From Entomortierella parvispora E1425 (Eukaryota > Fungi > Mortierellomycota): a stretch of 64,000 nt of DNA. Under the pieces are notes generated by a model that saw nothing but the letters and a program-made list of their open reading frames with translations, had not been told where the DNA came from and did not search any database. The stretch is taken from contig BQFW01000007.1 of the NCBI GenBank assembly GCA_020891255.1, positions 2,542,001 through 2,606,000 on the forward strand. Reading direction: 5' to 3'. Shown here piece by piece: positions 1 through 64,000 of the stretch (positions within the stretch are counted from its first letter, which is position 1; each line of letters begins with the position of its first letter). The position numbers were made by a program, and so were the translations under genes.

Positions 1-757
1 TACCAGTCTTCTGATGTGTGGTATGAGTGTTGATGGCTCCGTGGCGGTATCTTCATATGGCCACGGATCACATATCCAAAAAAAGTACCCATGTCCTCGA
101 ACCTTCAAGGAGTCCATATACGCAACCTGGTAATCGCCCAGCATCCACCGACAACACGAGAGAGAAAAAGAGAGAGAGAAAGGTTCCCAGATGCATCTCT
201 ACGGGTCGAATATGTGAGACACGATCTCTCGAAAGAATCAATCATTGAAATGGCGATCACATCGCTCCAGGCAAACAAAATGCCATGTATACGCCAATGG
301 TGCAAGGTTACCGGGATTTGTGTAGCTTTGCGTACTTCCAGATAAGAGTCTGCATTCTCTTTATTGTATTCTATCAAGTATTTCACCGCAATGTCCCAAT
401 CCTACCTCGGAAAAGGAATAGTTGGATGGTATGCCATTGTGTCGTTCAGGACCTTGAGCTGTATATCGCCTTAATCAATTGGTTGCCTCCACAACAAAGG
501 GATGTATCGGCCTGCAATATGTCTTTTGTGCTTGCGTGCTTGCGTGTATTTTACATGGCATCTTTTTCTTTTTTGTTTTTGTCCACTCTTATTCTTTGAT
601 GATATTTTTAATACAATTTTTTTTTCTTTTCATTTTTTAATCCCTTATTACTCTTTTTTATCCTCTTCCCCTCATATTTTCCTATTGTATTTTTTCCCAC
701 AGCCCACATCCCGAATCCATGAAAAGTGGCGTTGTTCGAGAGGAACACCTTCTGTGA
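1..757 (+). CDS. 3' part of a multi-exon gene of unknown function (runs in from the left edge)
   Basis: Successive GT..AG introns on + keep one frame: ...TSLLMCGMSVDGSVAVSSYGHGSHIQKKYPCPRTFKESIYATW|FPDASLRVEYVRHDLSKESIIEMAITSLQANKMPCIRQWCK|YFTAMSQSYLGKGIVGW... A T-rich 3' region follows, convergent with PABPN1. The last exons and stop (~757) are uncertain and the family was not recognised. Confidence 0.4.
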
Positions 758-1092
758 ATCCTGGGGACCCAAGATAGTAGAGAGTCTTGAGTGATACCTC
801 CGTTGTAACAAAGATATCACAAAGTATCCATCTACTCCTCTTGATGATTGAAAAAGGTAAAAGGTAGAAAAATAATCGAAGGGCAAAGTTGAAAAAGTTG
901 AAAGGAGTCCTCAAAAAGTCGAAAAGGAACTGTTCCTGACAGTCCATGAATCCGAAAATGCGAAGGATGCCGCTCATATAGTAAAAATTGATCCTCGTCC
1001 TGAAAGAACACGCCGACATCCTGCGCCCCAGTTGCTACAAAAAACCAAATAACCCGTCAGCAACCTCCCTCTTGAACACCTCTCTCGCACTC

Positions 1093-1990
1093 TTAGTATG
1101 GAGCATAGTATCCTCCGCGAGCTCCACGGCCACGTCTAAGATGTAATAAATAAAAAACATCTGGTGATCAGTAGAGTGACTCCGTCAACAGCTGTCCCAC
1201 GAACAATTGCTCTGTACAGTCTATCTTACCCTCGACCGCGGAATCCGCCGCCGTATGGTGGAGGGCCACCGTACATGGGTGGGGCACCGTATCCGCCTCC
1301 ATAAGCGCCGTGGCCAGCAAAGCCTCCACGGTAACCTCCACGACCACGACCACGACCACGAGCAGCCATTCCAGGAACGTTTGTGCGCTTGGGTGTAACC
1401 TTAATCAGACGGGCACGGAACAGGGACTCGTTCAAAACCATGGCATTGGCGACAGATGCGGGGTCAGCAAACTCCACGTAGGCGTATCCCTTGGGCTGTC
1501 CAGTCCACTTGTCGCAGAGAATGGTGATACGGTTGATGGTGCCGCACGACTGGAAGTGAGCCTGAATTTCCTCGGGTGTTGATCCCCAGTCCACGTTACC
1601 AACATATACTGAGCGAGAATCAACAGCCTCCTTATCTAAACAGAATGAAAGCAATAAAAGCAGCAGTTGTCAGCTCTCTAATCGAGTTACATCCTGCTGC
1701 TACATGATTGACATCCAGATATGTACCTTCTTCGGCCATGTTCATGTCCTTCTCAGCCTGAGCTTGCATTTCGCGGAGCTTGGCAGCCTCGGCCTCCATC
1801 TCCTTCACACGCTGCTTCATAGCCTCGATCTCCTAATGAAATGTAACAACTGAGTGGTCAAAATCTAGAGCATCCCCGATGGTAGACATTCCATGTCAGG
1901 GCCACGCCCCCATACCTCATCACCGACATCGTTGTCGTTGGCGTCGATATCAGCGACGGCGTTGTCGATATGTGCCTCCTCTGCGGACAT
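1093..1990 (-). CDS. PABPN1: Polyadenylate-binding protein 2 (nuclear PABP; single RRM plus RGG tail), 4 exons
   Basis: Coiled coil [23 protein letters not shown]; [51 protein letters not shown]; RGG/RGRG-rich tail ending [13 protein letters not shown]. Exons approx 1990-1916, 1832-1727, ~1638-1225, ~1136-1093. Confidence 0.93.
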
Positions 1991-2864
1991 GTTGTATATG
2001 AAAAGTCTAGAGCAATGCAAGTTCAAGGACAGTTAGGAACCAGCCAAAGGAGACTGTAGTCCGATGGACTTGTGGATCAAACGTGGTCGATCTTCATGTG
2101 TGAAAAAGGGGGTCTTGGCTGTGATCGTGCGCACAAACATTGGGCGGCTCCTGGAAAATGGACCAAATAACAAAAAAGAAACAGGAGCAAATGTGCTACT
2201 GGCAATATCTGACGCGGGACAATAGCTCGTCTCTCATTCTTTTGTCGCCTGTCCCGTTGTCCTGGTCACAGGCTGTCCATGCATAAACACTCGCTCTTTT
2301 GTTTGTTTGGGATTTGCGCGATGTAGGTGATTAAGTGGACGGAGACGGAGAGCGGTGGTAATGTGCCACCAGGTGCAAATCTAGTCGTGTCTTTCCAAAG
2401 TTGGTGCTGTTCCTGATCGACAGTTGAACAGAGACAGGGTAACCGGGGAGAGACCACAACCACGGTGGAGAGGAAGAAAGTGCCACTGGTTCTGGTGAAA
2501 GTGCTTCCTGGCGTTGTGATTTGTACTTACAAGGGGGGGAAAGGGGAGGGAGGAAGAATGGATGTATGGAACAGCATGCATCGTTGAGCTCGAAAAAAGG
2601 CATTTCCACTCCCTCCAGCCAGTGCTGCAGGGAGAGGGACATGTCACGGTATTTTATAGATGCATATGCTACATTCACCTCTCTCTTGACCCGCTCGCCC
2701 ATTCCTTTCATCAAAAGACACGACACACGCCCACGCTCACGAGAAGCATCACTCCTACGGACAGACAGGCAGACAGACAACCCCATACACACAGGACTGG
2801 ATAGAACAGAACGGGACTCTCATTTAAACCTCACCAACACCTACCACCTGTATTCATCACAGCA

Positions 2865-3683
2865 ATGTCCACCAACACAGAGTCCAACTTTCGCAACGCA
2901 TTCAAAAACTTTGGCGCCAGAAGCGGTGTTGTGGCTACAGACACGACTGGATCCTCTTCCTCTGAAGGTACCTTTGGTCGAGCCTCCAGTTGGCTCGGCG
3001 GTGTCCGGAGCCAAGTCCAAGGATATGTCCCCGTCTCCCTGGGCGGGACCCCAGCAGCTCAGGAAGAAGACTTTCTTGGCTTGAGTTGGTTTCAGCGGAT
3101 GGCCGGTTTTGCTATCTGTGTCGCTGGAGGCATCGCTTGCTTCATGATCGCCTTCTTTGTCGGTCTCCCTCTCTTTGTCCTCAAACCCAGCAAGTTTGCT
3201 ACCAGCTTCACCCTTGGAAGTGTACTGTTGATGACCAGGTAAAAAAAAACGAGCGGAAATAGTGTCCCTGAACATGATGACATCTTCGTAGGATCTTTGA
3301 CGTCCTAACAATAATTACCTCTGTTGTTTTCATGACTCTAGTTTTGCACTGTTGAGAGGACCTATGACACATTTGAGGGCATTGACTTCCAGGGAAAGAC
3401 TCCCCTTCACAGCAGTTTATTTTGGATCCATGATCTTTACTCTCTGGGCCAGTCTTTCAGTATGTTGTTCATTTCTTGGCGTTTTGAAGCGTTGCGTTCC
3501 GGATATTTACCCTCTTTATTTCCTTTTTTAAACGCGATTTAGATCAACAGCTACATCCTGACTATCATTGGAACAGTTGTCGAGATCTTGGCTCTCGTCT
3601 ATTACTTTACTTCATACTCACCCATCTCAGGGGGTAACATTCGACTTGGATCACGCATGGCCAGCAGTCTTCTTCCTGTTTAA
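2865..3683 (+). CDS. SFT2: SFT2/Got1-family vesicle transport membrane protein, 3 exons
   Basis: LSWFQRMAGFAICVAGGIACF...LKPSKFATSFTLGS | SFALLRGPMTHLRALTSRERLPFTAVYFGSMIFTLW | YILTIIGTVVEILALVYYFTSYSP; four hydrophobic segments typical of SFT2; stop TAA at 3681-3683. Confidence 0.9.
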
Positions 3684-3779
3684 AAAAAGAAAGAACGAGG
3701 ACCTCTCGGGACAAAAAAAGCAATCTATTCTATCTAATTTCCCCAAGGATCCAATATACCAAAAAAAATAACTTTTATT

Positions 3780-6756
3780 TTAATCGATCTTGATCTCGCT
3801 GTGTTTACTTTCTTCCTCTTCGTCCAAGGCTTCTTCACTTTGTGGTGAAAACAAGCACCGCAACGCGGGCAAGAATTTGGGCAGTTGAGGGATCTGACTC
3901 AACTTTACGCTCATCAAATCGAAACAGATTCCAATGGTGGTCGACTTGTCATCACCATCAAAATTAGGAATGGAGGGGTACCGCTGACTGAAATGGGTCA
4001 AGAGCGTAAATTTGGCGTCCATTCCCTCGCCCACCATAATCGCCTCCTTTGTTGTCGAATGTTTCTTCTGCAGAGCCTTTTCCAGCATTTCTTCTTCAAA
4101 TGTGGCTTCATGAAGAAGAACCGTTGCACCCTGTCCAGCTTCCACCAAGTTGTTGCAAGGTCTCGTGTCGCCTGAATAGACAACCTTCCAACCATCCTTG
4201 TGCATCATGCTGATACCATAAGCCCAAGGACAGTGGATCACGTCCACAGTGACAATCTCTTCAAATCCAGAAGTCTCAAGCAATCCGTTCAATGCCTTTT
4301 GACCATGCTGGCGGATTGTGTTGTTGTTTTTGTCACGCCAATAAACGATATCCTCCGATTCAATATATTGGACATGTTGGTAGCCAAAGTCCTGCACATC
4401 TGACAGCTCCTGAAGGAACGTATTGAACTTTCGAGGAGCAATCATATAGAGAGGGTCGGTTTCTGGGGTGCGGAGCTAATACATTTGTTACTGGCGTTAA
4501 TTTTTGCATTTTCATAGTGCCACCCACCACAGGCCAAGCCAATACTAGATTTCATTTCGTACCTTGTTCCAGCGGTCAATGACCGTGACAATACCGAGGT
4601 GGTGGTCCGCATGCAAATGTGAAATGAAAATGCCCTTCAAGTTTTTGATGTGTTGATCCGCAGGGCTTAATTGATTCGTTGACTGACGGTACCCTCCAAA
4701 TTGTCGAAAGATTTGTCCATAAGTGCCTTCGCCTGCATCCAGCAAAAAAGTTCCATTGGTGATTGTGTCCACGAGTGTCGCGCTCACTATTACGTTCAAC
4801 AAAGGAAAACATTAATTCAAAGCCTGACGATGGTAGCAGATGCCACAGCGTTCCTGTTGAAAGCCAAATGTTACCATTTCGATATTTTCCAGGAATAGAA
4901 GATCCTGTTCCCAGTGTCGAGATAACAACATCCTTTCCTGGAAACTCTTCTGGCTTAGAAAATTCGGCCTTGATCTCCTCTGTAGCCTGCTCTGCCAGTT
5001 TGTAGTACTCTCTCAAGTATTCCTTGTCTCCATCCCGCATCCACGTATAATCATCTTCGAATGAGATAGGTTTAGTCACTTCATTTGTCAGAAGCTCGGT
5101 CGAGGGCTCAAACTGAAACTTCAACTGTCCTTCTGCTCGCTGAACCTTGATAGGCACTTCCATCCCGCTCAAAACGTCCTTGGCTAGGTCATGCTCGGGT
5201 GTGTTGTCGAAGTATGGAATCGGGAAGATAGACTTGTCCAGCTTCGACAACTTGAAGTTCGATAGAGATTGACCCTTCCAGACCAACGGCTGAGCACAAT
5301 AATCCTGGTTGGCAACGATGTGTTGAGTTTCGGAGCCAAATCGTTGCATCCACGCCCTGTACTGGGGATGGCTCAAGACGGTATGGTTTCCAAAATGGAC
5401 AATGCAGGCCGCGCTCAGCTTCGAGTCTGCGTTGGCCACCGATCCGTTCTGTGGGTGATCGTAAAATTTCTCAAATTGCTTCGACTCCACCAATCCTGAG
5501 ATGTAGTCAACAGTTGGACAGTCGACAACCATGAAGACACGTCCGGGGCGCGCACCACTGACCACCTGGTGAGGAAAGACCTGCTCACCCGAATCCGAAA
5601 GAACAGTCTCACCCTTCATAAGCTGACTATATCTCTTTCCAGCTGGGATGCCCAGCTTTAAGGCAGCGTCTTTGTTGAACTTTCCGACATAGTCTGGTGA
5701 TTGACAAATATAGCTCAGCGCCACCAAATCAGGACTCGTCCTGGGGAGGTTCATGAACCGTGCATTTGGAGGTCGAGGTCCACCACAGTTATGGCCAGTC
5801 TCTGCTTGCGCTTGACGTTCAATCATGTCCACGTCTGTCAGACCTCTGTCCGCCTCGGTAGTAGCACCATCTACACTCTTGCTCGAGGTAGCTCCAGTCA
5901 CTCGGTTACTGGCACGCTTGACCTTCTTGGACAATACAAGGGGCTCTCTGTCGAAGCGACGCATGTTAAACATGCTCGACAACATGGACCTTCTCTGCGC
6001 TTGACCATCCAATTCTGGCTCAACCGCAGGCGAATCAGGCGCAGATAGCAAGACGTCCGAATTTCGTTTAGATCCTGCGGCAGAACCGTCCGCGATAACT
6101 CCAGATCCTGATTCCTGGGGCAAGACTGCCGCAACCTCAGACTCGGTATTAGCCGATCCATTTTGAGATTCCATTGATTGCGACTTGGTCGACTTGGCGA
6201 TAGTGGGCCACTCGTAGCGTTCTGGACGTTCATAGTTCACGGGATAAACCGGCACAGGTGTGATACGCAGGACCTCATCCTTGAACGTCGTAGACTCCTG
6301 GTTAAACTCAATCGTCTCCAACTCCATGTTGTCCCTGTATACGAACGGTCTGGTAGAGACCAGTGCGTGCGTCAAGTTCTCGGCCCCCATAACCTTAATG
6401 TTCCTGATACCCGCATCGGACAAGGTCAACAACATTCCTAGAACAAATATCGCGTTAGTACATTGTTCTGAGACACCTGCCTGACTTTTTCCATCAGGGG
6501 GGAGGAAGGAGCTGTAAGTTTGGACCTGTCGATAAAGATGAAAATAAAACTCACCTGGAAGGCCACCCATGACATCCCAGTGGGTACGTGTCAAGAGCAC
6601 GGTCTTGAGTTTCGAGAACCGCATTTTGGATTCGATGCACAGTCGCTGGGTTCCCTCACCGCAGTTGATCAGGTAACGTTGCGAGTCAAAGTGGATCACG
6701 ACCGAAGGTGGGCAATCAGCGGTGCCGGCACTCAGGATTTGAATATAGCCCTTCAT
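3780..6756 (-). CDS. TRZ1: Long-form tRNase Z (tRNA 3' endonuclease, ELAC2/Trz1), multi-exon; first ATG at 6756, possible non-AUG extension to ~7050
   Basis: N-terminal YLINCGEGTQR and pseudo-motif THWDVMGG; C-terminal half LGTGSSIPGKYRN, LLDAGEGTYGQ, catalytic ISHLHADHHLG, YSGDTRPC, HEATF, HST and LLTHFSQRYP. Confidence 0.96.
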
Positions 6757-7190
6757 ACTGGATCGATTCGAGGTGGAGAAGAGTCTTGGGGCAGAATAGA
6801 CAAGGGGGAGTTTCCAAAGGGGAAGGGGGGCGGTCAGCAATGGCCGTGCGACGGTTGGAGTGGATAGAAAAGAGGGGTATGTCCGAGGAAGGGCTCTTGC
6901 TGTCTGAACGGCGCGCGTAATGTAGGAACGGCGTGTGGAATGGAGAGAGGAAACGGGAAAGGGGACGAGTGGTCGTAGTGACCAATGGGCGACTCTCAGG
7001 AACTGAATATTGAGAATCTTCGGGATGGAACAAGAACAGGGAGAGAGCAGGGTTCAATGCGAATGCAATGCAGTAATGATGGTCAGAGGAGGCGAAGCCA
7101 GCCTTGCATGTGCAATGGTTGTTGTTTGAAAAAAAATGTGTGACTGTCATTATCGGCAGGACTTTTGTATGCTCTATTCGCCATTTGCAA

Positions 7191-9357
7191 CTACGACACG
7201 ACCTCCCAGTCGTTCGATCCCCCAGCCTCGCCTGGCTCACGAAGCCCCTCCATGAATCCCAGGTGAACGCTTTCAAAATCATGTAGATGCTCGCCCTCCA
7301 ATCCAAGGTACACATCAACACCCGTCGACACTCCTTCCGCATCAGAGGATCCAGATCGAGGGGGGAGGGGTGCGCTATCCATGATGACACACATCCCTTC
7401 ACCTCCGCCAAAGCCTCCAGGTCCAATCCGAACTTTCAAAGGCTGGCCCTGGCCAAAGTCGACCGAGTACATGTTCAATTTCCTGAAGGACCAGACCATA
7501 AAATCCATACCAAACGGGTTCTCGCTTGTCGTTTCGATCAAATGAGGATGCTCCTGCTTCTGGATCCAGGTGATGGTCGATCGAATCTGCTCAGGTGTCT
7601 GCAAGATAAGTTCATCGCGTAGAAGTCTTGAAGGGAGGGACAACGGTGTGGTGAGAAGTGAATGAACAGGCATTTGTACAAATATGGATCTAACAAGGAG
7701 ACAAAAATACAGAGAGGCCGATTAGAAAGCTGTAAGAACCCTGCGCTTCCTACTTTGAGATTAAAAGTCAAAGAACTTACAGGATCGCATTTCCGATATA
7801 GCCCTCTGGAATTTCAGGCGTGATTCGCTTTCGGATATCCATAACGACTCCACACATCAGCTTGCAATCTGGTTCCAATCGCCGAGCGATTGTCGACATT
7901 TTCCACAAGTATGCGATCAAAGAGTCGCCTGTCGAGACCCACTTGTCACTGATCTCCTTGTCATCAGCCGCACAGGCGGCTGCTGCAATATTTTGTTCTG
8001 AGGCCAACTTTTTGATCCTCTCCAGATGAGCATTCGAGAAATGAAAGACGTGAAGTTTTTCTCCTTCAGGATGGTTTCGCCCCTCCTGTTCATCCAATTC
8101 TATCTCGACATCCTCCAAGACCACTCGTGGGATGGTACCATTCTCTGTCGTGGCTGCAGGCGATTCCAACTGCAAAGACTGCAACCGCTTGTGCGCAAGC
8201 TCCAGGTTTGTGTCATTGTTGTCGTCATCATCGTCCTCCTCCTCGTCCTCTTCATCTAAAGTATCGTTTGGTTCCTCCACTGCGGCTTCTGCATGATTGT
8301 CCAGGTAATTATCATAGAGAATAGGCGGAGGTGGCGAGTGATTCACTCTCTGATACCTATACACGCCGGCGCTTCCATTCTCTGTCACTGGCTGTTGCAA
8401 GAACGACCGGTTTAGGACTGGGAAGGGTGCAAAGTCCTTCCCTTGAGTGATTTTGGACCAGGCCTCCATGAACGAAACCAAGGAGGTTGCGTCCATGATG
8501 GACGAATCCATGGCAACGCCCATAATCAAAGACTTGTCCTGGGTATAAGTGAGCTGAATTGCCAAAAGCGGTGGATCCCGTAGCGAGGCTGGGTAGAGTC
8601 CAACAGGGAAAAGCTGCGGGGGCAGGATTGAATCTTGATAATCTCCGTGTCGGATCCGATCCATGGTGATGGTCGTATCTGCTACTGCAAAAAGAACGCC
8701 CCGGTCGTTACATTCGATATAGGGCCTCTTGGGAAGTCCTGCGCTATCGTTACTGCCGTTGTCGTAGATGCCTTCGTAACTGACGCGGCCCGCGAGAGGA
8801 AAAAAATCTGTCAAAACCAACGCCAGGGAAGCCTCCAAGAGCATCGGATCCATGAACGCTGTCTGATGATAGTTGTCGTACTGTCGTGCTTTTGCCTTGG
8901 CTTTTGATTTTTTTGATCTTCTGGTCGGGGAGGACAACGCTGACTGTGGTTGTGATCCGGTGCTTGGCGGCATGTCCGGCTGGCTGGGTTGGGAAGTAGG
9001 TGGTGCCTCGAAAAAGTACAAGAGGCGGGTATAAATGCGAGGTTTTGCAAGATCGAGACTTGAGAGTTCCAGTCGCGGAGGACGCAGAGACGAACTACGA
9101 CGTCCACTGCTGAGTCGGTCATTCTCTACCTCTACCCAGTCGTCCAGTGCACCAGGAATGGGCTCCAGTTCAGTAGGTGTAATAGGAGAGACAAGCTGTC
9201 GATAACGGAGCCTAGTATGGGGTGTCGACTGGATGTGTTCATTCGAGGTAGCATGGTGCACAGGTGAGGAATGACTGGCGGCTGTTGACGTTGGGCTCGA
9301 GCGCTGGTCTGCAAGAGTCCCCGTCTTCTCGGCCACCGTGGCGGTCTCGAGGGTCAT
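7191..9357 (-). CDS. BAHD/transferase-family acyltransferase-like protein (HXXXD His replaced by Ser), 2 exons
   Basis: LALVLTDFFPLAGRV, IECNDRGVLFAVA, PPLLAIQLT, FHFS, DSLIAYLW, DIRKRITPEIPEGYIGNAI and DFGQG (DFGWG motif). An intron at ~7692-7780 joins GNAIL to SIFVQMPV in frame. Confidence 0.85.
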
Positions 9358-9900
9358 GGGCGCTGAATTCACGTAAGCGAGGGGGAATAAAAAAAAAAAA
9401 AAAGGAATAACAGAACTGATAACAGAGTGAGGGGAGAGAAGGAGAGAAGAGGAGCAGAAAGGATGCAGAGAAAAAAAGAGACGCAAAGGAATTGAGAGAC
9501 ATCCAAAGTCGATGCATTGCTGGCAGTGCAGCCAAGAGATGCCAGCACGTGGAACTACGCCTTAAGGGGTGCTATGATGAGACGCCACCAATTTTGACTT
9601 TTTTTTTTTTTGTACTTTTGGGCGATGGGCCATGACTGACGCCATTGTCAAAGCTCCACCAAAGCGTGGATGATATAAGGAGCCAAAGGAATGGTGGTTG
9701 GGTTAACTTCGTTCAACTAAAGTGGATCGAGAATTCTGGGAAGGATGGATGATAAGGAAAGAGAAGGAAACCTGGTTTCTACAATGACCACCACCATTCA
9801 AAGGGGTGGCTATCATCGACATTGAGCATGTTTAAAGGTCAGTTGAAGGATGAAGATGAGAGGAAGTACTATTGAGAAAAAGAGTGCTCTACAAGGTATC

Positions 9901-12512
9901 TCAGTGAGCAGTGCCGGCCTCTCCAAGAACTGGTATGTTTCCCGGGGAGTCCTTCACTGAGCCAGCTGGTGTTGATGCAGAAGAGGCAGGTTGAACTGGA
10001 GTCGAAGGTCTCGTTGAGTTGGCCGTGGTGGACGACGAAGGAAAGTGTGTGGCGGTGCTCCATGATCCGTCCAAGATAGCCTCAATAGTCTTGTTGAGAT
10101 GGCTCTCATCATAAATGGGGCGGTCAGATGAAGGATCCCGTCGACCCTGGCAGGGCACACACTCGATTCCTAGTTTCTCAATCCCCCAAGTATCCACCTG
10201 GACCTCAGAGTTGTCCAAATAGATCAGATGTGTGATGTACTTTGATGGTTTGTACTCTTTTGGCCAATACTGCCCTGACAACTTGAGGGACGAGTTCAGG
10301 GCTCCAGAAAGCGCCCAGATGAAATCCAAAGCGGTGTAATCAGGCGTCTCACGATCGTTCGTTCCATTGAGCATAAAGATCTTGTTCCTCAGTGACCTCG
10401 ACTCGGCAATACCTCGGCCTACATCTTTCAGGATCAGACAGGGGATAATCGAAGTATACAATGATCCAATGGAGTACACCAACGTCTCCATCTCTGCCAA
10501 CGAGCAGAGCAACTTTGGGTTTGGTGGTGGGAAGATCTCCTGGCCGTACTCGTTGATGTAGTAGAGTCTTGAAATGCGTGACTGGAGAGAGCTTGATCGA
10601 GTTGGAGTCTTGTCAAAATGAATATTGTTCTGGGTCAACTTGAGGGTCGAGAAGCTGTCCTCCTGCTGCGAAGATGAGAGCATTGTAGCCAAGTCGGGTG
10701 TTTTTGATCCGTCTGGGGTAGTAGATGCTGATACGGCACTGGGTGGGACATTGGCTTTACCATTGAAGCTGTCACCAGAGGCTGCCAAAGACGGGTGTGA
10801 AATAGCACATTGGCCCAAGATGGTGTGTCCATCCTTGAGAAGCGCTGCGATGGCGATTCCGTGGTTGGTATTGATCACAGGGATTACCCTTGTGGGCTCT
10901 GTAATTCCTGTGATGGCCGCAAACAGAAAGATGGCCGACTCGAGCGATCCAAAGAACATACGCGCCCCTGTGAGGAAAAAGTTGCCAATGGACCCGTTTG
11001 CAAAGGAAAAGCGTTTGTGGGCACGCTTGAGGATCTCGGACTGAATGTAGATCAGGAATCCCCGGATAACCTCCTTCTTTTCCGAAGGGATGTGCAACCA
11101 CAGTCTAAGGTTACACCGTCAAAGAAAAGGTGGGTGTCTTGACGTCAGTTGACAAAATGACAACACAAAAATGCAATGCATCTCCCACCCACAGACAATA
11201 ATTTGTTTACACAGGCACAGCGCCAACAACAAAATTCCTTACCTGTGGCTGCCTTCGACAATCTCGACCCATTCATTTTTGATAGCATTCTCATCTCCGT
11301 GTCCAGGGAGACGGTAGCCCAAAAGTTCTTGAATTGCGGTCCTGCCAATATCCGAAGCGTCCGGTTTGATCAGACGAATGAGGCGCGAACGGATATCGCC
11401 AATGGCGGGCCCGTCCAAAACACGCAGAATCTCGCTTGTTGAACCGCCGTTATCGGAGATGCCCACTGCGAGGTTGTAGTTGAAAAGAGAACGTTAGTAT
11501 TTGTCATCGTGGGGGTGCTACGCGTTTGCAGGCAGTGGAGTCCTCTCCACATAGCGAGCAAAAAATAGAACGCGCTGCTGCAAATAGCTCGCCCCCTGTC
11601 AGAGTCCTGAGAGCCACACACAAGACTCCTTTGTCGGATCGGTCCCTGTCAAGCTCTACGCCGTGCTCGTGATGCCTGTTAGTGCAGCAATAGCAGCCTG
11701 TCGAGGTGCTGGACTCTGTACCGTCCCTGTCGAAGAATTCAGGTGGACAGAGTGGCTCCCTGTCCCGACTACGGAAACTGTACATTCTAAAACTTACACA
11801 CATAGGTGACATTTGGGGTCATGTCTTGAAGAAGCTGAACCAATGAGTTGCAGGCAGTGCCGCCGGAAAAGACCAGGATGCCAGCATCTGGTCCACCACG
11901 GGGAGTTCCTGGGATGGATGACTGAGAGGAGGACAAGCCATGGAGTGGGACAGTGTTGGAAGGCAAGTGAAGTCCACTTGTGATACTGCTGGGCACAGCC
12001 TGCCCTGTTGCTGGTGCAGAGTCACTCTGCTCAGTTCCTGATGTGCCCGAGGGAATGTGAGCTGCTTCTGCGAGTGACTGGCTGCCTCCATTCGAGGCAA
12101 CATGTTGCCCAGAGCTGCCAACAGTTGGCGACTTTGGGTCATTGAGGCTGACCTTCTTGTTGAATGTGGGCAAAATGGGGAGGACAATGGCCTCTCCATT
12201 CTTGTACCCTGGACCGTTACCAATGAGCGGTCCGGACATGCCTGGTAATGAGTTCATGTCGGAGGCTGTTGTTTGTACTGTTGGTGCTGGTGTTGGTGGT
12301 GTGGTGCTGGTATGTTCGACTGTTGCCGCAGAGGAGGTCAAGGACAGAGAAGCAGAGGTCAAGGAGAGGGAGGCGACAAGAGTTCCGGCAGTAGAGGCAG
12401 AGGAGGCAGAGGAGGCAGAGGCAGTCGTAAAGGAAGAGGAGTCTGAGCAAGCAGAGAGGGCTGGGGAAGGGGGGGAGCTACCGTTGGTTTTATCTTCGGG
12501 GTGGGTGCTCAT
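9901..12512 (-). CDS. UPF0052 / CofD-YvcK family protein (yeast YNL011C-like) with Ser-rich N-terminus, 3 exons
   Basis: GILVFSGGTACNSL; NVTYVL|GISDNGGSTSEILRVLDGPAIGDIRSRL; FANGSIGNFFLTGARMFFGS; VYSIGSLYTSIIP; KIFMLNGTNDRET. Intron 11466-11797 is in phase. Confidence 0.9.
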
Positions 12513-13735
12513 GACAGGATGGAGGCTTATATGAAATAGAAGGGGGGGAGAAAATATTTGTTTGCGAGATAGATAACGAAACTGGATGCAAGACGGAGAG
12601 GAGAGAGTGACACCAGGCAAGACCAAGAGAAGCAAGGAGAGAGAGCGGGCTGGCGTCAATTGAGGTCAAGACAAGACAAGAAGGAGGGAAGGAGAGACAG
12701 AAAAGAAGGGAGGATTGAGAATGCTTTAAGAAGGAAAAGAAGGGAAATGCAATGCAAGCAGGACAGGAGGGAAGGAGGGAAGGGGGGCACCGTCGATCGT
12801 GTGGTGTGTGGATCGAGAGTGTGTGGAGAAAGGCAAAGAAAGGAGGGACAAGAAAAAAAAAAAGAGTCATCGACTGGGACTATTTTTCTTCGACCAAAAT
12901 GGGTCTGAATCTGATTCGTCCACTTGGTCTCTTGCGCGTGCGATCTGATGAATAAGCATCCTTTCTGACCCCCTTGTTGCCACTTGGACGCGTTCTATCG
13001 CAAGGAAGGCCGAGCATCCTAGGTCAAAAGAGAGATCCGAGCAGATAGGGCAGGAGATGCACACACACACATGTTTGATCGTCCGATCTCACACCAACAA
13101 GGCATCCTCAAATCCGAGCTCGAATAGAGTCTCTCCCCTAGGCATTGTTCAATGTCGCGTTGTCTACGGCAAGCAGTACCGAACCGCTCAGGAATGTAGT
13201 GTCTTTCGCCACACCATTGAATCCTCTGTTTTGAAAATAGACAGGAACGCTATTTTAACGCTTTGAATATGGTTGCGATCTTTTCTCCTTGCCTCGGACC
13301 TGGTGGGTTGGGATGGATGACATGGAGGAAACGGACAAAGCAGACCTCCTTTCAGATACAGTATGCCTTCGTACGCCAAAAGCCCAAACCAGCATTGCAG
13401 TTCAAATTAAAATAACTTGCTTTGGAGAACCACGAGGCAAAGTTCATTGTCCATGTGCGACGCAAACTTGAACGCGACCCTACGAGATGCTCGGGCTAGG
13501 TCTTCCTATAGACGCTGAGTGCAGCCATTGTGGTAACTGCTGAGTGATCTCGATGACACGGTCAAAGACATGGCCCCCTGACCCAAGCCATCAAGCCAAC
13601 AACAAAAACGACCACTGTTGCACTTTTCCTTTCAACTCTTTTTCTCCGCTTTTCTCCCTTCCACCTCTCGGTTCTATTTCTTTTTGTTCCATTTTCCACA
13701 CTCCAATTCCCACTCCCACATCCGATCTGTACACA

Positions 13736-14737
13736 ATGGCCAACGTCTACTCTCTCTTGGATACCCCAGAACTTCTTGAGCAGATATGTGCCCATCTCAC
13801 CCCACACCAGCGGAATGAGTGCGTCCTCGTCTCGCATCGATGGAGAGACTTGTTCACACCACAGCTCTGGGCAGAGATGCACCATGTCGAGGAGACGTTC
13901 TTTGAAGATGAAGTTTTCCGTGAAAAGGCCCGGTCGTACAGACACCTCATCCAGTCTTTATTCACTTCGTCCGACAAGGTCCTCGACGTCGTAAACTTGA
14001 TCTTTGAAAACAGGGGCTTTATTCCACGACGAGGAGAATCTCGAATGTGCCGACTGTCCAGCAACAATGACGACCTCCCTTTGACTGAACTGCGTCAGCT
14101 CGATCTTTCCTGGAGCGGCCAACAAAAGCATTATCGACAAGCGAAAGACGCTGATTGGGGAGAGTACACCTGGGATTTCTCTTGCCTGTGCATTGTTCAG
14201 AAGAGTCCGCGACTGGTGAACCTTTCCCTCTGTCTTGCCAGCTTCAACTATGCCGAATTCCCATGGTGCCTGGAAGGTCTCCATTGCCTCCAACGGCTGA
14301 CCCTGCGAGGTGTCCATGATGCCCCTATCTTTCTGCCCAAGCTGATAGAGCTACTTGATTCCCTACCGCGCCAGTTGGATGATTTGATTCTTGACGTTGA
14401 TGTCTTCATCAAAAAGAATGAGGTGGCTAGTCCAGGTATACAAGATCGTCCCCTGGCCCTGACAAAGCTTTCGATCCGAGGCAGCTTCTTTACGATCCCT
14501 CCGTCAGTTATTTCTCGCTGGTGCAACAATTGCCCTCGTGTTCAAATGGTGCGCCTGCTAGGAAAAGGCAAAGCAGATGTGGATTCTTTTCAAGCTGGTA
14601 TGTCCCTGCGGCAAATGTTTGAGAAATCCGCTGTGGACCATGGTAGCCACAATGCCAAGGACCCTGTATCCGACACCTGCACTGCAGGTCCTGGCGGAGT
14701 CCAGTCATCCAACTCCCTCAGAACCCCACAGTGGTGA
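13736..14737 (+). CDS. F-box / LRR-like protein
   Basis: F-box-like start SLLDTPELLEQICAHLTPHQRNECVLVSHRWRDLFTPQLW, followed by LxxLxL repeats (LRQLDL, LVNLSL, LQRLTL, LTKLSI); intronless. Confidence 0.75.
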   Translation: MANVYSLLDTPELLEQICAHLTPHQRNECVLVSHRWRDLFTPQLWAEMHHVEETFFEDEVFREKARSYRHLIQSLFTSSDKVLDVVNLIFENRGFIPRRGESRMCRLSSNNDDLPLTELRQLDLSWSGQQKHYRQAKDADWGEYTWDFSCLCIVQKSPRLVNLSLCLASFNYAEFPWCLEGLHCLQRLTLRGVHDAPIFLPKLIELLDSLPRQLDDLILDVDVFIKKNEVASPGIQDRPLALTKLSIRGSFFTIPPSVISRWCNNCPRVQMVRLLGKGKADVDSFQAGMSLRQMFEKSAVDHGSHNAKDPVSDTCTAGPGGVQSSNSLRTPQW

Positions 14738-15807
14738 GCTCTCCTAGCGAGCATCTCTCTCTTTTATCCTGCCTATGGTTTGTATGACCGCATGAGAAAG
14801 GCCTATCTATTCCCAGAATAAATATCGATCCTTTTTTTTTTACAACGGCCGCGGCGGGCCGCCTCGTTCCACAGTGTTCAAAACAACAAACCCACGGACA
14901 TCCTTGCAGCTGCCGCGTGTTGAAATGGTTGTGTGTGGCATGTGTGTGGTCATCGCTAACTCGGTGTCGTCATTGTCGTTGTAACTAGTTGTCTTTGGCA
15001 AGGGAGGGCCGTGGGTTGTTCTTTTTTTCGAGTGTGTGGTCGTGGCTGTGTATGCATGAGGACAGCGGTCATTTTGAACTACAGAAAAAAAAACGAAATA
15101 CCGCTGTAGACATTACCGAAACGCGTTTCGTGTTTATCCTTCATCGCAGGCAGTTGGCGGGTGACCAAACAAGCGCAATCATACTTCCTCCACACCTGGT
15201 GGGCCTTCATCCTAAAGATTCGTCATGCAAATGAGTTTAACCTGTCTATTGTGGGGTATTCGACAAAAGAGACGATGTCGTCACCAAGGTCATTACCGAA
15301 AGCAGTAATCGGAACACAAATGTTCGGGCCAAGTTCCACTAAGAGGAGGGAAGCTCTATCTATCAAGGACTTGATCATTGTCGGCATGGGATTGTCTTCC
15401 AGCAGCGCCGGTCCAGGTGAACAAGGGACCTCATTTTTGACCCATGCTCCAATGGCTTTGAATGGAAGGTGTCACAGGGCGTCGCAAACAGAGCTCTCCA
15501 GTGGAACGGTGGGCCATGCATACCAAGGTTGGAGAAAAAAAACGAAAAAATTGATTATTCCTTGTTCCCCAGGTCAACCACAAAAAACCGTTGTTGCCCT
15601 TCAGCCCTTCTTCAACTTTGCACGCTTACCTTCGCATTGTGGATGCCAAACCGGATTTGTGTAGAACAGCCTTGAGGTCTTGAAGAGCATGGCCAAGGGA
15701 CATCTTTGATCCTATTTGGCTTGTAGCGCATGCGATGAAGCCAGCTTCAAGTCCAAGCGACCCCAAATTTCTCTTTTGAGCACAGCCCGTTCCTGAGAGC
15801 GGCCGGT

Positions 15808-15814
15808 TATAAAA
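15808..15814 (+). promoter_or_regulatory. Candidate TATA box of the PLD-like gene
   Basis: TATAAAA ~160 bp upstream of the ATG at 15974, followed by a CT-rich leader and CACCATCACCATGG start context. Confidence 0.45.
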
Positions 15815-15973
15815 CTGGTCTTCAGCGGGATCAATTCTCCCGAGGAAGCCTTCTTCTTCTCAACTCTTCACTCTTCCCTTCTCCGCAGCCAGCTTGTTCC
15901 ATTCTACATTCTACATTCTATACTTCACTCTCACACTCGACTCCACTCTACTCCACCACCACGCACCATCACC

Positions 15974-17854
15974 ATGGTGACTAAAAAGGTGTATGAGCTC
16001 TGTCATGCAACAGAGACAGTCAGCTCTGTGCTTGCCAAGGACCCCACTGCCGCACCCGGCGATGTCATCAAGAAGCTGTATGGAGGCCACAAGAAGGACC
16101 TCACCTATGATCCTGAAAAGAACAGGCGACCACCTTCAGCCAAGGAGCAGGAACTGGCCTTCCAATGCGGAAACTGGGGACCCACGCAGCCAAGTCCTCT
16201 CTTCCTGCAGGCCTATGCCGACGCTCTGAGCTGCTTGGAAGAAAATCCCATGTCAGGACTGGTCTCCCCTCCATTGATGGGTACTCATGGAACAATGCCC
16301 CTCACGGTCATTGCCCCATTGGCCGACATCATTCGACACGTCTCCAACATGATTGTGCGAGCTGAGCGAGAGGTCTTCTTCATCACGTGTTCATGGTCGC
16401 CATCCATCGCGCAGAGACTGATTAAGGCTGCTCTCATCGAGCTTTCCAGAAGAGCCGGCGTGAGAGGACAGAAGGTGGTTGTCAAGATGATGTTTGACAA
16501 GGCCACGCCCGCAAACGCGATCAACGCCCATCAAGTGGTCAAGCCCGAGGTCTATTCCGGTCAAAAGATCCAACTGCCAAAGCCGGAAGAAATTCCACAT
16601 CTGGATTTGGAAGTTATCAGCTTCCATGAGATTGTTCTGGGAACGCTGCACGCCAAGTTCTGTATCGTGGACCGCAAGACAGCAGCGGTGATGAGCAATA
16701 ACATGGAAGACAACGACAACTTGGAGATGATGACCCATGTGGAGGGTCCCATTGTCGACAGTCTCTACGATACCGCGCTCACTACCTGGAACAACCACCT
16801 CAACCCACCTCTGCCTTCGCATGATGCCCCAGCAATCCAGGGTGGTCTACCTACCTCCAACCAAGAGCCTCATTACTTGGACCGTAGTCCATCCCCCGAG
16901 CCTCAGGAAATCGTCGCCGAGGGCGAAGCTGTCCGTCTCCCACCACATATGCCCGAAGACCCACACTGGGACGTTGATATCCAGGACGAAATGGCGCGCA
17001 TCCAATCCTGCTACTCTGCAAAGAAGAACGAATCGCACCTCCAAGCCATCAACCGTGAGCTGAATCTCGCCAGCAAGACTAAAATTCCACCTACTGGACC
17101 AGAGATCGCTGAAGGTGACGAAATGATTCCTTATATCTCTACCATGACGCCCACCCCTGTGCCCATGGCCCTCGTCTCGCGCCCTCCCTACGGACCCATT
17201 TGCGCAAACAATGTTTTCGTACCTCAGAACGAGGCATGGCTCTCCTGCATCCGCAACGCAGAACGCAACATCTTTATCCAAACGCCGGACCTCAACGCGG
17301 CACCTCTTATCCCAGCTCTTGCGGCCGCTTTGAAGCGTGGTATTCAGGTCACGTATTACGTTTGCTTTGGTTATAATGACGCTGGAGAGATTATCCCTGG
17401 TCAAGGCGGCACGAATGACCAGGCTGCTCAAGAATTGGTTCGATCCATTACGGCCGAGGAACGCGAGCGTCTCAGCATCTGCTACTATGTGGGCAAGGAC
17501 CAGGACCACCCTATCCACCAGAGTTTTAAGGAGAGGAGTTGTCATATCAAGCTCCTGATTGTGGACGACCATGTGGGCATCCAAGGAAGCGGTAACCAGG
17601 ATACACAGAGCTGGTACCACAGTCAGGAAATCAACATCATGCTGGACAGCGCAGAAATTTGCCGCAAGTGGAGAGAGACCATTGAACGGAACCAGAACAC
17701 TGCAAAGTTTGGAGTTGCCAGCCAGGATGGCGTTTGGAGGGATAAGGACGGCAATGTGGGACCTGGATACATGGGCGATCCAGGAAAGGTGGAAAGTCTT
17801 TTCAAAGGAGTGACTGGCATGCTGAAGAAGATGAAGGACAAGGGTGGATTCTAG
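15974..17854 (+). CDS. Phospholipase D-superfamily protein with two HKD motifs, intronless (626 aa)
   Basis: HAKFCIVD...MSNN and HIKLLIVDD...GSGNQD are both intact HxKxxxxD motifs; IRNAERNIFIQTP; no PX/PH domains. Confidence 0.88.
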   Translation: MVTKKVYELCHATETVSSVLAKDPTAAPGDVIKKLYGGHKKDLTYDPEKNRRPPSAKEQELAFQCGNWGPTQPSPLFLQAYADALSCLEENPMSGLVSPPLMGTHGTMPLTVIAPLADIIRHVSNMIVRAEREVFFITCSWSPSIAQRLIKAALIELSRRAGVRGQKVVVKMMFDKATPANAINAHQVVKPEVYSGQKIQLPKPEEIPHLDLEVISFHEIVLGTLHAKFCIVDRKTAAVMSNNMEDNDNLEMMTHVEGPIVDSLYDTALTTWNNHLNPPLPSHDAPAIQGGLPTSNQEPHYLDRSPSPEPQEIVAEGEAVRLPPHMPEDPHWDVDIQDEMARIQSCYSAKKNESHLQAINRELNLASKTKIPPTGPEIAEGDEMIPYISTMTPTPVPMALVSRPPYGPICANNVFVPQNEAWLSCIRNAERNIFIQTPDLNAAPLIPALAAALKRGIQVTYYVCFGYNDAGEIIPGQGGTNDQAAQELVRSITAEERERLSICYYVGKDQDHPIHQSFKERSCHIKLLIVDDHVGIQGSGNQDTQSWYHSQEINIMLDSAEICRKWRETIERNQNTAKFGVASQDGVWRDKDGNVGPGYMGDPGKVESLFKGVTGMLKKMKDKGGF

Positions 17855-18111
17855 AGAGGAGAAGATACCATAATACACTGGGAAGACTTTGTTTCTCCTA
17901 TTCTATTCATTCATTGTAATAAATCAAAAGATATAATGCATCATTGATGTCCAAGGGAATGCGAAGGAAATGAAGGATCGAAATAGCAGGCAAAGAGAAT
18001 TAGCAAGCACCCATTGACCACAAAATGATGAAGCAAGAAAAAGTTCAAGGGGGGAATACACGCGAGATCTTTTTTATTATTTAAAACATAAAAAAAAGGA
18101 TGCTTTTTGCT

Positions 18112-21100
18112 TCAGCAGGCAGTAACATCAGTCTTCTTGGCTTGCTGGACCACACTCTCCAACTGTTTGACCATAGCCAACAATCGCTGAATCTCCTTGT
18201 TAGCATCCTGAACAGCCAGGTCGTCCACCAGCTCGGGGGCGGTCGCCGCGCTTTGGCTGCCTTCTTCTTTACTGTCAGGAGCAGTACCCTCTTCTTCTTC
18301 CTGAACAACCTGCTCAGAAAGATTGGGTTTGCTCAAGGAAGAGCTGTTCTTGCGACTTAATCGCCCACTAGATCGCCTCGATACGGAGGGAGAGGAGGAG
18401 CTGAGGTCCAAAGGCTCGGCAGAAGAAAAAGCCGTAGCAGTCGTGGAGGTTGAGCATGGTCGGCTTGTGTTCGCAGAGGCCAAGGCAGAGGTGGAAGCCG
18501 AGGAAGAAGAGGACAGAGATTCGTCCAATTGGAGTTGTCGATCGAGCTCCAAAAGACTTTCTCGAAGAACCTTTCGGAGATCGCGGCTTCCACGAGGAGA
18601 ACCGTTGTGGCCGGCGCCTTGACTGGATCGCCATGAGGAGCGGTGTGTGGGCGACTCGTCACCACTTTGATGTTGCTGCTGGAGGAGTTTCGAGAGTCGA
18701 ATTTGGTCGGAGAGTCGGGCTGCTGGGGAATGAGAGCCGGATCTATGCTTTTCCTTGTTGCTGCTCTCTTGTGACATCATCCGGGTCTGGAGGAGCAGGT
18801 CTTGGTTACGAAGCTCGAGTGATCTGATGTGGCCCTCGATGACAGACTGGAGCTTGCTTAAACGTGCTTGAAGAGTCGCTGAAGAACCGTCTTTCTCCTC
18901 TTGAGGTTTTGGAGTCTGGTTCTGTTCATTCTCGTCGCCACTGGCAGAAGCAGTCGATTTACCGTTGCTGTTCTGTTCGATGGAGGATTGGAAGGTGCGC
19001 GCCCAGTTGTGGATGCTCAAAAACTGGTCCTGGAATGAGCTCAGTTTTTCATCCTTTTGAAGGATCTCCTCGTTCAGTTCCTTGACGTACTTTTCCATAG
19101 ACTCGATCTTTTCCATCTCCTCCTGGACCTTTGAAGCCGCCTGGAGTCCGCTCAACTGAGTCGAAGAGGGAGAGTCCGGCTGCTGATTACTCTGGTTGGA
19201 GGCTGCAGAAAAGAGAATGCTTTGAACCTTGAGTCGATAGTTTTCCTTTTTGCACTTCATCCTTTCCTCCTTCTCATCTGTACGGGCCCTCTCGGTCTGC
19301 ATCACTTGGAGGGACAATTCTCGGTTGTCGCCTTCCAGTCGTCTCAGGCCCGCGTTCAAGACTGCAGTCTCGTGCTGCATCAGGGCCTTTTGGACAGTCA
19401 TCAATCGAGTCCAGGACAGATGCAACCTTTGAGAGATCTGATCCATCTTCTTGGTCGTGGATTGGTACTGAACCGTGGCGGCCATGACTGCGTCTTTGTT
19501 CGAGTTGGACTCGTGGAGTCGGATCAAAGAAATAGATGCCTCTCGAATACGGTGCTCGATGTGCATAGATACATTCATGGTCTCGATCAGCAGATGGAGA
19601 TCATCTTGTTCCTAAGTCATCAGAAAGCAACCACAGAGATGTCAGAGGATGAGCGCGTTTTCATACATACCCTTTTTTTCCACGTGATGTTTTTTTGTTT
19701 CGCGTTTTTTTTTTTTTTTTTTTTTTGTTCTTGTACCTTTTTCAGGTCAGCCAATTGATCCTCGTCCATGACCTTGTAGACCCGACTGGTCTTTGCACAT
19801 TCGCTAACGACTTTTTGGACCTGGATTGGGTCCATGGAGCGAAACACGTCCTGGGGGATGATCCCCGTGCACGCACTCCCCTTTCTTCTCAGGGGCGAGG
19901 GCGAAGCCGAATTGAAGGCGGAAGACGGGGGCGGTGATGACATTCCATTTTGCAGGTCAAACGGTGCATCCAGAGCAACGGAGGCAAGAATAGACTTGGG
20001 ACTCATCATGGCTGCAGCCGCGCTCGTCGTGGCCATCGTCGCAATGGGAGACGGGAGCTGTGTCATGTGGCCCGCAAAGTCCAGACTCTCCTTGCGGGTC
20101 CGAATGGACCTTGGACTCGACGTCTGACGTTGGTGTTGGACAAATGGTGGAGGAGGGGGAGGAGGAGAGGAAGAGTCAGAGATGCCGTTGGGTGTTGGGG
20201 GAAGTTCCTTACTGTGTCGGCTCCTGCCGATAGGAGCTGCACTTTCGAGGACAAAGGCGCTACTGCTGCCGCTGCAGTTGCCATTGTGATTATCATTAGG
20301 GTGGAGGTTGTTAATAGTAATGGTATTAGGGTGGAGGGGGTCGTTGGGGATGGCTCGGGCAGCGCTGCAATCGGGCAAGGATTCGTCCGATAGGATTTGG
20401 TGACGGGTGAAGAACCGTTGTTTTTGCAAAGAGGACGACGTCTCCTCGTTGCTCTCTTGCCGAGAGTGATGGTTTTGCAATTTGCGAGCCGTGGCTCTGG
20501 AAGGGGATCGTTTCTGAAGTGTGGGAGATCGAGCTCGCTCAGGAAGTGAGTGGTCGTTATTATTAAAGGTGGTAATAATGGACAGATTCGATTCTTCTTG
20601 GCATTCGATGATGGGTGCTGGTGGGGCGGTCAACGAGAACTGGTTCATCAACGAGGTGGCATGGAGGGCATCCTTAGGCACGGATGTGGCGATGAAATGG
20701 TGGGGTTGAACCCGCTGTCGACCTGGAGAACGTGCATGAGGACGCGGAGGGTATTGCTCAGGGATGCCAGATGAGTTTCGGTCGCAGGAAGGGATTGGGA
20801 TTGGTGTAGAGATGGGGGCAGAGGAAGAGGTCGAGCGTGAGGAAGCGGCAGCAGACTTCAGATCTGGCAAAGAGCTGTTCTTTCTCAGTTCACCAAAGGG
20901 TTTCCTAGGCTTTTCCAGCGTCTGCGTTCTTTGCAAGTGAGGCTCATGTTGGCATGGCTGCAGCGTGGCCGTTGATTGGAAGCCTTGAATGTTGAAGGTC
21001 CATTCATCCGGAATGGTCTCATGTGAGCGTGGGCGCGTCGGACGCGGAGGCGGCGGCTGCTGCTGGTGCCTTGGTTGCTCTTGCTGAAAGAGATAGGCCT

Positions 21101-21509
21101 TTGGGTTCTGTTCATACACACCATCGCTCTCGCCTTGATCGCGGTTCTTTTTTCTGCGGGAAGATTTGTGACTGGAAAGGGTCGATCCTTCGAGTGGCGA
21201 CAATTGCTGCTGCTGTAGTTGATGTTGCGCTTTTTTAGAAGAGCCACCGAGATTAAGGTCAGAGGACTTTTTGGTGAGCCCTACGCTTCGAAAGGCAGAG
21301 TCGGAAGCCTGTCTCGCCATGCGGATGAACTGGCTGCTGCTTAGCTTCCTTGCAGGGAGAGAAAGTGAAAGGAGGTCGGATTTTGTTGTTGTTTGTTGCA
21401 ATGGTGGTGGTGGTTGATCTGGATCGGATCCATTGCTGTGTTGTTGTTGTTGTTGTTGCTGTTGCTGTTGCTGTTGTTGTTGCTCATCGCTCATGGCCGA
21501 GAGAGGCAT
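18112..21509 (-). CDS. Large low-complexity/coiled-coil protein with Up-regulated-during-septation (Uds1)-like domain, 2 exons
   Basis: RVYKVMDEDQLADLKK|EQDDLHLLIETMNVSMHIEHRIREASISLIRLH...KMDQISQRLHLSWTRLMTVQKALMQHETAVL matches the Uds1 pattern. Intron 19612-19736 is phase 0. N-terminal polyQ. Confidence 0.7.
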
Positions 21510-23532
21510 AGTGCGGCAGGGTTGTAACAGTTGGAGATGTTGCTGTTGTTGCTCTAGCAGATTTGTAGGGTGGTGTCTGTACTGTGGGTTGGGGTGTTGG
21601 TTGTAGAAGGTACGAAACTGTTCAGTGTGCTGACCCTGGAGCAGGAAAAAAGAAAGAAATTAGCCATCCTGTGCTGGACTTCCCTCGAGCGTGCTGGGGG
21701 GAGACGATCACACTTACAGAAGCGGACCGCTGTCGACTCAGTGGCATAGAAGACTCTCCAAGCAATGAAGTCAGAGAGGGTGAGGGCCGGATATGACGAT
21801 CTGAACAAGATCGTTGTCGCGAGACGGGTTGTACCAAATTTGAGGTAGATGATGATGATACCGATGTTGATTGAATCATGATGTGAAAGGTATCTGTGCA
21901 GGAGTATGTTGATTGGTTTTTGAGATTGAATGGGATAAGAAAGAGAGACGTGCGTAATATAGTATTTGCGCCAAGAAATAAAAAGAGGTCGTGAAAGAAA
22001 AAAGAGGAAAAAGTAGGTCGACTTTTGCACAGATAATCGATTCCAGGAGGGGGTTGGGGTCTGGACGGGTAGGTACCTGTTTTTTTTTCTTCTTCCCCTG
22101 GCGGTCGAGCTGATCTGGAAAAAAAAATAGAGAAAAAAGTAGAAAAGGGCAGTCTGCTGGGTCAGATTGCAAAGAAAAGGAGGCGGGGACAAAGGAAAGA
22201 AGGCAAAGAACAATGGGGAGATAAAATGTTGCCAAACAATTCAACCGTTGAAGGGGGGAAGGGGAGGGGGTGCAATCAAGAAAAGGGTCGTCAGAAAAAA
22301 TCAAAGGAGACAGATCCAAAAGAACATGGAAAAAAAAGAAGAGCAGCTAGACAGAGAAAACAGCCAAGGCCAAAAGGTGACGGCAAAGGTTTGATATTTT
22401 TGAAAATGAACGGAGAGAGTCTGGTGTCTGCAAGTACGCGGAAATCAAGAGGATGAGGAGAGCGTGGCAGAGGCTGATCTTGACTGTTGAGGATGTGAGC
22501 AAGCGAATGAACGAAAACGAACGAATCGAAATGTTGAGCGCGAACGGTGAGAAGGCGGGTAGGTTGTGAAAAAAGAAAGAAAGAAAAGGACAAGAGCAGA
22601 GGTAGGAGAGATAGAGCAGAGTGAAGCAGAGACAAGAAGCAGGGAGACGAGGCATGGGACGGATCGGACAAGGACCAAGGAGCACAGGCCAGACTGAGAG
22701 TGGCTGCTGCACGCACGACGGTGCGGACAGCAAACAGCCAGGGTACATTGTTCCCATGCACAAAATGCAATCCACGGGTCCTTCACTGTCCCACCACGTT
22801 TCATGTCAACAAAAGGCAAGCCGCCCCCGCCCATCATCCCCTTGTTTGGATAGCATCGGTGCAGTGTCGGTTACTCTCTTTGTTGGTGTGTTTGTATTCA
22901 TTTCCGCACATTCATTCATCGTCAAAGTAATAAACAGCATCCCAAAGGGGGAATAGGGGGCACAGGCTGGGCCCAATGGTCGAAACTGCGTTTCGCCGCT
23001 CCTCCCTTTCGTCCATTTCTCATGCCGCAATAAATTGCGGGTCCCAATAGACTTTGGCCTTGTACATGAATATAGATCTTGAACCGAGAGTTGATGCTTA
23101 CCTGATTCTCCAAGGGGAAGGACAGGCAGATCCTAGCGGAGACAGAGAAAGTCGTGATCTTTTTGCCTGATGACAATGACAATGACAGGATCACATAAAA
23201 AAAAAAAATGATTGCTGTCTCCGTGCTTCTCCCAGCGCAGGGATCCGGTCGTACAAAAGTGAATTGGCCCCCAACGCCCCCATTTCCCCCCCTAGACCAT
23301 ATATCGCGAAAGCAGGGCAATTCTCCGTGGGCTCGAGTGCAGGGGGATGTTTGACCCCTACTCTCCTGTCCAAAAAGAGAAGCCCTGCCCATCAAACACA
23401 CAGCCCCTGGAGATAAACACCCACTCTGGCACGGGCCATTTTGGGAGCTTAATGCAGGAACTGAGCCATGAGGCCACTGGACGCCTATATGGTTCGTTTC
23501 GATCTGTTGTTTATCTACTTGAAAATCAATAT

Positions 23533-25936
23533 TTACAGCCGAAACTCTAGCTCTGGCCCTTGATTAATCCCCAACAGGTCCTTCTGAGTCTTGCCCGACG
23601 ATGTTGGTGACGCGGTCGTAGAATGTACCAACATGGAAGAGCTTGGTGAGGAAGCCAAAGAAGAAACAGTCGTGCTGCTATCAGGTCTGTTCTTCCTCTT
23701 ATCCTCTGACAGGTACTGTCCCATGTAAACTGGGGAAGCAGGCACATTGCCTGCCAGAGACATCAGATTGGCAGTTTGCTGCTGCCAGTTTACACTCGCC
23801 ACCGTGTCTGGAATCCTGTGCCTCCGCTCCTCTGTTGTATAAGCTGTAGGCGTCAACTCCAACAATACGCCTTCTGGAATCTCCAAGCTTGGGATTTCCT
23901 ACGAGTTCATGAAAAAGCAATTGTTTGTTTCAGAATTTGGCACTAATGTCGTCCATGATTCAAAATGAGAGCACGTCAGGACCCTGATCGGGCCCCGTCA
24001 ATCAAACATACAGATTCCGGAAGGCCATTGAGATATCCATAGAGGCAACGAAGGACGCTCTCGTGTGCGACAATCAAAACATCGTTCTTCTCTCTCTCAA
24101 GCTCCAAAATCACTTTTTCGAGACGGTTGGCCAGATCATAGTAAGACTAATCGTATCAAGACATCAATATTTGTCCGTGAGTGGGTTATATCATCAAGGC
24201 AGACCCAAACCCAACAACATGTCTCATCGTACGACACTCACCTCTGCTCTTGGAAACCGGTGACGATAGGGATCGGCCTTGGCGCGTTGACACTCGTCAG
24301 GGTACTTCTCTTCAATCTCTTGAGGAGTCATCTGATCACACACTCCTGGGTTTCGCTCTGCGAGCACACTCCGTTGCCGAACAATAATTTCCTCATGATC
24401 CAAGAAGTGAGCAGCAGTCTGGAAGCTTCTCTTCCTTGAAGAAGTCCACACGGTGAGCTGCCTGGCTTTATCCTGCGGAGCCGATGAAACAGGCGACGAC
24501 AGAGCATTGGATTCCCGTAGAGTCAATAAAAAGTTTTTCAGGTTTTCAGCATATCGATGTCCAGAGGGCGCTAGCGGTGCGTCAGCTCTGTAAGACTGTT
24601 CATTTAGAGAAACGCCATTCTAAAAAGACAACTGAGTGTTAGTTGATTTTGAAAGTCATAAACCCAAAAGAGGACCTGGCACCCAGGCAATTGTGCTTAC
24701 CCTGGCAAAGTATATTGTCCGTGGAGAGATGTGCAGATTCGTCAGGTAGTAGACAATTTTGCTCTGAAGAAATCCTTGGGCATTGTTAACAATGATCCTC
24801 TCGCCAGCGTTGATGACCTTGACGAAGCTGAGTTTGAGGTCCGTGATCGTGGTATAGAATGGGACATGATTGGCAATCCTGCGCTTGAAGTCTTCGACAG
24901 CATCTGACTGATTCCAACCTACGTACTGTTGTGGAGTCAAGGAACACAAACAGGGGCCACGGGTTAAGCGGGGAAGACTTTTTTCGGTCACACATAAACA
25001 AGCTGCCCCTTTTTTTGCTTTGCATCACAGCAGATCGACCCGCCCTGCAACAGGGGATCCACTACTGCTCCCATCCTGCCATTCAGCGTCATCGACTAAA
25101 GAAAGAGCACTAATCCCAGTCAAGGTTTCCCCGGAATGTCCGCAAGAGCAGTAAAACAACAAAAAAAGCTCTTAAACTACTCACGTCAGGAGAAGACACT
25201 TTTACGCTGCGGATATTGGTGTCGATAATGTCTGGGTTATCGCAAATACTCTCGATGAGCAAGGGTTGGACATTGCAGGCCTTGAACCTGTCCACGAGTT
25301 CCTGTCTCCGCTCTGCAGTGGTGTTACTTCCGTCCAAGATTCCGACCTGGCCCCCTGCAGCAAACCATTGCACCATGTCATCAAGACATGCATTTGCAAT
25401 CTGAGCGCGCAATTCTGCTGTGGCCTTGTTGGCTATGATTTAGAATGCATGCTGAGGTTAGTTTACATGCTGCGTGCGTTTGTTTGTGGATGTGGTGCAT
25501 GTTTGCGGCCAACCAGGGACCACCAGCGAGATAAGATAAGAAATATGAGCAATGCGACGCATCGATAAAAAAAAAAAAAAAAAAAAAATCAACAGAGGGA
25601 AAACACGCGCAGGGTGTCCACAGCACTCACCAGGACTGAAAAAGTCATTCGTCACCTCAACGCCGATAATCTGTCGGCGGTAGTTGCCAACGCTGAAGAC
25701 CTTGGTTTGGACGCCCAGCCAGCGAAGGTATCTATAGAGCGAGCGCGAGATCGCCGTCTTGCCACGGGCGGGCAGGCTGGTTTGAAAGAAAGGAATCAGT
25801 TTTTTTGCACTGCTCCTCTTGTGGTGACACGAATCGAGACCGGAGAACAAAACATTTACCCGACGAGGATGATGGCAATGGCACCGGCATGGAACAATCG
25901 CCCGGACTCTGTCTTGTAGAGCTGTCCTGGGAACAT
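23533..25936 (-). CDS. 6-phosphofructo-2-kinase/fructose-2,6-bisphosphatase family (YLR345W-like), multi-exon
   Basis: [86 protein letters not shown]. The phosphatase RHG motif reads RNG. Confidence 0.9.
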
Positions 25937-26160
25937 TGAATTGAGCGTTGTGAGAAAGTAAGCGAAGGGATGTGAAGAGCAGAGAGGAATGAATGAGAGT
26001 GAATGAGGTGTGGGAGTGTGTGTGTTCGCTGCTTCTCTCAACGAGAGACCCAATGAAGACCGCACGTGATAGGATTGTTAAGGGTACTTTTTTTTTTTTT
26101 TTTTTTCATGAGCGCGAAGCACTTCGAACATCTTTATCTCTATCTCTATTTATCTCTATC

Positions 26161-28538
26161 TTACTTGGCAAGACCAAGATCCTTGGCAATCATGCCGGCA
26201 GCAATGGGGTGGTAGAATGACTTGTGCTTCAAGAAAGTTTCACGCGCTAACTCTGCTCCATTCTTGGCGTGGTACAGAGATCTATATGAGATTTCAAGGG
26301 AAAAGTTTCAATAAATCAGATTACCAGATATTACCCGATACCTTCTTCTTCTCTTCGTGCCTTTTGATCCACGGGCTCAAAGAAACCCAAAAGAAACAAC
26401 CACTCCTATTTTACCTGAGCAATGGACGGCAGAACTTCATACGACCCATTGTGCTAGCAAACTCTGCGACTTGGGGGTAAATTTTTTCATAGTCTGCCTT
26501 CAGGCAGACCATTTGCCAGCGGAACCGAATCTCGGCATTCTGAACGGGCGTGAGCTTGTAAAGAGAATCCATCAAATCCAAATGAGTATGGGGGAGAGCA
26601 TCAATTTCCGAGACACGCTCCAAGAAGACGGTCGTCTGGGTTGAGGAGAACTCCTCGAGGTCCTTGGGTGTGAACTCGGTAGGGTGAGCCTCGTGGCGAG
26701 ATTGGTCCCACTTCTTGGAGAGGCAAGAGCAAGCTCTCGCAAGAGTATCGTCAAACTTGTTGTCCACAGGAGGCTAATATAGGAAGAGATGCGAGTTAGA
26801 GTCGCGTCATTTCACACCACTGTCGTACAATACCCTGCCGCAGACTGGGAATCTAAGTTTAAAAGTAGTCCAGAACCTACCATGCCAGTGCCGGCGAGCC
26901 ATGCCTCCCAGTCGACCTTGTTCAAAAGATCGACCTTCTCCTGTCCGAAAGTCTTCTCCATGAACGAGTACAAGAAAGCCTTCCAGTCATCGGTGTTGAT
27001 AGAGCGTCCAGCAAACTCCTGGACATGGGCCTTCAAGTAGGGCTCAAAGACAGCAGCACCACCGAGGTGCTTCTCCAAGTAGTACAACAAGTTAAAGCCC
27101 TTCTCTATTGTCATCAAATGAGATGAAAGAAGGATAAGTACAAGATGTAATAGAGCGAAATTTCAACTGTTTGCAAGGGTATATTAGATTCGTTCATTGG
27201 CCATGTACCGTAGGGGATAGACGAGAAAGCATCATCTGGATCCTCGCCACGGAGGCAGGGGCGAAGGGCTGTGAAAGGATGGCTTTCACCATAGAGCTCG
27301 ACACTCTCGACCATAGCCTTGTGACCAATAATGGCGCTGAATTCAGCGCGCTGCAGTCCCTGCATGCGGCCCAAAATCTTGCGCTCAACAAAAACGGTGA
27401 ATCCTTCGTTCAACCTAATGTGGCACCAATTGCACAGGCAGACATGTTAATGACAAGTAACGATACTCCATAGCAATAAAAAAAATAAAGAGTTGATTGT
27501 ACCAGAAGTGCTCCCAGTTCTCAGTTGTGACAAGGTTACCCATCCAACTGTGAGCAATCTCGTGGGCAACAACATCGACCAAAGAACGGTCTCCAGCCAA
27601 GAGCGAGGGGGTGACAAAGGTCAAGCAGGGGTTCTCCATGCCACCGTAGGGGAAGGAGGCAGGCAAGACCAAGAGATCATAACGACCCCAGTCGTAAGGG
27701 GTCAAGAGCTCCTCGCCAGTGCGAATAAAGGTCTCGGTGTCAACAAACTCCCAGGCGGCGGCCTCAATAACCTCGGGCTCGGTCCAAACAGTCGAACGAG
27801 GTCCAATCTCACGTCCCTCCAGGTTACCGACAGCAAGTGCGATCAAGTACGAGGGCATGCGGGTCTTCTGGTGGAACTTGAAGGTGGTGGTGCCGTTGGC
27901 CTGCTTCTCCTCTCCAGTGGGGACAGCAGACATGACAGCGCGAAGGGGAGCATTGATGTTGGCGCTGTAGGTCAACTTGACGGAAGGACTGTCCTGGCAA
28001 GGAACCATGGAGCGGGCATGAATAGCCTGGCACTGAGTAAAGAGGTAAGGGTGCTTCTTTCCAACAGTCTGGCTGGGCTCGAGCCACTGGCAGGCAGTGC
28101 ACTCTTCCGTGGTGGCATATCCAATGAGAATGTTGACCTTGTCGCCCTTAGACACAGCCTGGGCCAACTCGATGGTCAATGCAGAGCCGTACTTCTCATG
28201 ACGCTTCTCAAGGGTGTGCTATATTTATGCAAGCCAATCAGATTCCTGTTAGTCATGATCCACAAGGCTTACGGTCGAAGCAACAAAATGACATTCCAAG
28301 GTCGAAGAGAGCGAGATGGAGATGGTACCTTGAGAGCTTCACCAGCGACAGTGACAGAGTGAATGGCGATGAAGCTGGTGTCAAGAACAACCTTCGTGAC
28401 ATTGTCGGCGATGGCCTCGATCTCGAGCTCAGCAGAGCCAGAGAGGGTCTTCTTCTCGAAGCTGACGGCGAGGTCAAGGTGAATGTGGTTGGTCTTCACC
28501 TCGTCGAGGTTGGACAATGAAGTGGGATCGTATGGCAT
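26161..28538 (-). CDS. LAP2: Leukotriene A4 hydrolase / M1 aminopeptidase, multi-exon
   Basis: DPTSLSN; YLFTQCQAIHARSMVPCQDSPSVK; GAMEN-type GGMENP; zinc motif HEIAHSW...NEGFT; FSSIPYEKG; GRMKFCRPL; final exon FYHPIAAGMIAKDLGLAK*. Confidence 0.95.
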
Positions 28539-29073
28539 GGCGAGGGATGTGGATGTGGATGTGGGAAGGAGTGAATGGAGAGGAAACAAAAAGAGAAGAG
28601 ACGATCTGCTCCAAATCGGGTGTCTTTTGTGTTTCTTCCCGCGCTGCTGGAAGAATCAAAAATCGTGGGAAACACCGCGTGGCCGCCATTCGCTGGATCA
28701 AACTGGCTTCTGAAGACCCCGCGTTTTTCTTTTATTCTCCCGCCATCCACACGAATGATGGGTAATAGCCAGCACTCCGCTTGGTGGTAATAGCAACAGC
28801 GCTTCCTGTCATTTGCAGACTCTCGTTATGAATGCCACTCCGTCCACTCAGTCGAATCTTAGTTCCGTCGCGCGGATGGTGCCTGTCAAAACAAAGGTGC
28901 AATGCTTCATAGAGACTCGCGAGGACAAATACAGCAGAACATCGGGCCCGTTAAAAATTTAGGAAGAAATCTCAAGGTAGTTTCTAAATTGATAGAGGGC
29001 CCTATGAGATTCACTTTGCTCGATCCCTCGACTGAAACGATTTGATGTCCACCTCAGATGTCAATGGCAACGC

Positions 29074-29600
29074 TTGAAGCACAACAAGTCAGATCAAGAT
29101 TGGGTCTTTCTAGAGCTCAGTTTCAAATGTATCATTGGTGAGATCTCACTGCTAGATATCGCCATAAACACCATGAGGGTCCCATTGATTCGCGATCTCT
29201 GCTACCTCGCCGTCAACTCAATGGCCTCAAGTCGATACACACAAAGGCGGGCCATGGCAAGAATCTTTCGTTTAGACTAGCTGTAGATCTCGTTGGGACA
29301 AGATGTCATCAGTGGACCTGAAGAGTCTATGTTCACTGATGACGAGTTTGGGACGACAACAACGAGGAACTGCAAACCACACATCATTGACTCTGGAAGA
29401 CGGATTGGACCAGTTGAAAAACTTGAAGTATATGGGGAGGGTGTTCCTGGAGCGAATGAACGGTCCTGAACTATCAGAACAAGTGTGGAAGGGCGTAATA
29501 CCTAAAAATCACTTTACGCACTATTCAACCTCCACATTAAAAAAAAATGTGGCTTCGTTTCTGGCAGAACATGCGACGCGTTCGCGTTCTTGGGAGCTCC
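29074..29600 (+). pseudogene. Decayed C-terminal fragment of an F-box/LRR-family gene
   Basis: HTSLTLEDGLDQLKNLKYMGRVFLERMN resembles the L-T-L-E-S-G-L-x-x-L-x-x-L C-terminal signature I recall in Mortierellaceae F-box proteins. It is split by stops and frame changes, with no F-box upstream. Confidence 0.45.
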
Positions 29601-31604
29601 TTTGTTTCTTGTTTCTTGGTATAATAGAGTCTAATAGCTCTCAACTTTTATTCCTCAACAGCCATTCTATCTAAGGCCTGCTCTCAGTCACCTCACTCTC
29701 TACAACGAGGAAGCAAAGGTGTGCAGGGCGCGCCAACGAGCAGGCGGCAGGCCATCGCGTCCCGTACCTACCTTATGTATACTTTACCTGGGTTATACCT
29801 CCACTCGAGACAGCGGACTGCACCTTAAAGCACTTTTAGATCTTGCCTGTCTGGTCATGTTGCCACCCAGTCTCTCGACCAATTTAATGACTTGGGTTTA
29901 CTATTTTCCCAAGACGAGGGCATTACCGGGGCCTACGATCACGGTGCTTGGAGGGGTTGAAAGTAAGGTGCAGTGTCCGCCAAGAGTGAGGACGATGACT
30001 TGGAGCGGGAATAGTCTTATAGACAAAAGCAAAAAAAAAACAGAAAACATAAAACAAAAAAGCAAACAAAAGCAACATGCAAGGACAATGAACAAACAAA
30101 TCAACAAAGAATGAGAACAGAGGAATGAGCCCAAGCCATTGCCGTTACCATTTCGCAAAGTGAGAGATGTAGCATGGTTTCGGCTACGGAAGGGGTGGGA
30201 GTCAAAGGTGAGGTAAGAGGGAGGAACGAAAGCAGTGCAGCGGTGAAGAAGAAAGGAAGAAGGGAGCGATGGTCAAGAGCAGCGCCTGCCTTTTGGCGTG
30301 TGCTGGGATAGGATGCCAAGCCACCGCAGGCAATGTCTCGATGCTTCAGTGCGGCCATCATCGCTTCGAGCTCTTGGTTCGCATGTACCACGAAGAAGCA
30401 AGGGATCATGGAGGGGAGCATTTACGTGTGCAGATCTTTACTTCTTCAGACAGCGCGTCGAACGCAGGACCACCTTGCTGCGGCCATGGGCCACTTCATG
30501 GTTCATCTGACTGTTTCCTCGCGAAAAAGAAGGCTTGGGTTGAAGCTAATGTTGTTCTTCACCATGGGTGTATTTATACTAGAGAAAGCTCTTCGGCAAA
30601 ACAAATTGATTACAAAAAGCACAACACAGAAGAGTTGACGGCAACATAGGAATGGCGAGGGTCTTTGGTCGTTGCGGAATAGATATCCAAAGGTCTTGGT
30701 AGGGTCAGCATCATGACCACCGACTAAATTGCTGAACTTGGCAGTGCCCATACCGAGCGCAGACTTGGAGGTATTGGGAAGAGTCGCGTCAAAGGCCGGA
30801 TGGACAAGGAAGTTTGAATTCGGTAGACCGAAAAGAGAACTTGACCATGGATCGTCACGAGCTGACCCACGGCTCGCGGAGGGGGAAAAGCGCGAAAAAG
30901 CGCGATTTTCTTTTGAACGCGGATTGTGTGGACTCGATTTGGACAAATTATCGTCATGAGAGCCAAGTGAGACCCCCCTTTTGACCTTCTCTGTCTATAC
31001 TTCTTCTCATCCTCAATCGCTGTGCTTTCCCATTACCATGAGCAACTCCAGTTGATGAATAAGAAACTGAAAGTGATTATACCGGAGCAGACAGTGGTGT
31101 TTTGCTATAACAATGGGCGTAGTTGGAGCGCTGGATGTGGTAGCCCCAAGGTGATTTTGTTTTGTTCTGAATCAAGTCCCTGATGGCAACCTTTTCAATG
31201 GGTAATCATGGATTATTCTTATTTTTATTTCTCTGGTTCAAATATCGCTCTGCTTCGCACAAAAGCTTCTTGGTCCTATCTTTCTACAAACTTTTCTGTG
31301 CTTTTCTACCTTTTTTTTTTTTTTTTTTTGTGACAAACCAACACTAATTTTGTGGTTTCCCCAGGGTATTCCAAAAATCAAAATATCAAACAGAAAAGGA
31401 ACTGAAAGAAACTATTTACAGGTTCGCTCCTTCTTCCTCCAAAACAAGGGTGATGCCTTGTTTTCCTTTTTCTCGAGCTCAAGTCCACCACAGTATTTCG
31501 ATCACAACAGAAAATAAAAACAAAAACAAAAAAAAACAAGAGAAAGAAAACAGAAAAAAGGCAAAAAAAGATAAGAAAACTGAAATCCACCCTGCCTGAT
31601 CGCC

Positions 31605-34600
31605 TTAATGACGCGACACGCCTGCACGCGGACTGACCAATCCCGTGGCCGAGGGCAAGCGGCTTCCATAAGCAGGGATGCCAGATGCATTGGAGGTCGG
31701 GGTCCGGGGTCTAGCCAAGAAAGAGTTGGAGCCCACACTTGAATTCGATCCGGCGCTTAGAGGTGAGGGGGAGCTGGGACGGTTCGACCTTGCTGTTGAG
31801 ACCGATGGAGGGACAAGTCTCGAAGACGAAGACGAAGCAGAGGGAGGCTTTAATCCAGACCGCGGTGTTGGGATACCGCCCAAGGGTCGGGCAAGAGCAG
31901 TCTTGGAAGACGAAGGCGATTGTGGTGGTGTCAAAACTGAGTAATCTTCCTGCCCTGCATCCAACGAATCGATGTAATCGTGTTCCCGATCAGCGGCTGC
32001 AGCAGCGGCGCCGGCGGCGGAGAATGTGTTGGGCGCCATCAGTCGACTATTCGATCCGTACATGGAGACGGCCCTTGCAGATCCTGGGGTTGTCAAGCGT
32101 GATCCTGCACTGGTGCCCGTCGCATGGTTCAAGCGTTGCGACAAAGGAGCTACAGTATCATGAGACATAGACCGGATGGAGGATGTTGAGGATTGGGAGG
32201 ATGTAGGCGATACCATGTATGAGGCTGAACTCGCAGGTCGTCCTGAAGGCAACCGCGAAGGACTTGTGAGCTGGAGTGAACCCTGGGAGCCTGCCTTTGA
32301 CGGACTGGTCCTGGCTGGTATCCTTCCTGGAGGTGCAATCCGAGAAGATGATGTTGTCGTGCCAGGTGATGGAAGGAGGGACTGTCGCTTGGCAGCCGTG
32401 TTTCCAGCAGCAATCGAAGAGGTGCCTGCAACTTGTGTTGTCCTCCTGAGGGTCGAAGGAGCTGCCAGTTGACTTGTGCTTCCTGCCCGAGGAACTCCTG
32501 TAGAGGCACGGCCTGGCATGATAGCGGCCTTGCGCTGATCACCTACGGAGACTGCTCGAGGAAGAATACCTGCCCGTCCAGGAGCCGCCAGACCGCTCCT
32601 GATGGAGGATGTTGCAGAGGCTTTGGGTGCCAGCAGTCCGTTCCTGGCGGGTACTGAGCTTCCTGCGGGTCGGGCCATTGACCCAATCTTGGAGGTGGCG
32701 ACTCCTGAAGCTGCTGCCCTTGGTTGCACCAGTCCTGAACGAGCGGCCAAAGGGGCCGTCAATCGACTCGCAGGTGCCTTCAATCCAGATCCAGCTCCTG
32801 CACCAGGCAGTCGAGAGGACGATGCACCAGGCGCAGGAAGCTTGCTGTAGATATTGCCCCGTCCACTGGTAGAACTTGTGTTGCTTGATGTGCTGGCGGT
32901 GCTCAAGCGATTTCCGGCTCTAGGGTTCTTCAGCCCAGAAGGTGTGTCCAGAGAGTCGCCATCCAAGTCATAGGGATTCCTGCCGTCTGCAAAGCGTGAT
33001 GAAGTGGATGGTGCTACTAGTTTTGAGATTCCTCCATAACTCAATCCACGGATGCCTGGAGTGGATGAGGTTTTGAGAGACATCCGAGAGAAGGATTTGA
33101 GAGTCTGACCAAATTCTTGATCTTCCTCTGTCACTGGCATCTATCAAGATCGGAACAAAAAAGAAAATGAGATGAGATTCTTTCAACACGGTGTTGATCA
33201 TCCGTCTTCAAATAGGGATAAACACGAACCATTACCTCGGACTCGCTCACATATTCATCCCAGAGCTCCTCGGCAGCCTGGTTCTCAAACTGTTGCATCA
33301 TAGTCTCTTCAGAGACCGTCCTGCTCCGGGGGTCATTTTGGCTCTGCTATACGTGTCAATAAGGGCCATTATCATATCAGTGGGAGCATTCACTCTTTGA
33401 GACTTGCGGAAATATCTAAGGATGGCCTATCCTTTCTATCTCTCTGCACTTACGTTCCGCGAGCGCTGTGGTTGCTGTTGCTGTTGTTGTTGTTGGAGCT
33501 GCTGCTGCTGTTGCTGTTGTTGTTGCTCTCTTGACCATTCGAGATCATCGCCTTCTTCCAAATCCAGCGGACATTCTTCATTGATGTCAGACCCTTCTGC
33601 GATGAGAGCCTCCAGGTTGACAGAGCCGTTGCTTTCTTGTGAGCTCACCGAGGATGACCGTGCCCTTGCCCAGCCACTGATCGTAGACGACATAGAGGAG
33701 CGAGCAGAGGGACGTGACTCGTAGGCGCTGCTGAAACTGTTGGATCGTTCCATTACCCAAGAAGAGGTAAGCAAAACGGAGAGGAAGGGGGATAGTCGTG
33801 ATGGTTTTTGAGTGGGTCAATGAGTGGGTGAGAGCGGGAGGTGTGGGAAGAATCCAAAGAGGGAGGAGAGAAGAAGGGAAAAAAAAGAGTTAACATCGTG
33901 TCCAAGGGGATCCTACTGTCCCCTCTCTCTGTCTCCCTCTCCTTTTGCACTGGCAGATGTATGTTGGCATGATGGAAAGAGTGACCCCACAAAACCCGAC
34001 ACACATTCGTTCTGTGAGTCCACTCCTTCCCTCTGTGCCTTCCTCCTGTCTCTCGTCGTCCTGCCCTCCTTCTTTCTTTCACCCCTGCAATACGAGCGAG
34101 AAGTAGCATATCCCATCGGAGAAGAGAATGGGGAGAGAAAGAGGGTGATCGAAGGGCAGAGAACAAGGGGACATTGGGGGCAAAAAAAATGTGAGGTGAA
34201 AGGGTCCATTCCCAGCGACAAGACGCGCCTTGGCCATCTTTGCAACCAGGGCGGGATCTGTGTGTTGCACTGCATGGTTTCAATGACGCCGATATTGCAT
34301 GCAGCGTCCGTTTCCCCTGTCAGCCCATATTTGCTCATTTTTTTTGTTCTTTTTTGCAAGATGTTCAGCACAAACGCCTTGTCCCTTTCATGAACTTGCA
34401 CCCCTGGCCCAATTGATCCACCTTGGATTGTTCGAGTTGAGTCTCTACCCTCTCGTTCCCCCCGCGCGAGACCCATCCCCTAGTCCCGTAACAAACTGTC
34501 CCCCCGAGAGCCTCCGTATTTTTGACCTCCCTCTCCCCTCCCCTGGATGCTGCATCCCTCATTTATCACGAAAAATGGAAACAAAAAAAGAACATGGCGG

Positions 34601-35547
34601 CCGCATGGCGGCCGACAGAGACGAGAGAATGACAAGACTTGCCTGCGGTTTGACTGAACAGAGAGTCGGACACCTTGATCAAATGGCATGGAGGCCGAAC
34701 GGGTCTTGATCTTGGCCACACTCTTCTGGGCCCTCGCCATCAATGAAGCCCTCAGCTCTGAGGGTCGCACGAACGCGTTCAACTCTGGTTCTTGATCTGG
34801 ATCGTCCGATTCCGCGCCTGTATCGCTCAGGACCCGTTCGCTTTCTGCAAAGTGCATTGGGGTAGGAGGGAGCGAAGAAGGTATCCTTGGCCCCATCATT
34901 TTCTCGGAGGAGGAAGGTACAGGAAAGACAGAAGAAGAAGAGGTGGATGAGGTCGTGGATGAAAAGGATCCCGTAGAGAGGTGGCGCCGTTGTTGGGCCG
35001 CGTGCGCAAGCCAAGCTTCTGGAGAAGTCTCCAGGTGTGGGAGAGCCGAAGTTGAAAGGCTACCGCGGGCCAAGTGCTGATGTCCTCCTTCGATGGAAGC
35101 AGAGGTAGATGAGGAAGGAGGAAAAGAGGTGGAAGGATGGCGTGGAGGGAGTGCAGCCATGGAAGATGGAGCGGGATGGGAGGTTAGGAACTCTTGCATC
35201 GAGGACCCAAAGGAAGGAGGAGAGTCCGAAAGCGGAGGAGAGAGTGGAGAAGGCAACGACGAGTGGGCGGGGATGACGGACGAGGACGTGTAGCTGCTAC
35301 TCCTGCTATTGCTATTGCGGGTAGAGTCCTCTAATTGCTGCTGCTGTTGTTGCTGTTGTTGCTGCTGTTGTTCGAGAGACGAGCCAGCGATGGTCTTTGG
35401 AAAAGAGAAGGAGGGTGCCAGAGGAGAAGAAGCAGACAGGGCAGACGTCGGGGAATTGTGGTAAGGGTGGCCGTTGTTGCTATCCTGGTCCAGAAGCGAG
35501 CGCGTGGTGTCAATGACTGGGTTATTTGGGAGAGCGCGCACTGCCAT
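31605..35547 (-). CDS. Intrinsically disordered Ser/Gln-rich protein with a basic C-terminal region carrying SxIP-like motifs; 4 exons (~943 aa) or a shorter form from ATG 33753
   Basis: Exons 35547-34643, 33736-33454, 33343-33236 and 33140-31605 join in frame. The first intron is a 906-nt GC-AG intron (AG|GCAAGT). No folded domain recognised. Confidence 0.6.
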
Positions 35548-37859
35548 TGCTTTTGTGGTCTGTCGTTTTGTTTCGTCTGGATACAAATTGTGGGTGTATG
35601 ATGTGCCTGAACAAATAGCTGCAAGCCAAAACTTTCAGAGGGATGGCGACGAGGGTATATATGCCTGCAATTTAAAAAAAGATATAAGACGTGCCACGCG
35701 GAGAGAGAAAGAGAGAGACGAGAGAGAGAGACGAGAGAGACGAGACGGAGGAGGGGTCAATGGAAAGCGAAGGGAGGGGAGGGAGAGAGAGAGAAGAGAG
35801 AAGGGTATAATAATACAAAAGTGTGGTCGATGTGGATGCTGGTAAGGGTACGAGAACACGGAGAGAAGCGCAGGAACAGACACGGACGGAGGCTGGCTGG
35901 TTCTGTGTGGGTGTGCGCGCGTGTCAGAGAGAAGGAGACAACAGAAAGGCGGAAGCTATTTCAGCGATAGCAGGGGTATATGTATCATGCGAATGGGGGT
36001 GGAGCGATGGAGTGGAGTGATGGATGATTGCAAAGAAGAGATGATTAGACAACAAAAAAGGTGGATGGTGCAGATGCAGGCAAGAGAAAAAGAGGAAAAA
36101 AAGATCTTCTTTGGGGGGCAAACAACGAACACATTGACACATTGCCCGTCGGTCGGGTGGACATGGTCTCTCTTCTTTCTCTTTCTTGTCCTTCTGGGAT
36201 TCGATGGGACACACTGCAACAGTGCCATTATTCCCTCTTGTCCCTCTCTCTGTCTTCTTTTCTCTCTATCCCTCTTTCTCTCCCTCTCTCTCTCTTCTTC
36301 CCTTTCAACCCTCTGTCCCTTGCTTGCTTCGGGTTCGTGTGCTCAGTCCAATCTCGTCATCACCAAGTCCAAACGGGCTTTACAGTCAGTTGCCTGCAAT
36401 CCCCACATCGCGGCCACTGTCAGCAGGCCTGGAGTGGTTCGATCAAGATCTAGTGTGGCCGATGCTGATCCTGGAAGCCTGGTCTCCTTTCCCAATGAAG
36501 GACAGAGAGCAGAGCGGGGGGGAACCCGTCGTCGGAACAGACAAGAATGTATGTCGTCTTCTCCACAAGCTTCCTCCCACTGCAGCCTGCAACATGTGTC
36601 AAGAGTCAAATCCAAGAGGAATACTTATCCCATCAGGCACCTGATATGGAGGGCGACCCATCCGTCCGCCTATCTCTCTGTCCATCCGATTATCTGTCAG
36701 ATATCTCTTCTCTCTGTCCGTCCCCAATGCCAAATGCCACGCCATGCCGTCCTTGCCAGTGCAGCAGTCGTCAGTGCATACACTCGCGGACTGACCTCAC
36801 TACTGTCTTGAGTTTTCGTTTCCATCTTGGATCCCCGACATCCGGAACGATTGACACATATATCCATGGGCACGCACATCTCCATCTCCTTTTCAACTCT
36901 TTTTGAGTTGGGGGACCCTGTCCAATCCAACTCGCTCCCATCAGACATGCAAGCTGGACAAAGCGGAAAGAGAAAAAAGAGAGGGGGCAGCGAGGCCAAA
37001 AGACACTAGCCGCACGCGGCTGATGTAAAAAAACTCCAATTGAACACAACGACCAACAAAAAAGAAAAGAAAAAAACAACAAACGGCTCTCATTCACGAC
37101 CGACTCTTGTTCTTCTCTTTCTTTCTCTCCCCAATTTCCACACGGTTGTTGCGCTCTCATGTGGACGATATCGTCATCGTCATCGATGATCAGGCACCCT
37201 TGAGATCCCTGGTCGGACCTTTCTTTCCCACATATATCTCAATGAGGCGGGTAAAAAAAAAAAAAAAAAAAAAAGATGAGCAATTGGGAAGCGTGGCCCT
37301 GCCACATGGCTGTAAGAAAAACAATCTTGGAAGCAAGGTGGTTGCTCTCCAGCAACAAACAAAACGATTCTTGCTTGGGGGCCCCCTGGTTTTGTCTTCC
37401 TCTCTCCCCCCTATGTTGCATTTTTATCTGGACTGTTTACCCTCTCTTTGTTTTCATTTTTGGCCCTGGACGCAATCATAGGGTCCGAGCCAAAGGTCGC
37501 GTCCCTTTTGTTCCCTTGTCCCACTACACCAGCTCACGTCGCTTGCGTCTGCCTAAATTGCCTCTCAATGGCCGTCGTCCCTTCCTCTTCCCTCAAATGA
37601 AGAAAATAGAATCAGAATCCTCAGCAGCATGAGATACAAAAAAAAGAGCAGTAAGATCTTGTTCTCTCTTTTCCCCTCTCTCCTACCTTGCATGCACGTA
37701 CACATACACACACACACACAGACACGCACACCCAGACACAGACATACTCTTTCTCGAATGTGGATTAAGTATTACTGAAATGCGGTAGATGATCAAGAAC
37801 AATAGTCGTGAGGCTGTCTATGTGAAAGAGTGGAGAGGTGTCGACATGTAGCATCAAAA

Positions 37860-40498
37860 TCAATGCTCGTCGTCTGCGATATCTTGGACTCCATCGCCCA
37901 TCGAGGTCATGGTGCTGAGAGGGGCCCGTCGCAATGGAGATCGACTCCGACTACGCCGTCTTTTCAGGCTACTGCCAATTGTCAGGTCACCCTGACTGCT
38001 ATGTCGCGAAAGACGACGTGTGGGTGAGGCCTGGCGCGATTGCAACCAGCCCATGCCGATCGATCCTGGTGCCAATTTCTCTGGCGTTGTGTTCCGTGAG
38101 TCATAGTATGGAGAGGTGGATGAAGGAGGCAGATTCGATGATCCGTCATGACCGCGGTAGAATCGAGACATCAAACGTCTGAATGCCTCATGGACAGCCA
38201 TGACCTTGGAAGAATCACGCGCGAATACGCGAATGATATTCTCTTGGAACTCACTAGGAATCAAACTCGACACCTTCTCCTTTGGAATATGGTACGATTC
38301 TAGAGAAAGATAGGCCGTTAGAGTCTTCATGATAAAAAATAGTGGATAGCATCGAAATCAGATCTTTTAACAAGAACAAAGCTTCCTTACCGAAGTGGTT
38401 GTTCTTGGAGAAAAACTTGATACCATCCACTGGGTTCTGGTCCTTCATTGCATAGTTATTCTTCAAAAACTCAACAATGACATCATCCTGCTGCAAGTGA
38501 TCGTTAGGTCCCTGGCAGGACACAATTTCAGCCGCGTTGACATTGTGTTTTGTCAGTCGACCAATCTTTTCCCGAGGAATTAGCAGCTCATCCACAAACT
38601 TGTAAAGGTTGCGAGTGCGGATCCTCCTGATAATTGCCTTTGACTCTTCCAGACCCTTTTCGTAATTTGAGAGAGAGATATGTCAGCTTCACGCAAACTA
38701 CCTGTAGCCACGATGATGATCAACGGACTTACTGGCTCTTTGGATCGTTCGATCTGACGAACAATATCATCAGTCAGGTGAAGGTATTCCTCACCACTGA
38801 AGATGGCCGATGAGATACCCATAACGCTGTTAGCTGCCAGGAGAGCGTCAGTGAGCATGTACTCGATCGCTTTGCCTACACGATGAGTGTAAACACGCTT
38901 GAACAAACTGAAACGAGTGTGGTAAAGCTCGTAAAGGTTGTACACTTCCTTGTGATGCCAACAAATCTGATCGCCAATAACTCTCGACATTCTCATCAAT
39001 CTGGAGCAGTCGATCGAAGATTTGATACCAACGTTGTAGCAATCGCGCTGAAGGTAATCGTATTTGTCTACATCCAGAGAGTTCCTCTTGTTTGAGACAA
39101 TATCGAACAAGAAAGCATGCCGCCTAGAGATATAAGAGCGGTGCTTAGCTCATTGCGTCTACGAAACTGTGAGCTGGAGCTCCATGTATTACATTTGTCT
39201 ACTTTGACTTACTGGCTGTTTCCACGGCGTTCTCCCATAATCAGGTCCTTAATAAAGTTGAGCTCTTCCTTGTCAATGTCTACGTTGTTCTCATCTACCA
39301 GATACTCCAGCATCATCTCCGAGCCCTGTTCATGTGTCCATGTGGAGCCAGGGATGGCGCGCGGGATAAACTCGTTGTCAAACACATGACTGAAAGGGCC
39401 GTGTCCTAAAGAGACGAAGGGGTGCGTGGAATGTCAATTGACGCGCCATTTTTTTTTTTTTTTTTTTTTTTGATGCCGCAGCCGCGGTTGCATGCATGAC
39501 TCACCGAGATCGTGGCACAGTCCGGCCAGCTTGACACACTTGACATCGCTCTCACTAATCTCTAGTTCTGGCTGCGTGTCCCTGAAACGCTCGACCAGTT
39601 CTCCAGCCAAATGTGATGTTCCAATTGAGTGCTATTGACAAAGAAAGTACGGGAGGTCAGAACCAAAATCAAACAGTTTTTGATGGCTACTGACAATCGA
39701 GTGATCCAATCCAGATGGATGATAACGCGTCGACTTTACCTCAAATCGGTTATGTGTTGCTCCTGGAAAGACGTAGTATGCAGAGCCGAGTTCTGGAAGC
39801 CAAGTGGAGTGATGAACGAGACGGTTAGTAACAAGAAGGACAATGATTCCTCTTGAGAAAGGGTGCACATACGCTTTAAATCTCGCAATCTCTGGAACTG
39901 AGGCGTATCAATACAGCTGAGGCAGTCATTGTCAAGAAGGACATGTCCCTATGTTTGTAAAATCAAGGGAAAAAAATGGCGGTCCGTTAGATTATTAACT
40001 CACAGGGCTGTCAGGCAGAGGACCATGGTGCATGATGGAACAAGAATTGGTGGCGTGAATCGTTCTCCGAAACAGCGCAGTCCACCCATGGGCGTAGCAA
40101 CGAGAGCAGTAAGAGAAAAAGAGAGCATGCGTCTGTGCGGACTTGTGTTCACCATGACGGCACAATGAAAAAAACGAAGGTCGTACATGGATGGGATCGT
40201 TGATGAACTTTTCGCTCGATCCTTCGTAGATGCCAGAGTCATCTCGCCCGAAAAGGGGGGTGAAGGAGTTGCGTCGGTAAAGAAGTCGGCCCTTGCGGGG
40301 ACTGCCCAGAATGCCAAGCTGGGGGCTGTGTCTGGAATCGGACAAGCTCAGGTCAACGGAGTCGTGCATGTGCGATGGGCTCCGGCCCCGGTGATTCGAG
40401 GCATTGTTGTTGTTGTTGCAGTCGTGGTTGCTGCTTTTGCTATTAACAAGAAAGGGAGAGGACGGGTCGTCGAGGAATGGCGAGGAGTTGTTGGCCAT
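37860..40498 (-). CDS. SAMHD1-like HD-domain dNTP triphosphohydrolase (no SAM domain), multi-exon
   Basis: [10 protein letters not shown]; [12 protein letters not shown]; [13 protein letters not shown]|HSIG; [17 protein letters not shown]; HEQGSEMM; [21 protein letters not shown]; [14 protein letters not shown]. Metal ligands H, HD and D are all present. Confidence 0.92.
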
Positions 40499-40892
40499 GG
40501 TCGATGCGGGCGGGATGAATGCCGGAATGCCGAGTCGGGGAGGAGAGGGCAGGGAGGAAGGAAGGGCAGGGAGGAAGGACGGGCGAAGGAGGAGAGAACT
40601 GCAGCGTGAGTGAGACAGAGAAAAGCGTTGGCCAGGCACATCCTCGCAGACGAATCAGCGCTGCGTGCGAGACCCACGCAAACGACGGAAGAGCTGTCGC
40701 GTGCACGTGACTTTCTTTTTTTTTTCTTTCTTTTTTCGAATCGTTTTTTTTTTTTGCTCTGCCCCGTGCGTGCGCCTGTGTGCTCGACGCTTCGACTGCG
40801 GTGGGAACAAAAAAGACGAGAAGGGTGTCCTTGTCCTGGTTTTTCTCATTCGTAACCCATCCATTCCCCTCATTCGACAGACAGACAACCAA

Positions 40893-42987
40893 ATGTCAGA
40901 GCAGGACAACAGCAAAAAACCCACGCCACCTGCCGCCGCATTCTCGGCCATGAGCCTCAACCCAAGTGCTGGCTCGTTCGTACCCCGAGCGGAGGCGAAG
41001 GCCTTCACACCGACGTGGATGGCCCAACCAGCCAAACCTACCATCCCTGCTCGTGCCGCCCCTCCTTCTCCGTCAGGGATCGACTTTAATCGTCCACCTC
41101 CTGCCGCTGTCCTAAACAAAACCGTCGCGTCAACACCAGCACCAGCACTAGTTCCACCAAAGAACTCGTCACCCACTGTCGCGCAATCGGCTCCCAAGCC
41201 AACATCTGCCTCCCCAAAGCCGCCTGCTGCTGCCTCCAAGCCATCTGCAGTCCCGCCAGCCAAGAAGACAACAGAATTTCACGCCACCAAATCGGCCGCT
41301 ACTGCGGCTGCTACTGCGGCTTCTCCTACCCCAGCAGTGCCCGCCGCTGCTGAAGTTGAAGAGCAGATAGACCAAGGGACCCTGACTGAGTTCTTTGGAA
41401 AGGAACATGTCAATGTCATCTTTATTGGACACGTCGATGCAGGAAAATCAACCATGGGTGGTCGGATCCTGTAAGTTTACATTCTGCCTGTAATTTAGAA
41501 GCTTCAGAAGATATCATTCATAATCAGATCTTTTATTCTAACTTCTTGCTTGGTTTATTAGGGAGGCGTCCGGGATGATTGACAAGAGAACACTTGAAAA
41601 GTACGAAAAAGAGGCCAAGGAGGCGGGAAGAGACTCGTGGTACTTGTCCTGGGCTCTGGACACTAACGCAGAAGAGCGAGCTAAGGTATGTTTGAGCAAG
41701 ACTAATGGAGTTGTCGTAGGTCATTCATTCTAACGCCCTTACATTCTGCGTCAATATACCTTGGTTTTACGCGACTCTAGGGTAAAACTGTGGAGGTTGG
41801 AAGAGCCTACTTTGAAACGGATACTCGACGCTACACCATCTTGGATGCTCCTGGGCACAAAACTTATGTTCCAAGTATGATTGGAGGTGCCGCACAAGCG
41901 GATTGCGCTGTTCTAGTGATATCGGCACGCAAAGGAGAGTTTGAAACGGGATTCGAAAAGGGAGGTCAAACTCGAGAACATGCCGTTTTGGTTAAGAATG
42001 CAGGCATCAACAAATTGATTGTTGTCATCAACAAGATGGACGACCCAACCGTAAACTGGTCCAAGGAGCGATACGACGAATGTGTAGGTAAATTAACTCC
42101 GTTCTTGAAGGCCAACCGATATAACCTGGCGGCGGATGTATTATTCATGCCCGTTTCTGGATACACTGGAGCCAATATTAAGAACGGGATGGATCCTGCT
42201 GTTTGCAGTTGGTACAAGGGCCCTTCTCTTCTAAACTCCTTGGATGCTTTAGTCATCTCTGACAGGAAGTTGGGCGCACCCTTCCGCATGCCCATTAGTG
42301 AAAAGTACAAGGATATGGGCACAATTGTGGTAGGAAAGATCGACGCTGGATCCATCAAGAAGGGCGGTCATTTGTTGATGATGCCCAACTCTGTCAGTGT
42401 GGAGGTCACCGCCATTTACAATGAGCTCGAGGCAGAGATTCCAGCTGCGGCTGTCGGGGACAATGTTCGAATGAAACTCAAAGGCGTTGAGGAAGAGGTA
42501 TGACAATGATGTAACGGTCTTGCTCAAAAATCGGAAAGTTTTGCTCGTCGTTTACTGATATTTCGCCTTTGACTTACCTTTTGTTGTGCAGGACGTCTTG
42601 CTTGGGTTTGTGCTTTGCAGCCCAAAGCAACCAGTGCACGCGGTCACTCGATTTGAAGCAGCCATCGGCATTTTGGACCACAAGAATATTATCTCGGCTG
42701 GATACGAAGCCGTCTTGCATATTCACACGGCAATCGAAGAGATCACGTTGACAAAGATGCTCCATTTGGTGGAGCCCAAGACAGGTCGCATATCCAAGAA
42801 ACCACTCCGGTTCCTCAAGAAGGGTCAACAGGGAATGGTGGAGATTGAGACGGCAGGGTCGCTCTGCGTGGAGAGATTTGTGGACTCACCACAGATGGGC
42901 CGGTTCACTATCCGAGATGAGGGCAACACCGTTGCTATTGGCAAGATCACAAAGCTGTTGTATGATTCGGGTGATGGGGTGCAGTAG
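40893..42987 (+). CDS. SUP35: Eukaryotic peptide chain release factor 3 (GTPase), multi-exon
   Basis: KEHVNVIFIGHVDAGKSTMGG; GKTVEVGRAYFET; LDAPGHK; GEFETGFEKGGQTREH; NKMDD; QMGRFTIRDEGNTVAIGKI. Confidence 0.97.
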
Positions 42988-43522
42988 TCTAAGTTCTTGG
43001 CACGTCGTGGAGACATCCAAATAAACTTTTTGGTTCCAAACTCCCCGTCTAGGCAACCAGGACCCCTGTGCCTGCCATTTGCGGGTGCTGGGCTTGAAAT
43101 CTAATCTCCTCTTCTTTTTTTGTGCCTCAAAGGTGCTTCTTGTCCATCTGCACCAACCAACCATCGTCGTTGGTTCATCTTGTGCTCTCTTGTTGTTTGT
43201 TGTCGTTGCAAACAAAAAAAAAAAAAAAAAAAAAAAATAGACCAAGAGAAAGAGGCCCTCATGGAAGGTGCCCATTTCCGAATCAGAATGGGAATGTATA
43301 AAAGGGAGGCGGATTCGCATCTTTGATCAGTGGGCCGCTTTCATCGTCTTTTCACCCCTCCTACACCTAAAAGACGTAACCACCTTATAGACAGTCAGTC
43401 CTCTCCCTTGACTCGCTCTCTATCCCTTGCCATATCAAGCACACTCTCCTCCTCCACAACGCACTTCATTCGCAAGTCTTGTCCTTGTCCACTTAAAAGA
43501 CAGGAAAGAAAGAAAAAGAAAA

Positions 43523-44593
43523 ATGTCGGCCACTAATAACTTTGACCAGAAGATGGATCTTCAGGAACAACAGCTGCAGTCCTCGGGAGCCCTCGCCGCG
43601 GACAGCACCACCCCAGTCGCAGAGCCAGAGACCCAACGGGCTTGGCATCACCGAGTCTCGGGATTGTTTACTCGCAAGTTCATTATCATCTTGCTCCTCG
43701 GCCAGTTGCTGTCGCTTTGCATCACGGCGACCACCATCTTCACGACCTATCTGGCTCAGGGTGCCAACCCTGTCTCGATCCCAACTACTCAGTCGTTCTT
43801 GAACTACTTTGTGCTGGCAATTGTGTACACCGCTATTACTCTTCACAAGGAAGGCTTCCGAGGATGGCTCAAAATCATGCGCCGTCGTGCACACTACTGT
43901 AAGTATACTTGAAGCTAGCGAGTCCTTTCCGTCAATGTTCTCCACAGCACTGCTGACCCACAATTTTTTTTCCCTCTTCCTATAGACATCCTACTTGCCC
44001 TAGTTGATGTCGAAGGCAACTACTTTGTGGTCAAGTGCTATAACTACACGTCACTGCTCTCAGCCATGCTTTTGGATGCCTGGACGATCCCATGTGTTGT
44101 CCTGTTGTCGGTCTTTTTCTTGAAGATGCGTTTCCGTCACCTGCACTATGTAGGTGTGGTCGTCTCGCTTGTGGGTATGGGTTTTCTGATCTGGTCCGAC
44201 ATGGAGGCCGGCATGAACTCTCCAGGATCCGACTATGTGAAGGGCGATATCCTTTGCATCATTGGTGCGACTTTGTACGCCTTCTCGAATGTTGGACAGG
44301 AATATCTGGTCCGACAGCGTCCGGTGTACGAGGTCGTGGGTCAGTTGGGTTTCTGGGGCGCGATCATCAACGGAATTCAGCTTGCCATTTTGGAAAGGCA
44401 GGAGTTGCAGAATATCCACTGGGATGGCAAGGTGGTCGGATACATCATTGGCTTCGATATTGCCATGTTCCTGATGTACTCGGTCTCGCCCATCCTGTTC
44501 CGATTGTCGTCGGCAACGTTCTTCAACTTGAGTTTGTTGACGAGTGACTTTTATGGTCTGTTGTTTGGCTTGTTCCTCTTCAACGCCACCGTA

Positions 44594-44630
<37 letters not shown>

Positions 44631-44888
44631 GCTTCGCCGTCGCCACTTTTCAGTCTTCTGAAGTCTCATGTTCTGCTGAACTGAGTGTTGATATTAACTC
44701 TTTTCTACTATTTTTCATTTTGTGTAAACTAGATCAACAAGATCTACCCTATCGCCTACACTCTCATCATTGTCGGAATCGTCATTTACAACGTCTATCC
44801 TGGACCTGAGCCCAATTTCCGCCCAATTCTCAGCAAGGAAGAAGAGGAAGCAATGGCCACAAAACATGAGGACGAAACCATCGTTTAA
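43523..44888 (+). CDS. SLC35F1/F2 (DUF914)-family solute carrier, 3 exons
   Basis: LLLGQLLSLCIT; PTTQSFLNY; DVEGNYFVVKCYNYTSLLSAMLLD; GDILCIIGATLYAFSNVGQE; ATFFNLSLLTSDFY. Confidence 0.9.
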
Positions 44889-45688
44889 GGATGTGTTTTC
44901 TTTTCTCTTCCTCTCCGTTCTCTCCCACTGTGAACGTTTTTGCTTTGTAGTTTTTTGTTTGTTATTTATTCCTTCTTAGTCCTTGAGGCGTTATCTTGAT
45001 TACTGAAGCAGCAGCTCAGGACTTCTATGCTATTGACCTACTTGTTCCTTATTCTTTTTTTTCTTTCTATATCTGCGTTTTGTGATGTGCGGACCTCTCT
45101 TTCTGTTTCAGAACGTTAGGAGGGGGAAGCACTCATAGAGTGTAGCGTGCGTTTGGAGATGTCCCTTGGTTCGTCGGGGCATTCTTTGGATAACTGTTCT
45201 TGCTGTTTCTTCTCTGCTTTGTTCACTCATGAGCTTGGAAAAACACATCCTTTCAGAAATAAATTTTTTGCAGGGAGGGTGAGGGTGAGGGCATGTCTGC
45301 AAATGCCGATGTTTAAAGGGAAAAAAAATCAATATGATTGTTTTAACTTTTGTGGAAGTTGAAAACAGGATGCATGATAAGGCCAAGGAAAGAGGAGGGA
45401 GTAGCAACTATTGGCGGTTTGCAACAATTGTTCCGTCGGCATCATTTGTCATTCTTTTTTACCTTTCCTGGGCAAGTTTGTTCTTTCCACGCGAGAAAAC
45501 AAGCGTGAGACAAAAGATGCGTATCGTGGGGAGAGGAAGGACCGTGCGCAGAAGAGGAAAAAAACAAGCTCCTTTCCATTCCATTCGACCAGCTCTACTC
45601 CATTCCTCCCTATTCTCCATTGACATTCCCTATTCTTTCGCTTTCATTGCCTCCATTCTCATTCACTAAAACAAGTCTAAAGAAGAGG

Positions 45689-48600
45689 ATGCATCATTCT
45701 CAAAAGCCTGCCGCCAGCGCATCTCGCTTGTCTTCTTGCGAGATCTTTCAGGCACTGAGGGACCACCCACTCGACGTCCAGATCTCGTACAAGATCCAAT
45801 CGCAAGAGGAGATCGACAAAGGATTCTACCCCGCAATCGCACCTGAAGATGATCCCTCAGTCACCCACGCCCGGATCTTGAACGTCCTCCCAACAGAATC
45901 TCGAGTGGTCGATCACATTCTCTTTCCCAGCTCAGCTATCCCCGGCTCTGTCCCATCTCCCCCAAGGCAGCTGATGCTATCGAGTCGGATGGAGAAGCTC
46001 TCCGATCAGAGCTGTGTCCGGATTCTGGAATTAACTTTGGCCTCCTTTCCTCACTCTTCCAACGGCGAGGCAGAGTCAATGACCTCGTTGATTGAGATGC
46101 AATTCCTCAAAGCATCGCTACCCCTCTCATTCAAGTCCAAAGCCTTGTTTGCGAACGGTTATCAGAGTTGGAGTACCAGCTATCTCGGATCAGACAAAAC
46201 TTCGACCTTTGAACCACCTAATTGGCTGTATGGTGAATTGACTCAGCTTCATATGGCCTCGGATAAGCACATCTACGATTATCCTGGTGTACCCGGGAAG
46301 GTGCATTCGAATCTGGTGACTATCTTGAGAGATCAAATCATGGATGTCAAAGAACTGGACAGCCAACAGCGAGAGGAGACTGATTCCTGTCGACCCGAGG
46401 AACTGGTGCTATGTGGATCTCTGTCTGAAGACGAGGGCTATACTTACTTCTTGATGGACACCAATCAAGGTATCATGACCCTGCTCCAAGATTGTCTTGG
46501 GAAACAGGTACCGTTTTCAAACACAAAAGCGTGTGCTGCCTTGCCTTTATTTGATCGTCCGAGGCTTACTAACACGAGCCCCATCGGGTCAATTCCCATT
46601 ATCCAATCTAGCTCGGAGGTGAAAGGGACAGGTTGACATTCAAGACCTTCATAGCTTGGTCGGATCAAGACACGGTTATCTGGGATGAGTATGCGTCGCA
46701 GTGGAAGGCACAGTTCCGAGATCGTCGCGCCATTCAGGACTCGCTGAACAACCAAATCTCGGGATGGACCTCCTGGTATCTCCATTATGAAGACATTTCC
46801 GAAAAGATTCTGCTGGAGAACCTACACCAGTTCACAGCCTCGGCCAGCCTGACCTCAGGAGACGAACGCAAGAAATGGCCCGCCAAAGTGTTTCAGATTG
46901 ACGATGGGTATACGGTCGTTGGGGACTGGTTGGAGTGTAAGAGGGATCGGTTCCCCAATGGGATGAAGGCTATGGCGACCGCGATCCGGGAACGTGGATT
47001 GACACCCGGACTTTGGTTGGCTCCGTTTTTGGCATCCAGAAGGTCAAAAATTGTGAAGGAACATCCAGAATGGTTCTTGAAGAAGGCCGGGTTGGAGGGA
47101 CAACAAAGTCAGTCAGGATCCAAAGGATCCATCAAATCGGTATCAGGAAGGCTAAGACTCGATTGCTTTGCGACAACAGAGTGGTCCGACTCCACAGATT
47201 TGATGTTTGCCCACCCTGCCTTCCATGCGGGAACCTATGCCATCGACTTGGAGCTTCCAGCTGTGAGGAACCATCTCCAAGAAGTCTTTCGTACGGTCGT
47301 GCACGACTGGGGGTTTAAGCTCTTGAAGCTAGATTTCCTTTTTGCGGCGGCGCTAGTTCCCCGAAACGGTAAAACTCGAGGCCAGCTCATGTTTGAATCC
47401 ATGCAGATGATCCGTTCCTGGGTTGGTCCCGAGACCCTCCTCCTGGGCTGTGGCGTTCCTTTGGGATCGAGTTTTATGGTCACGGATTTCTGTCGGATTG
47501 GTTGCGATGTAGGGGCGGAATGGGACTCTCTCCAATGGTGTTTTCACGACCGAGAGTACATCTCTTGCTTTAATTCGTTAACTTCGACATTGGCGCGATG
47601 GGCAATGTCAGGCCGATTCTTTGGGAACGATCCGGACGTGTACTTTATCCGGGACTGGAGCATGAGCTTGTCGACCAGGGAGCGGAGGACACTGATGATC
47701 CTAAATCATTTGCTGGGGCATTTGGTCTTTTCCTCTGATCCCTTTGACGTTGAGCGATTCTCGGGAGAACAAAAGAAGATGCTTGATGACCTATTCCCGT
47801 GGTATTCAACCCCTGGATTGGAAAAAAGGTCAGGTCGCAATGAAGAAAGACAGGAGAATTTTGGTCCGCTACCACCACCTCATGAAATTGTCCGTGTCTT
47901 ACAGCCGAGTGCCACTATCAAGGATCTATATTTGATCCAGATACAGGTCCCTGCCTCATCATTGTCCTTGGCAGAAAACGAAATAGACCGCAGCGAGCGG
48001 GACAGAACGTTGATCGTGGCCACCAATCTGACATCCAAGAAACAAACGGTCCATCTTAGTCTTCTAGACAGGATCCTGGCCAAGCAAGAGGATGATGTCC
48101 TGGAGGCGTCTAGGTCCTCGTCTTCATTGGCAAAACCGCGATCGAGACAAGCTTCAGTTTATTTTCAGGCCGAGACGGGCCAGTTTGGTTCTTCTGCCGC
48201 TGCTTATTCGATCAGACCCCACGACACCGTCGTATTCTTGCGCGTCGTCGACACTTACGGCCGTCTGTGTGGTCTCACTCCTACACACCAGCCTCTGCCT
48301 TTATACAAGCAACATCATTACCATCAAGATTTGCTTCGACATTTGCATCTTCCAACTACTGCCTCCTCTCCTGAAGGCACCAACGCTGGTCCTCAAGCAG
48401 GGGGTGATGTGGTCATGATCGCGACTCATGGAGGTCATGCTCTTCCTCTGACGGAAATCGATACCTTTTCCAAGCCAGACATTTCCAACAAGGACCCTCA
48501 CCAGCTCACGATCCGCTTCCGGCCGTCCCGCTTTACGACCAAGCAGGTCCAAATCTGGTTTGCCTTGAGAACACCCTCAGCCACAGAAGCGTCCTCCTCC

Positions 48601-48774
48601 CCAGTGACATCCAACAGCACAGGCAATTTGATCCGCAACAGGAAATCTATAGCAAACGGCAAGTCAGAGGACCAGTCCACCCTTTGGACAGTTAATGGCT
48701 CCCCTTTGCAGATTCATTCTCATATCAATATCGGGCCTGGGATTACATTGGCCAGCACAACCCTCTTCATCTGA
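45689..48774 (+). CDS. Glycoside hydrolase family 36 alpha-galactosidase (bacterial GalA-like type), 2 exons, ~993 aa
   Basis: FANGYQSWS; GWTSWY; VFQIDDGY; RFPNGMK; PGLWLAPF; nucleophile KLDF; acid/base RIGCD. Intron 46508-46611 (GT, TACTAAC branch, TAG) joins the two ORF-track ORFs in frame. Confidence 0.88.
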
Positions 48775-48858
48775 TAAATATCCATAGCACAGTTTTGCGG
48801 ACAGTAACAATTTCTTTTTTTTTTATTAATGCAATCACATAAAGGGTTTTTGAGGGAC

Positions 48859-51800
48859 TTAGAACTTCTTTTCAATCTTGCCCGTAGCGGGGTTAAATGT
48901 GTATCCTCCAGATTTGAACAATGGGCTCGACAGGAAGGGTTGAATGTCGTGAATTTCCAAAGCCGATGCCCGATCCTTCAGCTCGATCAACTCGATCTGC
49001 ACAGACTCCAGTGCCGTCCTTGGGTTGCGGATCTGGTTGAATCTCAAATGCTCCCTCAAGATATCGTTCAAGATCGAGAACAAGAGCTCGTCGCTGTCCT
49101 TGGCGAATGTCAGGTATTTGTTGAAGGCTCTCTTCAGGTTGCGCATCACAGAGAACTTTTGAGCACTGAAGAAACTCTCCAGCATCACGCGAATTGCCAT
49201 ATCAATATCGTCCGAACGAGCGTACTCGCGCAGGTGCATCTTGGCATTTGCCTCTGACATGCGGATCATCGATTCCAAATGACGGACTGTGATGGGGATA
49301 CTGCCACCGGCCAACGACTCACGACGGAGATCCGCATACAGACGAGCAATCTTGTCCTGGTCCATCTGATGGATCTTTGGGTGGATTCTGTCACGAGCAT
49401 ACATGATGTATTTGCGCAACATATCTTGGGGAATGATCTAGAAACAACAAGAAGGAAATGTTGATCGATTGTCAGTAATATGCATTGCAATAAAAAAAAA
49501 AAAAAAAAAAAAAAAAAGCGTTTCCGGTGGCAAAAGATGTATCCAAACCTACATCAACATCCTCTGGCTCGGTCATATTCATTTGGTCCAACTCCACAGA
49601 GAACTGGGGGTGGCTCCGGAGATGAGAGTTAAGGACAAAGTTGGCGAGGCGCTCATCCACTGTGGGATCCACTGTATCCTTGACAACGCAGAGCACATCG
49701 AAACGAGACAGAATAGGCTCTGTCAATTCGACGTTCTCCGAAAAGGTCACGGCAGGGTTGTAACGGCCACGAATAGGGTTGGCAGCTGCGAGAATGGAGC
49801 AGCGAGCCTGCAACGTCGTGACAATACCGGCCTTGGAAATCGAAATACTTTGCTGTTCCATAGCCTCGTGAATACTGGTTCTGTCGGCATCATTCATCTT
49901 GTCAAACTCGTCAATCAAGCAAACACCCTTATCGGCCAACACCAAAGCTCCTCCTTCCAGAGTCCACTCGCGTGTAATGGGGTCCTTTCTGACCGAAGCA
50001 GTCAAACCGACAGCAGAAGCTCCCTGTCCAGTTGTGAAAACGGCCCTGTGTGCAGTCTTTTCGACATACTTCAAGAACTGAGATTTGGCGGTACCAGGAT
50101 CTCCCATCATCAACACGTTGATATCTCCACGAAGACGATGCTTTCCTTGAGGATCCTTAGGAACACCTCCAAAGAGGGAGAGCGCAATCGCAGTCTTGAT
50201 ATCCTCGTGTCCATAAATTGAAGGTGCGATACTCTTGATGATCTGTGAAAAGTGGAGGGAAAATGTTCATATTAGCTCGTTTTGACTTGTTACAAGGAAA
50301 TGTCGAAAAAGGAGTATCCAATGCTTACTCTCTTGCCAATGTTCTCATCCTTGGCGAGTCTAAGAATCTCCTTGTGGTCCTCCTCGGTCAGTCTGAAACT
50401 GGCGAAAACATCCCGCTTCTTGTTGACATAATTGGCCTCCAAAACAGTGGCAAAGACGGGGAAACCGTTGGCAGAGTTGAGAGAAACGTCAAAGTTGTTT
50501 CTGTACACACCAGTGATTTCCTATTCAGAGAGTAAAACAAAGAGCAGTCGTCAGGCACTGATTGTACCACTAGTCCCTGATTGATACGTCGTAATTTAGA
50601 AGTCTTGACTTACAACTTCCTCTCCAGGCTTAGCACTGTCAATCAAGTCCCAGAGCAGAATAACTTCACGATGACGGGGGAGACGACCTGCTGGAACAGT
50701 GCCGGGTGACTCCTGAAGGGTCATCTTTTGGTAGTTGCGGTAAATAGTTTGCTCAGCGTTGACCAAGAAAGGTCCCTTGGAGGGACAGGAAGTACAGTTG
50801 GTAATCGACAGCTCGGTTTGCGAATCCTGGTAGAAAGGTCCCAAAGTTGCTCCACATTTCACGCAGTCGTACTTGACATATTTCAGCTGAGGAAAAACTC
50901 CTGTTCTTCTGGTAACCACACCTGTCACTTGGACCAAGCAGTTCAAGTCAGCTTGGCTAAAATGATAAAAAAAAAACACACTCCATTAGTTTTACATCGT
51001 GCAGTTTCTCTTACTAAAGCACTTCTTCAACATACCGAAGATCACGAAGGGTCGAAATGATGGGAAGGTTTGTAATGCGAACGTGAATCTCGGCATGAAT
51101 GCGTCCGTAGTCAGGGTACTCCATTTGAACAACCTCGAATGCGATAGTGTCAAACATCTTCAAGACTTCTTGAGGAGCATTGACGACAAAATAGGCCAGA
51201 GTCGCCTTTGCCTGGGAGAGGTGGCGATAGTTGACCTCTAAGCTCTCCTTGTTGCTCTCTCCAAGGGCTCGGATCAAAGGACCGTAAACAGACTCTCCCT
51301 GAGCATCCACAAACTCCAGCAAGAATCTCCTGAACTCTGACATGATGGTGCGGCGTGTCAACTCCTTGGTGACCCACTCTGTGATGGGCATGCCCTTGTT
51401 GTCGGAAAGTTGCTCTGGTGACAAGATAACATTCGACTAAAGGGGGTTGGCGTATAAGATGTATTATGTTAGTCCAAGCTGCTCCGTTATTCGCATCACA
51501 GTCGTCTTCGAAATTTATCCTCGCATGTACGCACCATATCATCAAAGTCATTCTCCAACAAGTCCTGTTCGTGAACTCGTCTCTTGCGGTGAGTAACATT
51601 GAGATCCGCGTCATCTATTGCAGTTGAGAGAATGCCGAGAATCGTTAAGTTTCTAGGGGTACTTCTTGAATGGCAGTTCGTTTTTATAAGAAATATCGTC
51701 GACACATACCATCCAAGAACGCCTCTGGAATCCTGCCCATCAATCTAGCACGTTCGTTGTCTCGTCTGTTCAACAGGGCTTCGACCTTTGCACGCTCCGC

Positions 51801-52274
51801 TGGGTCCATGCGATCCATCTCTTCGTCGTCAATGTCGTTAGGGTCATAGTTGTCAAGGCGCACGTTCTCGGCATAGTCACTAGCGAAAGAAGAATATGAT
51901 ATTTCGTCAATACAAAGGTCAAAATTGAATCTCACAGGGAAGCAAACGACATGCTGCACGAATAGGGCTACTTACTTTTCCATGTCGGATCCGTACAAGT
52001 CCTCTCCCTCGCCTTCGAGGTCCTCGTCCACTAAGTCAGAGACAAGCTCATTGTCAAAGTCACCATTGTCCTCTGGATCAGACGATGGCAATGGGGGCGA
52101 GGATCTGAGAATGGGTGAACTGGGAGGGTTGTTCCAGTTTGGTGTTGTAGCATTGTTGTCTTCTCTTTGGCGCTTGCGGTCAGCCTAATGTAAAGTATTC
52201 ACTCCAGGGGTCAGTCCCTCCAGTCAACGCGGATTTGCTTTATGAGCTAGTAGTCCGATTCCTGAACTTGCCAT
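48859..52274 (-). CDS. MCM2: DNA replication licensing factor MCM2, multi-exon (first exon is the ATG alone)
   Basis: N-terminus PPSSP...[11 protein letters not shown]; [10 protein letters not shown]; [15 protein letters not shown]; Zn finger CVKC...CTSC; Walker A GDPGTAKS; IDEFDKM; [10 protein letters not shown]; arginine finger SRFD; LRKYIMYAR. Confidence 0.97.
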
Positions 52275-52510
52275 TGTATCTCAGTCTCGTGTGCGTGAAG
52301 GTAGAATTGAGGGACAAGGATGAATGAGCGAGGATGGCAGATGACAACCGAGATGGGATGAGATGGGATGAATGCTTGCAGGGGACCTGTCGAGAAAAAG
52401 AACGCCACCACCACTTTCTCGAGCGTGTGTGTAGAGCTCGTCGATACGTAAATTAAAAAGGGTCGAGACCAAACAAAAAAAGCCACAACCAAAATACACG
52501 GCCAAAAAGG

Positions 52511-52516
52511 ACGCGT
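52511..52516. promoter_or_regulatory. Candidate MCB cell-cycle element upstream of MCM2
   Basis: ACGCGT ~240 bp upstream of the MCM2 ATG; a single site, so weak on its own. Confidence 0.35.
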
Positions 52517-52600
52517 CAGTCACATGATACTGAAAAGCTAGGTTATTTTTAAATTTTATCGTTGTTTTTTTAAAAAAAATTATTCAAAGAAAACCTGTAG

Positions 52601-53434
52601 TCATTGGGGATCGTGCGCACCTCCCTCTGTAGAGTCTCCCATCTTGATGTCTGAGAGATCGAGTGAGAGACCGGTCGACAGCTCTCCTGGAGCTATGGCA
52701 CTTCCTTGACTTGACAACATGAATGACTCGTCCGCTACTAGAGAGGGCATAGATTGCTCTGTCGTACTTTGCTCCAAAACACCCTTCTCTCCCGCCATGC
52801 CTCCTCTCATTTCTCCCTCTGACAGCCCTATTGCTAAATCTGTTGCCGTTGCACTTGTTTCCTCTTCGTCCTTCACTGATGCCTTCAAGGCATGGGGTAT
52901 CCTTTGTTCGTTGCTGCTGTTCTCTTCCGTTGCATGACTAAACACTCCTCCAGCGAGGTAGCTTGCTAATTGTGCTCTGGTGGATCCACAATAAAAGTTT
53001 CGGTTAGTGCGAGTATATGAAAATGATGTCAATTCTCAAGATATATTGCAGGGAGTGGAAAGATGCAAAAAAATCAAAATATAAAAAAGACCATACTTCT
53101 TTCTTTCCAAGACCTCAAGTTCCTCTGCCAATATACGGTCCTGTTCATCGGGAGATAGATCTGCTCCTGGAAGGTGATCCAGGATCATTTGACACTTTTT
53201 GAAGCTGGTCTTCAAGTTGGAGGCCAAGGCTGCAATCTCCTGAGCATCCTCGCCAGACTCAACCCGTTGGATGATGTGCAGGAGTTGTGAGAGAAATGAA
53301 AAGTCTGAGGGCTGGAATGTCTGCTCCTGCTGAGTGTCTCCCGAGTTTTGAGCGATGGTTGGCATTGACATTGTCGATAGTCCTTGGTGCGCGTGTTGTC
53401 GATTGAGATGCGAAAGGGTGAGTTCATTTGACAT
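52601..53434 (-). CDS. MED9: Mediator subunit 9-like protein, 2 exons
   Basis: FSFLSQLLHIIQRV...EIAALASNLKTSFKKCQMILDHLPGADLSPDEQDRILAEELEVLERKK matches the Med9 helical pattern; acidic low-complexity second exon. Confidence 0.75.
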
Positions 53435-53543
53435 GCTTGGTTCAAGTTCCTGGCTGCAGATCATTCGCAGTCACACTTTTTCGTTCTTTTTGGCTTTCAC
53501 CCGGGAGATCTCGAGACCTTCCGCATCAACCTGACCAAGGACA

Positions 53544-55174
53544 ATGGCGACCTCAAGACGAATTTTTACAATGGCAGGACGCGTTGGCAATGGACTCGGC
53601 ATTAGGTCATTCGACCGGGTAGGGCATTAGCGATGAGCTGTAATGTATTCAATTGGGAGTTAAAATAACATGCTTCTTCACGTCTGACCACCACCTTTCC
53701 CCTTGCCCCGAACTAGTGCCGCGCCTCAAATGCTCGCCTCCTGACGACGGTGGCAGCAGGAACATCGTCGTCAAAGAAGGGGTCGCATCTCAAACCAAAG
53801 CCAGTCATCTTTAGTGGCATTCAGCCTACAGGACAACCTCATCTCGGGAATTATCTCGGAGCAATTTCGAACTGGGTGGCTCTTCAGGAACAAGCTCACG
53901 CTGCTCAAGAAACCCTCTTGTTCAGTATCGTGGATTTACATGCGATCACTTTGCCCCAGGACCCCGCTAAGCTGAGGAAAGAGAGACGCGAGATGGCCAT
54001 CACATTACTTGCTTGTGGCATTGATCCAGAGAAATGTATTCTGTTTGAACAGTCAAGGGTAAGACTGCGGTCTTGAATTGATCAGAGACCGAAGGTAGCT
54101 GCATTGGCTGATATTGGTAATTCGACGGATTCTAGGTGTCTGGGCACTCGGAATTAGCATGGATTTTGAACTGTATGACTCCTGTCAGTTGGCTTGCAAG
54201 AATGACTCAGTGGAAGGTAGGGTCTCGAAACATGGAGCAGTGGTGTCAACTTGGATCAGAGTTTGACTCGGTAGACCCACTATATATTCACACCATATAT
54301 TTACGAACTCCTAGTCCAAGATGAATGTCACTAAAGGGATTGAGACCCTTGACGATGTCAATGCAACCACTGGACTTCAATTAGGACTTTTTGCCTATCC
54401 AGTCCTCATGGCCGCAGATGTTTTGTTATACAAGTAGGTTAGCGACTTTAGATTTTCTTGGGAATAGGTCCTCGGGTACTAACTGTTGTTTCCGGTTCTC
54501 ACTAGGGCCACAAAGATCCCTGTGGGAGAAGATCAGATCCAACATCTTGAGCTGGCTCGAGACATCAGCGTGACTTTTAATAAGACTGTGAAGCAAAGGT
54601 TCTTTCCACCTCCTAGAGCCATTATCAGTGAGTGATCGGCAGGATATTGCGCCGCTTCGTTACGTCTTACAATTTCGAGTACTAATCCACTCCTGTCATA
54701 TTTATCTCATCTACTGCTCTGATAGCCGAGACGAAACGCGTCATGTCACTCAGGGACCATACTAAAAAGATGTCAAAGTCAGACCCGTCGGACCAAACTC
54801 GTATCAATTTGGTGGATAGTCCAGACACTATCTTGTCGAAGATCAAACGAGCGACAACGGATTCGATCAGAGGAATTAGCTATGATCGGGAGGAACGACC
54901 TGCCGTGGCCAACCTTGTAGAGATCTATGCGGCAATGAAAAAGGTGTCAGTTGCAGACGTCGTTCAGGAGCATGCAGACTCTACGAACGCAGTATTCAAA
55001 GAGGCGTTGGCTGACGTTCTCATCACGTCTCTGCGACCCATTCAAGAGGAAATGTCCCGCCTGCAGAAGGAGGATGCTTTTGTGCAGGCTGTTCTTGACA
55101 AAGGAGCGTCGAGGGCGTCCGAGATTGCAAAGCCCAACCTGGAGGAAATCCAAAAGCTGGTTGGCCTGCGCTGA
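53544..55174 (+). CDS. MSW1: Mitochondrial tryptophanyl-tRNA synthetase, multi-exon
   Basis: Presequence-like exon [25 protein letters not shown]|CRASNARLL; [18 protein letters not shown] (HIGH-type); [12 protein letters not shown]; [15 protein letters not shown]-type motif; KMSKS. Bacterial-type TrpRS. Confidence 0.94.
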
Positions 55175-55461
55175 AAGGAGTAGACCCTTGCTGAAGGTAT
55201 CACTCGGTCAATAAAAGGGACCCCTGAAACATCGCAAGTCTTTTTAATTTGTGTGTGGAGGGGTGCACAAAGATCGCTGCGAGCCACATGGCGCAGTCTC
55301 GGTCAGGGCGGGTGGGTCACCCACAAATGACAAATAGCCTGGCAGGCAGGACGGATATGGAAAATGCACCCCGAGCCGATGGAAACAGAGTGTAATGGGC
55401 GGGAGGATGATGGCTGCATGAAGAGGTGAGGCCTTTTCACTGTTCCCACCGTTCCTGTCCT

Positions 55462-55508
55462 TCCATTCATCCATCCATCCATTCATTCATCCATCCATCC
55501 ATCCATCC
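55462..55508. repeat. (TCCA/TTCA)n microsatellite
   Basis: Tandem CATC/CATT units upstream of the Zap1-like gene. Confidence 0.8.
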
Positions 55509-55662
55509 GCGTTCATCACCCCACTTAGACATTGCCTTCCTTCCCCTCCACCCTCCTTCCATTCATGAGGTTCTCCGTCCACACATCGACTACAACATTC
55601 TCCCGGTCCAGCATTTTTTGACGCCAGGCATTACTCTGGCATCCTCTTTTTAGTTCCTCATA

Positions 55663-58600
55663 ATGTCGTTGCCATCGTCCTGTTTTGTCTCCTGTCAAGA
55701 GCAGTCTTGCTTAGCAGAACAACCTCCGAGGCGTCTCTGCTGCCCCCCTATTCCTTCTGCCTCTCATGATTGTTGCTCTGGCATGCCCCAAACTGGACCG
55801 TCCACAGTAGTCGACGGTGGCCCTTGTTGCAGGTCATCTCCTTCACGATCCTACACGCCGACCCTCTCATCCTCGCGAACATGCTCTCCCATCGTAGATG
55901 ATGGAGGATCGTGCTCCGAATCCTACGTCCAGTCCACCTCTCTGTCTCCTCCGTTGCCGCCAACAACTGGCCAGAATTTAGAAGAGATTGAGTGCTGCAT
56001 TATCGACTCGGTTTTGAAGGAAGGCATCAGTTCAATATGCTGTCAGGACTTGTTGCCTGCGGGCGAAGTGGCCCTTAGAGTCAACCCTATAGAGCAATTG
56101 AGCCCTTGTCCTGAGAGCGAGGATGCTGTCTCTTCGTCTTTGACATATTCGATAAAGAGTACCACAGTCTGTTGCACCAAACACGAGGGGCTCTTTAATA
56201 CAGGCCAGTCTAGCATGGCCTCATCTTCAGATATTCCCACACCTTTCTCCTTGAATTCATCCCCGAAACTTGGAAATGCAAGACCACCATTGCCTGACTT
56301 GACAAAACAGGCACCCACTCCTCAAGATTCTCGGGCTAACAGTTGCTCCAGCCAATGCAGTGGCGGACCTGGAAGAACAACCCTAAGAGCACTGCATTCA
56401 GCGAGCCCATTGCTCCCATCTCGATCTTATTGCACACCAAAAGGCTCCCCTCTAGCTTCAGTGGCGGACATTTGTCAAGAGTCAGCGAAAGCTGAGTGCT
56501 CATCAAGAGAAGGCGGGCCTGGGTCGCAAGAGGCGTGTGCGGTAGATGGGGGTGCATGCATCCCCGCATCTCCGCCTCAACAATGTCCGTCGTCGCCGCC
56601 GCCGTCTTTCTCCTCCACAGCAAAAGTGAAAGGGTGAGTATTTTTGCGCTCTCTCTCTCTCACTCTCCGTTCTGCCCCCATTCATCCACGGGAAATGAAA
56701 ATGAAAAAAAAGGAGAGATGCGAGCTGGGCCTCTGTCCAGCACGGGATTAACGTTCGATCAGGGGCCGCGCTCAATGAACCCAAAGTTGGTTTTGATTGA
56801 CATATTTTCAGCCCGCGACCAACAACAAACAAATGGCTTGCACCTCAATATTCTCCGGACCAAACAGAGGCCGAGGCAGACGTTTCTGTCAGACTCACTC
56901 TGACCATACTCACAGCAGCTCTGGGCGGAATAGATCGTGCGCTTCCTTTCTTCCTGCTCATCTGCTCTTTTGCGTCTTCTTTTGGTCCTCTTCCATCGTT
57001 CCCTTGAGTCCCCCCACCACAGCTGGCCACCCCCCTTTCTCCCCTTCCCCCATTCCCCCATTTCTCCAGACGCAGATCAAATGGGCTTTTGCCGTTATTC
57101 TTCTTTTTTAATTTTCTTTTTCTTCTTTTGATTCCTTTTTTTTTTTTTCCTCCATCCTTGATTGCGCCGGTACAGTATAGCATCAATGCATTTAACTGTG
57201 CACGATCCTTTCTGCCAGGGTCCAACCCTGCTTGACACAACAACAGCCCGATCCTTGGGAACAATGATCATCCTCCGCAAAAAGGAATAACCACTACCCC
57301 AACCCCCTCAATCTATCTTTGACTTCATCTATCTTTGCTGAGAAAAGATTACTGACGCGACAGCATTCATCCGATTCTTATTTCTGTCACGCCATAGCTC
57401 CACTTGCGAAACCGGGTATAACTGTAACCCCGGTAGAACTTACACAGCCAATTCAGCTTCCTCCATTTCATCCTCGGCCCCTACTTCTCTCTTGCCTTTG
57501 TACCCTTCGCCGCCAAAGTCGGATTCATCAACCACCATGGCACCACAGTTTCTACCCTCATCCTCTACCTCTACCAATCCCTCCACCTTCGCCTCAACAT
57601 CCCCCTCCTTGGACTGGACGACTAATGCTCCCAATTCCAGCTGGCGGCCTCTTCTCTCAGATCTGATGGATGCGCAGACTACCGCCACAAACCCCAGTGC
57701 CTATCACTTCCAGACCGCCTCCCCCTCTTCGTCGTACTCTACTTCCTCGCTGTCATTTCAACTGTCGCCCGGATCTTCAGTCAAGCGCGAGTGGATTGAA
57801 CCTGACAGTCAACACTGTCGCTGGGCTGGGTGTGTTCACCCAGATCCGATACCAGTCAATGAGCTTCTGAGGCATATCTCGATAAGCCATGTCGTTTTCC
57901 AGATGAGAGTCCCCGTTGTGTGCCAATGGCAAAGCTGCTGGCTGCAGCATCTTAATGGAGAATCATTGCTGTACCACCTTCAAGCGGATCATGGCCTGGG
58001 ATGTATGCCCGATCCAAACATTTTGAGCCCTAGTGTAGGAACACCGTTCAAGCAGGACTTTGGTTGGCAGCAGCCTCAGCAACACCAACAACATCAACAG
58101 CAGCCTCAGCAGCACCAGCAACATCAATCGCAGCCTCAACAGCATCAGCAACAGCATCAACAACAGCATCAACAACAGCATCAACAACAGCCCCAACAGC
58201 AACCTCAGCAGCAGCCCCAACAGCAACCTCAGCAGCAACCACAGCTGCAACCTCAGCAGCAGCCCCAACAGCAGCCCCAACAGCAACCTCAACAGCATCA
58301 ACAGCAGCAGCCTCACCCTCAACAACCAGTAGTATATCATCAACCATTGCCTCGTCTACAAGTGCAGCAGCAGGTGTCTTACTCTCATCTCCCCTCCTCA
58401 TACCAGCAACCCCTTCCTCACCAACCTCTACCACATCAGCAACTCCAGCAACAGCAGCCAGCTGGATTTTGGGACACCTCTTCATGGCAGTCAGTAACCG
58501 AGTCAACTATGGACACTGAACCCTCTGAATACCCATCCTCCTTATCGCCATCACTGGCCCTGTCATCCACGCCATCCAGGAATGAACTCACACCTAGATA

Positions 58601-59417
58601 TCCCTCATCCTCGCCTTTGTCTTGGAGCCCAAGCGCCTCACTCCCGGTCAAGCTAGAAGAAGTAGAATCGAATACAGGAACGGGATCGCAACCCTCAGTA
58701 TCAGCGCCTGCGCCGTTGCAGCACAAGGCGCCTATTTCTCAAGAGGAGCAAGAAGAGCGCTACCACCATCCCTGTCAGTGGCGAGGCTGCTCCGCTGTTT
58801 TGTCACTATTTGAAGAACTAACAAGTCATATGAGCGAGGAACATATCGGGATGGGCAAGAGCGAGTACATTTGCGAATGGAACGGCTGTGATCGCCAAGG
58901 ACGAGGATTTGGCCAACGCCAAAAGGCCATGCGACATATCCAAACCCATACAGGCGACAAACCCTTTCAATGTTCTGTTTGCCAGAAGCGTTTCTCGGAG
59001 GCCAACATCATGCAGCAACATATGAGGACGCACACGGGCGAGAAGCCATTCAAGTGTTTAGAGCCTGGTTGTGGTCGTCAATTCTCGATTTCTGGCGCCT
59101 TGACGATTCATCGGCGGGTACACTCCGGTGAGAAGCCATTCAAGTGTCGGTACGAGGGCTGTGACAAGTGGTTTGCAGAGAGTTCAAATCTGACCAAGCA
59201 TCTGAGAGTCCATACGGGCGAACGGCCCTTCCAGTGTTCATTCGTGGGATGCGACAAAAAGTTTTCCAGGCCGGATCAGGTCGTACGGCACAAAAAGACA
59301 CATCCGGCGGGGGATGTCGATCTAGACGAGTTTTCGATTGGCTTGCTGGGAGCTCAGCAATCGGAAAGGAACAAGACGGTGAAAAAAGGGAGATGGATGG
59401 AAGAAGAAGACGAATAA
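55663..59417 (+). CDS. ZAP1: Zap1/ZafA-like zinc-responsive C2H2 transcription factor with Cys-rich N-terminal exon (2 exons, 996 aa)
   Basis: Exons 55663-56633 and 57398-59417 total 2991 nt in frame (GG|GTGAGT, CTGAC branch, CATAG|C). Two tandem CWCH2-type fingers, polyQ/P linker, then six fingers with Zap1 hallmarks GKSEY, QRQKAMRH and ESSNLTKH. Confidence 0.85.
58070..58325 (+). repeat. PolyQ/QP/QH coding minisatellite
   Basis: Imperfect 12-nt units (CAGCAGCCCCAA / CAACAGCATCAA) encoding QQQP and QQQH. Confidence 0.9.
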
Positions 59418-59779
59418 AATCGATTCATCGCTCAAATGCTCAGGTACCTCAAGCGTTGCGGTGTATTTGAAGATACAATAGACCTTTCTCCAGTGCTTTT
59501 CAGTCTTTTTTTTTTTTTACAAGTTTTATTTTACATCTCCCAAAGTTGTTTGCATTTTTTTGAAGACGAGATCCATAGACCAAAAAGTGATCAGCCATTC
59601 CTGAGTTTCGAGAGATGACTACTCTGACCTGTTGCCTCTCATTGTCGACCTTAGAGATGAATAAGAAAAGGCAGCTTGCTGATTTTCCGTCCATTTTTAG
59701 ACAATTTTCCACAGTCTGGTGAAGTCCAACAATCGGGCTATGAACCCGAGCTTTACGTCTCTTAGGTCATGAGCCTGCT

Positions 59780-60600
59780 GCTGGCACAACCTCCTTCCAC
59801 ACTCAACTTCCATGAGGTGCCCAACTTCCGCGCTTGGAAGGCATGTCGTTGAAACAGCTCTTGGGTTGCCTCGGAACCGAAAGGGTGTCTTCCCCTATAC
59901 CCCCCAGTCAACAGTCTCGAAAAGCAACGGCAAACAGAGATACTTCCGGCTCTGCTAACACTTGTGACATGACGCTTGCGACGACGTGAGTGACAGATTT
60001 CCAGCCATGGCGGCGGCGGTTGATGACTACAAGAAGTCATTGCTTTCTGCGTAGGAAAGACGACTGTAGGATTGTTTCGAACCAAGCCCTCCACAACACC
60101 CACTGCCTGATCGGCGATGTCAAATGTAGGCTGTTGAAGACACTCGGGTTTAAACTCTCTCGAGTTGTGTACTAGTTGCTGAATCAACCTTCGGCCGCGC
60201 TAGAGTCCGAGGGGGGGGGGGGGGAAGGGGGGAAGGCGAAGGACCGCGTTCGGGTGGCGAATCGCTCAAACAGCTCTTGGGTTGCCTTGGAACCGAAAGA
60301 ACTTTTTCCCCGTACCCCAAGGCAACCTAGAAGAGTGACGGCGAATAAAGAATGCGGACGGCTCTGCTCACGCCTGTCAACGACGCGAAGGACGAGGTTG
60401 CGCAACAATTCTCCGATCATGGCGGCTATCTCGGGTGACAACGGGCCAGCCCTTGTGGAGCAGGAACGACTTCAGGTTGCCGTGCGTCTATGAGAAAAGA
60501 GGAGAGCTCTGACAGCTTCGGATTCCGATCATGGAAATGGCGAACAACGATGGATCGATGGTTCCAACAGCGCGTCTCCTGCGCGATTTCAGTTGACTGG
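59780..60600 (-). pseudogene. Frameshifted remnant with an internal ~165-bp duplication, probably a decayed F-box/LRR gene
   Basis: Two diverged copies 416 bp apart encode SFGSKATQELFERF and PFGSEATQELFQRH; the reading frames are broken by stops and shifts. Confidence 0.45.
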
Positions 60601-61895
60601 ATGGACTCTATCGTCTGACCGATATCGAAGGAGTCACGGGTAATGACAGCGCCCAGGGCAAGACCGGTTCATGAACCACGGTCGAGAATAGCCGAGACTG
60701 ATAGAAGTTGAACAGGGCTGGGCATGCTGAAGATGGACCGGAGATCCATCATGATTGAAATAAATACTAGATGAAGCGATAGACCCAGAGATGTCGCAAG
60801 CCGAGACTAGAACTCCGTTCTCATCGGAGAGCTCTGCAGCCGGAGGGAATACTGGAGGATCGGATGAAAAGAAGAATGAAAAAAGTTCGACTGGGTCAGC
60901 AACAAAATGGAGCCGATACGAAGCTGTAGAGAAGAAGGGGTGACCGATGGCCGCTGATCCATCGGCTCGCAGCTATTAGGTGGGGGACAACATACTATTG
61001 GCTATGGGCTATGGCTCGCATTCCAAGAGCATCCAATGTCATGGTGAAGTATTGGCGTTGACATGGAGTTCGGCATTTGTCGTTGTCGTAGTCCCTGTAC
61101 TCTCTATCCTCTGGCCAAGTTGCTCCATTATGGGATCTTTTGGTTCTGAAAACTGACCAGAGCCTGATTAACGAACGAAATGTTGGCCATCAAACCCTCA
61201 AGAGTTGGATCTTGTACAAACAGCATCATCTTTTTGGCTATTTTCTACAGTGGAATCGAGGAGTTAATCAAATTGCCAGCTTTGTGTGAGAGACTTACAG
61301 GGGTTGATGAGAGCTCTGAGGAGGTCGCCATTGCCTCTTGGAGTACTCATATCGCTCTTCATATTTAAATTAAAAGTTCACTCTTTGGAGTTGTAGACAG
61401 ACCAATAAGAGAGTCAATGATAGGAGGGATTTATTTGCTATTACTTGTGATGCCTGTTTTTCTCGGGCAACTGGAGCTTGAAGCGCCTTGGCTAGTTTCC
61501 ATGATGTTGCTGGTTTTGAGTGCCAGAGTATGCAGCCGGTGGGGCAGCCCAAAACAAGGTACGCAGCGCCTCAATATCTAGAGGGCATTAAGAGTGAGAG
61601 CAATAACAGCGGCCAGCGGGGAGGTCGAAAGAGTTGAAGGTTGTCGCGTGCTCGCCTGGAATCAATTTTTCTTCTTTAGATTTCTGATGTCAATTGATCT
61701 TGTCCACATCTCCGCACACCCTGAGGAGCCGAGGCACAAGAGGGACAGAGATTGAGTATAGGCACTACTTGCACGACAACGATAGAAATCTTGTTGACTC
61801 TCTACACCAATTATGGTCAGCGGGGGATTGCACATCGACACTAGAAGGAGAACGATATCACGGTCAAAGTAAAGGTGGAATGCTGTGTCCAGCTG

Positions 61896-61926
<31 letters not shown>

Positions 61927-62638
61927 ATCTCAAGAGAATGGAGATTGATTTTCTTCCTGGGGAAAGATTTGGTTGAGAACTGCTGTGCAAACGTGGGTAG
62001 GGTATATAAAAAAACAATAAATCCTGACTCCAAGTTGGGGCAGCAACCATCCGCGCGTGGCAGACACTTCAACAAAATGGGCACCAACAGCTTTGAGAAA
62101 AACTTTCCGCAATTGGTTGCTTCCAGAAATCTCTAAGAGAGGACATGTAATGTCCAAGATGCTAGCGCAAGGCGCTTGACTCTTATCCACCCTTTCTGAA
62201 GATTCAGTTCGCAGCTCTACTTCTCTGAAAAACTAGATGGAAAACACCGCTGTGAGAGATGACTGGCCGCGGGGCTCCTACTGGTAGCTTCAGAGGTCTT
62301 TGACAGGGAACAGACAATAGCATTGCCCATGATTCGTTTTTCTTGGCACAGTAGATTGCATTCCATTTGATAACGAGCAGCACACAGAACCTCAAGCCTG
62401 CCATTATTTGAAAGAGTATGACAGGGGGGCATTCACCTTTACACCCTTCTTCGAGTCTGGAGGACTCATCGAGGTAAAGATATTCATCTCGAGCAACCGT
62501 CACCTGACACCGTGAGAGAGATTTTTTTTTTTTTTTTTTTTTTTTACTCGAAAAAGTGCTATGTACAGATGTCTGAAGTCTGAAGGGATGATAGTATCCT
62601 TCAGTTATTGTGTGAAGCGTTGCCGCCTTTTTGCTGGT

Positions 62639-62812
62639 TTACAGGACAGTATGACGAACATGGTGGCGGATCATGGGATCGGTTCTGAGCTTGTGGAACG
62701 CTGTGAAGAGACCGAAACTGATGCCGACGGAGACACAGGTGAGGAGTGGCACGACATCGGTTGGAGGCTTCATGCCTCTCGAGGCCTGCTGGAGAAGACG
62801 AGCAGTATGCAT
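62639..62812 (-). CDS. B12D/NDUFA4-like single-pass mitochondrial microprotein (57 aa)
   Basis: MHTARLLQQASRGMKPPTDVVPLLTCVSVGISFGLFTAFHKLRTDPMIRHH: the P-x-x-x-PL + TM + L-x-x-D-P-x-[IV]-R pattern of the B12D/NDUFA4 family. Confidence 0.55.
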   Translation of the reverse strand: MHTARLLQQASRGMKPPTDVVPLLTCVSVGISFGLFTAFHKLRTDPMIRHHVRHTVL

Positions 62813-63367
62813 GTTGACGGGGTGTGTGGTTGATAAAGTAAAAGGTTCTTTTTGGATGTGAGAGAGAATCCGAAGAGGTTTGCGTGAAGTGTGTGAAGAA
62901 AGCGAAGAAAAAAAAGTAAAAGACCTATTTATTATGGAAATCACGGGAAGAGTTGAGTGGGGTGGCTCGAATCGCGCCATTGGCTTGGATATGGAACAGA
63001 GTCGCGCTCTGTCAATGGCTGCCGTTGCATGTCTGGAGAGTCCCTGTCACCAGCACACACACAGGTCATGATCCAGGCTTGATTTTTAGTACTTGTATAT
63101 ACAACAAAAGGTCCAATGAAAAAATATGACGTTGGAATAACATAGGCATGGCAAAGGGATGCACCAACGTAGGAAGGGAAGGCAGAGGGGCTAGAGGAGG
63201 AAGGAACTTTGTACTGACAAGATGGGCAGCAAAGCTGTAGTCCACGCGCGTGTCCGTGCGACCGATCTTGTTCCGATGTGCACTGCCCTCTTTTTGCTTG
63301 TCTCTGGTTCACTGATTCACACTGCCATCTTTTACATCCCATTCATCCCATTCATTAGAGAACAGAC

Positions 63368-64000
63368 ATGGCTCCCATTGCATCCATCGAGTCTATCCTC
63401 GATATCGCTCCCATTCGCCATCGCATCAGCGTCCACCTTCGCCAACACGATCATGCCCAAGCCGTACGCGTCAACCGATCCTGGAACCGGGCTCTTCTTC
63501 CCCACCTTTGGTCGCTATTGAAAGGTTTCCATCTTCACTCGTTTCAGTCCCCAGAGATCCGAGCTGCCCTCTTGAGAAATGGATGCCACATCCGCGTCCT
63601 TCGTACCAACACACACGAGTTCTTGACCTACCTCGGACCTGCCTGCACCAATTTAGTCACATTTGACTTTTCAGGGTCCTTTCCACTTGAAGCACGCGAG
63701 GACCGGTCTGCCAGCGACTTGCCCTTATGGTCCCAGGTGGAAGGTCAGGCACAGGAGTACTCTCAAGGACATGGACATGGACATGGGCATGAAGAACAAG
63801 GAGAACAGGGAGGACAAGGACAGGATCCATCATCTATTTCAATTCCTTACCATGAGCGAGCCCTCGAGCTGATGGGCCGCTTCCTACTTCAGAACCAAAA
63901 CTTGACCACGCTCAGCTTTCGACGCTGTGTCGATTCAAGGCGGTACCTGGACCGACTTTTAACAGACTATCGGATCCTGGAACAACTACCAAGGCTCAAG
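63368..64000 (+). CDS. F-box/LRR-like protein, 5' part (runs off the window; absent from the ORF track)
   Basis: Open frame from ATG 63368 to the edge: MAPIASIESILDIAPIRHRISVHLRQHDHAQAVRVNRSWNRALLPHLW...RNGCHIRVL...LLQNQNLTTLSF...ILEQLPRLK. Confidence 0.8.
   Translation, partial: MAPIASIESILDIAPIRHRISVHLRQHDHAQAVRVNRSWNRALLPHLWSLLKGFHLHSFQSPEIRAALLRNGCHIRVLRTNTHEFLTYLGPACTNLVTFDFSGSFPLEAREDRSASDLPLWSQVEGQAQEYSQGHGHGHGHEEQGEQGGQGQDPSSISIPYHERALELMGRFLLQNQNLTTLSFRRCVDSRRYLDRLLTDYRILEQLPRLK

Follow-up and report, generated by a model that had tools for sequence, protein, structure and literature searches.

A conserved AUG-less, presequence-like extension upstream of tRNase Z in Entomortierella parvispora and other Mortierellaceae, with AUU as the putative start codon

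The tRNase Z gene of Entomortierella parvispora is preceded by an in-frame open stretch that lacks an ATG and that all the Mortierellaceae gene models compared leave out. The extension encoded by this stretch is conserved in a frame-specific manner throughout the family Mortierellaceae, and it is present in the unspliced 5' leader of the mature mRNA of a relative. It is very likely that the extension is translated without the use of an AUG. The full model, in which translation of the extension starts at an AUU codon and the extension serves as a mitochondrial presequence, appears probable from sequence comparison. A first-pass annotation of the same DNA had proposed a mitochondrial isoform with a non-AUG start that annotation would miss. 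The conservation of the frame and the start of all gene models at the downstream AUG bear out this proposal, and its statements on initiation and import stand as predictions.

The tRNase Z gene of E. parvispora

The gene lies on the reverse strand of the window (the whole stretch of 64,000 nucleotides that was analysed) at positions 3780-6756, as determined by tblastn of the annotated ribonuclease Z protein, Pfam matches, and homologues. Exon 1 (6756-6555) is followed by an in-frame intron of 117 nt (6554-6438) and by exon 2 (6437-4876), and further exons follow down to the stop codon at 3782-3780. The product spliced from the ATG at 6756 is the annotated E. parvispora ribonuclease Z of 894 aa, identical apart from the introns. 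The annotated AUG occupies 6756-6754, and all annotated orthologues begin at this position with M-K-A/G-Y-I/L-Q. In Mortierellaceae, every annotated model starts at this same Met (M-K-A-Y-L/I-Q) and carries no presequence. A purine is present at -3 of the annotated AUG in all taxa compared in a codon alignment. Intron 1 is free of stop codons and forms part of a read-through ORF of 754 aa (4576-6840, reverse strand). In other words, retention of this intron would add 39 residues to tRNase Z and would not truncate it.

By its two domains, its length (~800-900 residues), and its orthology, the gene is a long-form tRNase Z (tRNase ZL, the ELAC2/Trz1 orthologue). The pseudo-metallo-beta-lactamase domain PF13691 (Lactamase_B_4) matches residues 6-65 over the full profile length (E=4e-19). 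The C-terminal metallo-beta-lactamase families PF12706, PF23023, and PF00753 are also found on the annotated protein, and the H-x-H-x-D-H zinc motif is seen as H-L-H-A-D-H-H. The last exon taken alone scores 22.9 bits, which is below the Pfam cut-off of 27 bits. The 46 homologues listed, with E-values down to 0, come mostly from Mortierellaceae and are named ribonuclease Z or ELAC2. Among them there is one long-form tRNase Z for E. parvispora and no second paralogue. A query with the C-terminal domain for a short form or a paralogue in E. parvispora returned fragments of long-form enzymes from other organisms as its best 120 matches.

An invariant AUU codon upstream of the annotated start

Upstream of the annotated AUG, the reading frame stays open for 99 codons (6757-7053, reverse strand) and is bounded by an in-frame TGA at 7054-7056. 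This stretch contains no ATG, no Asp or Glu, 10 Arg, and 2 Lys. It had been described in these terms in the first-pass annotation, and both the coordinates and the composition were reproduced. The near-cognate codons listed there (CTG 7050, ATT 7017, ATT 7008, CTG 6999, and TTG 6840) are all in frame. The upstream gene on the same strand does end where it had been placed, with a TAG at 7193-7191 that closes an ORF matching the C-terminal part of the Pfam Transferase family (PF02458). The space between this stop codon and the ATT at 7008 leaves 182 nt for the 3' end of the upstream gene together with the promoter and transcription start site (TSS) of tRNase Z.

The region was compared across nine genomes and one Linnemannia mRNA, which makes ten sequences. 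The genomes were that of E. parvispora and those of eight relatives whose genomic DNA was fetched: Entomortierella chlamydospora, Gryganskiella cystojenkinii, Mortierella alpina, Linnemannia zychae, Podila verticillata, Lobosporangium transversale, Actinomortierella wolfii, and Modicella reniformis. The codon alignment revealed two conserved peptide blocks. Block 1 reads N-I-Q-F-L-R-V-A-H-W-S-L-R-P in E. parvispora (6970-7011, reverse strand), has the family consensus N-I-Q-S-L-R-x-A-H-W-S-L-R-P, and lies some 59-128 codons before the Met; it would form the N-terminus of the proposed presequence. Block 2 reads R-L-F-S-T-S-N-R-S-S (6757-6786, reverse strand), has the family consensus R-L-F-S-T-S-N-R-S-[SDN], and directly precedes the Met.

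Which codon would start the extension? An ATT at 7006-7008 on the reverse strand, 84 codons before the AUG, is invariant. The sequence A-N-N-ATT-C, with A at -3 (7011 in E. parvispora) and C at +4, occurs in 9/9 genomes as well as in the Linnemannia mRNA, and this ATT is the very point at which conservation sets in. ATT is the minor Ile codon in exon 2 of the E. parvispora gene (ATC 12, ATT 7). The ATT at 7008 is the only near-cognate codon kept in all taxa, and for this reason the candidate starts were narrowed to it. It is from conservation that we infer AUU to be the start codon. The same mechanism could operate from another near-cognate codon, or from several, and CTG 7050 (with A at -3) and ATT 7017 are both in frame and in fair context. 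Among near-cognate starts, CUG is in general stronger than AUU. However, neither of these two codons is conserved, and both the peptide conservation and the restriction of indels to multiples of three begin at ATT 7008. A start elsewhere thus appears unlikely.

Block 1 also contains a mini-hairpin (GGUC-N5-GACC, 6971-6983, reverse strand) for which RNAalifold gives 4 pairs, an energy of -4.5 kcal/mol, and no covariation. The hairpin starts 26 nt after the A of AUU, falls on the W-S-L-R-P codons, and is kept in the ten sequences, although M. alpina has lost one of the pairs. Because of this overlap with the codons and the lack of covariation, a structural role of the hairpin is inseparable from the conservation of the peptide. 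The optimal distance of an enhancing hairpin downstream of a start codon is roughly 14 nt. A role as an enhancer of AUU use was not adopted for a 4-bp stem that shows no covariation and lies beyond ~14 nt from the AUU. A conserved 3' splice acceptor immediately ahead of block 1, at the CAG of I-Q, was considered and rejected, as no AG is present there in E. chlamydospora and Podila.

The extension resembles a mitochondrial presequence

The extension predicted from the ATT (6757-7008, reverse strand) comprises 84 residues in E. parvispora, of which 11 are Arg or Lys, none is Asp or Glu, and 24% are Ser or Thr, and its net charge is +11. Across the ten sequences, an extension contains 0-2 Asp/Glu, has a net charge of +5 to +14, and consists of 24-42% Ser/Thr. 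The predicted presequence would be 59-128 residues in length, which is long for a presequence. The maximum hydrophobic moment over 11 residues is 0.47-0.73, values that are uncalibrated.

Block 2 contains a candidate processing site for MPP (R-2/R-3, Icp55-type). The motif R/K-x-F-S-[ST] is found in 7/9 genomes and in the Linnemannia mRNA. The variants are R-F-S-T in Podila, with the Arg at -2, and Q-L-F-S-S in Lobosporangium, in which the Arg is replaced by Gln. We take the conserved R-x-F/S-T motif to resemble an MPP R-2/R-3 site with Icp55-type trimming. The composition of the extension fits that of a presequence because it combines positive charge and a near-absence of acidic residues with this motif.

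The extension could be translated from a non-AUG codon and have a function other than that of a presequence. For example, it could direct another localisation, act as a regulatory peptide, or be the by-product of leader translation that tunes the main AUG. The conservation of block 1 is unusually high for a presequence and the length is atypical, as such a function would allow. The charge, the Ser/Thr content, and the conserved R-x-F/S site are, by contrast, those of a presequence. Furthermore, the enzyme is needed in mitochondria, and its yeast and human orthologues arrive there via N-terminal extensions. A function unrelated to mitochondrial import is therefore quite unlikely.

Only one frame of the leader is conserved

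In the E. parvispora sequence alone, the openness of the frame is not beyond chance, and a scan over many genes would yield such cases. The strand that carries the leader consists of 42% C and 27% T. When the 252-nt segment from ATT to ATG was shuffled with its dinucleotides preserved, 22% of the shuffles stayed free of stop codons. A neighbouring frame, one base off, is open for 214 codons, through the whole 434-nt intergenic region (6757-7190, reverse strand) and beyond. The absence of Asp and Glu is rarer than openness in the shuffles (P about 0.01). The C/T-rich composition alone accounts for much of the openness and for part of the lack of acidic residues. Owing to the C/T-rich strand, the open shuffles, and the rival frame, openness in the single sequence was dropped as evidence, and the significance of the open frame rests only on cross-species comparison. 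The 214-codon ORF is an example of the long spurious ORFs that C/T-rich Mortierellaceae leaders give rise to.

These features would also suit an untranslated 5' UTR or promoter, in which the open frame is a matter of composition and the two blocks act at the level of DNA or RNA, for instance as a CCAAT box or a start-codon context. The comparison of frames argues against this. The frame of the Met is open upstream for 99-173 codons in the nine genomes (99 in E. parvispora and 102-173 in the relatives), and the other two frames in the relatives are open for only 3-91 codons. From ATT to ATG, frame 0 of the ten sequences totals 896 codons and contains 0 stops, 7 Asp/Glu, and 93 Arg. Over the same interval, frame +1 contains 17 stops, 45 Asp/Glu, and 56 Arg, and frame +2 contains 12 stops, 29 Asp/Glu, and 42 Arg. 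In other words, frame 0 is the only one that is open in 10/10 sequences. The ATT-to-ATG distances (252, 234, 258, 282, 285, 267, 177, 384, 219, and 330 nt) are ten different lengths that are all multiples of 3. The per-species probability of an open frame in shuffles is 0.03-0.36, with a product of about 1e-7 under the assumption that the species are independent. Stops or frameshifts in close relatives, which the first-pass annotation had named as observations that would count against it, are absent from the nine genomes and the mRNA, and it is the other frames that are broken.

The interval is also poor in ATG codons. No in-frame ATG is present between the conserved ATT and the AUG in the nine genomes, and in 8/10 sequences no ATG is present in this interval in any frame. 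The two exceptions are Lobosporangium and Actinomortierella, whose leaders each contain a single ATG that is out of frame. In Modicella, a single in-frame ATG lies ~140 codons upstream, beyond the conserved part.

Further evidence of translation comes from the pattern of change within the two blocks. Mean pairwise diversity at codon positions 1/2/3 is 0.29/0.22/0.43 in block 1 and 0.24/0.24/0.53 in block 2, compared to 0.13/0.06/0.50 in the first codons of the mature protein, and the flanks show no periodicity. Over both blocks, the third-position excess is 0.47 vs 0.25 (p=4e-4). The changes are mostly synonymous or at third positions, as among the Arg codons AGA/CGA/CGG/CGC, the Ser codons TCC/TCG/TCA/TCT, and the Leu codons CTG/CTC/TTG/TTA. 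Such wobble, together with the low count of Asp/Glu in frame 0 (7 vs 29 and 45), is difficult to reconcile with an untranslated leader. The whole-extension pairwise dN/dS (Nei-Gojobori) does not separate the frames, with 0.62 for frame 0 vs 0.63 and 0.57 for the shifted frames, as an untranslated leader would have it, and this measure was set aside as evidence. The middle of the extension is accordingly regarded as constrained only in frame and composition, which is usual for presequences and is no proof of one. Of the check that had been suggested earlier, namely frame conservation with a bias to synonymous change, the frame conservation holds and the bias is found in the blocks, but it does not extend to the dN/dS of the whole extension.

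Could block 1 be a CCAAT box? The pentamer ATTGG, within the A-H-W codons, is present in block 1 in 6/10 sequences. However, four taxa (Podila, Lobosporangium, Actinomortierella, and Modicella) have lost the pentamer and yet retain the peptide block. Moreover, block 1 is part of the mature mRNA in Linnemannia, downstream of the transcript start, which does not agree with a promoter element. The CCAAT-box reading was rejected on these grounds, and it is very unlikely that the leader as a whole is untranslated.

Transcripts of the leader in Linnemannia

More direct evidence comes from transcripts of a relative. The tRNase Z of a Linnemannia sp. is represented by five Logan contigs (runs SRR6256850-55). 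These contigs are mature mRNA, since their CDS of 2613 nt runs without a break and has none of the three GT..AG introns found in the L. zychae gene. Measured from the AUG, the contig leaders are 384, 356, 338, 267, and 259 nt in length. With the conserved ATT at -330, three contigs extend beyond it, by 54, 26, and 8 nt, and their ends lie within a span of 46 nt. The 384-nt leader is colinear with the genomic DNA of L. zychae and contains no ATG in any frame. Indels between this mRNA and the L. zychae DNA measure 3, 33, and 9 nt downstream of the ATT, and the single indel upstream of it measures 2 nt. For Linnemannia, these findings speak against transcription that starts 3' of the ATT and against an ATG exon spliced on from upstream. 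A TSS downstream of ~6840 or a spliced ATG exon would have told against the isoform proposed earlier, and neither is indicated by the mRNA of this relative. It was also observed that the 5' ends of two of the five contigs, at -267 and -259, lie on the downstream side of the AUU. These may reflect assembly fall-off, or they may represent a second transcript that is able to make the AUG form only.

It is extremely unlikely that the extension is coding but begins at an ordinary ATG in an unannotated exon spliced onto it. AG dinucleotides do follow pyrimidine tracts between the TGA at 7056 and the ATT (e.g., at 7019-7018), and the Linnemannia contigs could be 5'-incomplete. Against such an exon, the spliced Linnemannia mRNA matches the genomic order throughout the 384 nt above the AUG and has no ATG there, and the ends of three independent contigs cluster within 46 nt. 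The taxa share no AG on the upstream side of block 1. In E. parvispora, the interval between the in-frame TGA and the upstream gene's stop codon measures only 135 nt; it includes ATGs at 7184, 7150, and 7109 but lacks a good GT donor. In other genera, a divergent neighbour begins 190-375 nt from the ATT.

A model for two isoforms from one gene

How would one gene serve two compartments? In the model with an AUU start, transcription would begin a few tens of bases upstream of 7008. AUU is a weak initiator, and the AUU at 7008-7006, which has A at -3, would be used by only a minority of the scanning ribosomes. The product would be a tRNase Z with an 84-residue, Arg-rich, acid-free N-terminal mitochondrial presequence. 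Cleavage near the conserved R-L-F/S-T-S, immediately ahead of the annotated Met, would probably remove the presequence. The majority of ribosomes would pass the weak AUU by leaky scanning and would meet no AUG in any frame for 252 nt. They would then initiate at the AUG at 6756, which lies in a good context, and produce the nuclear/cytosolic enzyme, so that the isoform ratio would favour the shorter form. Through these two forms, a single gene would provide tRNA 3'-end processing in both compartments.

Comparison with known systems

The nearest known system is yeast Trz1. Monteuuis et al. 2019 (PMC6582344) showed that only a form of Trz1 with an N-terminal extension translated from a near-cognate codon enters yeast mitochondria, that this extension carries the targeting signal, and that yeast cells with only the AUG form of Trz1 are respiratory-deficient. 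Saccharomyces cerevisiae Trz1 resembles the E. parvispora protein in being the same enzyme with an AUG-less in-frame extension. The two differ in that the extension in the family of E. parvispora is 59-128 residues long, is conserved family-wide, and has two blocks and one invariant AUU, whereas the start in S. cerevisiae is, as described there, not pinned to a single conserved codon (PMC6582344). The arrangement described here is not a new mechanism; it extends the yeast Trz1 mechanism to a distant fungal phylum. What is new is the phylum in which it occurs, the fact that one AUU is invariant family-wide, the presence of two conserved peptide blocks, the long extension, and the control provided by paralogues.

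Similar arrangements are known for other tRNA-related enzymes. The yeast genes ALA1 and GRS1 produce mitochondrial isoforms from ACG and UUG, respectively, as cited in PMC6582344 and PMC11974929. In these genes too, initiation at an upstream non-AUG codon equips a tRNA-related housekeeping enzyme with a presequence, and the cytosolic form results from leaky scanning. They differ in that the enzymes and the near-cognate codons are others. GRS1 and ALA1 were the precedents named in the first-pass annotation, which missed that the same mechanism had already been shown for yeast Trz1 itself (PMC6582344). Human ELAC2 is dually targeted by the use of two AUGs, and its longer form carries a mitochondrial presequence (Rossmanith 2011, PMC3084753). 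Like the proposed Mortierellaceae isoforms, the two ELAC2 isoforms arise by alternative initiation from one gene and one mRNA. In contrast, the upstream start of ELAC2 is an AUG in a weak context and not a near-cognate codon (PMC3084753).

The extension has consequences for gene models. Predictions based on proteomes with AUG-started models would leave Mortierellaceae without a mitochondrial tRNA 3'-end processing enzyme. The family offers a clean comparative case of a putative near-cognate (AUU) start that is invariant in about ten genera, with a paralogue as the negative control and support from mRNA. It also suggests a simple rule by which hidden mitochondrial isoforms could be recognized in C/T-rich fungal leaders, which is to look for frame-specific openness together with lengths that are multiples of 3.

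Paralogues and related lineages

A second tRNase ZL paralogue is present in Podila verticillata (MVEG_07097) and in Gryganskiella cystojenkinii, with 37-38% identity. In these paralogues, in-frame stops are located 1 (Podila) and 7 (Gryganskiella) codons upstream, upstream ATGs are present, and there is no extension. Because the paralogues are extension-less, the open acid-free frame is regarded as a trait of one orthologue lineage and not of Mortierellaceae 5' regions generally. The paralogues are not obvious mitochondrial substitutes. A separate mitochondrial paralogue had been put forward as a finding that would undermine the dual role of the extended gene; the extra copies in Podila and Gryganskiella lack the extension, and none is listed for E. 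parvispora. The duplication recalls Schizosaccharomyces pombe, which has two tRNase ZL genes, trz1 and trz2, one of them with a presequence (PMC2942849). The likeness ends there, as the extra copy in Podila and Gryganskiella is the extension-less one, the extension-bearing copy is retained, and there is no sign of a dedicated mitochondrial gene in the two genera. The E. parvispora genome may hold a second mitochondrial enzyme, e.g., a short-form tRNase Z, which, according to Zhao et al. 2010, seems to be present in the Zygomycota sequenced by then. Such an enzyme, if present, would not undo the evidence for translation of the extension.

Extensions before the same Met are also found outside the family. 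In the annotated tRNase Z of Rhizopus delemar, the same M-K-A-Y-I-Q is preceded by 28 presequence-like residues that begin at an ATG. In Ambispora leptoticha (Glomeromycotina), an in-frame stretch of 57 codons before the same Met is open and contains no ATG and no acidic residues. This stretch may be a further non-AUG presequence, and, as a single sequence, it hints that the device is older than Mortierellaceae. One possible, though doubtful, reading is that the AUU extension represents the ancestral means by which fungi direct their single tRNase ZL to mitochondria, that Glomeromycotina share it, that it is continuous with the extension of yeast Trz1, and that an AUG replaced the near-cognate codon later in lineages such as Rhizopus. 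If so, the AUU would be among the oldest conserved non-AUG starts known, and gene models of early-diverging fungi would systematically miss mitochondrial isoforms. The Ambispora stretch begins F-T-F-R-R-L-A-V-V-K-P and lies in an A/T-rich context in which the other frames are full of stops.

In several database models, tRNase Z is fused to a neighbouring gene: with a syntaxin/SNARE in Lunasporangiospora, with a DnaJ in Modicella, and with a reticulon-type domain in Rhizopus. A syntaxin/SNARE gene adjoins the tRNase Z gene in three of the fetched loci of relatives, and the Lunasporangiospora record is for this reason probably a run-on annotation.
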